Of a DNA stretch of 44,441 nucleotides, positions 1 to 44,441 are shown one piece after another. Numbering within the stretch: the stretch's first letter is position 1; every line of letters starts with the position of its first letter. The translations under genes were made by a program, and so were the position numbers. Below the pieces are notes generated by a model. It saw nothing but the letters and a program-made list of their open reading frames with translations. It made no database searches and was not told the origin of the DNA. Source of the DNA: Candidatus Thorarchaeota archaeon (lineage in GTDB: Archaea; Asgardarchaeota; Thorarchaeia; Thorarchaeales; Thorarchaeaceae); NCBI GenBank assembly GCA_011364905.1, contig RDNZ01000019.1, positions 4,354 to 48,794 of the forward strand, read 5' to 3'.

Positions 1-252
1 GCCATATTGGTAAGCGAAGAAGAATAGGATTGCAGCTGGCAACGCAGAGTGTGTAAACCAATCGCGGTGATGAAAAATCCGGTCGGCCACCTGATCAATG
101 TCGGGGACCTCAGAACCGAGGGCTGCGATTAGTCCTAAACCTACAAGCAGGATGTCCTCTGGATACTCAAAATGGGTATGCCAGAAGTATATCATGCTAT
201 AAACAACAAAGAAGAAGAATCCAAACCACAGATGCCATGTTCTGCATGCCAT
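1..252 (-). CDS. Membrane-bound metal-dependent hydrolase, YdjM/LexA-binding family (runs off window edge; not in ORF track)
   Basis: Manual translation from ATG at 252: MACRTWHLWFGFFFFVVYSMIYFWHTHFEYPEDILLVGLGLIAALGSEVPDIDQVADRIFHHRDWFTHSALP...; PDxD and HRxxxTHS motifs, hydrophobic helices, GGTG upstream. Confidence 0.75.
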   Translation of the reverse strand, partial: MACRTWHLWFGFFFFVVYSMIYFWHTHFEYPEDILLVGLGLIAALGSEVPDIDQVADRIFHHRDWFTHSALPAAILFFFAYQYG

Positions 253-399
253 TGTTTTGCACCAGCATTTTTCAGTTTGCCACTGAAATGTGGTAGACGT
301 AAACAATCAGATTGCTGACTCACCTATAAAGCTTCTACTACGACCCACCTATTTTGTAAGTCAAAACCTATGTGTACGGGATTATACCGAGTCAAGGGA

Positions 400-831
400 T
401 CAGGAAGGAGTACTGCTTCTACTTGTAGCAAAGTAATATGCGACAACTGATGCAACGAAACTACCAAGCACTCCCATGATTGCGCTAAACTTATCCAACT
501 CAATCTGGTTGAATACAGTCATGACAACAACCAGTGTGAATAGTGCAAAGATCCAGACTGCCAACACAGCTCTCATGTTCTTGCGCAGACTCAACATCTG
601 CACTGCGCTCTCGCCTGCTTTCTGGAGAGCATGGATTGTTGTCAGTATCAATGTCTCGTTTACTACGATGATGAATGCAATGCCTAGCCCTAGTCCAATG
701 CCAAGCGCAAAGACCACAGTAGTGATAGTATCTGTCATAAACCAGAAGAATATGACTACAAGTGTGAGAAGCCAACCGACGACAAACCAGCCGACGAGAG
801 CAGTCCTCTTATGTGAATTCGTTTCAGTCAT
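400..831 (-). CDS. Hypothetical membrane protein (~4 TM)
   Basis: 143-aa ORF with four hydrophobic segments, GGGGAG RBS upstream, C-terminal GSFVASVVAYYF. Confidence 0.7.
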   Translation of the reverse strand: MTETNSHKRTALVGWFVVGWLLTLVVIFFWFMTDTITTVVFALGIGLGLGIAFIIVVNETLILTTIHALQKAGESAVQMLSLRKNMRAVLAVWIFALFTLVVVMTVFNQIELDKFSAIMGVLGSFVASVVAYYFATSRSSTPS

Positions 832-988
832 CTTTTATCATCTCCCCTTGCATCCCCAGTAATTGTCATGCACTTCGTCCTAAAACATCTTTCCTCAACT
901 CGTAATCCCAAGATTATTCCACCCAACCAGAGTCTTGTGAATGATGGCATAGAGCCTTATCGGTTTGACCACCGAGTTGTCGCAGGTT

Positions 989-2608
989 TTAGATGAGAGA
1001 GCTATTTATTATCTCAATCTGGAACATCTTGGCATCATTCCAGAGTTCACACGTCTTATACAAGCCCCATAAATACGTACCATCCCAGGTTATCCCCGAA
1101 ACTCCTCGAGCAACATCATAGACTTTACCTTCAATGGTCCCATCCTTTGTGAATGCAAAGAGATACTGTCCATTACCAGTCCAGAAGTGAGTACCATTCC
1201 AAGTGATCGGACCCACAAGATCCAGACCAGGCATAGCGATTTCCCTATTTATTGTCCCATTCTTGAAGAGCTCAAACATCTTTGTGCCTTGTCTGTTAGG
1301 GATGTAGAGATAAGTGCCATCAGTCGCCAGGCTCTGACGAGCACCTGTTTCATTTTCTGGAATAGAGAAGGAGTCATAGACAGTAACGCCGGTCTCATTG
1401 ACCTTGAACTTCACAATCTTTAGTAAAGAGTGATCTTGCGTCCAGAAGAACTCACCATCAAAACAGAAACCTCTCGGTCCCAAAATCTGAGAAGTGCTAA
1501 AGGTGAATGTAGTAGAGTTGCCCGTCGCGGGATCTACCCGGACTAGGTCTCCCGTACCCAGTTTCCAGAGGTAGCCATTTGCATATTCAAAGGCCCACCC
1601 AAAACCTAATCCTGCACCGACTCGGCTCACAACCCTTCGAGTTTCATCCTCCTCTGGGAAGACATACATGTATTGATCCTCAGGGTCCCCGGGAGTATAA
1701 CCCAAATCATGGTCCTTGAGGTCAGCAAAATCGAGTTCGGGAATAGGAAAGGACACATTGCCAAAATCATTGTTGGACTTCACAAGGGTGCTTGTTGGTT
1801 GTAGTTTCAGAATAGCGGTATCATTATTGAAGCCATCAAACTTGTTTCCGGTTACATTTGCTTCTGCGATACCTGCAACCGAGATTGCAGGTGACTCCGG
1901 AGCATGATAGTTATAGAAATAATTGCCCACGACAGTGACTGATGAATCAAACACTATGAAGGGTATGTGCCCCCCAGCGAATATGTTGTTACGAATGACC
2001 ACGTCATAGTTGTATTGCTCCAGGGCAATCTCATGATAACCATTTTGATACAGAAGATTGTATTCAATCACAGGGGATGATCGTTCCATGTATATGCCCT
2101 CAGCGTTTACCCAACGCACAATCGAGTGGCTGATATTAACTTTCGAATCAAACTGAGAAATTCCAAGACCAGAGAACTCCACTATCACATACTTGAAGAC
2201 CGATGAATTGGTGTTGTACAGGTCGATGCCATTCCAATCACCATTAACTGGTACGTCTGCATCAGATGTAAACCAGATTTGCTTGTCTGGTGTTCCAATG
2301 GCCTTCACTGTACCGCCTACAACAGTAAAACCGATGGTACTTTGATTCTTGTAGTCACGAGAAGGCGCAAAATGAATTTTTGTTCCAGGTTCTATGGCCA
2401 GGGTAACGCCAGAAGGTACAACAATAGACGCATTCACGAAAATCGGTCCCGACCAGGTCTCATTTTGAAAAATTGTTCCACCTTTAAAAACGGGCTCTTC
2501 CACAAGCTCTGGTAGGAACAAGTAATAGTAGTAAATGAGAAGCGATGAACAAGCAATCGTGCAGATGAGAATCACGGCTAATACCTTTCTCCTATCCAAA
2601 AAGAACAT
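989..2608 (-). CDS. Membrane-anchored extracellular protein: right-handed parallel beta-helix plus C-terminal glutaminyl-cyclase-like beta-propeller
   Basis: N-terminal TM; VPSGVTLAIEPGTKIHF...GTPDKQIWFTS...GDWNGI typical of beta-helix proteins; repeated GFCFDGEFFW / SLATDGTYLY / ITWNGTHFW / GITWDGTYLW blades. ATG 2608 chosen; TTG 2626 also possible. Confidence 0.7.
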   Translation of the reverse strand: MFFLDRRKVLAVILICTIACSSLLIYYYYLFLPELVEEPVFKGGTIFQNETWSGPIFVNASIVVPSGVTLAIEPGTKIHFAPSRDYKNQSTIGFTVVGGTVKAIGTPDKQIWFTSDADVPVNGDWNGIDLYNTNSSVFKYVIVEFSGLGISQFDSKVNISHSIVRWVNAEGIYMERSSPVIEYNLLYQNGYHEIALEQYNYDVVIRNNIFAGGHIPFIVFDSSVTVVGNYFYNYHAPESPAISVAGIAEANVTGNKFDGFNNDTAILKLQPTSTLVKSNNDFGNVSFPIPELDFADLKDHDLGYTPGDPEDQYMYVFPEEDETRRVVSRVGAGLGFGWAFEYANGYLWKLGTGDLVRVDPATGNSTTFTFSTSQILGPRGFCFDGEFFWTQDHSLLKIVKFKVNETGVTVYDSFSIPENETGARQSLATDGTYLYIPNRQGTKMFELFKNGTINREIAMPGLDLVGPITWNGTHFWTGNGQYLFAFTKDGTIEGKVYDVARGVSGITWDGTYLWGLYKTCELWNDAKMFQIEIINSSLI

Positions 2609-2766
2609 CTCCCTTACTGCATCCAACCTACATACGCGTTATTTGTGTCTTTTCACAAAATGAGCTGCATATGTTCCTTGAATATATGCAATGACATCTT
2701 TGAAAGGCAATATTGAAATGGTACTTGACGAATCGTTCTCGAAGGATTCTAAAACAGTGAACAACC

Positions 2767-3171
2767 ATGGATGAAGCTCAAAGGGAAACGTTGTTTCTAA
2801 CCATCAAGTCCGTGATTGACGGGATTATAGCAGATAAGAGGGAAAATCCAAAGAACACCAAAAGACTGGATTCCTTCAAGGGCAGAATCAACATCGGACT
2901 ACATGTGGAGGAGAATGAGATTGTGTGGATCAATCTCGTCGCAAAAGATGGCGAGTACACTGTATCGCCAGGGCCTCTTGAGGAATGGGATCTTGAGTTG
3001 ATAGCCGACCCTGAGGATCTGATGTTTTTCTGCAATGGTCAGTATTCAGTGACCCACATGATGATGAAGAAGAATCGCTTTGGAGAGAGAAAACTTCGGT
3101 TCAAAGGGAGGGCATATGGCAAGCTCCTTGCTTTGCCCAAAATACTTGTGCTAGACAAAAAGGAAAACTGA
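2767..3171 (+). CDS. Divergent SCP2 (sterol carrier protein-2)-like lipid-binding protein
   Basis: Pattern ..INLVAKDGEYTVSPG..WDLELIADPEDLMFFCNGQ..KLRFKG resembles the SCP2 fold; adjacent to a clearer SCP2 gene. Confidence 0.55.
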   Translation: MDEAQRETLFLTIKSVIDGIIADKRENPKNTKRLDSFKGRINIGLHVEENEIVWINLVAKDGEYTVSPGPLEEWDLELIADPEDLMFFCNGQYSVTHMMMKKNRFGERKLRFKGRAYGKLLALPKILVLDKKEN

Positions 3172-3183
3172 GAGGTATTATGA

Positions 3184-3633
3184 ATGGTTAAATTCGGAAG
3201 TCCAGAGTACGCGGAACTACTCATTGATGCCATAAACTCGAATGAGGCATATGCAAAAGCAGCAGATTGGTGGGAAGGCGACTTCGTCTTCCAAGCTGAG
3301 CCATACGGTGGTCTTAATCATACGATCAAGATATGGGTTGGTCTTTACCATGGTAAATGCACCGGTTCTAAAATTCTAACAGAAGGTGAAGATTATACGC
3401 TCCTAGAGAAGGGGCATGAATCTTCAGGCAAGCCATTTGAGGTAGAATTCGTCTACACTGCGAGGATTGACGTCTGGGAGAAGATTCTAGGAAAAGAGCT
3501 GGATCCAATCAGAGCTCTCCTCTCCGGGCAGGCCAAGATTCAAGGTGACATGGCCAAAGTACTAAGAGCAACAGACGCAGCAAAAGAACTGGTGGCTAGT
3601 GCTACAGCAATAGAAACGGAGTTTTATGACTGA
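3184..3633 (+). CDS. SCP2 sterol/lipid-binding domain protein
   Basis: FGSPEY..AINSNEAY.KAA..WEGDF, WEKILGKELDPIRALLSGQAKIQGDMAKVLR match the archaeal SCP2 pattern; GAGGT RBS. Confidence 0.8.
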   Translation: MVKFGSPEYAELLIDAINSNEAYAKAADWWEGDFVFQAEPYGGLNHTIKIWVGLYHGKCTGSKILTEGEDYTLLEKGHESSGKPFEVEFVYTARIDVWEKILGKELDPIRALLSGQAKIQGDMAKVLRATDAAKELVASATAIETEFYD

Positions 3634-3674
3634 TTTAACTGACAAGAGAGTTCACGCTAGACGGATGGATGTAA

Positions 3675-5546
3675 ATGCTGAAGGGGTATATGGGCAAGAT
3701 ATTACGAGTCAACCTCACTGATGGGACAATAAAAGAGGAGTTTCCTGATGACGAAATCCTCAGGAAGTATTTGGGCGGTGCAGGACTCGCCACATACTAT
3801 TTGATTAACGAGACTGAGAAAGGGATTGACCCACTGGGTCCTGATAACAAGCTCATTTTCATGACTGGACCACTGACAGGAACCCAATCGCCTAGTGCCG
3901 GGAGATATAGTGTAGTGGCCAAATCACCCCTGACAAATCTCTGGGGGCAAGCCAACTCTGCGGGTTTCTGGGCGAAGGACTTCAAACGGGCGGGCTTTGA
4001 TGGTATAATCTTTGAGGGAAAATCTCCCAAACCTGTGTATCTCCTGACTGAGGAGGGAAAAGCTGAACTCAGAGATGCAACAGATATCTGGGGAAAGAGC
4101 ACATCCGAAACTACAAGGATTCTGAAGGAAAAGCATGGGCCAAAACACAATGTATCCTGTATCGGTCCAGCAGGAGAAAACCTTGTCAAATATGCTGCGA
4201 TTATGAATGACTGCGACGAGAAATATTTTGGCCGTGCAGCAGGAAGATGCGGTCTCGGAACTGTGATGGGCTCAAAGAACCTGAAGGCAGTCGTGGCATA
4301 CGGTAAGGCAACAATCCCGATTGCCAATCCAGAGGAATACAGGACTGAGGCCAAGAAACGGTTCGATTGGGTAAACCAGAGTATGCTCAAGATGACTCTG
4401 GAGGTCTATGGAACTGCGACTATGGTCGACCTCTGCCAAGTTGTTGGGGGTCTCCCTACCCGTAACTTTCAGACTGGCGTCTTCGAAGGAGCCGATAATA
4501 TCAATGGCACAGCTCTGAATGACACCATCCTCGCATCACGCAAACCATGTTTTGCATGTCCCATTGCTTGCGGCAGGATTGTAGAGATTAAAGATGGTAA
4601 GTTCAGGAGTAGAGGAGAGGGACCGGAGTACGAATCGATAGGTGCATTTGGCAGCATGTGTGGGATTGATGATCTCGAGGCAATCTCGATGGCGCATTTC
4701 CTATGCAATGAGTATGGCCTCGATGTAATCTCAGCTGGAACAAGCATGGCCTTTGTAATGGAGTGTTTTGAGAAGGGAATCTTAACAAAAGATGACACCA
4801 ATGGAGTTGAATTCAAGTTTGGGGACAAGGATGTCATTGTGGACATGGTTCCAAAGATAGCCATGCGTGAGGGATTCGGGAATGTCTTAGCAGAGGGAAC
4901 CAAGAGAATGGCTGCAAAGTTCGGCAAAGGTTCTGAACATTTCGCCATGCACGTCAAGGGACTTGAACTACCAGCATATGACAGTCGTGCCGCAAAGATC
5001 ACCGGTCTTGCCTATGCTACTGCAAATAGAGGTGGCGACCACATCACTGCATGGATAGAGGGACCAGCGTTTCTCTCAATGCCATTCATGATTGTGGATG
5101 ATGCTGATGTTGGAGACGGCCAGAAGGAGATTCCTGAGAAATCAGTGATACTGAAGGACTTTGAAGATGCCTTTCAGATCTTTGACGCTGTGGGTGCATG
5201 CAAGTTCATGGGCATCGTGATGACCGCGGATGACTGGGCGGTGCTGTTGTCCAAGCTCATGGGAATCGAGTATTCAGCCACTGACTTTCGGACGACTGGA
5301 GAGAGACTCTACAATCTTGAAAAGGTCTACAACATCCGTGAGGGAGCCACACGGGATGACGACACCCTTCCCCCAAGGTTGCTGGAAGATCCACTCCCCG
5401 AGGGTCCTGCAAAGGGCTTGGTCGTTGATCTTGAACCTATGCTCACAAGCTACTATGAGTTTCGAGGATGGGACAAAGAGGGGATACCTACAAAGAAGAA
5501 ACTCACTGAACTTGGGCTGGAGTGGGCCATTGACCAGATTTATTGA
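3675..5546 (+). CDS. aor: Tungsten-containing aldehyde:ferredoxin oxidoreductase family protein
   Basis: GYMGKILRVNL, YLGGAGL, KSPLT, CIGPAGENL, GRCGLGTVMGSKNLKA, CFACPIACGR Fe-S motif, GPEYES, DDTLPPR, YYEFRGWD..GIP. Confidence 0.93.
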   Translation: MLKGYMGKILRVNLTDGTIKEEFPDDEILRKYLGGAGLATYYLINETEKGIDPLGPDNKLIFMTGPLTGTQSPSAGRYSVVAKSPLTNLWGQANSAGFWAKDFKRAGFDGIIFEGKSPKPVYLLTEEGKAELRDATDIWGKSTSETTRILKEKHGPKHNVSCIGPAGENLVKYAAIMNDCDEKYFGRAAGRCGLGTVMGSKNLKAVVAYGKATIPIANPEEYRTEAKKRFDWVNQSMLKMTLEVYGTATMVDLCQVVGGLPTRNFQTGVFEGADNINGTALNDTILASRKPCFACPIACGRIVEIKDGKFRSRGEGPEYESIGAFGSMCGIDDLEAISMAHFLCNEYGLDVISAGTSMAFVMECFEKGILTKDDTNGVEFKFGDKDVIVDMVPKIAMREGFGNVLAEGTKRMAAKFGKGSEHFAMHVKGLELPAYDSRAAKITGLAYATANRGGDHITAWIEGPAFLSMPFMIVDDADVGDGQKEIPEKSVILKDFEDAFQIFDAVGACKFMGIVMTADDWAVLLSKLMGIEYSATDFRTTGERLYNLEKVYNIREGATRDDDTLPPRLLEDPLPEGPAKGLVVDLEPMLTSYYEFRGWDKEGIPTKKKLTELGLEWAIDQIY

Positions 5547-5576
5547 GCTCAAGTGCACCAAAAAGAGATGGTTGCG

Positions 5577-7259
5577 ATGACGACATCATATCAGGACAAG
5601 CCCTGGCTCAAGGCATATTTCTTGGGCCCGTACAAGCTTAAACATTCGATGGAACCGTATCCCGAGATGAATGTCTATTCCTTCTTGGAGGAGTCTACAA
5701 AGGAGTTCCCCGGGAACATCGCCTGCGTGTATGCGGACGAGGAGATGACTTACAAGGAACTCAAAGACAAGGTTGACAGGTTATCCTCCGCCCTTATTGA
5801 CCTTGGAGTGAAGAAGGGGGATCCTGTGGCAACGGTCCTTCCGTCCTGTCCTGAGTTTATCATTGTGGACTATGCCTGTATGAAGGTTGGAGCCATCCAT
5901 GTACCGTTGAGTATCCTCCACAAGGCAGATGATCTTCTGCATGAACTCAAAGAGAGCAAGACTGAGGTGGTCGTGTGTTCCTATCGACGAGTACCTCGTG
6001 TGAACGAGGTGAAACCCAGCACAGAAGTGAAGACAGTAATCTACACCCCCACGAAGATTTTTCCAGATTATGCAGCCCCAGAGATGGATGAGATTTCTGA
6101 GCCTGGCTACTACCTGCTCAACGACTTGCTGGAAAAACACAAACCTCACACTGAGCAGGTTGAGATCAACCCGAAAGAGGACATCGCCCTTCTCCCATTC
6201 ACCGGGGGGACAACCGGAGTCCCCAAGGGCACGATGTTGACACACTACAACCTGACGTCTAATGTCATCCAGACAATTCACTGGATGATGGCTCCTCTGA
6301 AAGTGGGTATCGTCGGTAAAGGCGCGACTGCGATTTGTGTACCCATATTTCACATGTATGGACACTGGGCAATCCATGCAAGTATCTCTTGGGGATTGAA
6401 GATTTTTCTGTTGGACCCAAGAGACATAGAGAAGATTGTGGAAGTAATCAATGAATACCGACCAGCCATTGTCTTTGCAGTACCAACTCACTACACATTC
6501 TTCTGCAACATGCCACTGAAAAAGGGACAGATATTCTATTATTCAGCTGCTGCTGCTTTGCCTCCGGACCTTGCTGAGGAGTTCGAAAAGATCTCTGGTG
6601 TACCTATGGGTGAAGGTTACGGGGCTACAGAAACCTCTGGAGGCGCAACGGTCAACATCTCTGCGTTCTCGAAAGTCACAGGGTTCATGAAGCAGGTGAA
6701 GCGTGGTGTTGGTGTTCCCCTGCCAGATACAGAGATACGAGTAATCGACCCAGAAACAGGAAAGGAGTTACCTGTTGGTGAACCCGGTGAGTTATGGGTC
6801 AGAGGTCCCCAAATCATGGCTGGTTATTGGCCAAATCTAGGTTCAGGCTTAGAGAAAGACGGCTGGCTGAGGATGGGGGATATAGTGGTCATGGACGATG
6901 ACGGATATTTCAAAGTGGTGGATCGAATTAAGGACATGATCAACGTATCTGGCAATAAGGTGTATAGCCGGGTCATCGATGACCTCCTCTATGAACATCC
7001 TGCGGTTGAAATTGGAGGAGTGATTGGTATTCCAGATCCAGATAGAAAAGGCAGTGAGAGGGTGAAAGCGTTCATTCAATTGAAACCCGATTTTAAAGGC
7101 AAGGTCTCGCAGGAGGAGATCATAGACTATCTGAAGGACAAAGTCAAGCCCTATGCAGTTCCGAAATCTGTGGAGTTCCGTGATGAGCTTCCGCTAACGC
7201 TTATCATGAAGCTGCACAAGAAAGTGTTGAGGGAAGAGGAGCTAGCAAAACAATCGTAG
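5577..7259 (+). CDS. Long-chain fatty acid--CoA ligase (AMP-binding family)
   Basis: FTGGTTGVPKG, EGYGATET, GELWVRGPQIMAGYW, GWLRMGD, DRIKDMINVSG, terminal K motif; start uncertain (5553/5568/5577). Confidence 0.9.
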   Translation: MTTSYQDKPWLKAYFLGPYKLKHSMEPYPEMNVYSFLEESTKEFPGNIACVYADEEMTYKELKDKVDRLSSALIDLGVKKGDPVATVLPSCPEFIIVDYACMKVGAIHVPLSILHKADDLLHELKESKTEVVVCSYRRVPRVNEVKPSTEVKTVIYTPTKIFPDYAAPEMDEISEPGYYLLNDLLEKHKPHTEQVEINPKEDIALLPFTGGTTGVPKGTMLTHYNLTSNVIQTIHWMMAPLKVGIVGKGATAICVPIFHMYGHWAIHASISWGLKIFLLDPRDIEKIVEVINEYRPAIVFAVPTHYTFFCNMPLKKGQIFYYSAAAALPPDLAEEFEKISGVPMGEGYGATETSGGATVNISAFSKVTGFMKQVKRGVGVPLPDTEIRVIDPETGKELPVGEPGELWVRGPQIMAGYWPNLGSGLEKDGWLRMGDIVVMDDDGYFKVVDRIKDMINVSGNKVYSRVIDDLLYEHPAVEIGGVIGIPDPDRKGSERVKAFIQLKPDFKGKVSQEEIIDYLKDKVKPYAVPKSVEFRDELPLTLIMKLHKKVLREEELAKQS

Positions 7260-7286
7260 CAGAGAAATATAGGAGGAGTGAACTGA

Positions 7287-7832
7287 ATGCTGGACTTCCT
7301 AGTCGGTGCGTACTCTATTGAGGAGTTCAAAAAGTACTATAGCACATTGTCTGACCTTCAAGAGTTCTATGTGAGGCGCACTCACAGAGAGCCGGGACCC
7401 TTCGAGCTTGGTCCAGATGAAGAGCAGCATGTTTTGAGAAACCCAGATCACCTGATTATATTCACTAATGAAGGAGAGATTGTTGGTCATTGCATCTGGC
7501 ATGAAACGAGTACTGAAGATATGATTCCGGGTGACCCCCGGGAGGATGAGGATAAGGATTGTCTGCACAATCTCTTTGAAGGTGAGAGAAACAATCTTGT
7601 AGAGCTGCATGAGCTCTGGTTGAGGACTGATTACAGAGGGAGGGAATACGGTCGTCAGTTCTTCAGCTTTTTCGAGGCCTATATAGAAGCGGCTGGATTT
7701 GATGGTATAGTGTACTATACAGACAATGAAGCAGCCATTGCCCTCTGCAGAAAGAGAGGCTACCGAGAAGCATTTCTGAAGAGCGATAAATGGTATGTGT
7801 TTGCTTTGCCATTCTTCCTTCTAAAAGAGTAG
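7287..7832 (+). CDS. GNAT-family N-acetyltransferase
   Basis: LHELWLRTDYRGREYG (motif A), NEAAIALCRKRGY (motif B); GGAGGAG RBS. Confidence 0.8.
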   Translation: MLDFLVGAYSIEEFKKYYSTLSDLQEFYVRRTHREPGPFELGPDEEQHVLRNPDHLIIFTNEGEIVGHCIWHETSTEDMIPGDPREDEDKDCLHNLFEGERNNLVELHELWLRTDYRGREYGRQFFSFFEAYIEAAGFDGIVYYTDNEAAIALCRKRGYREAFLKSDKWYVFALPFFLLKE

Positions 7833-7887
7833 ACTAATTACGGACTTCTTGCAACAACGGAAACTTGAAAAAACAGGAGACTTCGCC

Positions 7888-8745
7888 ATGGTTGATTTGA
7901 ATAGAGAATTTCTTGGGAAGGAGTATCGCTCTGGTCCTCAACTTGTAGACCCTGAGAGCATTCGACAATATGCACTCGCCACTAATGAAAAAAACCAACG
8001 GTACCAGAGCGATAAACTCGATGAACTTGTACCGCCTCCAATCTATCCTGTTGTGTTCCTCCCTGGAATACTAAGCCAGCTTGTAGATGATGCAGAAGAG
8101 ATGAACTTCAACATCATGAGAGTAGTTCACGCAGAGCATCATATGATGTGGAAAAAGCCACTTCATCCAGGAGACAAGATTCAGACCACTGCAAGGATTG
8201 TCACTATGGAGCGACGTGGAATAAATGAAATCCTAGACCTGTCAATTCAATGCAAACGAGATGATGATATAGTAGTGGAGATGACCTACAGGCTTCTCTC
8301 GAGGGGTGAGAAGAAGGAGGGAGAGAAGAAGGCCTCTTCTGATGTTGATGTTCCTAAGAAAGGAAAACTCCTAGTAAAGCAAGAATCTGTGGTCACAGCA
8401 GATCAGGGGCTGCGGTATGCTGAGGCATCAGGCGACCACAATCCCATTCATAAAAGCGATGACATTGCGAGAAGCGTTGGACTTCCCAGAGCAATTCTTC
8501 ACGGACTGTGTACTATGGCACTTGCATCACAGGCTATCGTAGATGGACTCCTCAATGGTGATCCCACGAGAATGAAGAGCATGGGTGTTCGTTTTGCACG
8601 ACCTGTACTACTTGACCAGACCCTGACCACCGATGTGTATGACGCAGGTGAGAGTAATAAGGGAGTGAAGGTCGTTCACTTCGAAACAAAGGATGAGAAT
8701 GATGCCCCGGTTCTGACTCAAGGAACTGCAGAGCTCATTGAGTGA
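7888..8745 (+). CDS. Double hot-dog MaoC-family (R)-enoyl-CoA hydratase/dehydratase
   Basis: N-domain VVHAEH; C-domain YAEASGDHNPIH..A...GLPRAILHGLCT hydratase-2 motif; AGGAG RBS before ATG 7888. Confidence 0.88.
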   Translation: MVDLNREFLGKEYRSGPQLVDPESIRQYALATNEKNQRYQSDKLDELVPPPIYPVVFLPGILSQLVDDAEEMNFNIMRVVHAEHHMMWKKPLHPGDKIQTTARIVTMERRGINEILDLSIQCKRDDDIVVEMTYRLLSRGEKKEGEKKASSDVDVPKKGKLLVKQESVVTADQGLRYAEASGDHNPIHKSDDIARSVGLPRAILHGLCTMALASQAIVDGLLNGDPTRMKSMGVRFARPVLLDQTLTTDVYDAGESNKGVKVVHFETKDENDAPVLTQGTAELIE

Positions 8746-8834
8746 TGCCAGCCCTGTTTTCTAGATAGACTGATTACATGGTTGTTCACTCTCTTCAGTC
8801 CAGAGAAGCATTATCCGAGAGGCGACTTAGTTCT

Positions 8835-9860
8835 ATGACAGCACCGTTTAGAGTGATACAGATTGGATTTGGATCGCTTGGCAAGCACATTTCGAGTTCG
8901 ATATTGAAAAGAGAGAATCTTGAACTGGTATCAGTGATTGATGCCAATCCAGAATTAACAGGCAAAACTCTCAGGGAGCTACTTCAAGATGAGACTGACA
9001 GTGAGGTTTCATTGACTGAAGATTTGCATACAATCCTGAAGACGGGTGATGCAGACATTGCCCTGGTGGCAACCGCTTCGTCAATCAAAGCGGTCTTTCC
9101 AACCATAGAGGCGTGCCTCAGGTCCGGACTAAATGTTGTTTCAATCTGCGAAGAGCTATCATATCCCTATCAAAAGAGCCCTGACATTGCAGGGAAACTA
9201 GACCAGATAGCCAAAGAGAATGGCAAGACCGTGGTGGGAACTGGTATCAACCCAGGGTATCTGATGGACCTACTTCCAATCGTTCTTACAGGACCATGTC
9301 AGACAGTGGACACAATTCGCGTGACCCGCCACATGAACTCAAGCTACCGGAGACCTTCATTCCAGAAGAAGATAGGGACCGGAATGACCAAAGAGGAGTT
9401 CAGAAAGAACATTGACGAGGGAAAGATCACAGGACATGTTGGGCTCGTTGAGTCAATTCAGATGATTGATGCGGCATTGAATCTCGGACTGGATGAGGTC
9501 AAGGAGCTACCAACTGAAGCAATCATCGCAAAGAACAAGATCACCAACTCTTTCACGACCATTGAGAAAGGAAATGTCCTTGGTCTGAGGAGTAAGGGTG
9601 TGGGTAAGAGAAAAGGAGTGGAAATAGTCACTCTTGACTTTCAAGCATACGCTGAGGCAACACCGCAGTATGATGAAGTAATCATAGAGGGCATTCCTAG
9701 AATGCATCAAAGAATCGAGGGAGGAGTTCAAGGAGACCAAGGCACTATCGGGATGCTACTGAATATGATTCCCATGGTGATAAAAGAATCACCAGGCTTC
9801 AAGACGATGAAGGACATTCCAGTCCCCAGAAACACAATGAGATATTGGAAAGAAGCTTAG
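8835..9860 (+). CDS. NAD(P)-dependent amine dehydrogenase, 2,4-diaminopentanoate dehydrogenase (Ord)/DapB-like family
   Basis: IGFGSLG Rossmann motif, NVVSICEELSYP, GTGINPGYLMD, QKKIGTG, GHVGLVES, GGVQGDQGT. Confidence 0.8.
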   Translation: MTAPFRVIQIGFGSLGKHISSSILKRENLELVSVIDANPELTGKTLRELLQDETDSEVSLTEDLHTILKTGDADIALVATASSIKAVFPTIEACLRSGLNVVSICEELSYPYQKSPDIAGKLDQIAKENGKTVVGTGINPGYLMDLLPIVLTGPCQTVDTIRVTRHMNSSYRRPSFQKKIGTGMTKEEFRKNIDEGKITGHVGLVESIQMIDAALNLGLDEVKELPTEAIIAKNKITNSFTTIEKGNVLGLRSKGVGKRKGVEIVTLDFQAYAEATPQYDEVIIEGIPRMHQRIEGGVQGDQGTIGMLLNMIPMVIKESPGFKTMKDIPVPRNTMRYWKEA

Positions 9861-9876
9861 TTTGGAGGAAAACAAA

Positions 9877-11181
9877 ATGTTAGAGGAATATAATGCAAGA
9901 ACTCCAAAGTCTGCAGCACTCTGGAAACGCGCGGTCAAGCTATTCCCAGGTGGCGTGAGTCACAATATTCGGACTTTTGGCATGCCAGGATGTGGTTCTT
10001 ATCCACCGTACATTAGTCATGGCCAAGATGGACACATCTGGGATGTGGATGGAAACGAGTACATCGATTGGTGGATGACGCACTACTCCCTCATTCTGGG
10101 ACACAATGACCCGAATGTTAAGGAGGCAATCAGAGACCAGATTGAGGCGGGACATCACTTCGGCACTCCAACAGAGCCTCAGGTAAGGTACGGTGAGCGC
10201 CTCAAAGAGGCGATTCCTTTCCTGGAGAAGATGAGGTTCACTGCCACAGGAGGCGAGTCTACGATGTATGCCGTTCGACTAGCGAGGCTTTTCACAAAGA
10301 GAAAACTCGTGGGCAAATCCCTAGGAGGATGGCATGGAGGAAACGATGCCCTCACCTATCACATGAGCTATCCATACTCTGACGAACCATTCTACAATGG
10401 CGTGTCCTTTGATTACAACAACCGAGAGAGCTTTGACCAAATGCTGAAGCAGTATGGGAAAGACCTGGCAGCGGTAATCATAGAGCCGGTCATTGGTGCT
10501 GGTGGAGGGATCCCACCTGAGGGAAACATTCTCTCATACATGCGTGAGGAAACTGAGTCTCGTGACATCCTCCTCATCTTTGACGAGATCATCACTGGGT
10601 TTCGACTGAGGTATGGTACAGCAGGTGACGGTGTGTTTGGTGTCACGCCAGACTTGGTCACTCTTGGGAAGGCAGCCGCGGGAGGCATGCCTCTAGGGGT
10701 CTATGGTGGTCGTGAGGATGTCATGACGCTTGCAGCGCCTGGTGCGCAGGGCGGCAGGTGGGTTGGTGGAGGAACCTTCTCCAGCCATCCCTTGACAATG
10801 GTGGCCGGACTGGCTGTGCTTGATCGACTGAGGGAAAAGAGAGACCAATATGACCGGTTAAACAGGATGGGGGACTCGTTTAGGAAACGATTGAATGACA
10901 TGTTGCAGGAGATGAACGCGCCTTTGATTGGCACAGGATATGGCTCTATCAACTTCGTCAGCTGCCTTACTTCAGCACCGTCCAAGCCATTGAGAACACC
11001 AGGACAGCTTGGTGCACTCTTTGACCACAAGAATCAGGACCTCTTTCAAGGATATCTCATGCAAGAGGGAATATTTGGATACCATGGACTAGGAGCCTTG
11101 TCTTTCACACACTCAGATGAAGATATTGAGAGAACTCTTCAGGGAATTTCGAATGCTGTAATGAACATGCAACAGAGATAG
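9877..11181 (+). CDS. Class III PLP-dependent aminotransferase, glutamate-1-semialdehyde aminomutase-like
   Basis: PGGVSHNIR, WDVDGNEYID, LILGH, IIEPV, FDEIITGFR, DLVTLGKAAAGGMP (PLP lysine), GGTFSSHP; GGAGG RBS. Confidence 0.88.
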   Translation: MLEEYNARTPKSAALWKRAVKLFPGGVSHNIRTFGMPGCGSYPPYISHGQDGHIWDVDGNEYIDWWMTHYSLILGHNDPNVKEAIRDQIEAGHHFGTPTEPQVRYGERLKEAIPFLEKMRFTATGGESTMYAVRLARLFTKRKLVGKSLGGWHGGNDALTYHMSYPYSDEPFYNGVSFDYNNRESFDQMLKQYGKDLAAVIIEPVIGAGGGIPPEGNILSYMREETESRDILLIFDEIITGFRLRYGTAGDGVFGVTPDLVTLGKAAAGGMPLGVYGGREDVMTLAAPGAQGGRWVGGGTFSSHPLTMVAGLAVLDRLREKRDQYDRLNRMGDSFRKRLNDMLQEMNAPLIGTGYGSINFVSCLTSAPSKPLRTPGQLGALFDHKNQDLFQGYLMQEGIFGYHGLGALSFTHSDEDIERTLQGISNAVMNMQQR

Positions 11182-11416
11182 AGGACTCCTCGTTTCATAC
11201 AAAACCCTATTCGTTCACTATCTAATCCGAAACGGATAGGGGTGTTTGATGAATGTTGCCCAGACGGTCGAAAGTCTTGAGATACCTTAAGTTCCAGTTG
11301 GAATCTAAGAGGAAACAGTTTCAACACCGAATTTTGGAAGTGAGGGCGAGAATATGAGAATTAGTTAGCTAGCTTACTTATATTCATTCATAATTCCTGA
11401 GTGACGAGGCTGAAAT

Positions 11417-13915
11417 ATGAAGAAAGCCGCAACACTACTTATACTGGTATTTCTTGTCGCACCCCTCTGTGTTACAACAGCAGTGCCAAGCGCTTTGGCA
11501 CAATCAGCTGTTAACACGACTGCGATGCAAGACAATGTGCCTATGAACACATTTCAGGAGGCTTCGGACATTCAACGGGATATCCGAGTCGCCCTGTATG
11601 ATGAGTCAAATGCGACCGCACCCTCATACTCTTACAGTGGATTATGGACTACTAATGTCACTGAGATTGAGATTTTTCTCAACAATGCAGGATTTGATGT
11701 CACAAGACTGACTGCAGCAGAGATTGATGGGTCTGACACCTTAAGGACTGCTCTCTTTGATGTCTTCGTCATGGTTGACAACAATCCACGTGAATCAATA
11801 ACAGATGAAGTTCTAAACTTCTGGAAAGCTGGTGGTGGAATTCTGAGCTTTGATGGAGCAATCAGTTTTCTATGTTATTTTGGGGTGATGGTCCCCGACT
11901 CCCTGAATGATAATGGGATTGGGACTTATTGGACATATTCATGGTCCAACAATCAGACTGTCATGTCACGTCACCCAGTGTCGCAGCACCTGATGATCGG
12001 TGACAATATTACGGACAATCTAGACTGGGCGGCATTTGATTGGTCCGCCTTGCAAGGATTCTCCTACTCTGATGAATATACACCAATCACACACGCAACG
12101 ACAGGTACCAATTGGGTCAACACATTGGCTCGTGACACTGTCCTAGGTGGAAGAGTCGTTCAGACCTTTGGAGATGCCAATCCTATTGCAGACGGTCATG
12201 ACCAGATTATCATTGATGCCATCAACTGGCTCTGTCCAAGACCTAAAGCCAGAGTAGCATTCGATTATACACATCAACCGTATTACGGAATTGACGCTAA
12301 CGACCCATATCTGGGTTACAATTCAGCTGACAGATACGCACAGTGGCGAGATGCTCTTGTGAATCGCACATTCACTGTCGATAAGCTCTATCCTTCACCC
12401 GAGGGAAATCTGACAGCGGAGAAACTTGCTCCCTATGATGTGATTGTTATTAACACCCCTCTTGTGAATTTCAGCGCTGCTGAAGTACAGGCTGTCACTA
12501 ACTGGGTTTCTCAGGGAGGCGGTCTGATCCTGCTTGGAGACTATAACACATTCTCAGAGCAGAACGCCAATATGAACTACTTACTCTCAAACTTCGACAT
12601 GAGCCTTACATCAACAATGTACACAGTGGGCTCATTTACTACTTCAGAATATGAGATACATCCGACTGTTGAGTCCGTGACATCCACTTATTATTCGGGT
12701 GGTGTCTACCTCAATATTACAGGAGCTGCATATCCACTCTGGTACGACGGTCCTAACATCGTCAGCGCTGCGCGTGAATATGGTTCAGGACGCGTGTATC
12801 TTTGTGGAGACATCAACGCCTTTGCAGTCGATATCGATAATGCAGCCAATATGCAGTATTCGATCAATCTCGTCAACTGGATTTCCAGTGGATCAGCACC
12901 AGTACTGCTATATGTTGATGAACCATTGAGTGCAAACTACTACAGAACTCCTGTGGCTTTGGCACTCAACGAGCTCGCACTAGACTATTATCTGACTTCT
13001 GATGCTCCGTACTTGAATCTCTCACTGAGCCTACGAGAATGGTATTTGGTGATTGTTGACAATCCTTGGCCGTCAATTACCGGGTTTTATCCTGATTTCG
13101 ATGAATACATTCAATCAGGCGGCAGATTCCTGATGTCAGGGTATCAAGTAAATAGCCGTCCGAATAGTCCTCTATGGTCAACGCTCGGGTTCGGATTTGC
13201 AGGTCCATCGGCAGATAGCGTTCCGCTCTATGTTTGGGATGAGAGTGCACCAATCTTCAATATTCCACATCAGTATGGTGCAGCAAACTTCACACCATTC
13301 ACAGATTACGGTGATGAAGGCGATATGCTCACCGTTCTTGGAAACGCCACAGCTATTGCAGGCTTTTCACCCACATCTCAGAGTGGAAATGCGTCCATTG
13401 TTGTGAGAAACGATGGGATGACTGTCTACAATGGTTATCTGATTGATGAGTTTTCGAATGACCTTGATGACTCAACCTATGCTGACAACTTCGAACTTTG
13501 GCTGAACGAAATCGCGTTTTTGCTTAGACCAAGCATCGATCACCCATCCGATGTCGAATTCACCGAGGGAACACCAGGACATAGCATTACGTGGACACCC
13601 ACGAGTGTCTACCCAGCAAGCTATCTCATTAGGATAAACGGCAGTCTCGCTGAACAAGGGCTATGGCATGGCGCTCCTATCGGATTCAGTGTCGACAATC
13701 TTGTGAATGGGACCCATGTTGTTGTCATCACAGTTATGGATAAGGCGGGGTACACTGTAGCTGATGAGGTGATTGTTACAGTCACACCGACAACGCCCAC
13801 TACAACTGGAGGACTACCACCAATCAATCCAACACTGGTGATAGTGATCCTTGCTGCTGCTGGAGTTGCAGTAATCATCATCATAGTTCTGATGAAACAA
13901 CGCTCAAGAGAATAA
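11417..13915 (+). CDS. Large cell-surface glycoprotein with tandem class I glutamine-amidotransferase-like (DUF4350/GldG-like) domains, Ig-like domain, Thr-rich linker and C-terminal TM anchor
   Basis: Signal peptide; three repeats of the type 'FWKAGGGIL / WVSQGGGLILLGD / YIQSGGRFL', two closed by 'DAINWL / NLVNWI'; many NxS/T sequons; TPTTPTTTGG then TM then KQRSRE. Confidence 0.7.
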   Translation: MKKAATLLILVFLVAPLCVTTAVPSALAQSAVNTTAMQDNVPMNTFQEASDIQRDIRVALYDESNATAPSYSYSGLWTTNVTEIEIFLNNAGFDVTRLTAAEIDGSDTLRTALFDVFVMVDNNPRESITDEVLNFWKAGGGILSFDGAISFLCYFGVMVPDSLNDNGIGTYWTYSWSNNQTVMSRHPVSQHLMIGDNITDNLDWAAFDWSALQGFSYSDEYTPITHATTGTNWVNTLARDTVLGGRVVQTFGDANPIADGHDQIIIDAINWLCPRPKARVAFDYTHQPYYGIDANDPYLGYNSADRYAQWRDALVNRTFTVDKLYPSPEGNLTAEKLAPYDVIVINTPLVNFSAAEVQAVTNWVSQGGGLILLGDYNTFSEQNANMNYLLSNFDMSLTSTMYTVGSFTTSEYEIHPTVESVTSTYYSGGVYLNITGAAYPLWYDGPNIVSAAREYGSGRVYLCGDINAFAVDIDNAANMQYSINLVNWISSGSAPVLLYVDEPLSANYYRTPVALALNELALDYYLTSDAPYLNLSLSLREWYLVIVDNPWPSITGFYPDFDEYIQSGGRFLMSGYQVNSRPNSPLWSTLGFGFAGPSADSVPLYVWDESAPIFNIPHQYGAANFTPFTDYGDEGDMLTVLGNATAIAGFSPTSQSGNASIVVRNDGMTVYNGYLIDEFSNDLDDSTYADNFELWLNEIAFLLRPSIDHPSDVEFTEGTPGHSITWTPTSVYPASYLIRINGSLAEQGLWHGAPIGFSVDNLVNGTHVVVITVMDKAGYTVADEVIVTVTPTTPTTTGGLPPINPTLVIVILAAAGVAVIIIIVLMKQRSRE

Positions 13916-13925
13916 CCAATGACTT

Positions 13926-13961
13926 GAAGCCCAGCTGGCCTGGGCTTCCCCTCTCTTTTTT
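13926..13961 (+). terminator. Stem-loop plus pyrimidine/T tract after the surface-protein gene
   Basis: GAAGCCCAG (13926-34) / CTGGGCTTC (13940-48) perfect 9-bp stem with 5-nt loop, followed by CCCTCTCTTTTTT. Confidence 0.6.
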
Positions 13962-14055
13962 CTAATTTTATTCTACAATAACAACAATGGTGAATGCTTC
14001 ACTATTGAGCATGAAGTCTTTTATGAGCTTGAGGTATCAGACCTTGGGATTCATC

Positions 14056-14856
14056 TTGCGGCCATATAGATCTCTACCAACCCTAAGACTAACAGCCAAT
14101 CAGGCGATAGATGAGGCTGATTTTCTTGCCATTGAATCAGTTCTGGAAGTGAGAGTGGACAAAGAGTTCGTCGCAGCTTTTGTCTGCAGCCCAGGACTTG
14201 AAGAAGAACTCGCAATAGGCTATCTCCTCTCTACTGGAATCATTGGTTCGTTCACTGATATCAGCAAGATTCGACATGCCAATCATCGATGCGACATCAA
14301 GGTTCGAGAGGGTGTGACTCCCGAAACGCAGAGAGGTTTCTCTCAGGTGAGAAGATTCATCGGAACAGAGTGCAGTGCTCCGGAGGTCTTAAGAGAACTC
14401 AGAACAGCAGAGGGAGTTCCATCGATTAACAAAACCATTGACATCGAACTTGGCACCTTGATTGAGATTGCAGGGAAACTGCGAAATGCTCAGACTGATA
14501 GAAAGCGGACTGGAGCCTTCCATGGGGCCCTCATGCACAGCTTTGCTGACAATGAGTATGTGTTTGCAGAAGATATAGGACGTCACAATGCTGTCGACAA
14601 GACGATAGGACAGGCTGCACGACAGGGATTCGATCTCACCAAGTGTCTGGTCTTCACCTCTGGTCGATTGACAGCAGACATCGTTAGTAAGTGCGCGTGG
14701 ACGTCTATCCCGTTATTAGTCTCGTTTGCAGTGTCGACAGACGCAGGTGTGAAGTTTGCTCAAAAGGCCAATCTCACTCTTGTTGGTGCATTCAAGGGGC
14801 GAAGTGCAAGAGTCTATAACCAGGGAGCCTGCAAGATAAGGACTTCCAAAGAGTGA
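14056..14856 (+). CDS. fdhD: FdhD/NarQ-family sulfurtransferase (molybdo/tungsto-cofactor accessory)
   Basis: CSPGLEEELAIGYL, RTGAFHGA, EDIGRHNAVDKTIG, TSGRLTADIVSK; start uncertain (ORF open from 13987, TTG 14056 with GGGA upstream preferred). Confidence 0.85.
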   Translation: MRPYRSLPTLRLTANQAIDEADFLAIESVLEVRVDKEFVAAFVCSPGLEEELAIGYLLSTGIIGSFTDISKIRHANHRCDIKVREGVTPETQRGFSQVRRFIGTECSAPEVLRELRTAEGVPSINKTIDIELGTLIEIAGKLRNAQTDRKRTGAFHGALMHSFADNEYVFAEDIGRHNAVDKTIGQAARQGFDLTKCLVFTSGRLTADIVSKCAWTSIPLLVSFAVSTDAGVKFAQKANLTLVGAFKGRSARVYNQGACKIRTSKE

Positions 14857-14873
14857 TAAAAGCAGATGTTCTT

Positions 14874-15653
14874 TCATTCCGCAGCAGACCATAGGTCCGA
14901 GAAGATCTGCGCGAAGAAATCCACATACTCCTTGTTTTCGGAAAGTATGACCTGGTCTGTTTCTGTGGAAGATGAAAACAGGAAAGTCATGACTGCATCA
15001 TCCACAAGTGCAAAGGAGAGTGGCACATCGGAGAGGAGTTTTGTTCCAAAAGGCAGCGGGAACGCAGTGTCGGAAATGAATCGAATATCCGCATTCAAGG
15101 AAACAAGCTGTTCCAACTGAGGGCGAAGAAGGTACCAATCGACAACTCCTCCTAAGGCTCTCTTAGAAACCCAAACCCTGGACTTTGCTTTTTCAAGGAG
15201 CTTCGAGAGCTCAGTGACAACCCCTTCAAGGGGAATCAGTTTCGTTGTTGATCGTTCAGTTAGAGGTCGTGTCTTGTCATGAAGAGATTGCAAAGCAAGC
15301 GAGAGAGCTGATATCTGATACACACGTTGTGTATGCGACCTGTTAAGCTGCTCCACAATCTTTGCCACAGCGAGTTCTGGTGAAACAGCCTCATATCGAA
15401 GAGGGCTCATATCGGTCTTCAAAATCAGTCCTTTGGATTCAAGCCCTTTCAAATTGTCATATATTCGTGACCGGTGAATCTTAGTGATTTGGCTAAGAGC
15501 GCCTGGAGTGATAGGGGCTCTACCAAGTAAATGGACATAGGCTCGAGCCTCATTGGGAGTCAATCCCAAGACATGGACTAGGTCATGATGCAACGTTTCC
15601 GAGTCATTCTCGTGGATTCGTGATAATGCATCAATGCTTGGTTCCTGCTTCAT
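14874..15653 (-). CDS. TrmB-family transcriptional regulator
   Basis: LGLTPNEARAYVHLL...IHRSRIYDNLKGLESKGLI...YEAVSP TrmB HTH; C-terminal PLD-like effector domain (KAKSRVWV, FALVDD, IFSDLWS). Confidence 0.88.
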   Translation of the reverse strand: MKQEPSIDALSRIHENDSETLHHDLVHVLGLTPNEARAYVHLLGRAPITPGALSQITKIHRSRIYDNLKGLESKGLILKTDMSPLRYEAVSPELAVAKIVEQLNRSHTQRVYQISALSLALQSLHDKTRPLTERSTTKLIPLEGVVTELSKLLEKAKSRVWVSKRALGGVVDWYLLRPQLEQLVSLNADIRFISDTAFPLPFGTKLLSDVPLSFALVDDAVMTFLFSSSTETDQVILSENKEYVDFFAQIFSDLWSAAE

Positions 15654-15733
15654 TCATGTCTCTCCGTGTTGCAACAGCAGCGTGGTGCTATCTTATTAAC
15701 TGTGCTAAAGAGCACAATCAAAGATGATGTCTA

Positions 15734-16642
15734 ATGGCTACGATTTTGTCAGTATTTCCAGTTGTCACTGTTCTCGTTGCTGTTGTGTTTGCCTACCTAG
15801 TCGCTAGGCAGTGGCAACGGAGGCATAGGATATACCAAGTTCTATGGTTCATATCTTTGATAATGTTCGCAGTGGCTGCAGGATTCGAGGCGTATTCCGA
15901 GTTCTTCAGCTGGAACATCGAGATCTACAAGGTTTATCTTGTGCTCTCTGCGTCTTTGGTCGCAATAATGGGCGCTGGAGCACTTTATCTGGTTCTCGCG
16001 AAGAATGTGTTCTCAAAGCGCGGCCTTTTCGTAATTGATGGTATTCTGTTCGCCATCGTCGTCATGTTCTCATATATGATGACGCTGAGTACCCACACAG
16101 ACTTTTCAGCGCTGGCACTTGGAGCTATGGAGTATCCTGTTGCAGGTATCGGCACTTATGGAATACTGATTCTTGTAGCATACATTCTTAGTCGCAATAA
16201 GGATGTCAACCAGACCAAGATGCTCCATGGGCATATCTACCTGGTCTTCGCAATCGTGATGACACTGTGGATGGGAGTATATGCTGCAGTTGCTCAGATT
16301 TCCACCGAGAACTTCGTCGCAGGGATTGCAGTGGCAGGAAACGCAATGCCACAACACGTGAGGAACTTCTCACCGATGCTATCGGTGACTGGGGCCTTTC
16401 TTTTAATTGGAGCAGCCTTCTTCTCATTTATCAAGACCAGGTTCAACTACAATCTTTGGATTGTTTTGGGAGGACTAGCGATTTCCATCGCTGGAGCAAT
16501 CGCGAGGTCAGGAGTTGAGTATGGCAATGTTCTCTACATTGGAGAAGTCATTGGTATTTTCCTGTTGACAAAGGGATTCATAGACTCAGACAAAATTATC
16601 AAAGAGAGAGAAGAGCGGTTACAGAAGAAACCAGAAGAATAA
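15734..16642 (+). CDS. Polytopic membrane protein of unknown function (~9 TM)
   Basis: Long ORF of alternating hydrophobic helices, charged C-terminal tail; divergent from TrmB gene. Confidence 0.75.
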   Translation: MATILSVFPVVTVLVAVVFAYLVARQWQRRHRIYQVLWFISLIMFAVAAGFEAYSEFFSWNIEIYKVYLVLSASLVAIMGAGALYLVLAKNVFSKRGLFVIDGILFAIVVMFSYMMTLSTHTDFSALALGAMEYPVAGIGTYGILILVAYILSRNKDVNQTKMLHGHIYLVFAIVMTLWMGVYAAVAQISTENFVAGIAVAGNAMPQHVRNFSPMLSVTGAFLLIGAAFFSFIKTRFNYNLWIVLGGLAISIAGAIARSGVEYGNVLYIGEVIGIFLLTKGFIDSDKIIKEREERLQKKPEE

Positions 16643-16735
16643 CAAGTGGTCTCCAAGAAACTGAAGGAGGAACTGAGAAGCGATACGGATATCTTTGTAA
16701 TAACCAAGAGTCCGCTAGACCTACTGAATCCTGCA

Positions 16736-18091
16736 TTATCTCAGTATCTTGACCAACGGGTCTGTCAATCGTTCAACAACGGATGCAGTGGCAACTCCCA
16801 TAGATCCTCCCTTGCGAAGAAAATATTGAGCAAGTCCTTTGTATTTTGCCAAGCGTAGTTTGGTTTCTGAAAAGTCACCCGAGAAGAGAAGTTGATGTCT
16901 ACTAGCTTGGCCCCGTTGTTTTCTCCATTGAGGTCGGGTTATGCGCTGCTCGACTTTAGTGTAGAGTCCAGTTCCAAAAATGGGGTATGGAAAGGAGTAT
17001 GAGAGGTAATCAAGTGGAAGAGCAGATGAGAATCGCAGTGTGTCTAGCAGTGATGCGTTTGACTCTCCAGGATATCCAAGGATGAAAAAACCACCGGTCG
17101 CTATTCCTGCATGTTTTGCAGACTTGATGGCTTTCTCAACATCACTCAGGACAATCCGTTTATTCATGACCTTGAGCATCCTTTCGTTCCCGGACTCGAT
17201 GCCAAAGAATATCTGTTTACATCCTGCCCTTGCCATTTTTGTGGCCGTTCGCTCATCAAGCCTGTCAGCCCTACTCAAACACATCCATCCAAGATCGAGT
17301 TTTTCGTGAATGAGAAGATCGCAGATTTCCTCCACTCTCTGGAGGTTCTGTGTAAAGCAATCATCTGAGAAGAATACACGATCATAGCCAAGACTCTCAA
17401 TCTCCCTCATCTCATCAACGACATTTGAAGCAGAACGCTCTCTGTAGCTTCGTCCAAAGATTGGATTACTACAGAAGTCACATAGATAGGGGCACCCTCT
17501 TGTGGTGATTTGGTTTGTTACTGTATATCCATACAAAGTGCTCCAGTAGTGCTTGTAAGACTTGTTGGGAAACAGATCACGCGCTGGAAAGGGGAGTCTA
17601 TCCAAGTTCTGCTCAAACGGGCGATCTTGGTTTTGGTGGCAGTTTCCTTCATCGTCAAGGAATGCGATTCCCAACACTTCTTTCCACGAAGCCCCGTTTA
17701 GATGATTTCTTACGACCTCAAGAAAAGTGTGCTCTCCCTCGTGTATAACCACGAGGTCAAACATGTCAAGAAACTCCTCAGGGACCAGACTGGGTAGAGG
17801 ACCTCCAGCAACGAGAAGCTCTGTTTCTTCACGAAGAGCCTTGGCGAGTTCTGTTGCGTGGTGATTAATTGTAACCATGGAGTATATGCCAACAATTCGA
17901 GGATGTGACTGTCTAACTATTCGAAGTGCATGCTGGGGATCAATGAATGTACAGTCAAGAATCTGGACAGACACACCGTTCGTTCGCAGCATGGATGCGA
18001 GATATCCAAGTCCAAGAGGAGGATAGCGAAATATAGAGCGGTCCAGTTCTTCATTGAAATAAGGATAAATGAGAAGGACATCAACACTCAT
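16736..18091 (-). CDS. Cobalamin-binding (class B-type) radical SAM protein
   Basis: PPLGLGYLAS and AGGPLPS B12-binding domain; TTRGCPYLCDFC CxxxCxxC; FSDDCFT; FGIESG; FILGYPGE. Confidence 0.92.
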   Translation of the reverse strand: MSVDVLLIYPYFNEELDRSIFRYPPLGLGYLASMLRTNGVSVQILDCTFIDPQHALRIVRQSHPRIVGIYSMVTINHHATELAKALREETELLVAGGPLPSLVPEEFLDMFDLVVIHEGEHTFLEVVRNHLNGASWKEVLGIAFLDDEGNCHQNQDRPFEQNLDRLPFPARDLFPNKSYKHYWSTLYGYTVTNQITTRGCPYLCDFCSNPIFGRSYRERSASNVVDEMREIESLGYDRVFFSDDCFTQNLQRVEEICDLLIHEKLDLGWMCLSRADRLDERTATKMARAGCKQIFFGIESGNERMLKVMNKRIVLSDVEKAIKSAKHAGIATGGFFILGYPGESNASLLDTLRFSSALPLDYLSYSFPYPIFGTGLYTKVEQRITRPQWRKQRGQASRHQLLFSGDFSETKLRLAKYKGLAQYFLRKGGSMGVATASVVERLTDPLVKILR

Positions 18092-18945
18092 GATTCAATC
18101 ACTCCATTCAAATCTGGTCTGATTGTTACCTTGTATCTCACACTCTTTGAGGACGGATGTATCTTGAGGATAACTCCGCTCCAGCAAATATGCTGCCCGA
18201 TAATCTCTCTTCCACGAAATGCCTCAACCTCCTTTGGAATATCCACGCGGAATGCAATTTTCATAGATGGCGATTGAAACTCAGCCCATGTTGCGTGTAT
18301 CTTATCCCATCCTTCGATAGAATCTCCCTGCAGTGTTAGCCCTGAGCTGTCTGTATACACATCGAAAAAAGTCCCCCCAAGTTCATTTGATACATAGATG
18401 TGCTGCAGACCAGAGGTTTGGACTCCTGAGAGGTCCAATTCTATGGCAATCGCATTTGAATCATGATCGATTGAGTACGAGGACAGTATCGAGCCTTTGC
18501 TCTCTACTTCGAAATACGCAAAGGAGTAGTTCTCTGAGATATTCGGGGCAAATCTGTTAATCAGAAGAAGAGAAACTCTCCTTCCAAAGCTTGTTTTGTA
18601 GATTCGGTTGTAAATCCTCTGGCTCACCCATGTGAACATTCCTGCGTGTGATGAGACCTTTCTTTGACGACGGTCAATTAGGTTCATGGTGAATTTCTTC
18701 CACGCTTGATGGTCTTCTATTCTCCCATCCTTTGACACCGTGGACTTGCCGGGGAAGTAGAAGTCTCGTTTGTACTGGAGAATCGGAACACCGAAACCAA
18801 CCCCTTCTTCACAGAGAACTGCGTCGGAGTGATCCATGGAAAGAAGTAATCCCTTTTGAACGGGGGTTGTTTTCCCGGAGCGAGGCCATGGGCTACTACT
18901 CAAGTGGTAAGATACCACAGAGTCTTGAACCGACTCTCGAGACAT
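18088..18945 (-). CDS. Hypothetical protein translationally coupled to the B12 radical SAM gene
   Basis: 285-aa ORF; stop overlaps downstream ATG (ATGA); motifs EEGVGFGVP, SNELGGTFF, FRGRE. Confidence 0.7.
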   Translation of the reverse strand: MSRESVQDSVVSYHLSSSPWPRSGKTTPVQKGLLLSMDHSDAVLCEEGVGFGVPILQYKRDFYFPGKSTVSKDGRIEDHQAWKKFTMNLIDRRQRKVSSHAGMFTWVSQRIYNRIYKTSFGRRVSLLLINRFAPNISENYSFAYFEVESKGSILSSYSIDHDSNAIAIELDLSGVQTSGLQHIYVSNELGGTFFDVYTDSSGLTLQGDSIEGWDKIHATWAEFQSPSMKIAFRVDIPKEVEAFRGREIIGQHICWSGVILKIHPSSKSVRYKVTIRPDLNGVIES

Positions 18946-19055
18946 TCCCTACAATTCGAAAGATATCTTCTAAATCTGCCGATAAAGCCAAAAATTTGCG
19001 GTTTCACTCGCATCGAACCGTTTTTGTGAAATCACGCTGCAAACGCGACTCAATC

Positions 19056-19580
19056 TCAGGGCTTTCTGAAATTCCACTGGGCAAAAGAGCGGAAGTTATT
19101 CCCCTCAACAATATAGTAGGTGCGACTCTCAAAACCCCCATAACTAAGCAGACTGTGCTCAATAATTGCGCCATTCTCAAGACGATGTGCGTAAACAGAC
19201 CTCGAGATGAACTGTCTATCGAGACCCCACTTTTCATGAAGCCCCTTAATTCTCGCAATACGAACCTCCATCACGTCCCTACTATCGCGTTTCTTGGAGA
19301 TTTTTTCAACAAGCCGCATTTCTGAAACCTCAAAACCCCCTTTTCCGAGAACATATGCAAGAACTGCTTGTTTAATCGTATCTGTTCTCTCAGGTTTTGT
19401 AGAATCTCGCTCTCCTTCCAAGAGACCACTGCCGACTATTCGGACCCCAGGCGTGATAGACCGCTCGTGTTTCCTTTTTGTATAGACAGAACTATCACGT
19501 ACTGCTTTGGCACGTTTTCTAGCCTGCTCCTTTTTCTGCTCAAGTCCAGGCGGACCATCTTCTTTGTGTCTGTCCGGCAG
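19056..19580 (-). CDS. Basic hypothetical protein, probable CTG start
   Basis: Frame of the 19056..19421 ORF stays open for 53 more codons to CTG at 19580, preceded by AAGGAGG; an in-frame TGA lies two codons upstream of the CTG. Confidence 0.55.
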   Translation of the reverse strand: MPDRHKEDGPPGLEQKKEQARKRAKAVRDSSVYTKRKHERSITPGVRIVGSGLLEGERDSTKPERTDTIKQAVLAYVLGKGGFEVSEMRLVEKISKKRDSRDVMEVRIARIKGLHEKWGLDRQFISRSVYAHRLENGAIIEHSLLSYGGFESRTYYIVEGNNFRSFAQWNFRKP

Positions 19581-19707
19581 GTCTCAGAACCTCCTTGAGA
19601 TGCCTGAAGCAAAGAGATGCTGTAGATAATTCTTATCCATCAACCTAATGACTTGATATACAAACACTTAAGAGAAACTTAACTATTGATAAGTCAGAGG
19701 TTTTCGT

Positions 19708-20091
19708 ATGAATATTCTAGGTACTAAGGCGTGGATGTGGATTGATGGTATAACATTGATCATTGTGGGTGCACTGTCGCTTGTACCCGCAGCAGCCGCG
19801 ATAATACTGTTCGATGGCGGAACGGTTCTAAGTGTCATCAAGATTATAGTCGCTATAATCAATCTCGTCGTAGCAGTCAGAGAAACTGATGCCGAAATGG
19901 TCAATAGTAAGATTTGGCTCATAGCTGTAGCTTTGATTCTGCTCTTCATGGGAATCTTGCCCTTCTTCCCAGTTGCTATGGGAGCTATGGGAGGACAGGG
20001 TCTTGCAGATTTTCTCAACACAATGAAGGTCGTACTTGGTGCACTGACCCTCCTGATCATCATCGTAGACTGGTCTAAGCTTGGACCATAA
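19708..20091 (+). CDS. Small 4-TM hypothetical membrane protein
   Basis: GAGGT RBS; four hydrophobic helices in two loosely repeated halves. Confidence 0.7.
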   Translation: MNILGTKAWMWIDGITLIIVGALSLVPAAAAIILFDGGTVLSVIKIIVAIINLVVAVRETDAEMVNSKIWLIAVALILLFMGILPFFPVAMGAMGGQGLADFLNTMKVVLGALTLLIIIVDWSKLGP

Positions 20092-20102
20092 TAAAGCAGA
20101 CT

Positions 20103-20124
20103 GGTGGCACTCCTCTGTGCCACC
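20103..20124 (+). terminator. Intergenic hairpin, possible terminator or stability element
   Basis: GGTGGCAC-TCCTCT-GTGCCACC perfect 8-bp stem 12 nt after the stop; no long T tract. Confidence 0.45.
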
Positions 20125-20181
20125 TTCTAGCCAGCTAATAGAGAGGATTCTTGCTCGTACTTTCAGTAATTGGTGATTGTA

Positions 20182-20916
20182 ATGAACAGCACGCAAGACG
20201 AAATCACTGGTCTCAACCAAAAACTAAGGTCCATCATCGATCGATATAGGGATGCAGAGGGCAAGGTAAACTACTTCGCACTCATGGCGGACAAGTCGAT
20301 GGTGGCTTACGCCGAGTCTCTGGCTGATTTTGACCTGAGCACCTTGACGACAAAGGAGAAAAAACTGGCTTTCTGGATCAACTGCTACAACGCACTTTCC
20401 ATTTACGGAGTGGTTAAGAAGCTGGAGAGAGACCCCGACTTTGCTATTAAGGGGAATAAGAGCTGGTTCGGTAGGGTGCGGTTTTTCGCACTCCAGAAGT
20501 TCAATGTAGGTGGGGAAGAATACACTCTGAGGAACATTGAGAACAGCATCAGAAGGGACTTCGAGGATCCCAGGGTTCATTTCGCACTGAACTGCTCATC
20601 ACTTGGGTGTCCGCTGTTAAAGGATGGACTCTACAGCGCTGAGAATATAAATGCTGAACTGGATGCATCCACAAAGCTGTACCTCAGAAGTAACGAAGGA
20701 CTCAGATTGGACAGGGAAGAGGGGGTTCTGTATGTCAGCAAGATCTTCAAGTGGTACAAGAAGGATTTTGAAGCCACAGGAAAGAGTATCATGGAGTACA
20801 TCAGAGAGTATGCACCAACGGAGATACGTGAGTTCATTGACGAGCGGAAAGATAAGGTCAAAATCAAAAATATTGAATACGACTGGGGCCTAAACGTGAG
20901 CGAGGATGATGAGTGA
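20182..20916 (+). CDS. DUF547 domain protein
   Basis: LAFWINCYNAL, TLRNIEN, DPRVHFALNCSSLGCPLL, VSKIFKWYKKDF, YDWGLN; GGTGA RBS. Confidence 0.9.
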   Translation: MNSTQDEITGLNQKLRSIIDRYRDAEGKVNYFALMADKSMVAYAESLADFDLSTLTTKEKKLAFWINCYNALSIYGVVKKLERDPDFAIKGNKSWFGRVRFFALQKFNVGGEEYTLRNIENSIRRDFEDPRVHFALNCSSLGCPLLKDGLYSAENINAELDASTKLYLRSNEGLRLDREEGVLYVSKIFKWYKKDFEATGKSIMEYIREYAPTEIREFIDERKDKVKIKNIEYDWGLNVSEDDE

Positions 20917-21923
20917 TGGAGCGGTTCAGTGGAACCATCTTTGGCCTTAAGAGAGTTGGCAAGTATCTCACTGATGGCGACTTGAGAAAAGCCTACTCCG
21001 AATACAAAGAGTCTGAGGAAACAGCATTACGGCTCATTGTGAACACCATCCTTGCAGAGGGATGGATAATCACACTATCCAATCCAAAAACCATTGATGA
21101 GCTGGCTCAGGAGCATGGATACACAAACAAGATGCTCCTCGGAGATATCCTTACACTTCTTGTCAGAGAAAACATCGTTGGGTATTCAGGAGGAAAATAC
21201 CAAATACGCGAGGTGAGGACAGCAGCCATTCGCCCGGAAGATGTGGGCTCTGCAATGACCAATTTCTATTACGACTGCTCGAAATACCTTCCAGCAGCTC
21301 TTGTTGGAAGAAAAGTTATGCTCAACGAGGTACCAAGGGTGGTGCTTGAAACCGTATTCAGTAGCACACTGACTGAGAAGGGTCGCAGTGTTCTGTTGAA
21401 GTCATTTTCACCAAAGAAAACAAAGGAGATTGGAGTATCAGCCTTTGCTGATGTTGGTCTGCCTTTTGCTCTGAAGCAGATTGATGACATATTCAATCCT
21501 GAGAGGATTCATCTGTTTCTCCAGGACTATCGATGGTATACACCATTAAGGACTATACTGCAGTTACTATCTGAAGACAGGACGCTCGACAAGCTTGTTC
21601 CTGACCTGCTTGGTAGAAATCCGGACACTCGCCTAGACTTGTTTTACGGAGAGGAGATCTTCTCCTTTAACCACGACTCGTTCGATGAGAGGGTCAAAAC
21701 AGTTTCAGCCTACCTTCATCCGGGTGCAAGATTAGTAACAAATGACCCAACACTACCACCCGGAGAGACCGTGAGTACCCCAGCCTACGTGCTTATGCAG
21801 ACAATAGAGGGCTATCCACAACCTCTAAACCGGGACACCATTGAGAGTGTGTTTCAGAAACATTCGCTGACTGTTCAAACCATCGGTGATAACTGGGTAA
21901 TTGCAGAGAAGGGGGCTTCCTAA
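20916..21923 (+). CDS. N-terminal winged-helix plus probable degenerate class I methyltransferase-like domain
   Basis: PKTIDELAQEHG..LL..IL.LLVRENIV..GGKY wHTH; DLFYGEEIFSF..VSAYLHPGARLV resembles methyltransferase post-motif II/III; no glycine-rich motif I; TGATG overlap with DUF547 gene. Confidence 0.55.
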   Translation: MERFSGTIFGLKRVGKYLTDGDLRKAYSEYKESEETALRLIVNTILAEGWIITLSNPKTIDELAQEHGYTNKMLLGDILTLLVRENIVGYSGGKYQIREVRTAAIRPEDVGSAMTNFYYDCSKYLPAALVGRKVMLNEVPRVVLETVFSSTLTEKGRSVLLKSFSPKKTKEIGVSAFADVGLPFALKQIDDIFNPERIHLFLQDYRWYTPLRTILQLLSEDRTLDKLVPDLLGRNPDTRLDLFYGEEIFSFNHDSFDERVKTVSAYLHPGARLVTNDPTLPPGETVSTPAYVLMQTIEGYPQPLNRDTIESVFQKHSLTVQTIGDNWVIAEKGAS

Positions 21924-21924
21924 A

Positions 21925-22635
21925 ATGGTGGAGAAACGCGCAGTACGAGAACTGTTTGTGATTCATAAGAGTGGTTTACCCATCACACATGTGGGAACTG
22001 GCCACGTCCAGATTGATGATGCGCTGTTTGGGGGTTTGCTGTCGGCAATAGAGAACGTGGGTGTGAGTCTTGGACTTGATGGAGACGTTTCGCTTGATAC
22101 GATCAGGTTCAGAGCTTATGAGATGGTGTATTCGAGAACGGAGAATGCGCTCATTGTTCTTCTGACCGACCAGGACACCAAAGGATTCCTAGAGAAGGCT
22201 AAGCCCGAGCTGGAGAAGATTGGTAGAGAGATAGAAGCGGGATGTTTCATGGATGAATTCGAGATCAAGACTGCTGAGAGAACAGCAAGAATAGACTCAG
22301 TCATCACACGGCATGCAAGAACAATTTTTGCAGAGCAGGATGATGTGTTCTTCTGGGATGAAGACCATACATTTCAGCTCTGGGAGCACGAGAATGAGCG
22401 TTGGCATGGACGCACTCTTTTCAAGAACTATCTGTTGCCGTCCCCCCTCATAAAGACACTCAACCTTCCAATGGAGGACCTCATTGATATCTGTGACTTG
22501 CTAGAGGAGAAACGACGACCCTCAGAGATACTTCATCACCCAGGATTGGTTTCCAAAGATGAAGATGAGATTATGAATGCGGTGAAACTGCTTCATATGT
22601 ATGGTCTCGTCCAATGTTTCAGGTCCGCTGTCTGA
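21925..22635 (+). CDS. Longin/roadblock-like N-terminal domain plus probable C-terminal winged-helix
   Basis: ELFVIHKSGLPI...DDALFGGLLSAI...LDTIRF...IVLLTD is the pattern of Asgard longin-like domains; C-terminal DLLEEKRRPSEI...IMNAVKLLHMYGLV is wHTH-like. Confidence 0.65.
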   Translation: MVEKRAVRELFVIHKSGLPITHVGTGHVQIDDALFGGLLSAIENVGVSLGLDGDVSLDTIRFRAYEMVYSRTENALIVLLTDQDTKGFLEKAKPELEKIGREIEAGCFMDEFEIKTAERTARIDSVITRHARTIFAEQDDVFFWDEDHTFQLWEHENERWHGRTLFKNYLLPSPLIKTLNLPMEDLIDICDLLEEKRRPSEILHHPGLVSKDEDEIMNAVKLLHMYGLVQCFRSAV

Positions 22636-22649
22636 AGGATTGTTTGGAC

Positions 22650-23306
22650 ATGAGCGATGTGACTGGAGAGAGGGTTCGACATATCTACAGTACGTCTGCA
22701 CTTCACTATCAGATGCTCCTGAAGTTCTATAGGGGACTAGGAGTCAACCTGGCGAAGTGGAGAAAAGAAGCCATCAAGCGACTACCTGATCTGGAATCTC
22801 CGAGGATTCTAGATGTGAGCACTGGAACAGGAGCGAACATTCCACTGCTTGTCGACAGATATCCAGAATATAGTGCTATTGTGGGGATTGATTACACTCC
22901 AGCCATGCTGAAACAGGCAGCACGTCGAGTTCGCGACAATGAGTGGAAAAATGTCAATCTAAAACTCATAGATGCTAGAGAGATGTCCTCAAAACTTGAC
23001 GGATGCTTTGACCTTGTTTTGTCCACCTATTCTCTCTCCATCATACCACGGTCGCCTCATGTCTTGAGAGAGATAAAGAAGCTTACCTGCAAATCTGGAT
23101 TTATAATGCTCCTAGATTGCCAGAAGTTCAAAGGACTTCTAAGGATTTACAATCCTCTAGCAATCTTCCTTTCAACTAGACTGGGAGGGAACTCTCAGAC
23201 ATACTCAGTCCCAGTGAGTAAAATTGCCTCTAGGATGTTCCAGCCTGTTTCACGAAGACTGATGTATTCTGGTATGTTCTATGAAGATCTGTATAGACTG
23301 AAGTGA
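22650..23306 (+). CDS. Class I SAM-dependent methyltransferase (UbiE/PmtA-like)
   Basis: ILDVSTGTG motif I, GIDYTPAML, DAREM, FDLVLSTYSLSIIP. Confidence 0.88.
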   Translation: MSDVTGERVRHIYSTSALHYQMLLKFYRGLGVNLAKWRKEAIKRLPDLESPRILDVSTGTGANIPLLVDRYPEYSAIVGIDYTPAMLKQAARRVRDNEWKNVNLKLIDAREMSSKLDGCFDLVLSTYSLSIIPRSPHVLREIKKLTCKSGFIMLLDCQKFKGLLRIYNPLAIFLSTRLGGNSQTYSVPVSKIASRMFQPVSRRLMYSGMFYEDLYRLK

Positions 23307-23315
23307 GCCTAAGAC

Positions 23316-24113
23316 CTAGCGAGACTTGAAGACAAACATCCCATAGCCGATATTCCCTGATACAATCTGTGCCTTGATCAATCCAATTATTCGAACTGCA
23401 TCGGTCAGTTTGCCTGTTATCTCCTTGTCCACACTGACCTCTTTGAAGAACCGCGCACGACCTTTTGCTTTATCAGCCAAGTCTTCAAGCAAGTCAGAGT
23501 GATTGGAGGATGTGAGGAGGCTGAATCCCTCTTTCTTGAAGAAGTCGATGTATCCGTCAGAAGACAACGCATCAGCTATGCACGCCACCTTACCCAGGAG
23601 ACCTCTCAGTTCATCTTCCAGATCCTCATGGTTCTGAACAGTGACATCGTGTAGTCCGAAGATGCCCTCTGGTTTCAGCACTCTCCGTATTTCCTTCACA
23701 GCTTGGTCTTTGCTATAGAAAGTGCATAGTGAGCACTCACTAAAGGCAGCAGTGAACGAATCGTCGTCATAAGGAACCTTACCTGCCAGAGCCACCTTGA
23801 AGTCAGTCCTATTCTTCACTCGTAAGTCCTCGGCGAGTTGCTTTGCTGAGTCAATCATAGCTTGACTCGCATCTATCCCTGAAACTTTGCAGCCAAGGCT
23901 CCTTGCAAGATAGGTGGCAGTTCTTCCGTCGCCGCATGCAATGTCAAGGACCGTGGACTCACTGTCAATTTTCATCCTGTCCGCCATCAGCTTGCTCAAT
24001 GCAAGTCCTCCCGGATGGAAAATACCATCCAGTAGCTGTGATACTAAAGGGTGATTGTAAAAATCTCCACAGCAAACTCCCAGCTCTTGCTCGGTCTTTT
24101 CTTCATCTTGCAT
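23316..24113 (-). CDS. Cys-rich class I SAM-dependent methyltransferase
   Basis: CC..FY...LL..IFHPGG, VLDIACGDG, FSECSLC, RRVLKPEG, ACIADAL. Confidence 0.85.
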   Translation of the reverse strand: MQDEEKTEQELGVCCGDFYNHPLVSQLLDGIFHPGGLALSKLMADRMKIDSESTVLDIACGDGRTATYLARSLGCKVSGIDASQAMIDSAKQLAEDLRVKNRTDFKVALAGKVPYDDDSFTAAFSECSLCTFYSKDQAVKEIRRVLKPEGIFGLHDVTVQNHEDLEDELRGLLGKVACIADALSSDGYIDFFKKEGFSLLTSSNHSDLLEDLADKAKGRARFFKEVSVDKEITGKLTDAVRIIGLIKAQIVSGNIGYGMFVFKSR

Positions 24114-24116
24114 GGC

Positions 24117-25424
24117 TCAGTCCTCCCTTTGTCTATGGAACATATTGTAGTTGCAAAAAGGAATCATCCTTCCATCTGGTTGGATAACATGAATACAGCA
24201 CTTCTGAGCTCGCTCCAGCTGGTAAGTATGTCGGTCCATGAAGGAATGGACGGATACTATCTTGACCGATTTACCAAGCACTTCTGGAATGGTCATGCCG
24301 CAAGCCTCACAGAACGCCTCAAGGTTGCTCTCGGTTCCCGGGACTGCCCTCGTGGAGAACAGCTTGGTGAAAGCCTCATCCATCAGGACAGCCTCCTTTA
24401 CGAGCGTCCTGTCTTTGGCGTAGTCAATATACTCGTCCACATTCACAATGTCGGTGAGAGGCGTGACAGTCTTATCATCGACGAGAATGTAGGAGATTGT
24501 AGTGCAGTGAGGATGGGGACATGGGATAGGACGAAAGTCAGAGGCCTCAAGGACACCATCTGTCTGCGTTTCGATTTCCTGAAGGACTTGTGGTATTGTG
24601 GGCGAGGTGATATCAGGGAGGTTCACGCGCCCAGTGAGCGATATTGGCTGAAAGTTCACACCAAAGACCTTCTTCTGAGCCAGTGCATACTCAATCAAAG
24701 TTCCAATTTCATTCGTGTTCACCCCAGCAATCAGGGTTGGAACCAGAACTGTGGTCATGCCAAGGTTGTTGCAGATGTCGACAACTCGTTTCTTCTCCTC
24801 GACGAGATTCCTACCTCGAATCATTCTGGACACATTAGGGTCGAAGGTATCAAATTGAAGATAGATCACAGGGTCGGTCTTGGCTAGTTCTTCGGCGAAT
24901 CCCTCTTCCAGTAGCTGGAGACCATTGGTGGAGACTGCTACATCCTGGATACCAAGATGTTTTGCATAGTTTACGATCTCGATGATATCAGGATGGAGGG
25001 TTGGCTCACCGCCACTTACTTGCAGAAGTTCGGGCTCAGTCTCATAAGACACATACGCATCAATCATCCTCGTTATCTCATCAAGAGGCACATGCTCGCC
25101 TATGGAGACATCTGCAAAGCAGATATTGCAGTTCAAATTGCACTGTCCGGTGATTTCAATGATTCCCACACATGTATGCTGCTCGTGAGCAGGGCAAATC
25201 CCACAATCATCGGGGCAGCCTCTGCTTACTTCAGAGGACCACACAAGAGGCGCTGTGCCGGGGCGGTTATACTTGAGAGACTCCATCCAGTACCTGGCAT
25301 CCGTTGACACGAGGGCCTTTATAGAACCATGTTCAGGACAGGTTTTGACCGTGTAGACCTTTCCAGACTCCTCTATCTCACTGTTCTTCACAAGACGACC
25401 GCAGGTGGGACAGAGTGATTTCAT
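24117..25424 (-). CDS. Radical SAM protein of the Tes/MJ0619 (tetraether synthase-like) family
   Basis: SLCPTC..KTCPEHG, GCPDDCGICPAHEQHTC, TGQCNLNCNICFA, SGGEPTLHP, C-terminal FMD......RAQKCCIH....DGRMIPFCNYN. Confidence 0.85.
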   Translation of the reverse strand: MKSLCPTCGRLVKNSEIEESGKVYTVKTCPEHGSIKALVSTDARYWMESLKYNRPGTAPLVWSSEVSRGCPDDCGICPAHEQHTCVGIIEITGQCNLNCNICFADVSIGEHVPLDEITRMIDAYVSYETEPELLQVSGGEPTLHPDIIEIVNYAKHLGIQDVAVSTNGLQLLEEGFAEELAKTDPVIYLQFDTFDPNVSRMIRGRNLVEEKKRVVDICNNLGMTTVLVPTLIAGVNTNEIGTLIEYALAQKKVFGVNFQPISLTGRVNLPDITSPTIPQVLQEIETQTDGVLEASDFRPIPCPHPHCTTISYILVDDKTVTPLTDIVNVDEYIDYAKDRTLVKEAVLMDEAFTKLFSTRAVPGTESNLEAFCEACGMTIPEVLGKSVKIVSVHSFMDRHTYQLERAQKCCIHVIQPDGRMIPFCNYNMFHRQRED

Positions 25425-25579
25425 TCAGAGGTCACCGATACAGTATCTGGTCTATGAAAATTCGCTAATATCAATATTCATAGAACGTTCTGTATGCGAT
25501 TTTACTAGTTCGATAAAAACCAGAATAATTATGTATCATGAATCACTGTCTTCCGCTCGATGACACAGAGGGAACATCC

Positions 25580-26059
25580 ATGTCTGAGTACATTCATGAA
25601 CATCTTACAGGTGAGAAACCAGGCGGCCACCGTAACCAAATGATCTTGATGGTCATATTCTTCATAGTATGGATTATCGACTCCTTCGCTCTACGTTTCA
25701 CCACATTCCTGTGGAGTTTCACATTCTTTTGGATCTATATTGGCTTCGGAGGTATTCTTATCATTGTAGCAATTTACTTCATTAACGCATCACACAAAGA
25801 CCTCTTTGACGCGAAGGTGGATGAACTAGCAACTACAGGTGTCTTCGCTCATGTACGGCATCCAATGTATCTGGGGTCCCATCTTATCTACCTGGGACTG
25901 GCAATATCTACGTTCTCTCTTGCATCGATTGTCTTATGGGGGATAATCTTTGTTTTCTATGACTCGCTGGCAAATTATGAGGAGAACAAACTGGAGGAGC
26001 GATTTGGCAAGGAGTTCCTTGAGTATAGGAACAGCGTGAGGAAATGGATTCCAACCTAG
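25580..26059 (+). CDS. Isoprenylcysteine carboxyl methyltransferase (ICMT)/PEMT-family membrane methyltransferase
   Basis: LATTGVFAHVRHPMYLG and EENKLEERFGKEFLEYRNSVRKWIP; GAGGG RBS. Confidence 0.85.
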   Translation: MSEYIHEHLTGEKPGGHRNQMILMVIFFIVWIIDSFALRFTTFLWSFTFFWIYIGFGGILIIVAIYFINASHKDLFDAKVDELATTGVFAHVRHPMYLGSHLIYLGLAISTFSLASIVLWGIIFVFYDSLANYEENKLEERFGKEFLEYRNSVRKWIPT

Positions 26060-26065
26060 ATTGAA

Positions 26066-26506
26066 CTAGTCGCACAGCTCAAGGATTCCTTTCAAGTTCT
26101 CGAAGTTAGTATCTACACCTCGCTTGATCAATCGAGAAGCAAGGAATGAAGGGAGCTTGTACGGCAGTCCATCTTCTTTGATTGCCCCATCGAGTTTGAT
26201 GTGGGTCTTTCCATTCACAGTGTCAAACGTGTATTTGTAGGTGAATGGAGTTGGACCACTGACTGTTTGAATGGTCAGAACTCTGTTAGGCTTGTATTCA
26301 ACAACCTCATAGACATTCACGACCTTGCCAGTTGGTAGTTCACGAGTCATTTTGTATCTACACTTAGGTGGGTTCTCGCACCCATCCACCTTTTCCACTT
26401 GTCTTACAGCTGAGTTCCAATAGCTATTGTTCTCGCCCCTCGACACGTAATTAAAAACCTCCTCTATGGGGCGAGAGATTTCGACTTCTGTACTAAAGGT
26501 GATCAT
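26066..26506 (-). CDS. SRPBCC (START/polyketide cyclase-like) family protein
   Basis: VEISRPIEEVFNYV....N..WN, EYKPNR, C-terminal helix NFENLKGILE. Confidence 0.8.
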   Translation of the reverse strand: MITFSTEVEISRPIEEVFNYVSRGENNSYWNSAVRQVEKVDGCENPPKCRYKMTRELPTGKVVNVYEVVEYKPNRVLTIQTVSGPTPFTYKYTFDTVNGKTHIKLDGAIKEDGLPYKLPSFLASRLIKRGVDTNFENLKGILELCD

Positions 26507-26561
26507 TTTCTTTTCAGGCTTCAAGTTAACTATAGTTAAAAAAGCGTATAAATGTTCGGGA

Positions 26562-27242
26562 TTAGCGTTTGAGAGTCTTGGCCAAGTCCGCATATTGCTC
26601 AGACAACCGAGCATGGGATTTTGCATCCTCCATGTTGCCCTCTATCTGATAGATACGAGCGAGAAGAGAGTGTGCTGTTCGAAGACCGGCGTAGTTCTCT
26701 ATTCCACTGAGGACATCCAATGCTTGGTTCGCAAGCTCCTTTGCTTGGGAGTATAGATTCTTTCCAAGGAGGACATTCACCTTGACAATCAGAGTCCAGC
26801 CATAGACCTGAATCACTTCTCTGTTCTGGGATTCATCCTTTGCTTGAAGAATGATGTCAGCAAAATGGCGCTCTGCATCGTTTAGTCTACCCGAGTTTAA
26901 TAGTGCAACACCAAGCGCAAGTTTTGAACGAAGGATCTGAACGCTGTTCTTGGATTCTTCGGCTAATCTCAATGATTCCTCAGCTCTTTCGATTGATCCA
27001 TCCGTTCTTTCAAGATTCTCCAGAGCATCATTTATGCGCATTAAGCAGTACGAGAGGACTCTATCACGCTCTCGCTTGATCTCACCAGCATTCACATCAA
27101 TTGACTCTAGTGCTTTCTTGGCTTTTTCATACTCTTGCAGCTCCTGCTCGTGATCCTCATCCTTCAGACTTTTCCACATCGCGTCATCAATGGAGATTTC
27201 TATCTCCTTTATTCGAAGTAGAATATCATTTCCGTCTTCCAA
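26562..27242 (-). CDS. Tetratricopeptide-repeat-like helical protein
   Basis: LALGVALLNSGRLNDAERHF, LLARIYQIEGNMEDAK; start placed at TTG 27242 to avoid overlap with yjbQ. Confidence 0.7.
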   Translation of the reverse strand: MEDGNDILLRIKEIEISIDDAMWKSLKDEDHEQELQEYEKAKKALESIDVNAGEIKRERDRVLSYCLMRINDALENLERTDGSIERAEESLRLAEESKNSVQILRSKLALGVALLNSGRLNDAERHFADIILQAKDESQNREVIQVYGWTLIVKVNVLLGKNLYSQAKELANQALDVLSGIENYAGLRTAHSLLARIYQIEGNMEDAKSHARLSEQYADLAKTLKR

Positions 27243-27292
27243 CGAACATCCATCCTTTGCCTGCTTCGGTTGGTTTGCATTATACCTTTTTC

Positions 27293-27712
27293 CTATTCCC
27301 CAATAATCTTGATGAGAACCCGTTTGGACCTGCGACCATCGAACTCTCCATAGAAGACCCGTTCCCAAGGACCTAGGTCGAGCTGACCTTTGGTGATGGC
27401 TATGACGACCTCACGACCCATGATCTGACGCTTGTGATGCGCATCTCCATTGTCTTCGCCGGTCCGGTTGTGTTTGTAACGATTTATGGGCTCATGGGGC
27501 GCAAGCGCCTCAAGCCAAATCTTGTAGTCCTCGTGGAGACCGCTCTCATCATCATTGATGAAGACGCTGGCAGTGATATGCATGGCGTTGACGAGACAGA
27601 GACCCTCTTGGACCCCGCTCTCCTTCACGGCATCCTGCACATCAGAGGTGATGTGAACGAAGTCCATCCGAGTTGGTACATTGAAGGTAAGATACTTCGT
27701 ATGACTTTTCAT
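27293..27712 (-). CDS. yjbQ: YjbQ/UPF0047 family protein
   Basis: [39 protein letters not shown]; GGAG RBS. Confidence 0.92.
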
Positions 27713-27860
27713 AATACTCCCATTTACGCTATCCTCTGAAATAGATTAGCAATTTCTGAAAACATGATGCTATAGATGAAGTTTCTAAAACCCTCGCATT
27801 TTGAACCTAAAGCAGAGCATATATGGTCGAAGTGTTTTGTTATACAGCTAGGTCCAGTTC

Positions 27861-28724
27861 ATGAAAATAAAGGGATTCGATAAGGTTCGCGAAAAACTTC
27901 CAGCATATGCAGGAACCAGGATTGCAGTTCTTCCGCTCAGAGGAGCTCTGGCTGCATTGCTGGCCTACGTTTTTCTCGTTTCCATCAGTATTCTACCTCG
28001 TATGTTTAGCAGCATCACGCTCTTGGTGGTATTGGAACCCTTTCTGCCAATGCTTGGAGCGCTTTTCATTGCGGCATTGGGACTTTGGTTAATCTGGGGT
28101 GTCTGGAACAAGCGAGATCAAATGAAGAAGAAATATGGCAATCTTGGCTATCAGAAGATAATTCCTCGAGGAGTCACGGGCGTTTTCATGGTGCCTCCTC
28201 TGGTGTTTCTGGCATTCACATCCATTTCTGCTCTCCCACCCGTTCCCTCAACCAATCCTATCGTGATTCAGTGGTCAACCTCACTACTACAGCTCATTGG
28301 TATTGCACCTGTGGTTGATATATGGTTCAGGATAGTTGTTGCAGGAGTTCTAATCATTCTTGGCGTATTAACGGTACGAAGTGCCTTGGAAACATTCGGC
28401 ATCGATTATATGTTGGTGGTCTATCTCTACTTCCCTGAAGAGTCAGAGATTCAAGAGCATGAAATATACTCCGTTGTCCGTCATCCAACATATCTAGGAG
28501 GAGTTCTTCTGGCGACTGCTGGTCTGTTCTTTGGACTCTCAGTCTACTCCATTTTCTTTGGTCTCCTGACATATCTTGTCTTTAGACTGCAGATCTGGAA
28601 GGAAGAGAAGGAACTCGTGGAGAGGTTTGGTGAGGGGTACAATGAATATAGAAAGAAGGTTCCAGCTCTCCTTATTCGGCCAAGTAAGATTAAGGCCTAC
28701 TTCAGATTTCTGAGACCAGATTAG
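27861..28724 (+). CDS. Extended ICMT/PEMT-family membrane methyltransferase
   Basis: IYSVVRHPTYLG, EEKELVERFGEGYNEYRKKVP; extra N-terminal TM helices. Confidence 0.8.
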   Translation: MKIKGFDKVREKLPAYAGTRIAVLPLRGALAALLAYVFLVSISILPRMFSSITLLVVLEPFLPMLGALFIAALGLWLIWGVWNKRDQMKKKYGNLGYQKIIPRGVTGVFMVPPLVFLAFTSISALPPVPSTNPIVIQWSTSLLQLIGIAPVVDIWFRIVVAGVLIILGVLTVRSALETFGIDYMLVVYLYFPEESEIQEHEIYSVVRHPTYLGGVLLATAGLFFGLSVYSIFFGLLTYLVFRLQIWKEEKELVERFGEGYNEYRKKVPALLIRPSKIKAYFRFLRPD

Positions 28725-29356
28725 CTCTTGGAGAACCGAGTAGATAGACGATAGATAACACCGAATATCAGGGGAATCATCGCCCACACAGCAATACTCA
28801 GACGCACGTCAATGAGCGCTGCAGGTATGGCCAGCAGGAAAGAGGCAGTTGTAATCATAGAACGCCGCTTCTCATACTGAATGGTCGACTTAGAAACGGA
28901 AGGCGACACTAGCTTATTGTTTCGTGATGCATGGATCCACATCAATAGAAAAACAAACGAGGCACTTGCTACAACTCCAGAATAGAAAATCACAGATGCG
29001 GCGACAAACACTGTTGCACCAAGCACACCTGTAGCGAACGGTATTAAGGCAAGAAATAGCAGGAAAATAATGTTTAGCCATATGAGCCTATTGTCGTATT
29101 TCCTGATATATGAGAAGATGTCATGATGACGAACCCAGAAAGAGCCTATTATGAAAAAGCTAAGGGCATAGCTAGTGAACTTTGGAAGCATCGAGAAAAG
29201 AATCTCTGGTAATTGGCTTGCAAGCTCAGTAGCACTCAAGTCAGGCAACGCAAGTTCAATGACCAAGATAGTGGACACGATGGCCATGACTGCATCAGTA
29301 AAGAAGACGATACGCTCCAGTTCGAGACTTGTTTCAGTTGCTTCTCTAGTGCTCAT
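28721..29356 (-). CDS. TMEM175-family (DUF1211) potassium channel
   Basis: ERIVFFTDAVMAIVSTILVIEL, YALSFFIIGSFWVRHH, WLNIIFL...LIPFAT. Confidence 0.88.
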   Translation of the reverse strand: MSTREATETSLELERIVFFTDAVMAIVSTILVIELALPDLSATELASQLPEILFSMLPKFTSYALSFFIIGSFWVRHHDIFSYIRKYDNRLIWLNIIFLLFLALIPFATGVLGATVFVAASVIFYSGVVASASFVFLLMWIHASRNNKLVSPSVSKSTIQYEKRRSMITTASFLLAIPAALIDVRLSIAVWAMIPLIFGVIYRLSTRFSKS

Positions 29357-29495
29357 CTATCAGTCCTCGATTTCCATTGAGTCCGAGAACGTCTTCGTAT
29401 AACCCTTTGGTTACTACATCAACACCTCCGAAGTCCTTATTGGTATGTTCTTCAACAAATTTGTCACAATTGGCAGCCTAGTGGGAGGTTGTATA

Positions 29496-32318
29496 TTGTC
29501 GCGTGGAAAAAGTGCCCTATTAGTTACAGTGTGTCTACTCGTTCTACTGAGCTCATTTGTCTGGATACAACCAGTTCATGTAGAGAGCCTACAGAATGAA
29601 CCCGAAAATACTCGAATAATGACTCTGTCGAGCTATGCGCCGCATGAACCTATTGACATTAGAAATGACACCGCGCTGGCATTCTACGCAGTTTCAGGGA
29701 CAGGAAATGCTGGTATGCCCTACATTCTCGAAGGATGGAACATAACGACTGGTGATGAGCCAGCTATACTGATATTCGGAACGACCAAGTATTTTGTGAT
29801 TCGTAATTGCTGGTTGAAGGGGGCTAGAAGTGGATCGATTCATGGGTTACAGATAATCTCCGTTGCTGCTGGGACCGCAGTGATTGAACATGTCCATTGT
29901 GAGGATTGGGTAACGGGTATTGAGATAAGTTCAACATCCAAGGCTATAGTGAGGAGTTGTTCAATCCAAGACTGCAATTATGGATTACGGGTTAGCGCAA
30001 ACAATAGTACTATCTTCAACAACACGATTTTCGAAAACGACGGATGGGGTATAGGGATCTATAGCCAATCAACTATTGTGGCAAACAACACACTCTGGAG
30101 CAACGCTCATGGAGTAGAGGTATATACGAATAATGTGGTTGTTGAGAATAACACCTTAATTGATGATGGCTTTAGTTTCCAGTTGGGTTCGGTTGCAGAC
30201 TATGAAACCATCAGCCAACAGAACAATCTTGTAAATGGACTACCTCTTAAACTCCTAATAGACGAAGATGGAACGACCTATGACGGAGGGATAGGTCAGG
30301 CTATTCTGGTGAACTGCACCAATATCAAACTCTCAAATCAGAATCTCAGCTACAGTGAAACAGGAGCTTACTTGCGTTGGTGTACAGACTGCAAAATTAG
30401 CGATAGCCATATTGAACACAATGATGCTAGCGGGGTCTTTGTTGATCAGTCCCAAAGTGTCATCGTGGAAAATGCTGCCATTTCTAAGAACGTCTTGTAT
30501 GGCTTTGAGCTTTCCAGCAGTACAGTCAACATCACTGGATGTGAAATGGCAGAGAACAAGCGAGGCATTGATTTGACATCAGGAGGAGCTGTGTCAATCA
30601 AGCAGAACAAATTTGTTGACAGTGCTGATTATGGCGTTTTGTTCAGTACTTCTTGGAGTATGAATGTCATAGACAACACCTTTACTAATGATGGAGTGTT
30701 TGTTGGTGGCGCCCCATTGGAAACCTATGCAAGCTACGTCAATAATGTCACTGGCAATCTTGTCAATGGTAGACCATTGACGTTTTATTTCTCCCTTAGG
30801 GACACGACTATCTCCAGTCCACATGGGCAGGTTTTCCTTGCCAATTGCAGTAATGTGGTACTTGATTCTCTCAACTGCTCGAGCACCGTTATTGGTGCAG
30901 GAATCGTATTCAGTAGTAACTGCGCTATCATCGACTCAGACTGTAGTTCAGCAAAACAGGTAGGTGTATACATTATCCAATCAAACTTCACTCTTGTTCA
31001 GAATGTGAACTGCAATGATTCAAAGTTGTCAGGAATCGGCTCAAGTGGAGCAAGAGAAACAGAGCTGTTTGATAACTCCTGTAGTGGTTGTTCAACTGGA
31101 ATTCAACTCATATACTCGCAGTCAGGTCTAGTGTGGAGGAATACAATCTCAGGAAACTCCCGAAATGCAATCCGACTGTACAGTTCAGAAGACACTCGAA
31201 TCTATAGCAATGTATGCGATTACAATCTTGGTGCTGCAATTTGGGTGGAATCATCGGTTGGCCTCAAGATTGCCAACAACACTTGCCGCTCCAATAGCGG
31301 ATCTGGCATTTCCATCTGGGATTCCTCAGAAATTCTCTTGCAGGGCAATGAATGCAGTTTGAACTCGTATGCAGGTTTAGATGTAGAATTGGCTTGGAAC
31401 TGCATTCTCACCTCAAATCGGATTGTTGGGAACATGTTGTGGGGAATCTTTGTTGGAGGTGCATTCTACAACGATATCAGTTGGAACACAGTTATAGAGA
31501 ATTACGGCGAAGGAGTGCATATGTCAGGGTCACACACGACTCTTATGCACAACATCATCGCCCTCAACGACGGCTTTGGTCTCAATCTAGATACATGTAC
31601 AAATGTATCTGTGCATCACAATATCCTTGTGAATAATAACGGTGGACTTGTCCAAGGCCATGACACTGACCATCATGTGAACCGCTGGTATGACCCGAGT
31701 ACGGCGCAGGGCAACTATTGGTCAGACTGGGTTGGCTATGGACCATACTTTATAGACGGAAATCCAGAGGCCTTTGATCCCTACCCGTTAGGTGAATCAG
31801 ACTCTGATTTCGATACACTATATGACTCATGGGAGATTGCAAATGGACTTGACCCATTCTCAGCTGATTCGGATTCTGACTCGATTCCTGATGGTTGGGA
31901 AGTGATGTATGGACTGAATCCTCTTGCAGATGACGCAACAGATGATTTGGACGAGGATGGACTTTCAAACATTCAGGAGTTCATATTGGGACTAAATCCA
32001 GCGAGTGAAGACAGCGATGGGGACCTTATGCCAGACCATTGGGAGTTGGAGAACTACCTTAATCCATTGTTCAATGATGCAGGTCTCGATCCTGATGGCG
32101 ATGGGGTCTCTAATCTGAACGAGTACCTGGGAGGGACAAACCCACATGTTTCCGATATTTCACCTACAACAAGTACGACAACAATCCCAACAACAACATC
32201 TCCTGCTACGCCCAGTGACACATTGACCATAGCTGTGGCTGGAGTTGGAGGATTCGCACTCGCGATTTTTCTTGTATTGCTGATACAGAGAAAACCATTC
32301 CTCGGAAAGTCAAGCTAG
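29496..32318 (+). CDS. Cell-surface NosD/PbH1 parallel beta-helix protein with thrombospondin type-3-like Ca-binding repeats and C-terminal TM anchor
   Basis: PHEPIDI, G.G....PYILEG, NNT/GI repeats, NLVNG.PL x2, GNYWSDW, DPYPL, DSD.D.L.D.WE...GL(N/D)P repeats, Thr-rich linker plus TM; GGGAGG RBS before TTG 29496 (ORF open from 29445). Confidence 0.85.
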   Translation: MSRGKSALLVTVCLLVLLSSFVWIQPVHVESLQNEPENTRIMTLSSYAPHEPIDIRNDTALAFYAVSGTGNAGMPYILEGWNITTGDEPAILIFGTTKYFVIRNCWLKGARSGSIHGLQIISVAAGTAVIEHVHCEDWVTGIEISSTSKAIVRSCSIQDCNYGLRVSANNSTIFNNTIFENDGWGIGIYSQSTIVANNTLWSNAHGVEVYTNNVVVENNTLIDDGFSFQLGSVADYETISQQNNLVNGLPLKLLIDEDGTTYDGGIGQAILVNCTNIKLSNQNLSYSETGAYLRWCTDCKISDSHIEHNDASGVFVDQSQSVIVENAAISKNVLYGFELSSSTVNITGCEMAENKRGIDLTSGGAVSIKQNKFVDSADYGVLFSTSWSMNVIDNTFTNDGVFVGGAPLETYASYVNNVTGNLVNGRPLTFYFSLRDTTISSPHGQVFLANCSNVVLDSLNCSSTVIGAGIVFSSNCAIIDSDCSSAKQVGVYIIQSNFTLVQNVNCNDSKLSGIGSSGARETELFDNSCSGCSTGIQLIYSQSGLVWRNTISGNSRNAIRLYSSEDTRIYSNVCDYNLGAAIWVESSVGLKIANNTCRSNSGSGISIWDSSEILLQGNECSLNSYAGLDVELAWNCILTSNRIVGNMLWGIFVGGAFYNDISWNTVIENYGEGVHMSGSHTTLMHNIIALNDGFGLNLDTCTNVSVHHNILVNNNGGLVQGHDTDHHVNRWYDPSTAQGNYWSDWVGYGPYFIDGNPEAFDPYPLGESDSDFDTLYDSWEIANGLDPFSADSDSDSIPDGWEVMYGLNPLADDATDDLDEDGLSNIQEFILGLNPASEDSDGDLMPDHWELENYLNPLFNDAGLDPDGDGVSNLNEYLGGTNPHVSDISPTTSTTTIPTTTSPATPSDTLTIAVAGVGGFALAIFLVLLIQRKPFLGKSS

Positions 32319-32552
32319 ATCATCTTGTGGCAAAGCATGTCTTGAACCATCCACCCACGGTGTCTATCATCTTAGTATTCAAGTGATAGGGAAACATGTA
32401 CATGAAGAACGAAATTTGCACATTCCAGAACACCCGTGAGATGCTAACTAAATGAATGATCCAACCTTTTGTCGACTCTGGAGGCAGATTACTTAGTCCC
32501 GAAATATAATAACTAGGTGATAGAGTATCTGCCTTAATGGAGAAGAGGTAAG

Positions 32553-34238
32553 ATGAAACATGAATCTGGACCTCAGTGCCCTGAGAGGAAACCGAATTCG
32601 AAAAGACACAATGTCCTCATTGTTGTACTGGTTGCTATTGCCAGTGCAATCTGGCTAGCCATCAGAACTGGATCCAAACCTTCACGGATTCTCTACCCAT
32701 GCCAGCAGGCAGCTCTTGCAAACATCACACTCCTCAAGACAATGATGACTCTATCAATCCCAAGTGTTTCCAGTCTTCGAACAGCGGTTGCTTGGTTGAA
32801 ACCCATAGTGATTCTATCCATTATATCTGTGGGCGGATTTGCAGTAGCAACGGATTCGTTCAGCAGTGGACCTGAACCTCTTCAAGCTGACTCAAATCAT
32901 GAGCGTGTCCCCATCGTTCTCAATCCTCAGACCGCTTTAGTTCAAGAGAACGCCTCAAATCTCTTTTTCGTGCAGAACGCCACAGGACTAGAAGGAAATA
33001 TGGACTTGTCAGTGGCTGAACTTCTTGACCTGATGGAATCAGAAGGTTTACACTTCTATCAAACCTCAAATACACCTGAGGGTCTGATTGCTAGTGATGA
33101 TGTGATAATAATCAAGATGAATGGACAGTGGGACTACAGAGGTGGTACGAATACTGACCTTATCAAGAGTGTGATTCAGATGATTATTGACCATCCAGAT
33201 GGATTTACTGGAGAGGTGATTATATCTGATAATGGCCAAGGTCTCGGAAATCTAGATAGACGTTTCCCCAACTCATATTATCAGAATCAGTCTGCAGCGG
33301 ATCTTGCCGAATTCTTCAGTCCAGAGTGGGACGTAAGCACCGTTCTTTGGGATGACCTAAGAAGCACCACTGTTGATGACTACAACCTAGATGATTTCTC
33401 AAATGGTTATGTTCGAAGTTCAGTATGGCATGAGGACACTGAGTTATATGTGTCCTATCCCAAGTTCCAGAGCCCGGCAACTGGAGCTTATATCAGCTTC
33501 AAACAGGGAGTCTGGACCAACAGTTCAGGCTTTGATTCAGACCGTTTAAAGGTCATTAACATGCCTGTCCTGAAGACACATTTCCGGTATGGTGTGACTG
33601 GATGCATCAAGCACTACATGGGAGTTCCCCAGGGATACATTGCAGATGCTGTCGACACCTCAATCCCGCATGAACACTTCTCAATTGGATTAGGCGGAAT
33701 GGGGACGCTTATGGCTGAAACCCGATTCCCAGTCCTCAACATCTTGGATATGGTCTGGATCAATGCCAATCCATTAGAGAGCTCCTATATCGTGGGACCA
33801 TATTCAAGCTATCCAGTTGCAAGAGCCACAGACATCATTGGCGCAAGTCTTGATCCCGTTGCCATGGATTACTGGGTTGCCAAACATGTTCTCATACCCA
33901 CGACAGAGTATCTGAACTATACTGATTACACATCCCTAGATCCAGACAATGATACAATTCACCAGAATTTGGGAAATGGTATGATTATGCAGGACGAGTC
34001 CTTCCATAACTACTTGGAGCGGTCCATGAATCAGTTGATTGATGCTGGATACCAAGTCACGATGAATGAAACTGAGATGAATGTTTTCGTGTCAGCCATG
34101 GCGGCACCAGGCCCTGTCACTCCCACTACCCCTACAACCTCAGGGACCATGGATTATCTCCCAATTGCCATAGGGGCAATAGCGATAGGATTGTTCGTGG
34201 TTGTGTTGATTGTACTGAGGAAACGTGGAATTTATTGA
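32553..34238 (+). CDS. Membrane-anchored DUF362-family protein
   Basis: WL.IRTG.KPSR..YPCQQAA N-terminal motif, DDVIIIKMN, TNTD, INMPVLKTH...GVTGCIKHYMG, ASLDPVAMD. Confidence 0.78.
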   Translation: MKHESGPQCPERKPNSKRHNVLIVVLVAIASAIWLAIRTGSKPSRILYPCQQAALANITLLKTMMTLSIPSVSSLRTAVAWLKPIVILSIISVGGFAVATDSFSSGPEPLQADSNHERVPIVLNPQTALVQENASNLFFVQNATGLEGNMDLSVAELLDLMESEGLHFYQTSNTPEGLIASDDVIIIKMNGQWDYRGGTNTDLIKSVIQMIIDHPDGFTGEVIISDNGQGLGNLDRRFPNSYYQNQSAADLAEFFSPEWDVSTVLWDDLRSTTVDDYNLDDFSNGYVRSSVWHEDTELYVSYPKFQSPATGAYISFKQGVWTNSSGFDSDRLKVINMPVLKTHFRYGVTGCIKHYMGVPQGYIADAVDTSIPHEHFSIGLGGMGTLMAETRFPVLNILDMVWINANPLESSYIVGPYSSYPVARATDIIGASLDPVAMDYWVAKHVLIPTTEYLNYTDYTSLDPDNDTIHQNLGNGMIMQDESFHNYLERSMNQLIDAGYQVTMNETEMNVFVSAMAAPGPVTPTTPTTSGTMDYLPIAIGAIAIGLFVVVLIVLRKRGIY

Positions 34239-34269
34239 ACTTGATTCTTCCAGCTACAAATGTCAAAGG

Positions 34270-35052
34270 TTATGGTTTCCACTTCTTGGTGAACCAATCA
34301 ACCACAGTCTTCATGGTGATCTCAAATGCTCGAGAGTCTGAGAGGTTATGATCGGCTCCCTCTACAATGACTAAGTCCTTAGATTCTCCAGCTAGTTCGT
34401 AGAGCCTCTTTACTCCCGCCAGAGGGATGCCAACATCATCTGTACCATGAATTATCAATAACGTGCGAGAAGCTATCTTTGCTATCTCGTTCATTGGATT
34501 GTATATCTTCGCATCATCGACCATTGCATGAAGGATTTCCTCCCGTATCTCTGGATTCTCGATACCACGGATCTGGGCTGAATCTGTTTCAAAAATTTGT
34601 TCAACAGAGTGGCGTATCATTGGAGATTCCGAGAACCAAAGTGTGTCAAAAACAGGTGCCCTCAAGCAGACTGCATCACATCGCGAGTCCTCAGCAAGAG
34701 CACAGATGGCAACTGCTGCACCCCAGCTTGCTGCGTATATGCCAGACCAGGAATCCAGAGTCAAATCAGACTCCAGAAGATGAGTTATTGCACGTTTTGC
34801 ATCCTTGATCTGACCTGACAAGGTGAATATTCCATCACTCCGTCTGAACCCACGGAAGTCAAAGGTCAGGACTGCAAACCCAGCCTCTGCGAGCTTTGTT
34901 GCAAGACCACCAACTATGTCGGGCCCACCTGGGAGACCGTGGAACTTGCATATCCCGGGGAATGGACCCTCTCCGGAGGGTGTAACAAAGTATCCTCTGA
35001 TTGTTTCCCCTTCTGATGTGAACTCAGTCGGAATAATCTTCACATCTGCCAT
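34270..35052 (-). CDS. Alpha/beta-fold hydrolase
   Basis: FHGLPG, FDFRGFRRSDG, AASWGA nucleophile elbow, IIHGTDD, EGADHNL. Confidence 0.85.
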   Translation of the reverse strand: MADVKIIPTEFTSEGETIRGYFVTPSGEGPFPGICKFHGLPGGPDIVGGLATKLAEAGFAVLTFDFRGFRRSDGIFTLSGQIKDAKRAITHLLESDLTLDSWSGIYAASWGAAVAICALAEDSRCDAVCLRAPVFDTLWFSESPMIRHSVEQIFETDSAQIRGIENPEIREEILHAMVDDAKIYNPMNEIAKIASRTLLIIHGTDDVGIPLAGVKRLYELAGESKDLVIVEGADHNLSDSRAFEITMKTVVDWFTKKWKP

Positions 35053-35067
35053 GCCTAATTCACCGAA

Positions 35068-35778
35068 CTATAAGCTGGATTCCTTTGCCTTTTGATACGC
35101 GTCGTTGTACCATTCCCTGAGCTCTTTTTCAGGCTCCAGAGGTCGGCTGATACCTTCTAGCGTATCTTTTGACATCTTGCCTTCTTTGATGAGTTGTGTT
35201 CCAGCTTTCCTTGTCTCACTGAGAACTTCTTCTGCCTTTTCCTTGTATTTATTCATAAGAAATGCATGAGGTCTCAGAACAGCTCCCGAGAACTCAACAC
35301 TTGCATCCTTGGCCATATGTTCCACAAAATGGACCACTAGGTCCATGTTCTCCTTCTCCCACCAACCCCCGGTTGAAACCAATACTATCTTGGATATCTT
35401 CACATCATCATGGAACTTCGCGCGAGTGCGACCATCACGAAACTCTAGGATGGGCTCGATGAGGGGCATTAGTCTGTTTAGTAGGTTCTGTATTTCTCCT
35501 GGAAGTGGAAAATAGATTGGTATTGCAAGTACAAGGATGTCAGCTTCTCGAAACTTTGGATAGAGCTTCTCCATATCATCAGTCTGGCTGCATTTCCCTA
35601 CCTTTTCATACCAGCAGTCGAAGTCTCCGAGACACGGTCTAATCTTGAAACGCTTAGCAAAAATGGTTTCAACCGTTGCACCAGCTTCTTCCATGCCCTC
35701 TACAAAAGCGGTCAGCATCTTGTGTGTGTCCCCCTTTTCCATTCGGGCACTCCCATTGATCGCGAGCACTCTCGTCAC
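35068..35778 (-). CDS. Flavodoxin/NADPH-dependent FMN reductase-family (iron-sulfur flavoprotein-like) protein
   Basis: AINGSAR, PCLGDFDCW....GKC...DDM, ADILVLAIPIY; GTG start. Confidence 0.82.
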   Translation of the reverse strand: MTRVLAINGSARMEKGDTHKMLTAFVEGMEEAGATVETIFAKRFKIRPCLGDFDCWYEKVGKCSQTDDMEKLYPKFREADILVLAIPIYFPLPGEIQNLLNRLMPLIEPILEFRDGRTRAKFHDDVKISKIVLVSTGGWWEKENMDLVVHFVEHMAKDASVEFSGAVLRPHAFLMNKYKEKAEEVLSETRKAGTQLIKEGKMSKDTLEGISRPLEPEKELREWYNDAYQKAKESSL

Positions 35779-35829
35779 TGTATCACCACGCTGAGCAACC
35801 TTGAGAATGGTGCGCTAAAAACAATTCGA

Positions 35830-36618
35830 CTAAGGTTCCATGTCCTCCATCGTGACACTTGGATTTGTATAACGACCTCTGCTTTCCGTTCCAGATCCAA
35901 ACTGAATGGCACTCTCTGGACACCAGTTGATACAGGCAAGACACTGCTGGCATCCATGTAACCACTCAGGTCTACCTTCTTTCATCCGGATATTTTGAAC
36001 TGGGCAAATACGTACACAGGTTTCGCACTCTGTGCAATTCTCATCAACCCAGAACTTTTCATCGGAGCCATTCACACGCTCTATGAACTGCTTGTAGCTG
36101 CGGGAAGGCCAGGAGTAGGACGAGAGTTGGGAAGATGGGAGATGGATTGTCCGATTCCGGAGTGTGACCACGATTTCCTCGATGGCGTTGGCTGCGTTGC
36201 AAAGGATTCTTTGAATACCGCTTTCAGATGGAGCGTCATAGTCGATAATATAATTGGAGGGCATCCTCAGGGGAAACCCTGCCGAAAGATCAAGACCGAT
36301 TTTCTGGAGTTCGGCTCTGAGTTGAGCAAGTGCAAATTCTGGTTCTCCAGCATGGGTTACAACTGCAAAGATGTAACTGGCACTATGACCTTTCAATGAG
36401 CGGATGAATTCTAGAACTTTGAGTGGTAGCCCACCCCAATACACTGGAAAAACAATGCCTAGAATCTCATGTGGCTCATCGTAATCATTAGAATGGGCAT
36501 GTGCAATCGGGATGACATCCGCATCTCCAAGAGCGTCAGTGATCGCCTTTGCCACCATTAGGGAGTTTCCAGTTCCTGTAAAATAGAATATTCTATGCTT
36601 CAGGTTGATTTCCTCCAA
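35830..36618 (-). CDS. EFR1-family flavodoxin/ferredoxin fusion
   Basis: YFTGTGNS, GIVFPVY, MPSNYI, CTECETCVRICP, CQQCLACINWCP. Confidence 0.9.
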   Translation of the reverse strand: MEEINLKHRIFYFTGTGNSLMVAKAITDALGDADVIPIAHAHSNDYDEPHEILGIVFPVYWGGLPLKVLEFIRSLKGHSASYIFAVVTHAGEPEFALAQLRAELQKIGLDLSAGFPLRMPSNYIIDYDAPSESGIQRILCNAANAIEEIVVTLRNRTIHLPSSQLSSYSWPSRSYKQFIERVNGSDEKFWVDENCTECETCVRICPVQNIRMKEGRPEWLHGCQQCLACINWCPESAIQFGSGTESRGRYTNPSVTMEDMEP

Positions 36619-36765
36619 TCGGACCTGCTCAGTGATTTTCGATTAAATACATGTCTTATACCTTCACATGTCGGTGAATTCAGAAATATTACGCATCAGG
36701 GTGGCAAATGAGTGAAATAAGTCTTGGACTAGTTTATCCTTTCTGAGGAAACATGGAAGACAGAA

Positions 36766-37350
36766 TCAAAGGACTGCGCCACAGTTCCTGCACAGGGTGC
36801 TGAGTGCAGTGTTGTCATAGTTACAGTATGGACACTCGCGTACATCACCTATCCGCTCGAAGGCCATAGTAGAGTTGTAGTCTTGGCCCTTTATCTCAAA
36901 CACCTCATCCGACATTGGGTCATAAATCCGTATTGTATAGATTGGTCTATTATTACTCCTGTGGGTGACCCGAGACTCGAGGAACTGCCCAATGGGTTTA
37001 CCTGCGAAATGATGAAGGGAAATTTCCTTGATGATATTCGCACCCCTGACCTCAAGAATTCTCTCACTTGTTAGATAGTATCGTGTCCTTTTGGTTTGGA
37101 TAAACAAGGCTACTTCGCCGATTATTCCAGCTGCAACTAGTATGGCAAAGAGAAATGCCAATGGAGAGCTAAGTTCCTGAATGACTCCGAAGAGTACGGC
37201 TGGGCCTCCTATCACAATGATAAAACCAAAAAAGATGAGCCAAAATCCAGTCCCGGCTCTCCTTGTCCACACAATGCTCTCTCCCGCCAAGAGCCCTTCC
37301 TCTGGCGGGTCGAAACGTCCTGTGATGGAGTAGGTTCGGGATTCGTCCAT
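36766..37350 (-). CDS. 2-TM protein with bacterial PH-like domain and C-terminal double zinc ribbon
   Basis: LLAGESIVW, two TMs, TRYYLTSERIL, CPYC...N.....LCRNCGAVL. Confidence 0.7.
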   Translation of the reverse strand: MDESRTYSITGRFDPPEEGLLAGESIVWTRRAGTGFWLIFFGFIIVIGGPAVLFGVIQELSSPLAFLFAILVAAGIIGEVALFIQTKRTRYYLTSERILEVRGANIIKEISLHHFAGKPIGQFLESRVTHRSNNRPIYTIRIYDPMSDEVFEIKGQDYNSTMAFERIGDVRECPYCNYDNTALSTLCRNCGAVL

Positions 37351-37545
37351 AGCGATGTTCAGCCCCTTAATTTCACTATATACTCGTAGGCTGCACTTTT
37401 AATCCATGTTCGTAGGTCGGTCACGCTATTCTGCTGGGTTTTCCATTGATTTGCATCATGAAAACTCATACTTGATTATGAAAATTCAGCTTTGGGCTTG
37501 AGGAGCCTATTTCTTAGTTTGAGTGCATGTCTATCGTGGTGATAG

Positions 37546-37791
37546 ATGATGAATAATCGCGTGAACGAACATGCATTCTCGATAGAACTTGATTCTAAGA
37601 GACACCTGAGCCTCGAACAACCCAAGGATGTCGATGGCCCAGTACTAGTCGAAGGGACCCTTGGCAGACTTCTCAGCAAGGAGTTTGTAGAGGGAGCGAT
37701 GCTTGAACTCAAAGGAACAAGGGGTGTCCTGAGATTGGACATCACCGAGTCGGAGTGGAACAACCTAGTTCGGATGGAGGTGGATGTGTAA
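37546..37791 (+). CDS. Small hypothetical protein
   Basis: 81-aa ORF with GGTGA RBS; TAATG overlap with next gene; EHAFSIEL..K...VLVEGTLG...LELKGTRGVLRLD. Confidence 0.65.
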   Translation: MMNNRVNEHAFSIELDSKRHLSLEQPKDVDGPVLVEGTLGRLLSKEFVEGAMLELKGTRGVLRLDITESEWNNLVRMEVDV

Positions 37792-38327
37792 TGGCAAAAC
37801 CACAATTCGATCTTGTAGAACAGAAAGTGAGAGAGAAGACCTTTGCAGTCTTGAGCACAGTCGACTCAAAGAACCGTCCGCACTCAACGGGAATCATCTT
37901 TGCAGTTTCGCCTCCTGGTGAAGAGTTGGCATTCTATGTTGTGACCCAATCAAAATCAGCAAAGACCAGGAACATCAAAAGGAACCCCAATGTCTCACTT
38001 GTGGTGACCTTCCCTCACCACTATCTTCGTTTTATCCCGGACAGCACGGTCATGTTCAGGGGAACAGCTGAAATAGTTTCACTCCAAAACGAGGGGGCTC
38101 AAGCAGCCTTTGGACAGAAGAAGATGACACAGATGAACCTCGAGGTTGACTCAGAAGTCCTGAAAGCTTCTGTTGTCATTCGTATTCGACCGAGTAAGAC
38201 AGTCTACTGTTATGGGGTGGGCATCGGACTAAATCAGATGAGGAAAGATCCGACCTCTGCCAGGTATAAAGTTGAGATTCCATCGGAGCGGCTTGCCAAA
38301 GCGTCACTTGTAATGGAGTTGGTCTAG
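37791..38327 (+). CDS. Pyridoxamine 5'-phosphate oxidase-like (flavin/F420 split-barrel) protein
   Basis: AVLSTVDSKNRPHS, SAKTRNIKRNPNVSL, FRGTAEIV; GGAGGT RBS. Confidence 0.8.
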   Translation: MAKPQFDLVEQKVREKTFAVLSTVDSKNRPHSTGIIFAVSPPGEELAFYVVTQSKSAKTRNIKRNPNVSLVVTFPHHYLRFIPDSTVMFRGTAEIVSLQNEGAQAAFGQKKMTQMNLEVDSEVLKASVVIRIRPSKTVYCYGVGIGLNQMRKDPTSARYKVEIPSERLAKASLVMELV

Positions 38328-38328
38328 A

Positions 38329-39165
38329 ATGGTGAGAGATTGGATTCAGAGAAATGCTGTAGCATCCTATGTGCTACTCACCTATGGAATCACATGGTCG
38401 CTTGCTATAGTCTTAGCTCTATCATATCACGGTGTGATCAGTCTTCAGATTCCTTTCGCTCTGCACTACATCCTTCCGTACGGTCCCATGCTCTCTGCGC
38501 TCATTGTGACCTGGTTGAGAGGTGGGACTCAGAGTCTTCATGATCTTCTTGGCAGGATGTCGAAGTGGAGAATCAGACCAGTCTGGATTATCATAGCTTT
38601 GTTCTCAGTCTGGGTATTCTACATCGCCTCAGCACTCATGATGGTTGCCATGGGACAGCCTTGGCCAGATTTGAGCATATTTGGTCAAGTCATGTATCTC
38701 CCATACCTGACCTTCTTTGGTGCGTGGGCTCTTTGGATCTTCACCTATGGAATCGGTGAGGAAACCGGTTGGCGTGGCTATCTGTTGCCCCATATCCAGA
38801 CAAGATACAGTGCCTTCGTTTCCAGTCTGATCGTGGCCATCATATGGGCAGGGTGGCACGCTCCAATGTTCCTCTACAATGAGAACCTCATGTCGTTGGG
38901 ACCTATTGGGACTGTCTTCTGGACCATTGGTCTCATGTTCGGTTCTGTACTGTTGACTTGGATCTACAATAACACTGAGGGGAGCATCCTCATGACTGCG
39001 ATCTGGCATGGGACATTCAACACTTTCTCAGCTGCTGCAGGTCAGGCAGCAAGCGTCCCTTCGGGTATCATCAGCATGTTAGTGATGGTCGTAGTGGTCC
39101 TAGTTGTCATCATTTACAGGCCCAAGAACCTGTCACATCTAGAGAGGCAACAAGCCACAGACTAG
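38329..39165 (+). CDS. CPBP/Abi (Rce1-like, type II CAAX protease) intramembrane glutamic endopeptidase
   Basis: GEETGWRGYL, IWAGWHAP, GSIL..AIWHGTFN motifs; multiple TMs. Confidence 0.9.
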   Translation: MVRDWIQRNAVASYVLLTYGITWSLAIVLALSYHGVISLQIPFALHYILPYGPMLSALIVTWLRGGTQSLHDLLGRMSKWRIRPVWIIIALFSVWVFYIASALMMVAMGQPWPDLSIFGQVMYLPYLTFFGAWALWIFTYGIGEETGWRGYLLPHIQTRYSAFVSSLIVAIIWAGWHAPMFLYNENLMSLGPIGTVFWTIGLMFGSVLLTWIYNNTEGSILMTAIWHGTFNTFSAAAGQAASVPSGIISMLVMVVVVLVVIIYRPKNLSHLERQQATD

Positions 39166-39192
39166 TTAACCAGTACTCATTCTGAGAGAGGG

Positions 39193-41409
39193 TCATCCTC
39201 TCTCGGTGACTCTTTTGATACTCGCACGAACGTAAGATTCCTCATCGACTGTGAAATGACTCAACTTCAGTTGGATTTCCAGTCTTTCTCCGTCGAAGGT
39301 CTTGATGTCCCATCTCAGATCCTGCTGCTTCCCACTTGTGACCTTGCTCATCAGTTGTTGGCTCTTCTCTTTTGACGATTGTTTGTCAACCTGGTTACGA
39401 GGTGAGAGTTGCCAGAGCGTCTTACCCAGTAATTGTTCCTTTTCGCAATTGAAGAACTTGAAGGCCGCAGTGCTACAGTCTACCACTTGCTCATCTTTGA
39501 AGACGAGGACCGCCTCTTCAGCGGCGTTAAAAAGCAGGCGATACTTCTCCTTATCCTCCTTGAGAGTTTTAAGAAACCGCTGGTTTTCTGTCACGTCCAT
39601 GACCTGTGTAATATACAAGGATACAGTGCCATCCTCCTCTCTGAGTGCTGACGAGATTACTTGGACATCTATCGTGCCGGATTTGGATGATCTAAATCCT
39701 CCTTTTGCAAGGTCGTATCTAATTTCACTCTTCACCACCTCGCCTCGTTGAATACTCTCCAACAGTCCTTGAGGTACATTTTGATCTCGATCTAATCGGT
39801 ATGATTCATAATCGCTTGGGCCTGAAACTCCAAACATCAGTCTAGCAGTTTCATTAAACTGGATAATCCGACCGTTTGTGTCATACAGAACAATGCCGAT
39901 AGGAGTATGCTCAAAGACTCCTCTGAACCTCTTCTCACTCTCTTGCAGTGCAATTTCAACCATGTGCTGCTCGGTTATGTCAACCTCAAGAGCCTGCATG
40001 GCTCGTTGTCCATCGTGTTCAACGACATTGACATAGGAGTCTACCCATCTTATCTCGCCATCCGGTCGTATGTAACGAAATCTCTGTTTCGGAAGTTTTT
40101 CTGCTCCTGATGCGACCAGTTTGTTTCGCATTTCTAGTTCTTTTCTGTCATCGGGATGAACCAAGGTCCAGGTTTCTTCAGCAGACATCGCAAGCAGTTC
40201 TCCGATTGTCCGCCCCACAGTTTCAGCGTAGGCTTCGTTTGCAAAGACAATTTTCCCATCGACAAATATAACGATGCCCTGTAGCGACTCTTCGAAAAGT
40301 CTGCGGTACCTCTCCTCGCTTCTATCTAGCGCTTCAAGCATGAGCTTTTCGTGAGTGACATCAAGCAAGGTACCTGCTGAGCGGAGTGGTGTGCCGTCCT
40401 CATCTCTCTCGACAACACGACCCCTGTCCAGCACCCAGACAAAGCGTCCGCTCTTGGTTACCAAGCGATGCTCTGAGGAAAACATCGGGGTTTTGTTCTT
40501 CAGGTGTTCGTCCCACCTGCTCTCGACAAGTCCGAAGTCATCAGGATGGATTAGTTTCATCCAGTCGTAGGCAAAGGCATTCAACTCCTCAGGAGTGTAC
40601 CCCAACATCTCAGCGATGCGGTCACTGAATACCATCCGGCCAGTTGTGTGCTGCCAGTCCCACGGCGCAAGATCAGCCCCGCGGAGGGCAAGTTCAAGTC
40701 GCTCCCGACTCTTTCGCAGTTCTTCCTCAGTACTCTTCTGTGCGGTTATGTCTCTGACGACGGAAACAATACTCTCGCCATCATCATGAAGACTCATCGT
40801 GACTGAGAACCAATAGGTGGAGCGTCCTATCTTCAACTGGTATTCATAGGCATCAGCACGTCCAGTCTCCTTGACCTGTTGCGCCAACTCAACGGCTTTC
40901 TCCGTGATCTCAGGAGGAAGAACATCTCGCTCTGTCAGGTCAGGAGAGATCTCAAAGGTCGTTGGGACAAAGAACTTCGCAGTGGTCCTGAAGTACATCC
41001 CCCTGACTCTCTTCGAGGACCCTTTCTCACCCTTCTTCGGGGGAGGATACTGCTCGACAAGTCCTTCTTCCCGCAGTTTCCTGAGATGGTAGTAGCAGTT
41101 ATAGTTAGAGATCTTGAGCTTTGGCTTGTTCTCCTTTATGGTATCAAGCACCTCAGCAACACTCATCCAAAGCCTGCGAGACGGTGTTCGAGTGGTGACC
41201 TCCTCAGTGATCACTGTTCCATCATCCATCTGCTTCTCAGTCGTTTTGACCTCAGTCTGGAAATCTTCAACTCCTTGATCTAGTGCTCTAAGAATTTCAA
41301 GACGAATAGGATGATAGAGAGACTCCTTCTGCTCGTGGGTTTCCAAGACCATGAAGTCCTTTCTCTCTGTGTCAGGGAGTCCTGATGGTATGGATTCGTT
41401 TTGCCCCAT
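39193..41409 (-). CDS. One-component regulator: ArsR-like winged-helix plus partial PAS/PAC plus four PAS domains, no kinase domain
   Basis: HPIRLEILRAL...YYHLRKLREEGLV; PAS hallmarks IHPDD, VHPDD, RDIT/DVT/DIT junctions, SEERYRRLFE, SEKRFRGVFE, EKYRLLFN; ends right after the last PAS; GAGGA RBS before ATG 41409. Confidence 0.85.
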   Translation of the reverse strand: MGQNESIPSGLPDTERKDFMVLETHEQKESLYHPIRLEILRALDQGVEDFQTEVKTTEKQMDDGTVITEEVTTRTPSRRLWMSVAEVLDTIKENKPKLKISNYNCYYHLRKLREEGLVEQYPPPKKGEKGSSKRVRGMYFRTTAKFFVPTTFEISPDLTERDVLPPEITEKAVELAQQVKETGRADAYEYQLKIGRSTYWFSVTMSLHDDGESIVSVVRDITAQKSTEEELRKSRERLELALRGADLAPWDWQHTTGRMVFSDRIAEMLGYTPEELNAFAYDWMKLIHPDDFGLVESRWDEHLKNKTPMFSSEHRLVTKSGRFVWVLDRGRVVERDEDGTPLRSAGTLLDVTHEKLMLEALDRSEERYRRLFEESLQGIVIFVDGKIVFANEAYAETVGRTIGELLAMSAEETWTLVHPDDRKELEMRNKLVASGAEKLPKQRFRYIRPDGEIRWVDSYVNVVEHDGQRAMQALEVDITEQHMVEIALQESEKRFRGVFEHTPIGIVLYDTNGRIIQFNETARLMFGVSGPSDYESYRLDRDQNVPQGLLESIQRGEVVKSEIRYDLAKGGFRSSKSGTIDVQVISSALREEDGTVSLYITQVMDVTENQRFLKTLKEDKEKYRLLFNAAEEAVLVFKDEQVVDCSTAAFKFFNCEKEQLLGKTLWQLSPRNQVDKQSSKEKSQQLMSKVTSGKQQDLRWDIKTFDGERLEIQLKLSHFTVDEESYVRASIKRVTERG

Positions 41410-41485
41410 GGTGCCGGTTTCCTCAAGCTTGTCTGTAGAGAGCGCAGAACGCGTTTTCATTAGAAGTCATGTCTACGGATTCACT

Positions 41486-41607
41486 ACATTGTGTAATGCG
41501 CAGTACTAGAATAAAAGGTTTTGTTATTACACTGCAATACATTACAAATCAGTACTATTGCAATAGGCTTAAATAGTTTTATTTTTTTATTGCAACTCGT
41601 TACAATA
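41486..41607. promoter_or_regulatory. AT-rich divergent promoter with candidate operator palindromes
   Basis: Perfect 12-bp palindrome CTATTGCAATAG (41555-66); imperfect TATTGCAAC-TC-GTTACAATA (41588-607); GTGTAAT (41491-97)/ATTACAC (41526-32); TTAAATA TATA-like box near 41569-75. Confidence 0.55.
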
Positions 41608-41648
41608 GCGCTTGGCATCAAGTGATTAGATGCGCCGGAGTGATACCT

Positions 41649-42482
41649 GTGACAACAAATGCAAATGAACAGACTCAGAATCAACAGATGGAGAGTAGTC
41701 CGAGAATCCTGCTCCTGATCGAGGACGATGACCAGAAAGAGTCACTCCATCACCCAATTAGGAAACAGATTCTCAGGGTCCTGTCAGCAGGTATTGATGA
41801 CTATGAAACTGAGGTCACTACTGACGTGCGGACGCTCGAAGATGGCACGGGCCTCACTCACTCAGTTGAGGTGAGAAGACCCATACAGAGGTACTGGATG
41901 GCAGTGCCAGAGATTGTTGAGCGTCTTGAACAGAGATATCCAGAACATGAGATCACCAGTTATCAGTGCTACTATCATCTGCAGAAGCTGGAGGAGCAGG
42001 GACTTGTCGAACAAGACCCTCCATCCGAGTTCGATGATAAGGGCAGGAAGAAGAGAACGAGAGGTATACAGTTTCGTTCTGCCGCGCGGTTCTTTATCTA
42101 TCACAAACCAGGATTCTCAAAAGAAAGTCCAAACCCATGCCTTGACTTTCTGCAGGATGGATGGGGGCTGGAACCCTCTGAGGAAGACTGTGAAGAACTG
42201 ACACAACTAGTCGCAGAACAGGACAAGACTCTCTTCAGAACTTTGGAGAATCTGGTGAGGCACATGGATGGCTCAGCTGTCGACAGCGTGTCATTCTCCA
42301 TTCTGCTTGACCGACTGGCTCACATCCTTCTGTCAGACAATGAGGAGTTCATTGAACGCTACAGAGATGCAAAGAGAATCTTGGTACGGTCGGGCGGAGA
42401 ACACTTGGTCTCTGATAAAATGCAGTCTAATGGGACTGAAGATGTCAAGAAAGAAGAAACCAGAGGTAAAAACGATGATTAA
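41649..42482 (+). CDS. ArsR-like winged-helix regulator, paralog of the N-terminal domain of the divergent PAS protein
   Basis: QKESLHHPIRKQILRVL...CYYHLQKLEEQGLVEQ.PP...RG..FR.AARFF; GGAGTGA RBS before GTG 41649. Confidence 0.8.
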   Translation: MTTNANEQTQNQQMESSPRILLLIEDDDQKESLHHPIRKQILRVLSAGIDDYETEVTTDVRTLEDGTGLTHSVEVRRPIQRYWMAVPEIVERLEQRYPEHEITSYQCYYHLQKLEEQGLVEQDPPSEFDDKGRKKRTRGIQFRSAARFFIYHKPGFSKESPNPCLDFLQDGWGLEPSEEDCEELTQLVAEQDKTLFRTLENLVRHMDGSAVDSVSFSILLDRLAHILLSDNEEFIERYRDAKRILVRSGGEHLVSDKMQSNGTEDVKKEETRGKNDD

Positions 42483-43029
42483 TGCGACAACGCGAGCTCC
42501 GATCTTTAAGACGGTTCTTGTGGGTGAAGGGGGTGTCGGAAAGACAAGTATCACCCTTCGCTACACAGAGGATCGTTTTGATGAGAACATGATGCTCACT
42601 ATTGGTGCAAACTTCGCCTCCAAGAGGGTAGAACTCAATGGCTCGGCCATGACCCTGATGATCTGGGACCTGGGCGGGCAACCACGTTTTCGAGATGTTA
42701 TTGGGGATTACTTCAAGGGAGCTAAGATTGCCATTGCAGTCTGTGATGTAACTCGTTCATATTCGCTTGCACGACTCACTGACTGGCTTGATCGGCTGAA
42801 GGAGTGCGCCCCAGAAAGCGAACTTCTAGTCGTTGGAAACAAGACTGACGAGAGAACCAATGGGACTGGAGTATCTCCTGAAGAGGGACAGCAGTTCGCG
42901 GAGAAGTACGGTGCTCAGTACATCGAGGTGTCGGCAAAGACTGGTGAGGGAATCAATGGCATGTTCGAGATGGTTGCTCAACAACTTGCGAAGAAGTATC
43001 TCGGACAGACAGAGGGATGCGCAGCATGA
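42475..43029 (+). CDS. Ras-superfamily small GTPase, Rab-like
   Basis: G1 GEGGVGKT, G2 TIGANF, G3 WDLGGQ, RFR, YFKGA, G4 NKTD, G5 EVSAK; GAGGT RBS before ATG 42475. Confidence 0.95.
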   Translation: MINATTRAPIFKTVLVGEGGVGKTSITLRYTEDRFDENMMLTIGANFASKRVELNGSAMTLMIWDLGGQPRFRDVIGDYFKGAKIAIAVCDVTRSYSLARLTDWLDRLKECAPESELLVVGNKTDERTNGTGVSPEEGQQFAEKYGAQYIEVSAKTGEGINGMFEMVAQQLAKKYLGQTEGCAA

Positions 43030-43286
43030 CGAGAATATCCTTGAATCCATTCAATTGCCCAGTGTGCAAGGATGGAACAATAGTGAGGGTGGATGTCGAT
43101 GAAGACTCCATCATAAAGGCGAAGCGACTGCCGGCCATGGTGACGGTCACCTGTTCGAAGAACCACACGCTTGTGTTGTTCGTTGACAGGAGCTTTCAGG
43201 TCAGAGATGTTGAGGCGGCAGTGGGAGCAACTGGCGGCGATAAGGACGCCATAGACAAGACAGAGGACTGGTTCAGTTCGTTGTAA
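43026..43286 (+). CDS. Small zinc-finger protein (CxxC...CxxxH)
   Basis: CPVC...TCSKNHTLVLFVDRSFQVRDVE; ATGA overlap with GTPase stop. Confidence 0.75.
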   Translation: MTRISLNPFNCPVCKDGTIVRVDVDEDSIIKAKRLPAMVTVTCSKNHTLVLFVDRSFQVRDVEAAVGATGGDKDAIDKTEDWFSSL

Positions 43287-43334
43287 CAAATTGATCATGA
43301 TAACACAGTAAATTAGTAATTGGAGCAAAAAGAA

Positions 43335-43778
43335 ATGTACGGAATAATGTTGGTGAACCAAGCAGGGGAAACAGTTGCCTCAGCAGGCTGGGAAGCCTTC
43401 GAGGGCGACGTGACCATGTTTGGGGGCTTTGTGTCAGCAGTTCAGATGTTCATCAAGAAGGTCGCTGGTGGCACACGAGTGGAAGAACTCCGCTTCGGTA
43501 ACATGAAACTGCTAATCGGCAGCTCTGATGAGTACCATGTCGTCACACTTCATGAGTCCGATGAGAAATCAGCAGAGGCTGAAAACCAGGAAGTCGTCAA
43601 GCTCGTGCGCGAGAATGGCGGGAAGTTCACTGATGGTTTTCTCGCCCTGGTGCAGGAACTCATTACAACGGACAAGATCGCCTCCGCAGAGGTCAATGAG
43701 AGTGTGAAGGAATGGACCCAGTCACAGGTTGACAAGGCTAAGAAATCCGCTAGTGATTGGGGAAAGACTGTGTTTTAG
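43335..43778 (+). CDS. Longin/roadblock-like domain protein
   Basis: GIMLVNQAGETV...DVTMFGGFVSAVQMFIKKV...VEELRFGNMKLLI; GGAG RBS before ATG 43335. Confidence 0.7.
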   Translation: MYGIMLVNQAGETVASAGWEAFEGDVTMFGGFVSAVQMFIKKVAGGTRVEELRFGNMKLLIGSSDEYHVVTLHESDEKSAEAENQEVVKLVRENGGKFTDGFLALVQELITTDKIASAEVNESVKEWTQSQVDKAKKSASDWGKTVF

Positions 43779-43790
43779 GATGTGTTAGCT

Positions 43791-44441
43791 ATGGGAGTAT
43801 ATGAAATAACTCAACTCTATATCGGATTGGCAACACTCTTGGCAGCTCTGACAATCGGTCGTTACAGTTGGATCAAATCCTCTGAAATGGAGGCTGATTC
43901 TCGAAGAGCATTCAGGCCATTGTATGTTGTCGCTATTGGATTTGTTGTCTTTGGCCTCGGAGCCTTAGCAACATATATTGAAGAAATAACTGGACAAGCA
44001 ATCCTGGTAGACACCTACTATGCCTTTTATGCAGCAGCTGCTGTGGAGGTTGTCCTGCTCGGAATTGCTGCGGCCATGATCCTTGACATAAGACGTTTCT
44101 ACGCAGTTCCACTATCTACTGGACTCGTATCTATCCTGCTCTTCTATCTCGCAGAGGTCTTTCCACAGACATCAGATGTCCTTCTGTTGATAGGAGTGTT
44201 GTTTCCTTCCATTATACTGGCCAGCATTGGTGGAATATTCTTGTGGATCACAAAGGAAACAAAACGTGGAACAAGCGCGGCCTTGGCATTTGCCCTTCTT
44301 GTCCAGATTGCAGGACTACCAGTACTGTACTTCGACCTGCTCATCGGACCGGAAGCATTGCTTGCTCTGTTCATAGCCCTCATGGGACCTGCGATGGTCG
44401 TATTCGCATTCCTCCGTCCTGACCAAAGAATCACCTTGGAG
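43791..44441 (+). CDS. Polytopic membrane protein, about seven TM in the visible 217 codons (truncated by window edge; not in ORF track)
   Basis: Manual translation: MGVYEITQLYIGLATLLAALTIGRYSW...LYVVAIGFVVFGLGALAT...YYAFYAAAAVEVVLLGIAAAMIL...FYAVPLSTGLVSILLFYL...LLLIGVLFPSIILASIGGIFLW...AALAFALLVQIAGLPVLY...ALLALFIALMGPAMVVFAFLRPDQRITLE; no stop. Confidence 0.8.
   Translation, partial: MGVYEITQLYIGLATLLAALTIGRYSWIKSSEMEADSRRAFRPLYVVAIGFVVFGLGALATYIEEITGQAILVDTYYAFYAAAAVEVVLLGIAAAMILDIRRFYAVPLSTGLVSILLFYLAEVFPQTSDVLLLIGVLFPSIILASIGGIFLWITKETKRGTSAALAFALLVQIAGLPVLYFDLLIGPEALLALFIALMGPAMVVFAFLRPDQRITLE

Follow-up and report, generated by a model that had tools for sequence, protein, structure and literature searches.

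A Rab-like small GTPase, a longin-like protein, a small zinc protein and a polytopic membrane protein are encoded side by side in a Thorarchaeota genome, and the four genes are shown to be co-inherited among its relatives despite paralogous duplications and changes in gene order. The four-gene adjacency is far above chance expectation, and its persistence across 42 loci argues that the GTPase, longin, zinc and membrane genes constitute one functional module. The products probably form a membrane-attached four-protein GTPase switch which, in a subtype carrying wHTH and PAS genes, is tuned at the level of the operon via a palindrome; we give this reading a probability of roughly 60%. Small GTPases and longin/roadblock proteins abound in Asgard archaea, yet to our knowledge hardly any of them has been assigned a partner, a location or a signal. 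The cassette names fixed partners for one GTPase subfamily (a longin, a zinc protein and a polytopic membrane protein), and with them the probable partners at the membrane for a small GTPase of archaea closely related to eukaryotes. Its wHTH/PAS subtype adds a candidate operator and the regulators to this set. The function of Asgard GTPases, and whether it is exerted at membranes, becomes testable on four small, expressible proteins.

Gene layout and conservation of the cassette

The window, the whole 44,441-nucleotide stretch of DNA analysed, ends within the cassette. Five genes lie on the + strand: a wHTH gene (286-aa ORF, 41622/41688–42482), the GTPase gene (42475–43029, 184 aa), the zinc protein gene (43026–43286, 86 aa), the longin-like gene (43335–43778, 147 aa) and the membrane protein gene (43791–44441, from its ATG, with an alternative GTG start at 43782). 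The window end is also the contig end, so the membrane gene is truncated here, with the N-terminal 217 aa present. A wHTH-4xPAS gene (755 aa) occupies the - strand at 39193–41460. The wHTH ORF opens at GTG 41622, with ATG 41688 as its likely start, and is the first gene of the operon. Its stop and the start of the GTPase gene share 8 nt, ATGATTAA, an overlap which points to co-transcription. The GTPase and zinc genes overlap by 4 nt (ATGA), the zinc and longin genes are separated by 48 nt, and the longin and membrane genes by 12 nt. The six-gene inventory of the preliminary description, including its coordinates, overlaps and gaps, was confirmed when ORFs and junction bases were rechecked.

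Conservation was assessed at 42 loci from 34 genomes, the present one included, picked solely by the membrane gene (44 copies). The longin gene adjoins all 44 copies, and the zinc and GTPase genes 43 of 44 each; the one locus with no adjacent GTPase gene is L051. Three gene orders are seen: GTPase-zinc-longin-membrane (G-Z-L-T), Z-L-T-G, and one with a convergent GTPase gene. Linkage in relatives, whose absence the preliminary description had named as refuting its proposal, is conserved. No conserved effector genes occur within the cassette at the 42 loci. In the searched Asgard genomes the cassette hardly occurs outside Thorarchaeia; of the three most distant membrane-family members looked at, two are solitary. 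The literature searched contained no description of the cassette, in line with the preliminary description, which could point to no described system of such composition. The same genome carries a second, paralogous cassette (G000:C42). Beside this copy lie gelsolin-like ORFs, so judged by reading the sequence, for which Pfam gives no family.

The four cassette proteins

The GTPase matches the Pfam Ras family (E 2.1e-42), and its best PDB sequences are Rab18, Sec4, Rab8 and Rab1 (E 1e-33 to 1e-31), with Thor-Rab 7EZB at E 9e-31. Motifs were judged by G1 GxxxxGK[ST], the switch I Thr, G3 DxxGQ, G4 NKxD and G5 SAK; the window copy reads GEGGVGKTS, LTIGANF, WDLGGQ, GNKTD and VSAKTG. G1–G5, including DxxGQ, are retained across 22 cassette GTPases. 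The assignment as Rab-like therefore stands, and at the level of its motifs the enzyme is shown to be catalytically intact. The tree places the cassette GTPases in a single clade (SH-aLRT 97) apart from seven other neighbouring small GTPases and does not resolve type A versus type B monophyly. A conserved C-terminal Cys, the prenylation motif of eukaryotic Rabs, is absent among the cassette GTPases, which implies that a partner is required for attachment to the membrane. Prompted by a Rce1-like neighbouring gene (38329–39165), the tail of the window copy, ...GCAA, had been given a CAAX-type reading. That reading was rejected as the tail is not kept in other cassette GTPases and the Rce1-like gene is not conserved in G002, a related genome.

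Pfam gives no family for the zinc, longin and membrane proteins, whether window copies or orthologues, the only rows being chance-level ones, the Elf1, OapC and Brz zinc ribbons (E 0.01–0.2). An alignment of 23 cassette copies identifies the zinc protein as zinc-ribbon-type, with a CPxC...C-x3-H pattern that bears out the CxxC...CxxxH protein described earlier. It ends in a C-terminal tail, K-[AT]-x-x-W-x3-[FL], whose Trp is found in 22 of the 23 copies. In the ESM Atlas it matches only Asgard hypothetical clusters.

The AF2 model of the longin-like protein is of only moderate confidence (pLDDT 69.7) and has the topology bb-a-bbb-aa (E3-8, E13-17, H26-44, E51-54, E57-64, E67-74, H80-94, H100-111). 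It shows the beta2-alpha-beta3-alpha2 order without an N-terminal helix which sets longins apart from roadblocks. The domain comprises residues 1–116, followed by a C-terminal helix ending in a conserved ...DWGKTVF. Foldseek places zeta-COP, Mon1/Ccz1, AP2 sigma and VAMP7 as best matches of the model, and MglB chains at E 4e-3 to 9e-3. In VIA comparisons the Sec22b longin scores Z 10.6 (113 aa, 3.0 Å) and rows 1–33 are all longins. Chains of Mon1/Ccz1, TRAPPC4, Fuzzy and LAMTOR score Z 8–9.3, and roadblock proteins about 8. The model hence upholds the earlier longin-like call. At the sequence level, curated longin/roadblock families yield no Pfam match at E<=1, and the rows of a PDB sequence search do not rise above chance level. 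The Trp tail is kept in 26 of 27 cassette-adjacent longin copies, and a separate longin paralogue elsewhere in the window (21901–22635) is without it. A third longin paralogue adjoins a Roadblock/LC7 protein.

The membrane protein fragment shares 76% identity with residues 1–220 of a 464-aa orthologue in G002. Full-length orthologues have about 460 aa and 15 TM helices arranged as 7+1+7, the window holding the first seven-helix bundle. The preliminary description had taken the product as a protein of about seven TM helices and looked to the rest of the gene for a cytoplasmic output domain. The 7TM-type bundle stands but is only the first of a 15-TM protein, and the orthologues contain no soluble domain. 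Loop charges indicate an N-out/C-in orientation by the positive-inside rule. Mean conservation is about 0.63 in the cytoplasmic loops versus about 0.37 in the outside loops, and invariant residues sit at cytoplasmic helix ends.

The AF2 model of the G002 orthologue (pLDDT 88.8, pTM 0.85) suggests that each bundle resembles a GPCR-type 7TM fold. In VIA, residues 241–453 match ADGRL3 (8jmt_A) with Z 14.3 over 206 aa at 4.0 Å and residues 1–212 match GLP-1R with Z 10.4, values to be read with the tool's own note that helical bundles attain Z 13–14 without homology. Other top rows are CD97, GABA-B, mGlu5 and designed GPCR-like folds. For both halves, the best 50 rows are nearly all 7TM receptor folds and include no transporter fold. 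Foldseek against the PDB returns nothing at E<=1e-3, its weak top row being the transporter-GPCR fusion LYCHOS/GPR155 (E 0.024, TM-score 0.27, rmsd 20.7), and two full-length orthologues match no 7TM receptor or transporter family in Pfam. A profile search of 1.84e9 protein representatives recovered a family of 68 members, all full-length double-bundle proteins of about 450–500 aa or fragments thereof; it contained no single-7TM or eukaryotic relatives. Alignment of the first half against the second with hhalign is not significant (E 0.046, probability 1%), so an internal duplication is suggested solely by the model.

Associated transcription factors and a putative operator

The wHTH protein is ArsR-like (Pfam HTH_20, 1.3e-6, 28.7 bits vs a cut-off of 27), and its C-terminal domain spans about 130 aa. 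A PDB sequence search with the protein found nothing meaningful, and its C-terminal part has no relative in the PDB or ESM Atlas, where the best score of 0.77 is noise. The divergently encoded protein carries HTH_20 as well (2.4e-7, 31.0 bits vs 27) and four PAS stretches (PAS_3 7e-37, PAS_9 3e-31, PAS and PAS_4), with no HisKA, HATPase or receiver match in Pfam. Its domain composition is that of a PAS one-component regulator with an N-terminal ArsR-like wHTH, the kinase-free protein that had been described. The two proteins are paralogues, with 47–50% identity over about 132 aa.

Orthologues of the wHTH gene lie immediately upstream of the cassette in seven genomes from four genera. The wHTH/PAS pair occurs at 7 of the 42 loci, again in four genera, with the PAS gene as divergent partner in all seven, and both genes are absent from the other 35 cassettes. 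This distribution marks the pair as accessory to the module. A TATA-like box, TTAAATAG (41569–41576, + strand), is the apparent promoter of the operon. It is followed by a 20-bp imperfect palindrome, TATTGCAAC-TC-GTTACAATA (41588–41607, + strand), a putative operator. Most of the intergenic region has diverged from that of G002, but the stretch holding box and palindrome is conserved. The motif TATTGCAAY-NN-RTTRCAATA recurs at the same position after the TATA-like box at 5 of the 7 loci bearing the transcription factors (TFs), in two genera, and is missing from the other two. Scans for sigma-70 promoters and terminators returned shuffle-level results, these models not being applicable to an archaeon. 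The upstream and divergent genes, with a palindrome by the TATA-like box, have the layout of operon regulators. Since the palindrome lies just past this box, the wHTH and PAS proteins are more probably regulators of the operon than recipients of its output.

Proposed function and related systems

In the proposed switch, the membrane protein would hold the complex at the membrane and may also gate it. The longin, possibly with the zinc protein, would serve as a platform that loads the GTPase or stimulates hydrolysis, the part that longin and roadblock proteins play in Mon1-Ccz1, TRAPP, Ragulator and MglB. Docking on the cytoplasmic side of the bundles may be mediated by the conserved Trp-bearing tails in which the longin and zinc proteins end. 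Where present, the wHTH and PAS proteins most likely repress or tune operon transcription via the palindrome, with the PAS protein supplying an intracellular signal input. If such gating of the GTPase were borne out, the membrane protein would be the first known 7TM-shaped protein of a prokaryote to be linked with a Ras-superfamily switch.

The preliminary description proposed a directional circuit, in which a membrane sensor of an outside signal acts through the longin to activate the GTPase and the GTP-bound form controls the wHTH and/or PAS factors. Translational coupling of the wHTH and GTPase genes, a wHTH C-terminal domain that could bind the GTPase and the co-occurrence of the TF pair with the cassette in four genera all fit this scheme. 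However, 35 of 42 cassettes lack the TF genes, so the module works without them. The operator-like site in the TFs' own promoter region fits operon regulators, and the outside loops of the supposed sensor are poorly conserved. The circuit is hence unlikely. Its further characterisation as a eukaryote-like receptor-GTPase pathway is one of analogy rather than of demonstrated ancestry given the near-confinement to Thorarchaeia, a restriction which makes the cassette a poor candidate for a simple, direct ancestor of eukaryotic pathways.

A similarly doubtful proposal sees a transporter or channel in the membrane protein, with the GTPase and longin regulating transport or reporting substrate availability, as SLC38A9 and LYCHOS do to Rag-Ragulator in eukaryotes. 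Fifteen TM helices without a soluble domain are typical of permeases, and the top Foldseek row to LYCHOS is followed by MATE, MFS and MurJ (E 0.1–0.5). None of these rows (E 0.02–0.5) is significant, and they were rejected as transporter evidence. The receptor-dominated VIA matches and the lack of a Pfam transporter family also count against transport, and conservation sits in the cytoplasmic loops, not in a membrane-embedded path. A distinctly improbable reading goes further in the opposite direction and treats the double 7TM protein as a receptor-like transducer for the monomeric Rab-like GTPase, with one partner tail per bundle. The cytoplasmic cavity of a bundle would take the Trp-bearing C-terminal helix of the longin or zinc protein, much as a GPCR takes the G-alpha C-terminal helix, and conformational change in the bundle would switch the GEF/GAP activity of the longin platform. 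If true, this would be a prokaryotic 7TM-to-small-GTPase signalling device, possibly a relative of the system from which eukaryotic 7TM/G-protein or longin-GEF systems arose. Very unlikely is a membrane-identity, trafficking or remodelling device, with Rab- or MglA-like polarity in place of signal transduction, in which the membrane protein and longin bring in the GTPase, which then marks membrane sites and recruits cytoskeletal or remodelling effectors. The Rab-type nearest sequences, a longin fold closest to SNARE and adaptor longins, the gelsolin-like ORFs and the Roadblock/LC7 neighbour of the third longin paralogue would suit it, but the cassette has no conserved effector genes, the analysis gave no sign of internal membranes or vesicles in these organisms, and this device coincides with the four-protein switch in every tested feature.

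The cassette is a variant within a known kind, operons of small GTPases with longin/roadblock proteins. Mon1-Ccz1, the TRAPP core, CPLANE/Fuzzy-Inturned and BLOC-3 are longin-platform Rab GEFs built as hetero-oligomers of several longin domains. These GEFs and Ragulator-Rag share with the cassette a longin/roadblock protein paired with a Rab/Rag GTPase at a membrane. The eukaryotic GEFs are anchored by lipids or peripheral contacts, whereas the cassette has a single small longin with polytopic membrane and zinc proteins.

The nearest analogue is the actinobacterial conservon (CvnA-D), a four-gene operon of a sensor histidine kinase, a roadblock protein, a DUF742 protein and a GTPase, which occurs in multiple paralogous copies per genome and whose regulatory logic is poorly understood (PMC13343842, PMC13621833). 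In both, a Ras-like GTPase is joined by a membrane protein, a member of the roadblock/longin superfamily and a small protein of unassigned fold, and the analogy extends to this four-part architecture only. The components differ in each position: the sensor histidine kinase CvnA corresponds to a double 7TM protein without a kinase, the MglB-type roadblock CvnB (PF03259) to a protein of longin topology with no Pfam match, and the DUF742 protein CvnC to a C2CH zinc ribbon, while the cassette GTPase is Rab-like, not MglA/CvnD-like. In Pfam the cassette proteins give no kinase, Robl_LC7 or DUF742 match, and no conservon sequence homologue is detectable.

Within Asgard archaea, an operon that unites a roadblock protein resembling LAMTOR1 with a Rab-like GTPase and a DENN protein has been predicted to be a GEF module, and its conservation is reported for most Asgard lineages (Liu et al., bioRxiv 10.1101/2020.10.19.343400). 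Here too a Rab-like GTPase is coupled with a longin/roadblock-superfamily protein in a conserved neighbourhood. The cassette has no DENN counterpart and is nearly confined to Thorarchaeia, while the widespread LAMTOR1/DENN operon has no membrane or zinc protein. A preprint counts 7TM proteins, along with a cluster of class C GPCRs, among Asgard-eukaryote families (10.64898/2026.10.28.762692). The membrane protein shares the seven-helix bundle and N-out/C-in orientation of GPCRs (adhesion/class B2, class C and class B1), a likeness of fold only, as bundle similarity alone is no proof of homology. It differs in having two bundles per chain with a linker helix between them, and in its partner, a monomeric Rab-like GTPase rather than a heterotrimeric G protein.

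In the MglA-MglB polarity switch, MglB has roadblock topology and is a GAP for MglA, which is without the standard catalytic arrangement. As in that pair, a prokaryotic small GTPase gene adjoins the gene of a roadblock-superfamily regulator. The cassette GTPase is instead Rab-like with DxxGQ, and its partner matches longins better than roadblocks.

Layout and co-inheritance of the cassette

The cassette comprises four plus-strand genes encoding a Rab-like GTPase (G), a zinc protein (Z), a longin-like protein (L) and a polytopic membrane protein (T). Together with a preceding wHTH gene they form a row of five, which faces a minus-strand gene for a 755-aa PAS protein (39193-41460) across a 227-bp spacer. 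The wHTH reading frame extends from GTG 41622, with a likely start at ATG 41688, to 42482, where its stop overlaps the GTPase gene (42475-43029) by 8 nt (ATGATTAA). An ATGA overlap joins the latter to the zinc protein gene (43026-43286), which is followed after a 48-nt gap by the longin-like gene (43335-43778) and by the membrane protein gene from 43791 (or GTG 43782) to the window end. This is also the end of the contig, and the membrane gene is therefore truncated in the window. The window covers positions 4354-48794 of contig C14, and the names of homologues assign its genome to Thorarchaeota, a lineage of the Asgard archaea. The ORF table and junction bases bear out all coordinates of the preliminary description.

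Linkage was assessed at 42 loci from 34 genomes (the window's included), chosen only by a match to the membrane family and scanned with HMMs for the four cassette families. These loci hold 44 membrane genes, all of which (44/44) are adjacent to a longin gene, with Zn and cassette-type GTPase genes each adjacent to 43 of the 44. The sole locus lacking an adjacent GTPase, L051, comes from a 60%-complete genome. The four genes are co-inherited. Conservation of gene order was previously put forward as a check, and linkage of the genes is kept in relatives. The order takes three forms: G-Z-L-T as in the window, Z-L-T-G, and a third in which G is convergent to Z-L-T.

In several genomes the cassette is present as two or three paralogous copies. 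In the window's genome the second lies on another contig (C42, locus L020, 4792-7388) in the order Zn-longin-15TM-GTPase; identity with the window's products is 64% for the GTPase, 43% for Zn, 33% for the longin and 27% for the membrane protein. The cassette GTPases form a single clade (SH-aLRT 97), apart from seven other small GTPases whose genes lie close to these loci. Linkage that persists through duplication, rearrangement and divergence to 20–30% identity argues strongly for a functional module, and the status of the four-gene core as one is well supported.

The membrane family was sought in 400 genomes of the phylum. It occurs in 41 of the 85 belonging to the window's own family, in 2/3 and 2/19 of those from two further families, and in none of the 135 that make up the largest family. 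In the genomes of the two further families the four genes are likewise adjacent (L024-L027). Linkage loosens at the very edge of the membrane family, whose most distant members are at L039/L040 (GCA_021161985.1, GCA_964646155.1), L036 and L037. One distant member has a small GTPase and a longin-like ORF as neighbours, along with a second 473-aa protein without an assigned family and an S8 peptidase; two stand alone with no GTPase nearby. An S8 peptidase is seen again in L036.

Additional genes accompany some cassettes. A 301-aa ORF adjoining the C42 cassette looks gelsolin-like by eye but has no Pfam family. In some Thorarchaeia an extra longin gene follows the Z-L-T-G cassette (L030 6061-11019, L031 5746-8845, L032 5659-9076), and in L030 this is followed by a second 15TM gene without its own Zn or GTPase gene.

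The GTPase, zinc and longin-like proteins

The GTPase is a canonical Ras-superfamily protein (Pfam Ras 2e-42), with Rab18, Sec4, Rab8, Rab1 and the crystallised Thor-Rab 7EZB (PMC10933270) as its nearest solved relatives in a PDB sequence search. All five G motifs, including DxxGQ, are retained across the cassette GTPases, and the earlier Rab-like assignment stands. No C-terminal cysteine is conserved across the cassette GTPases compared; judged by sequence, the enzyme is intact and devoid of a conserved lipid-anchor motif.

The window GTPase ends in GCAA, and a gene of the Rce1-like CAAX protease family (PF02517, 4.7e-13; 38329-39165, plus strand) adjoins the PAS regulator. A link between the two was considered and rejected. 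Relatives keep neither the neighbour nor the tail, so the co-occurrence of the two is probably coincidence.

The 86-aa zinc protein contains the CxxC/CxxxH pattern noted previously, as CPxC...C-x3-H, along with an FVDxxFxVRDVE block and a C-terminal tail, both conserved. It has no Pfam family, and the ESM Atlas clusters closest to it by language-model features consist entirely of hypothetical proteins of Asgard archaea.

The 147-aa longin-like protein also has no Pfam match. A model built with a 42-sequence alignment (pLDDT 69.7) displays two strands, a helix, three strands and two helices, then a long C-terminal helix. Its first-ranked Foldseek matches are zeta-COP, Mon1/Ccz1, AP2 sigma and VAMP7. 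Structural alignment with VIA-align gives Z 10.6 against the Sec22b longin (113 residues, 3.0 Å), and the best 33 matches listed are longin domains throughout. Roadblock proteins (LAMTOR, Asgard MK-D1 roadblock) rank after the longins, with Z ~8 over ~90 residues. The model topology and both sets of matches support the proposed longin assignment at fold level, and the predicted structure is that of a longin.

The longin and zinc proteins both terminate in a conserved helix with a Trp five or six residues from the end, of the common form K-[AT]-x-x-W-x(3,4)-[FL]-COOH. Among 27 cassette-adjacent longin copies 26 have this tail, as do 22 of the 23 Zn copies, the most distant cassettes included; it is kept in all cassette types and in the distant families. 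It is absent from a separate longin paralogue at 21901-22635 of the window.

This plus-strand paralogue encodes a 244-aa protein without a Pfam match, whose N-terminal half belongs to the cassette longin family (HMM E 1.2e-29). It sits within four overlapping plus-strand genes, together with a DUF547 protein, a 336-aa protein without an assigned family and a methyltransferase. A third longin-like paralogue of the same genome (contig C43, L021, 3222-6916, minus strand) adjoins a true Roadblock/LC7 protein (PF03259, 1.2e-10) in a set that also holds a 308-aa ORF without Pfam match and a 555-aa protein with a C-terminal zinc ribbon; the set recurs in the related genome G002 (L023). Downstream of its membrane gene, G002 additionally has a 142-aa minus-strand ORF with a weak longin HMM match (L013 7176-7604; E 5.8e-6). 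The equivalent position in the window falls past the contig end, and the ORF is absent downstream of the membrane gene in G362 and G001.

The membrane protein and the proposed switch

Full-length orthologues of the membrane protein have 455–500 aa, and the 464-aa G002 orthologue is 76% identical over the part present in the window. Its AF2 model, a confident one (pLDDT 88.8, pTM 0.85), consists of helices throughout. Helix positions in the model and loop charges indicate a 7+1+7 arrangement of 15 membrane helices with an N-out/C-in orientation, in which all loops rich in Lys/Arg are cytoplasmic. The preliminary description of a ~7-TM protein thus fits the first bundle but not the full-length orthologues.

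Foldseek returned nothing significant for this model, the best match being LYCHOS/GPR155 (E 0.024, TM-score 0.27). In VIA all-against-all alignment, residues 241-453 match ADGRL3 at Z 14.3 (206 residues, 4.0 Å), designed GPCR-like folds at Z 13.6 and GABA-B and mGlu at Z 11–13, and residues 1-212 match GLP-1R and ADGRF1 at Z 10.2–10.4; as helical bundles can reach such Z without homology, both modelled bundles are read as sharing the helix arrangement of 7TM receptors, and GPCR homology is not claimed. No transporter fold is among the best 50 matches listed, and the two halves of the protein have no significant sequence similarity.

A profile of the family retrieves only 68 members from 1.84 billion representative proteins, with no recognisable member of a known family and no GPCR-size protein among them. 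Full-length members (~450–500 aa) match the profile end to end and are therefore double-bundle proteins; the remaining matches (67–382 aa) are taken for fragments. Cytoplasmic loops and helix ends are the most conserved parts (mean ~0.63) and outside loops the least (~0.37), making the cytoplasmic face the conserved one. In the 461-aa orthologue the cytoplasmic loops include residues ~155-162, 209-222, 266-279, 389-404 and 447-452. E217, Y221, R270, T279, P341, P381 and G448 are invariant.

Individual roles can be proposed from these features. The membrane protein would anchor the GTPase switch and possibly gate it, and the longin protein, perhaps together with the zinc protein, may provide a nucleotide-exchange or GAP platform. 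It is tempting to speculate, from the two similar tails and two similar bundles, that there is one docking site for each tail.

The nearest described architecture is the conservon of the actinobacterial G protein system, an often multi-copy operon encoding a membrane sensor kinase, an MglB-type roadblock, a DUF742 protein and a Ras-like GTPase (PMC13343842, PMC13621833). The two are analogous in layout; however, no component is homologous in sequence and the cassette lacks a kinase. Liu et al. described a conserved Asgard operon of a LAMTOR1-like roadblock, a Rab-like GTPase and DENN (10.1101/2020.10.19.343400), which shares the principle but differs in its parts. Longin-GTPase pairing as in the cassette is also seen in eukaryotic longin-platform GEFs and Ragulator-Rag. 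The Asgard-eukaryote structural families of a 2026 preprint include '7TM proteins' and 'a class C GPCR' (10.64898/2026.10.28.762692). A full-text literature search found no published description of the four-gene cassette. It is a new form of a known kind, in which a small GTPase shares an operon with longin/roadblock partners. What sets it apart is the receptor-shaped membrane component, a putative part of the mechanism.

The transcription factor pair and its operator-like site

As previously described, the PAS protein combines a wHTH domain (ArsR-like HTH_20) with four PAS stretches. Pfam detects no kinase or receiver domain. The wHTH protein (264/286 aa) has the same HTH_20 type and is 47–50% identical to the PAS-protein N-terminus over ~132 residues, indicating that the two are paralogous. 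Its C-terminal 130 residues have no match in PDB sequence and ESM Atlas searches. An order of divergent PAS gene, wHTH and G-Z-L-T is shared by seven genomes from four genera (the window's, G002, G362, G377, G378, G379 and G351).

The circuit proposed earlier, running from membrane sensor through longin and GTPase to a transcription factor, is not supported in that direction, as the PAS and wHTH genes are absent at 35 of 42 cassette loci and the operator-like site lies in the operon's own putative promoter region. The window and G002 spacers share one conserved block, the rest having diverged. Within it lies a TATA-like TTAAATAG (41569-41576), followed 12 nt further on by the imperfect palindrome TATTGCAAC-TC-GTTACAATA (41588-41607). 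The motif TATTGCAAY-NN-RTTRCAATA occurs in three loci of a second genus at an equal distance from a TTTAAATA box, in one case as a perfect 9+2+9 palindrome, and is absent from two of the seven TF-bearing loci. An archaeal repressor usually has its dimeric wHTH site directly downstream of the TATA box. Because the palindrome occupies this position, the pair look like regulators of the operon, and the PAS array would serve as a signal input to transcription rather than as an output of the GTPase.

A perfect 12-bp palindrome, CTATTGCAATAG (41555-41566), lies 22 nt upstream of the operator-like site on the PAS-gene side. It has the TTGCAAT core in common with that site and could be a second binding site.
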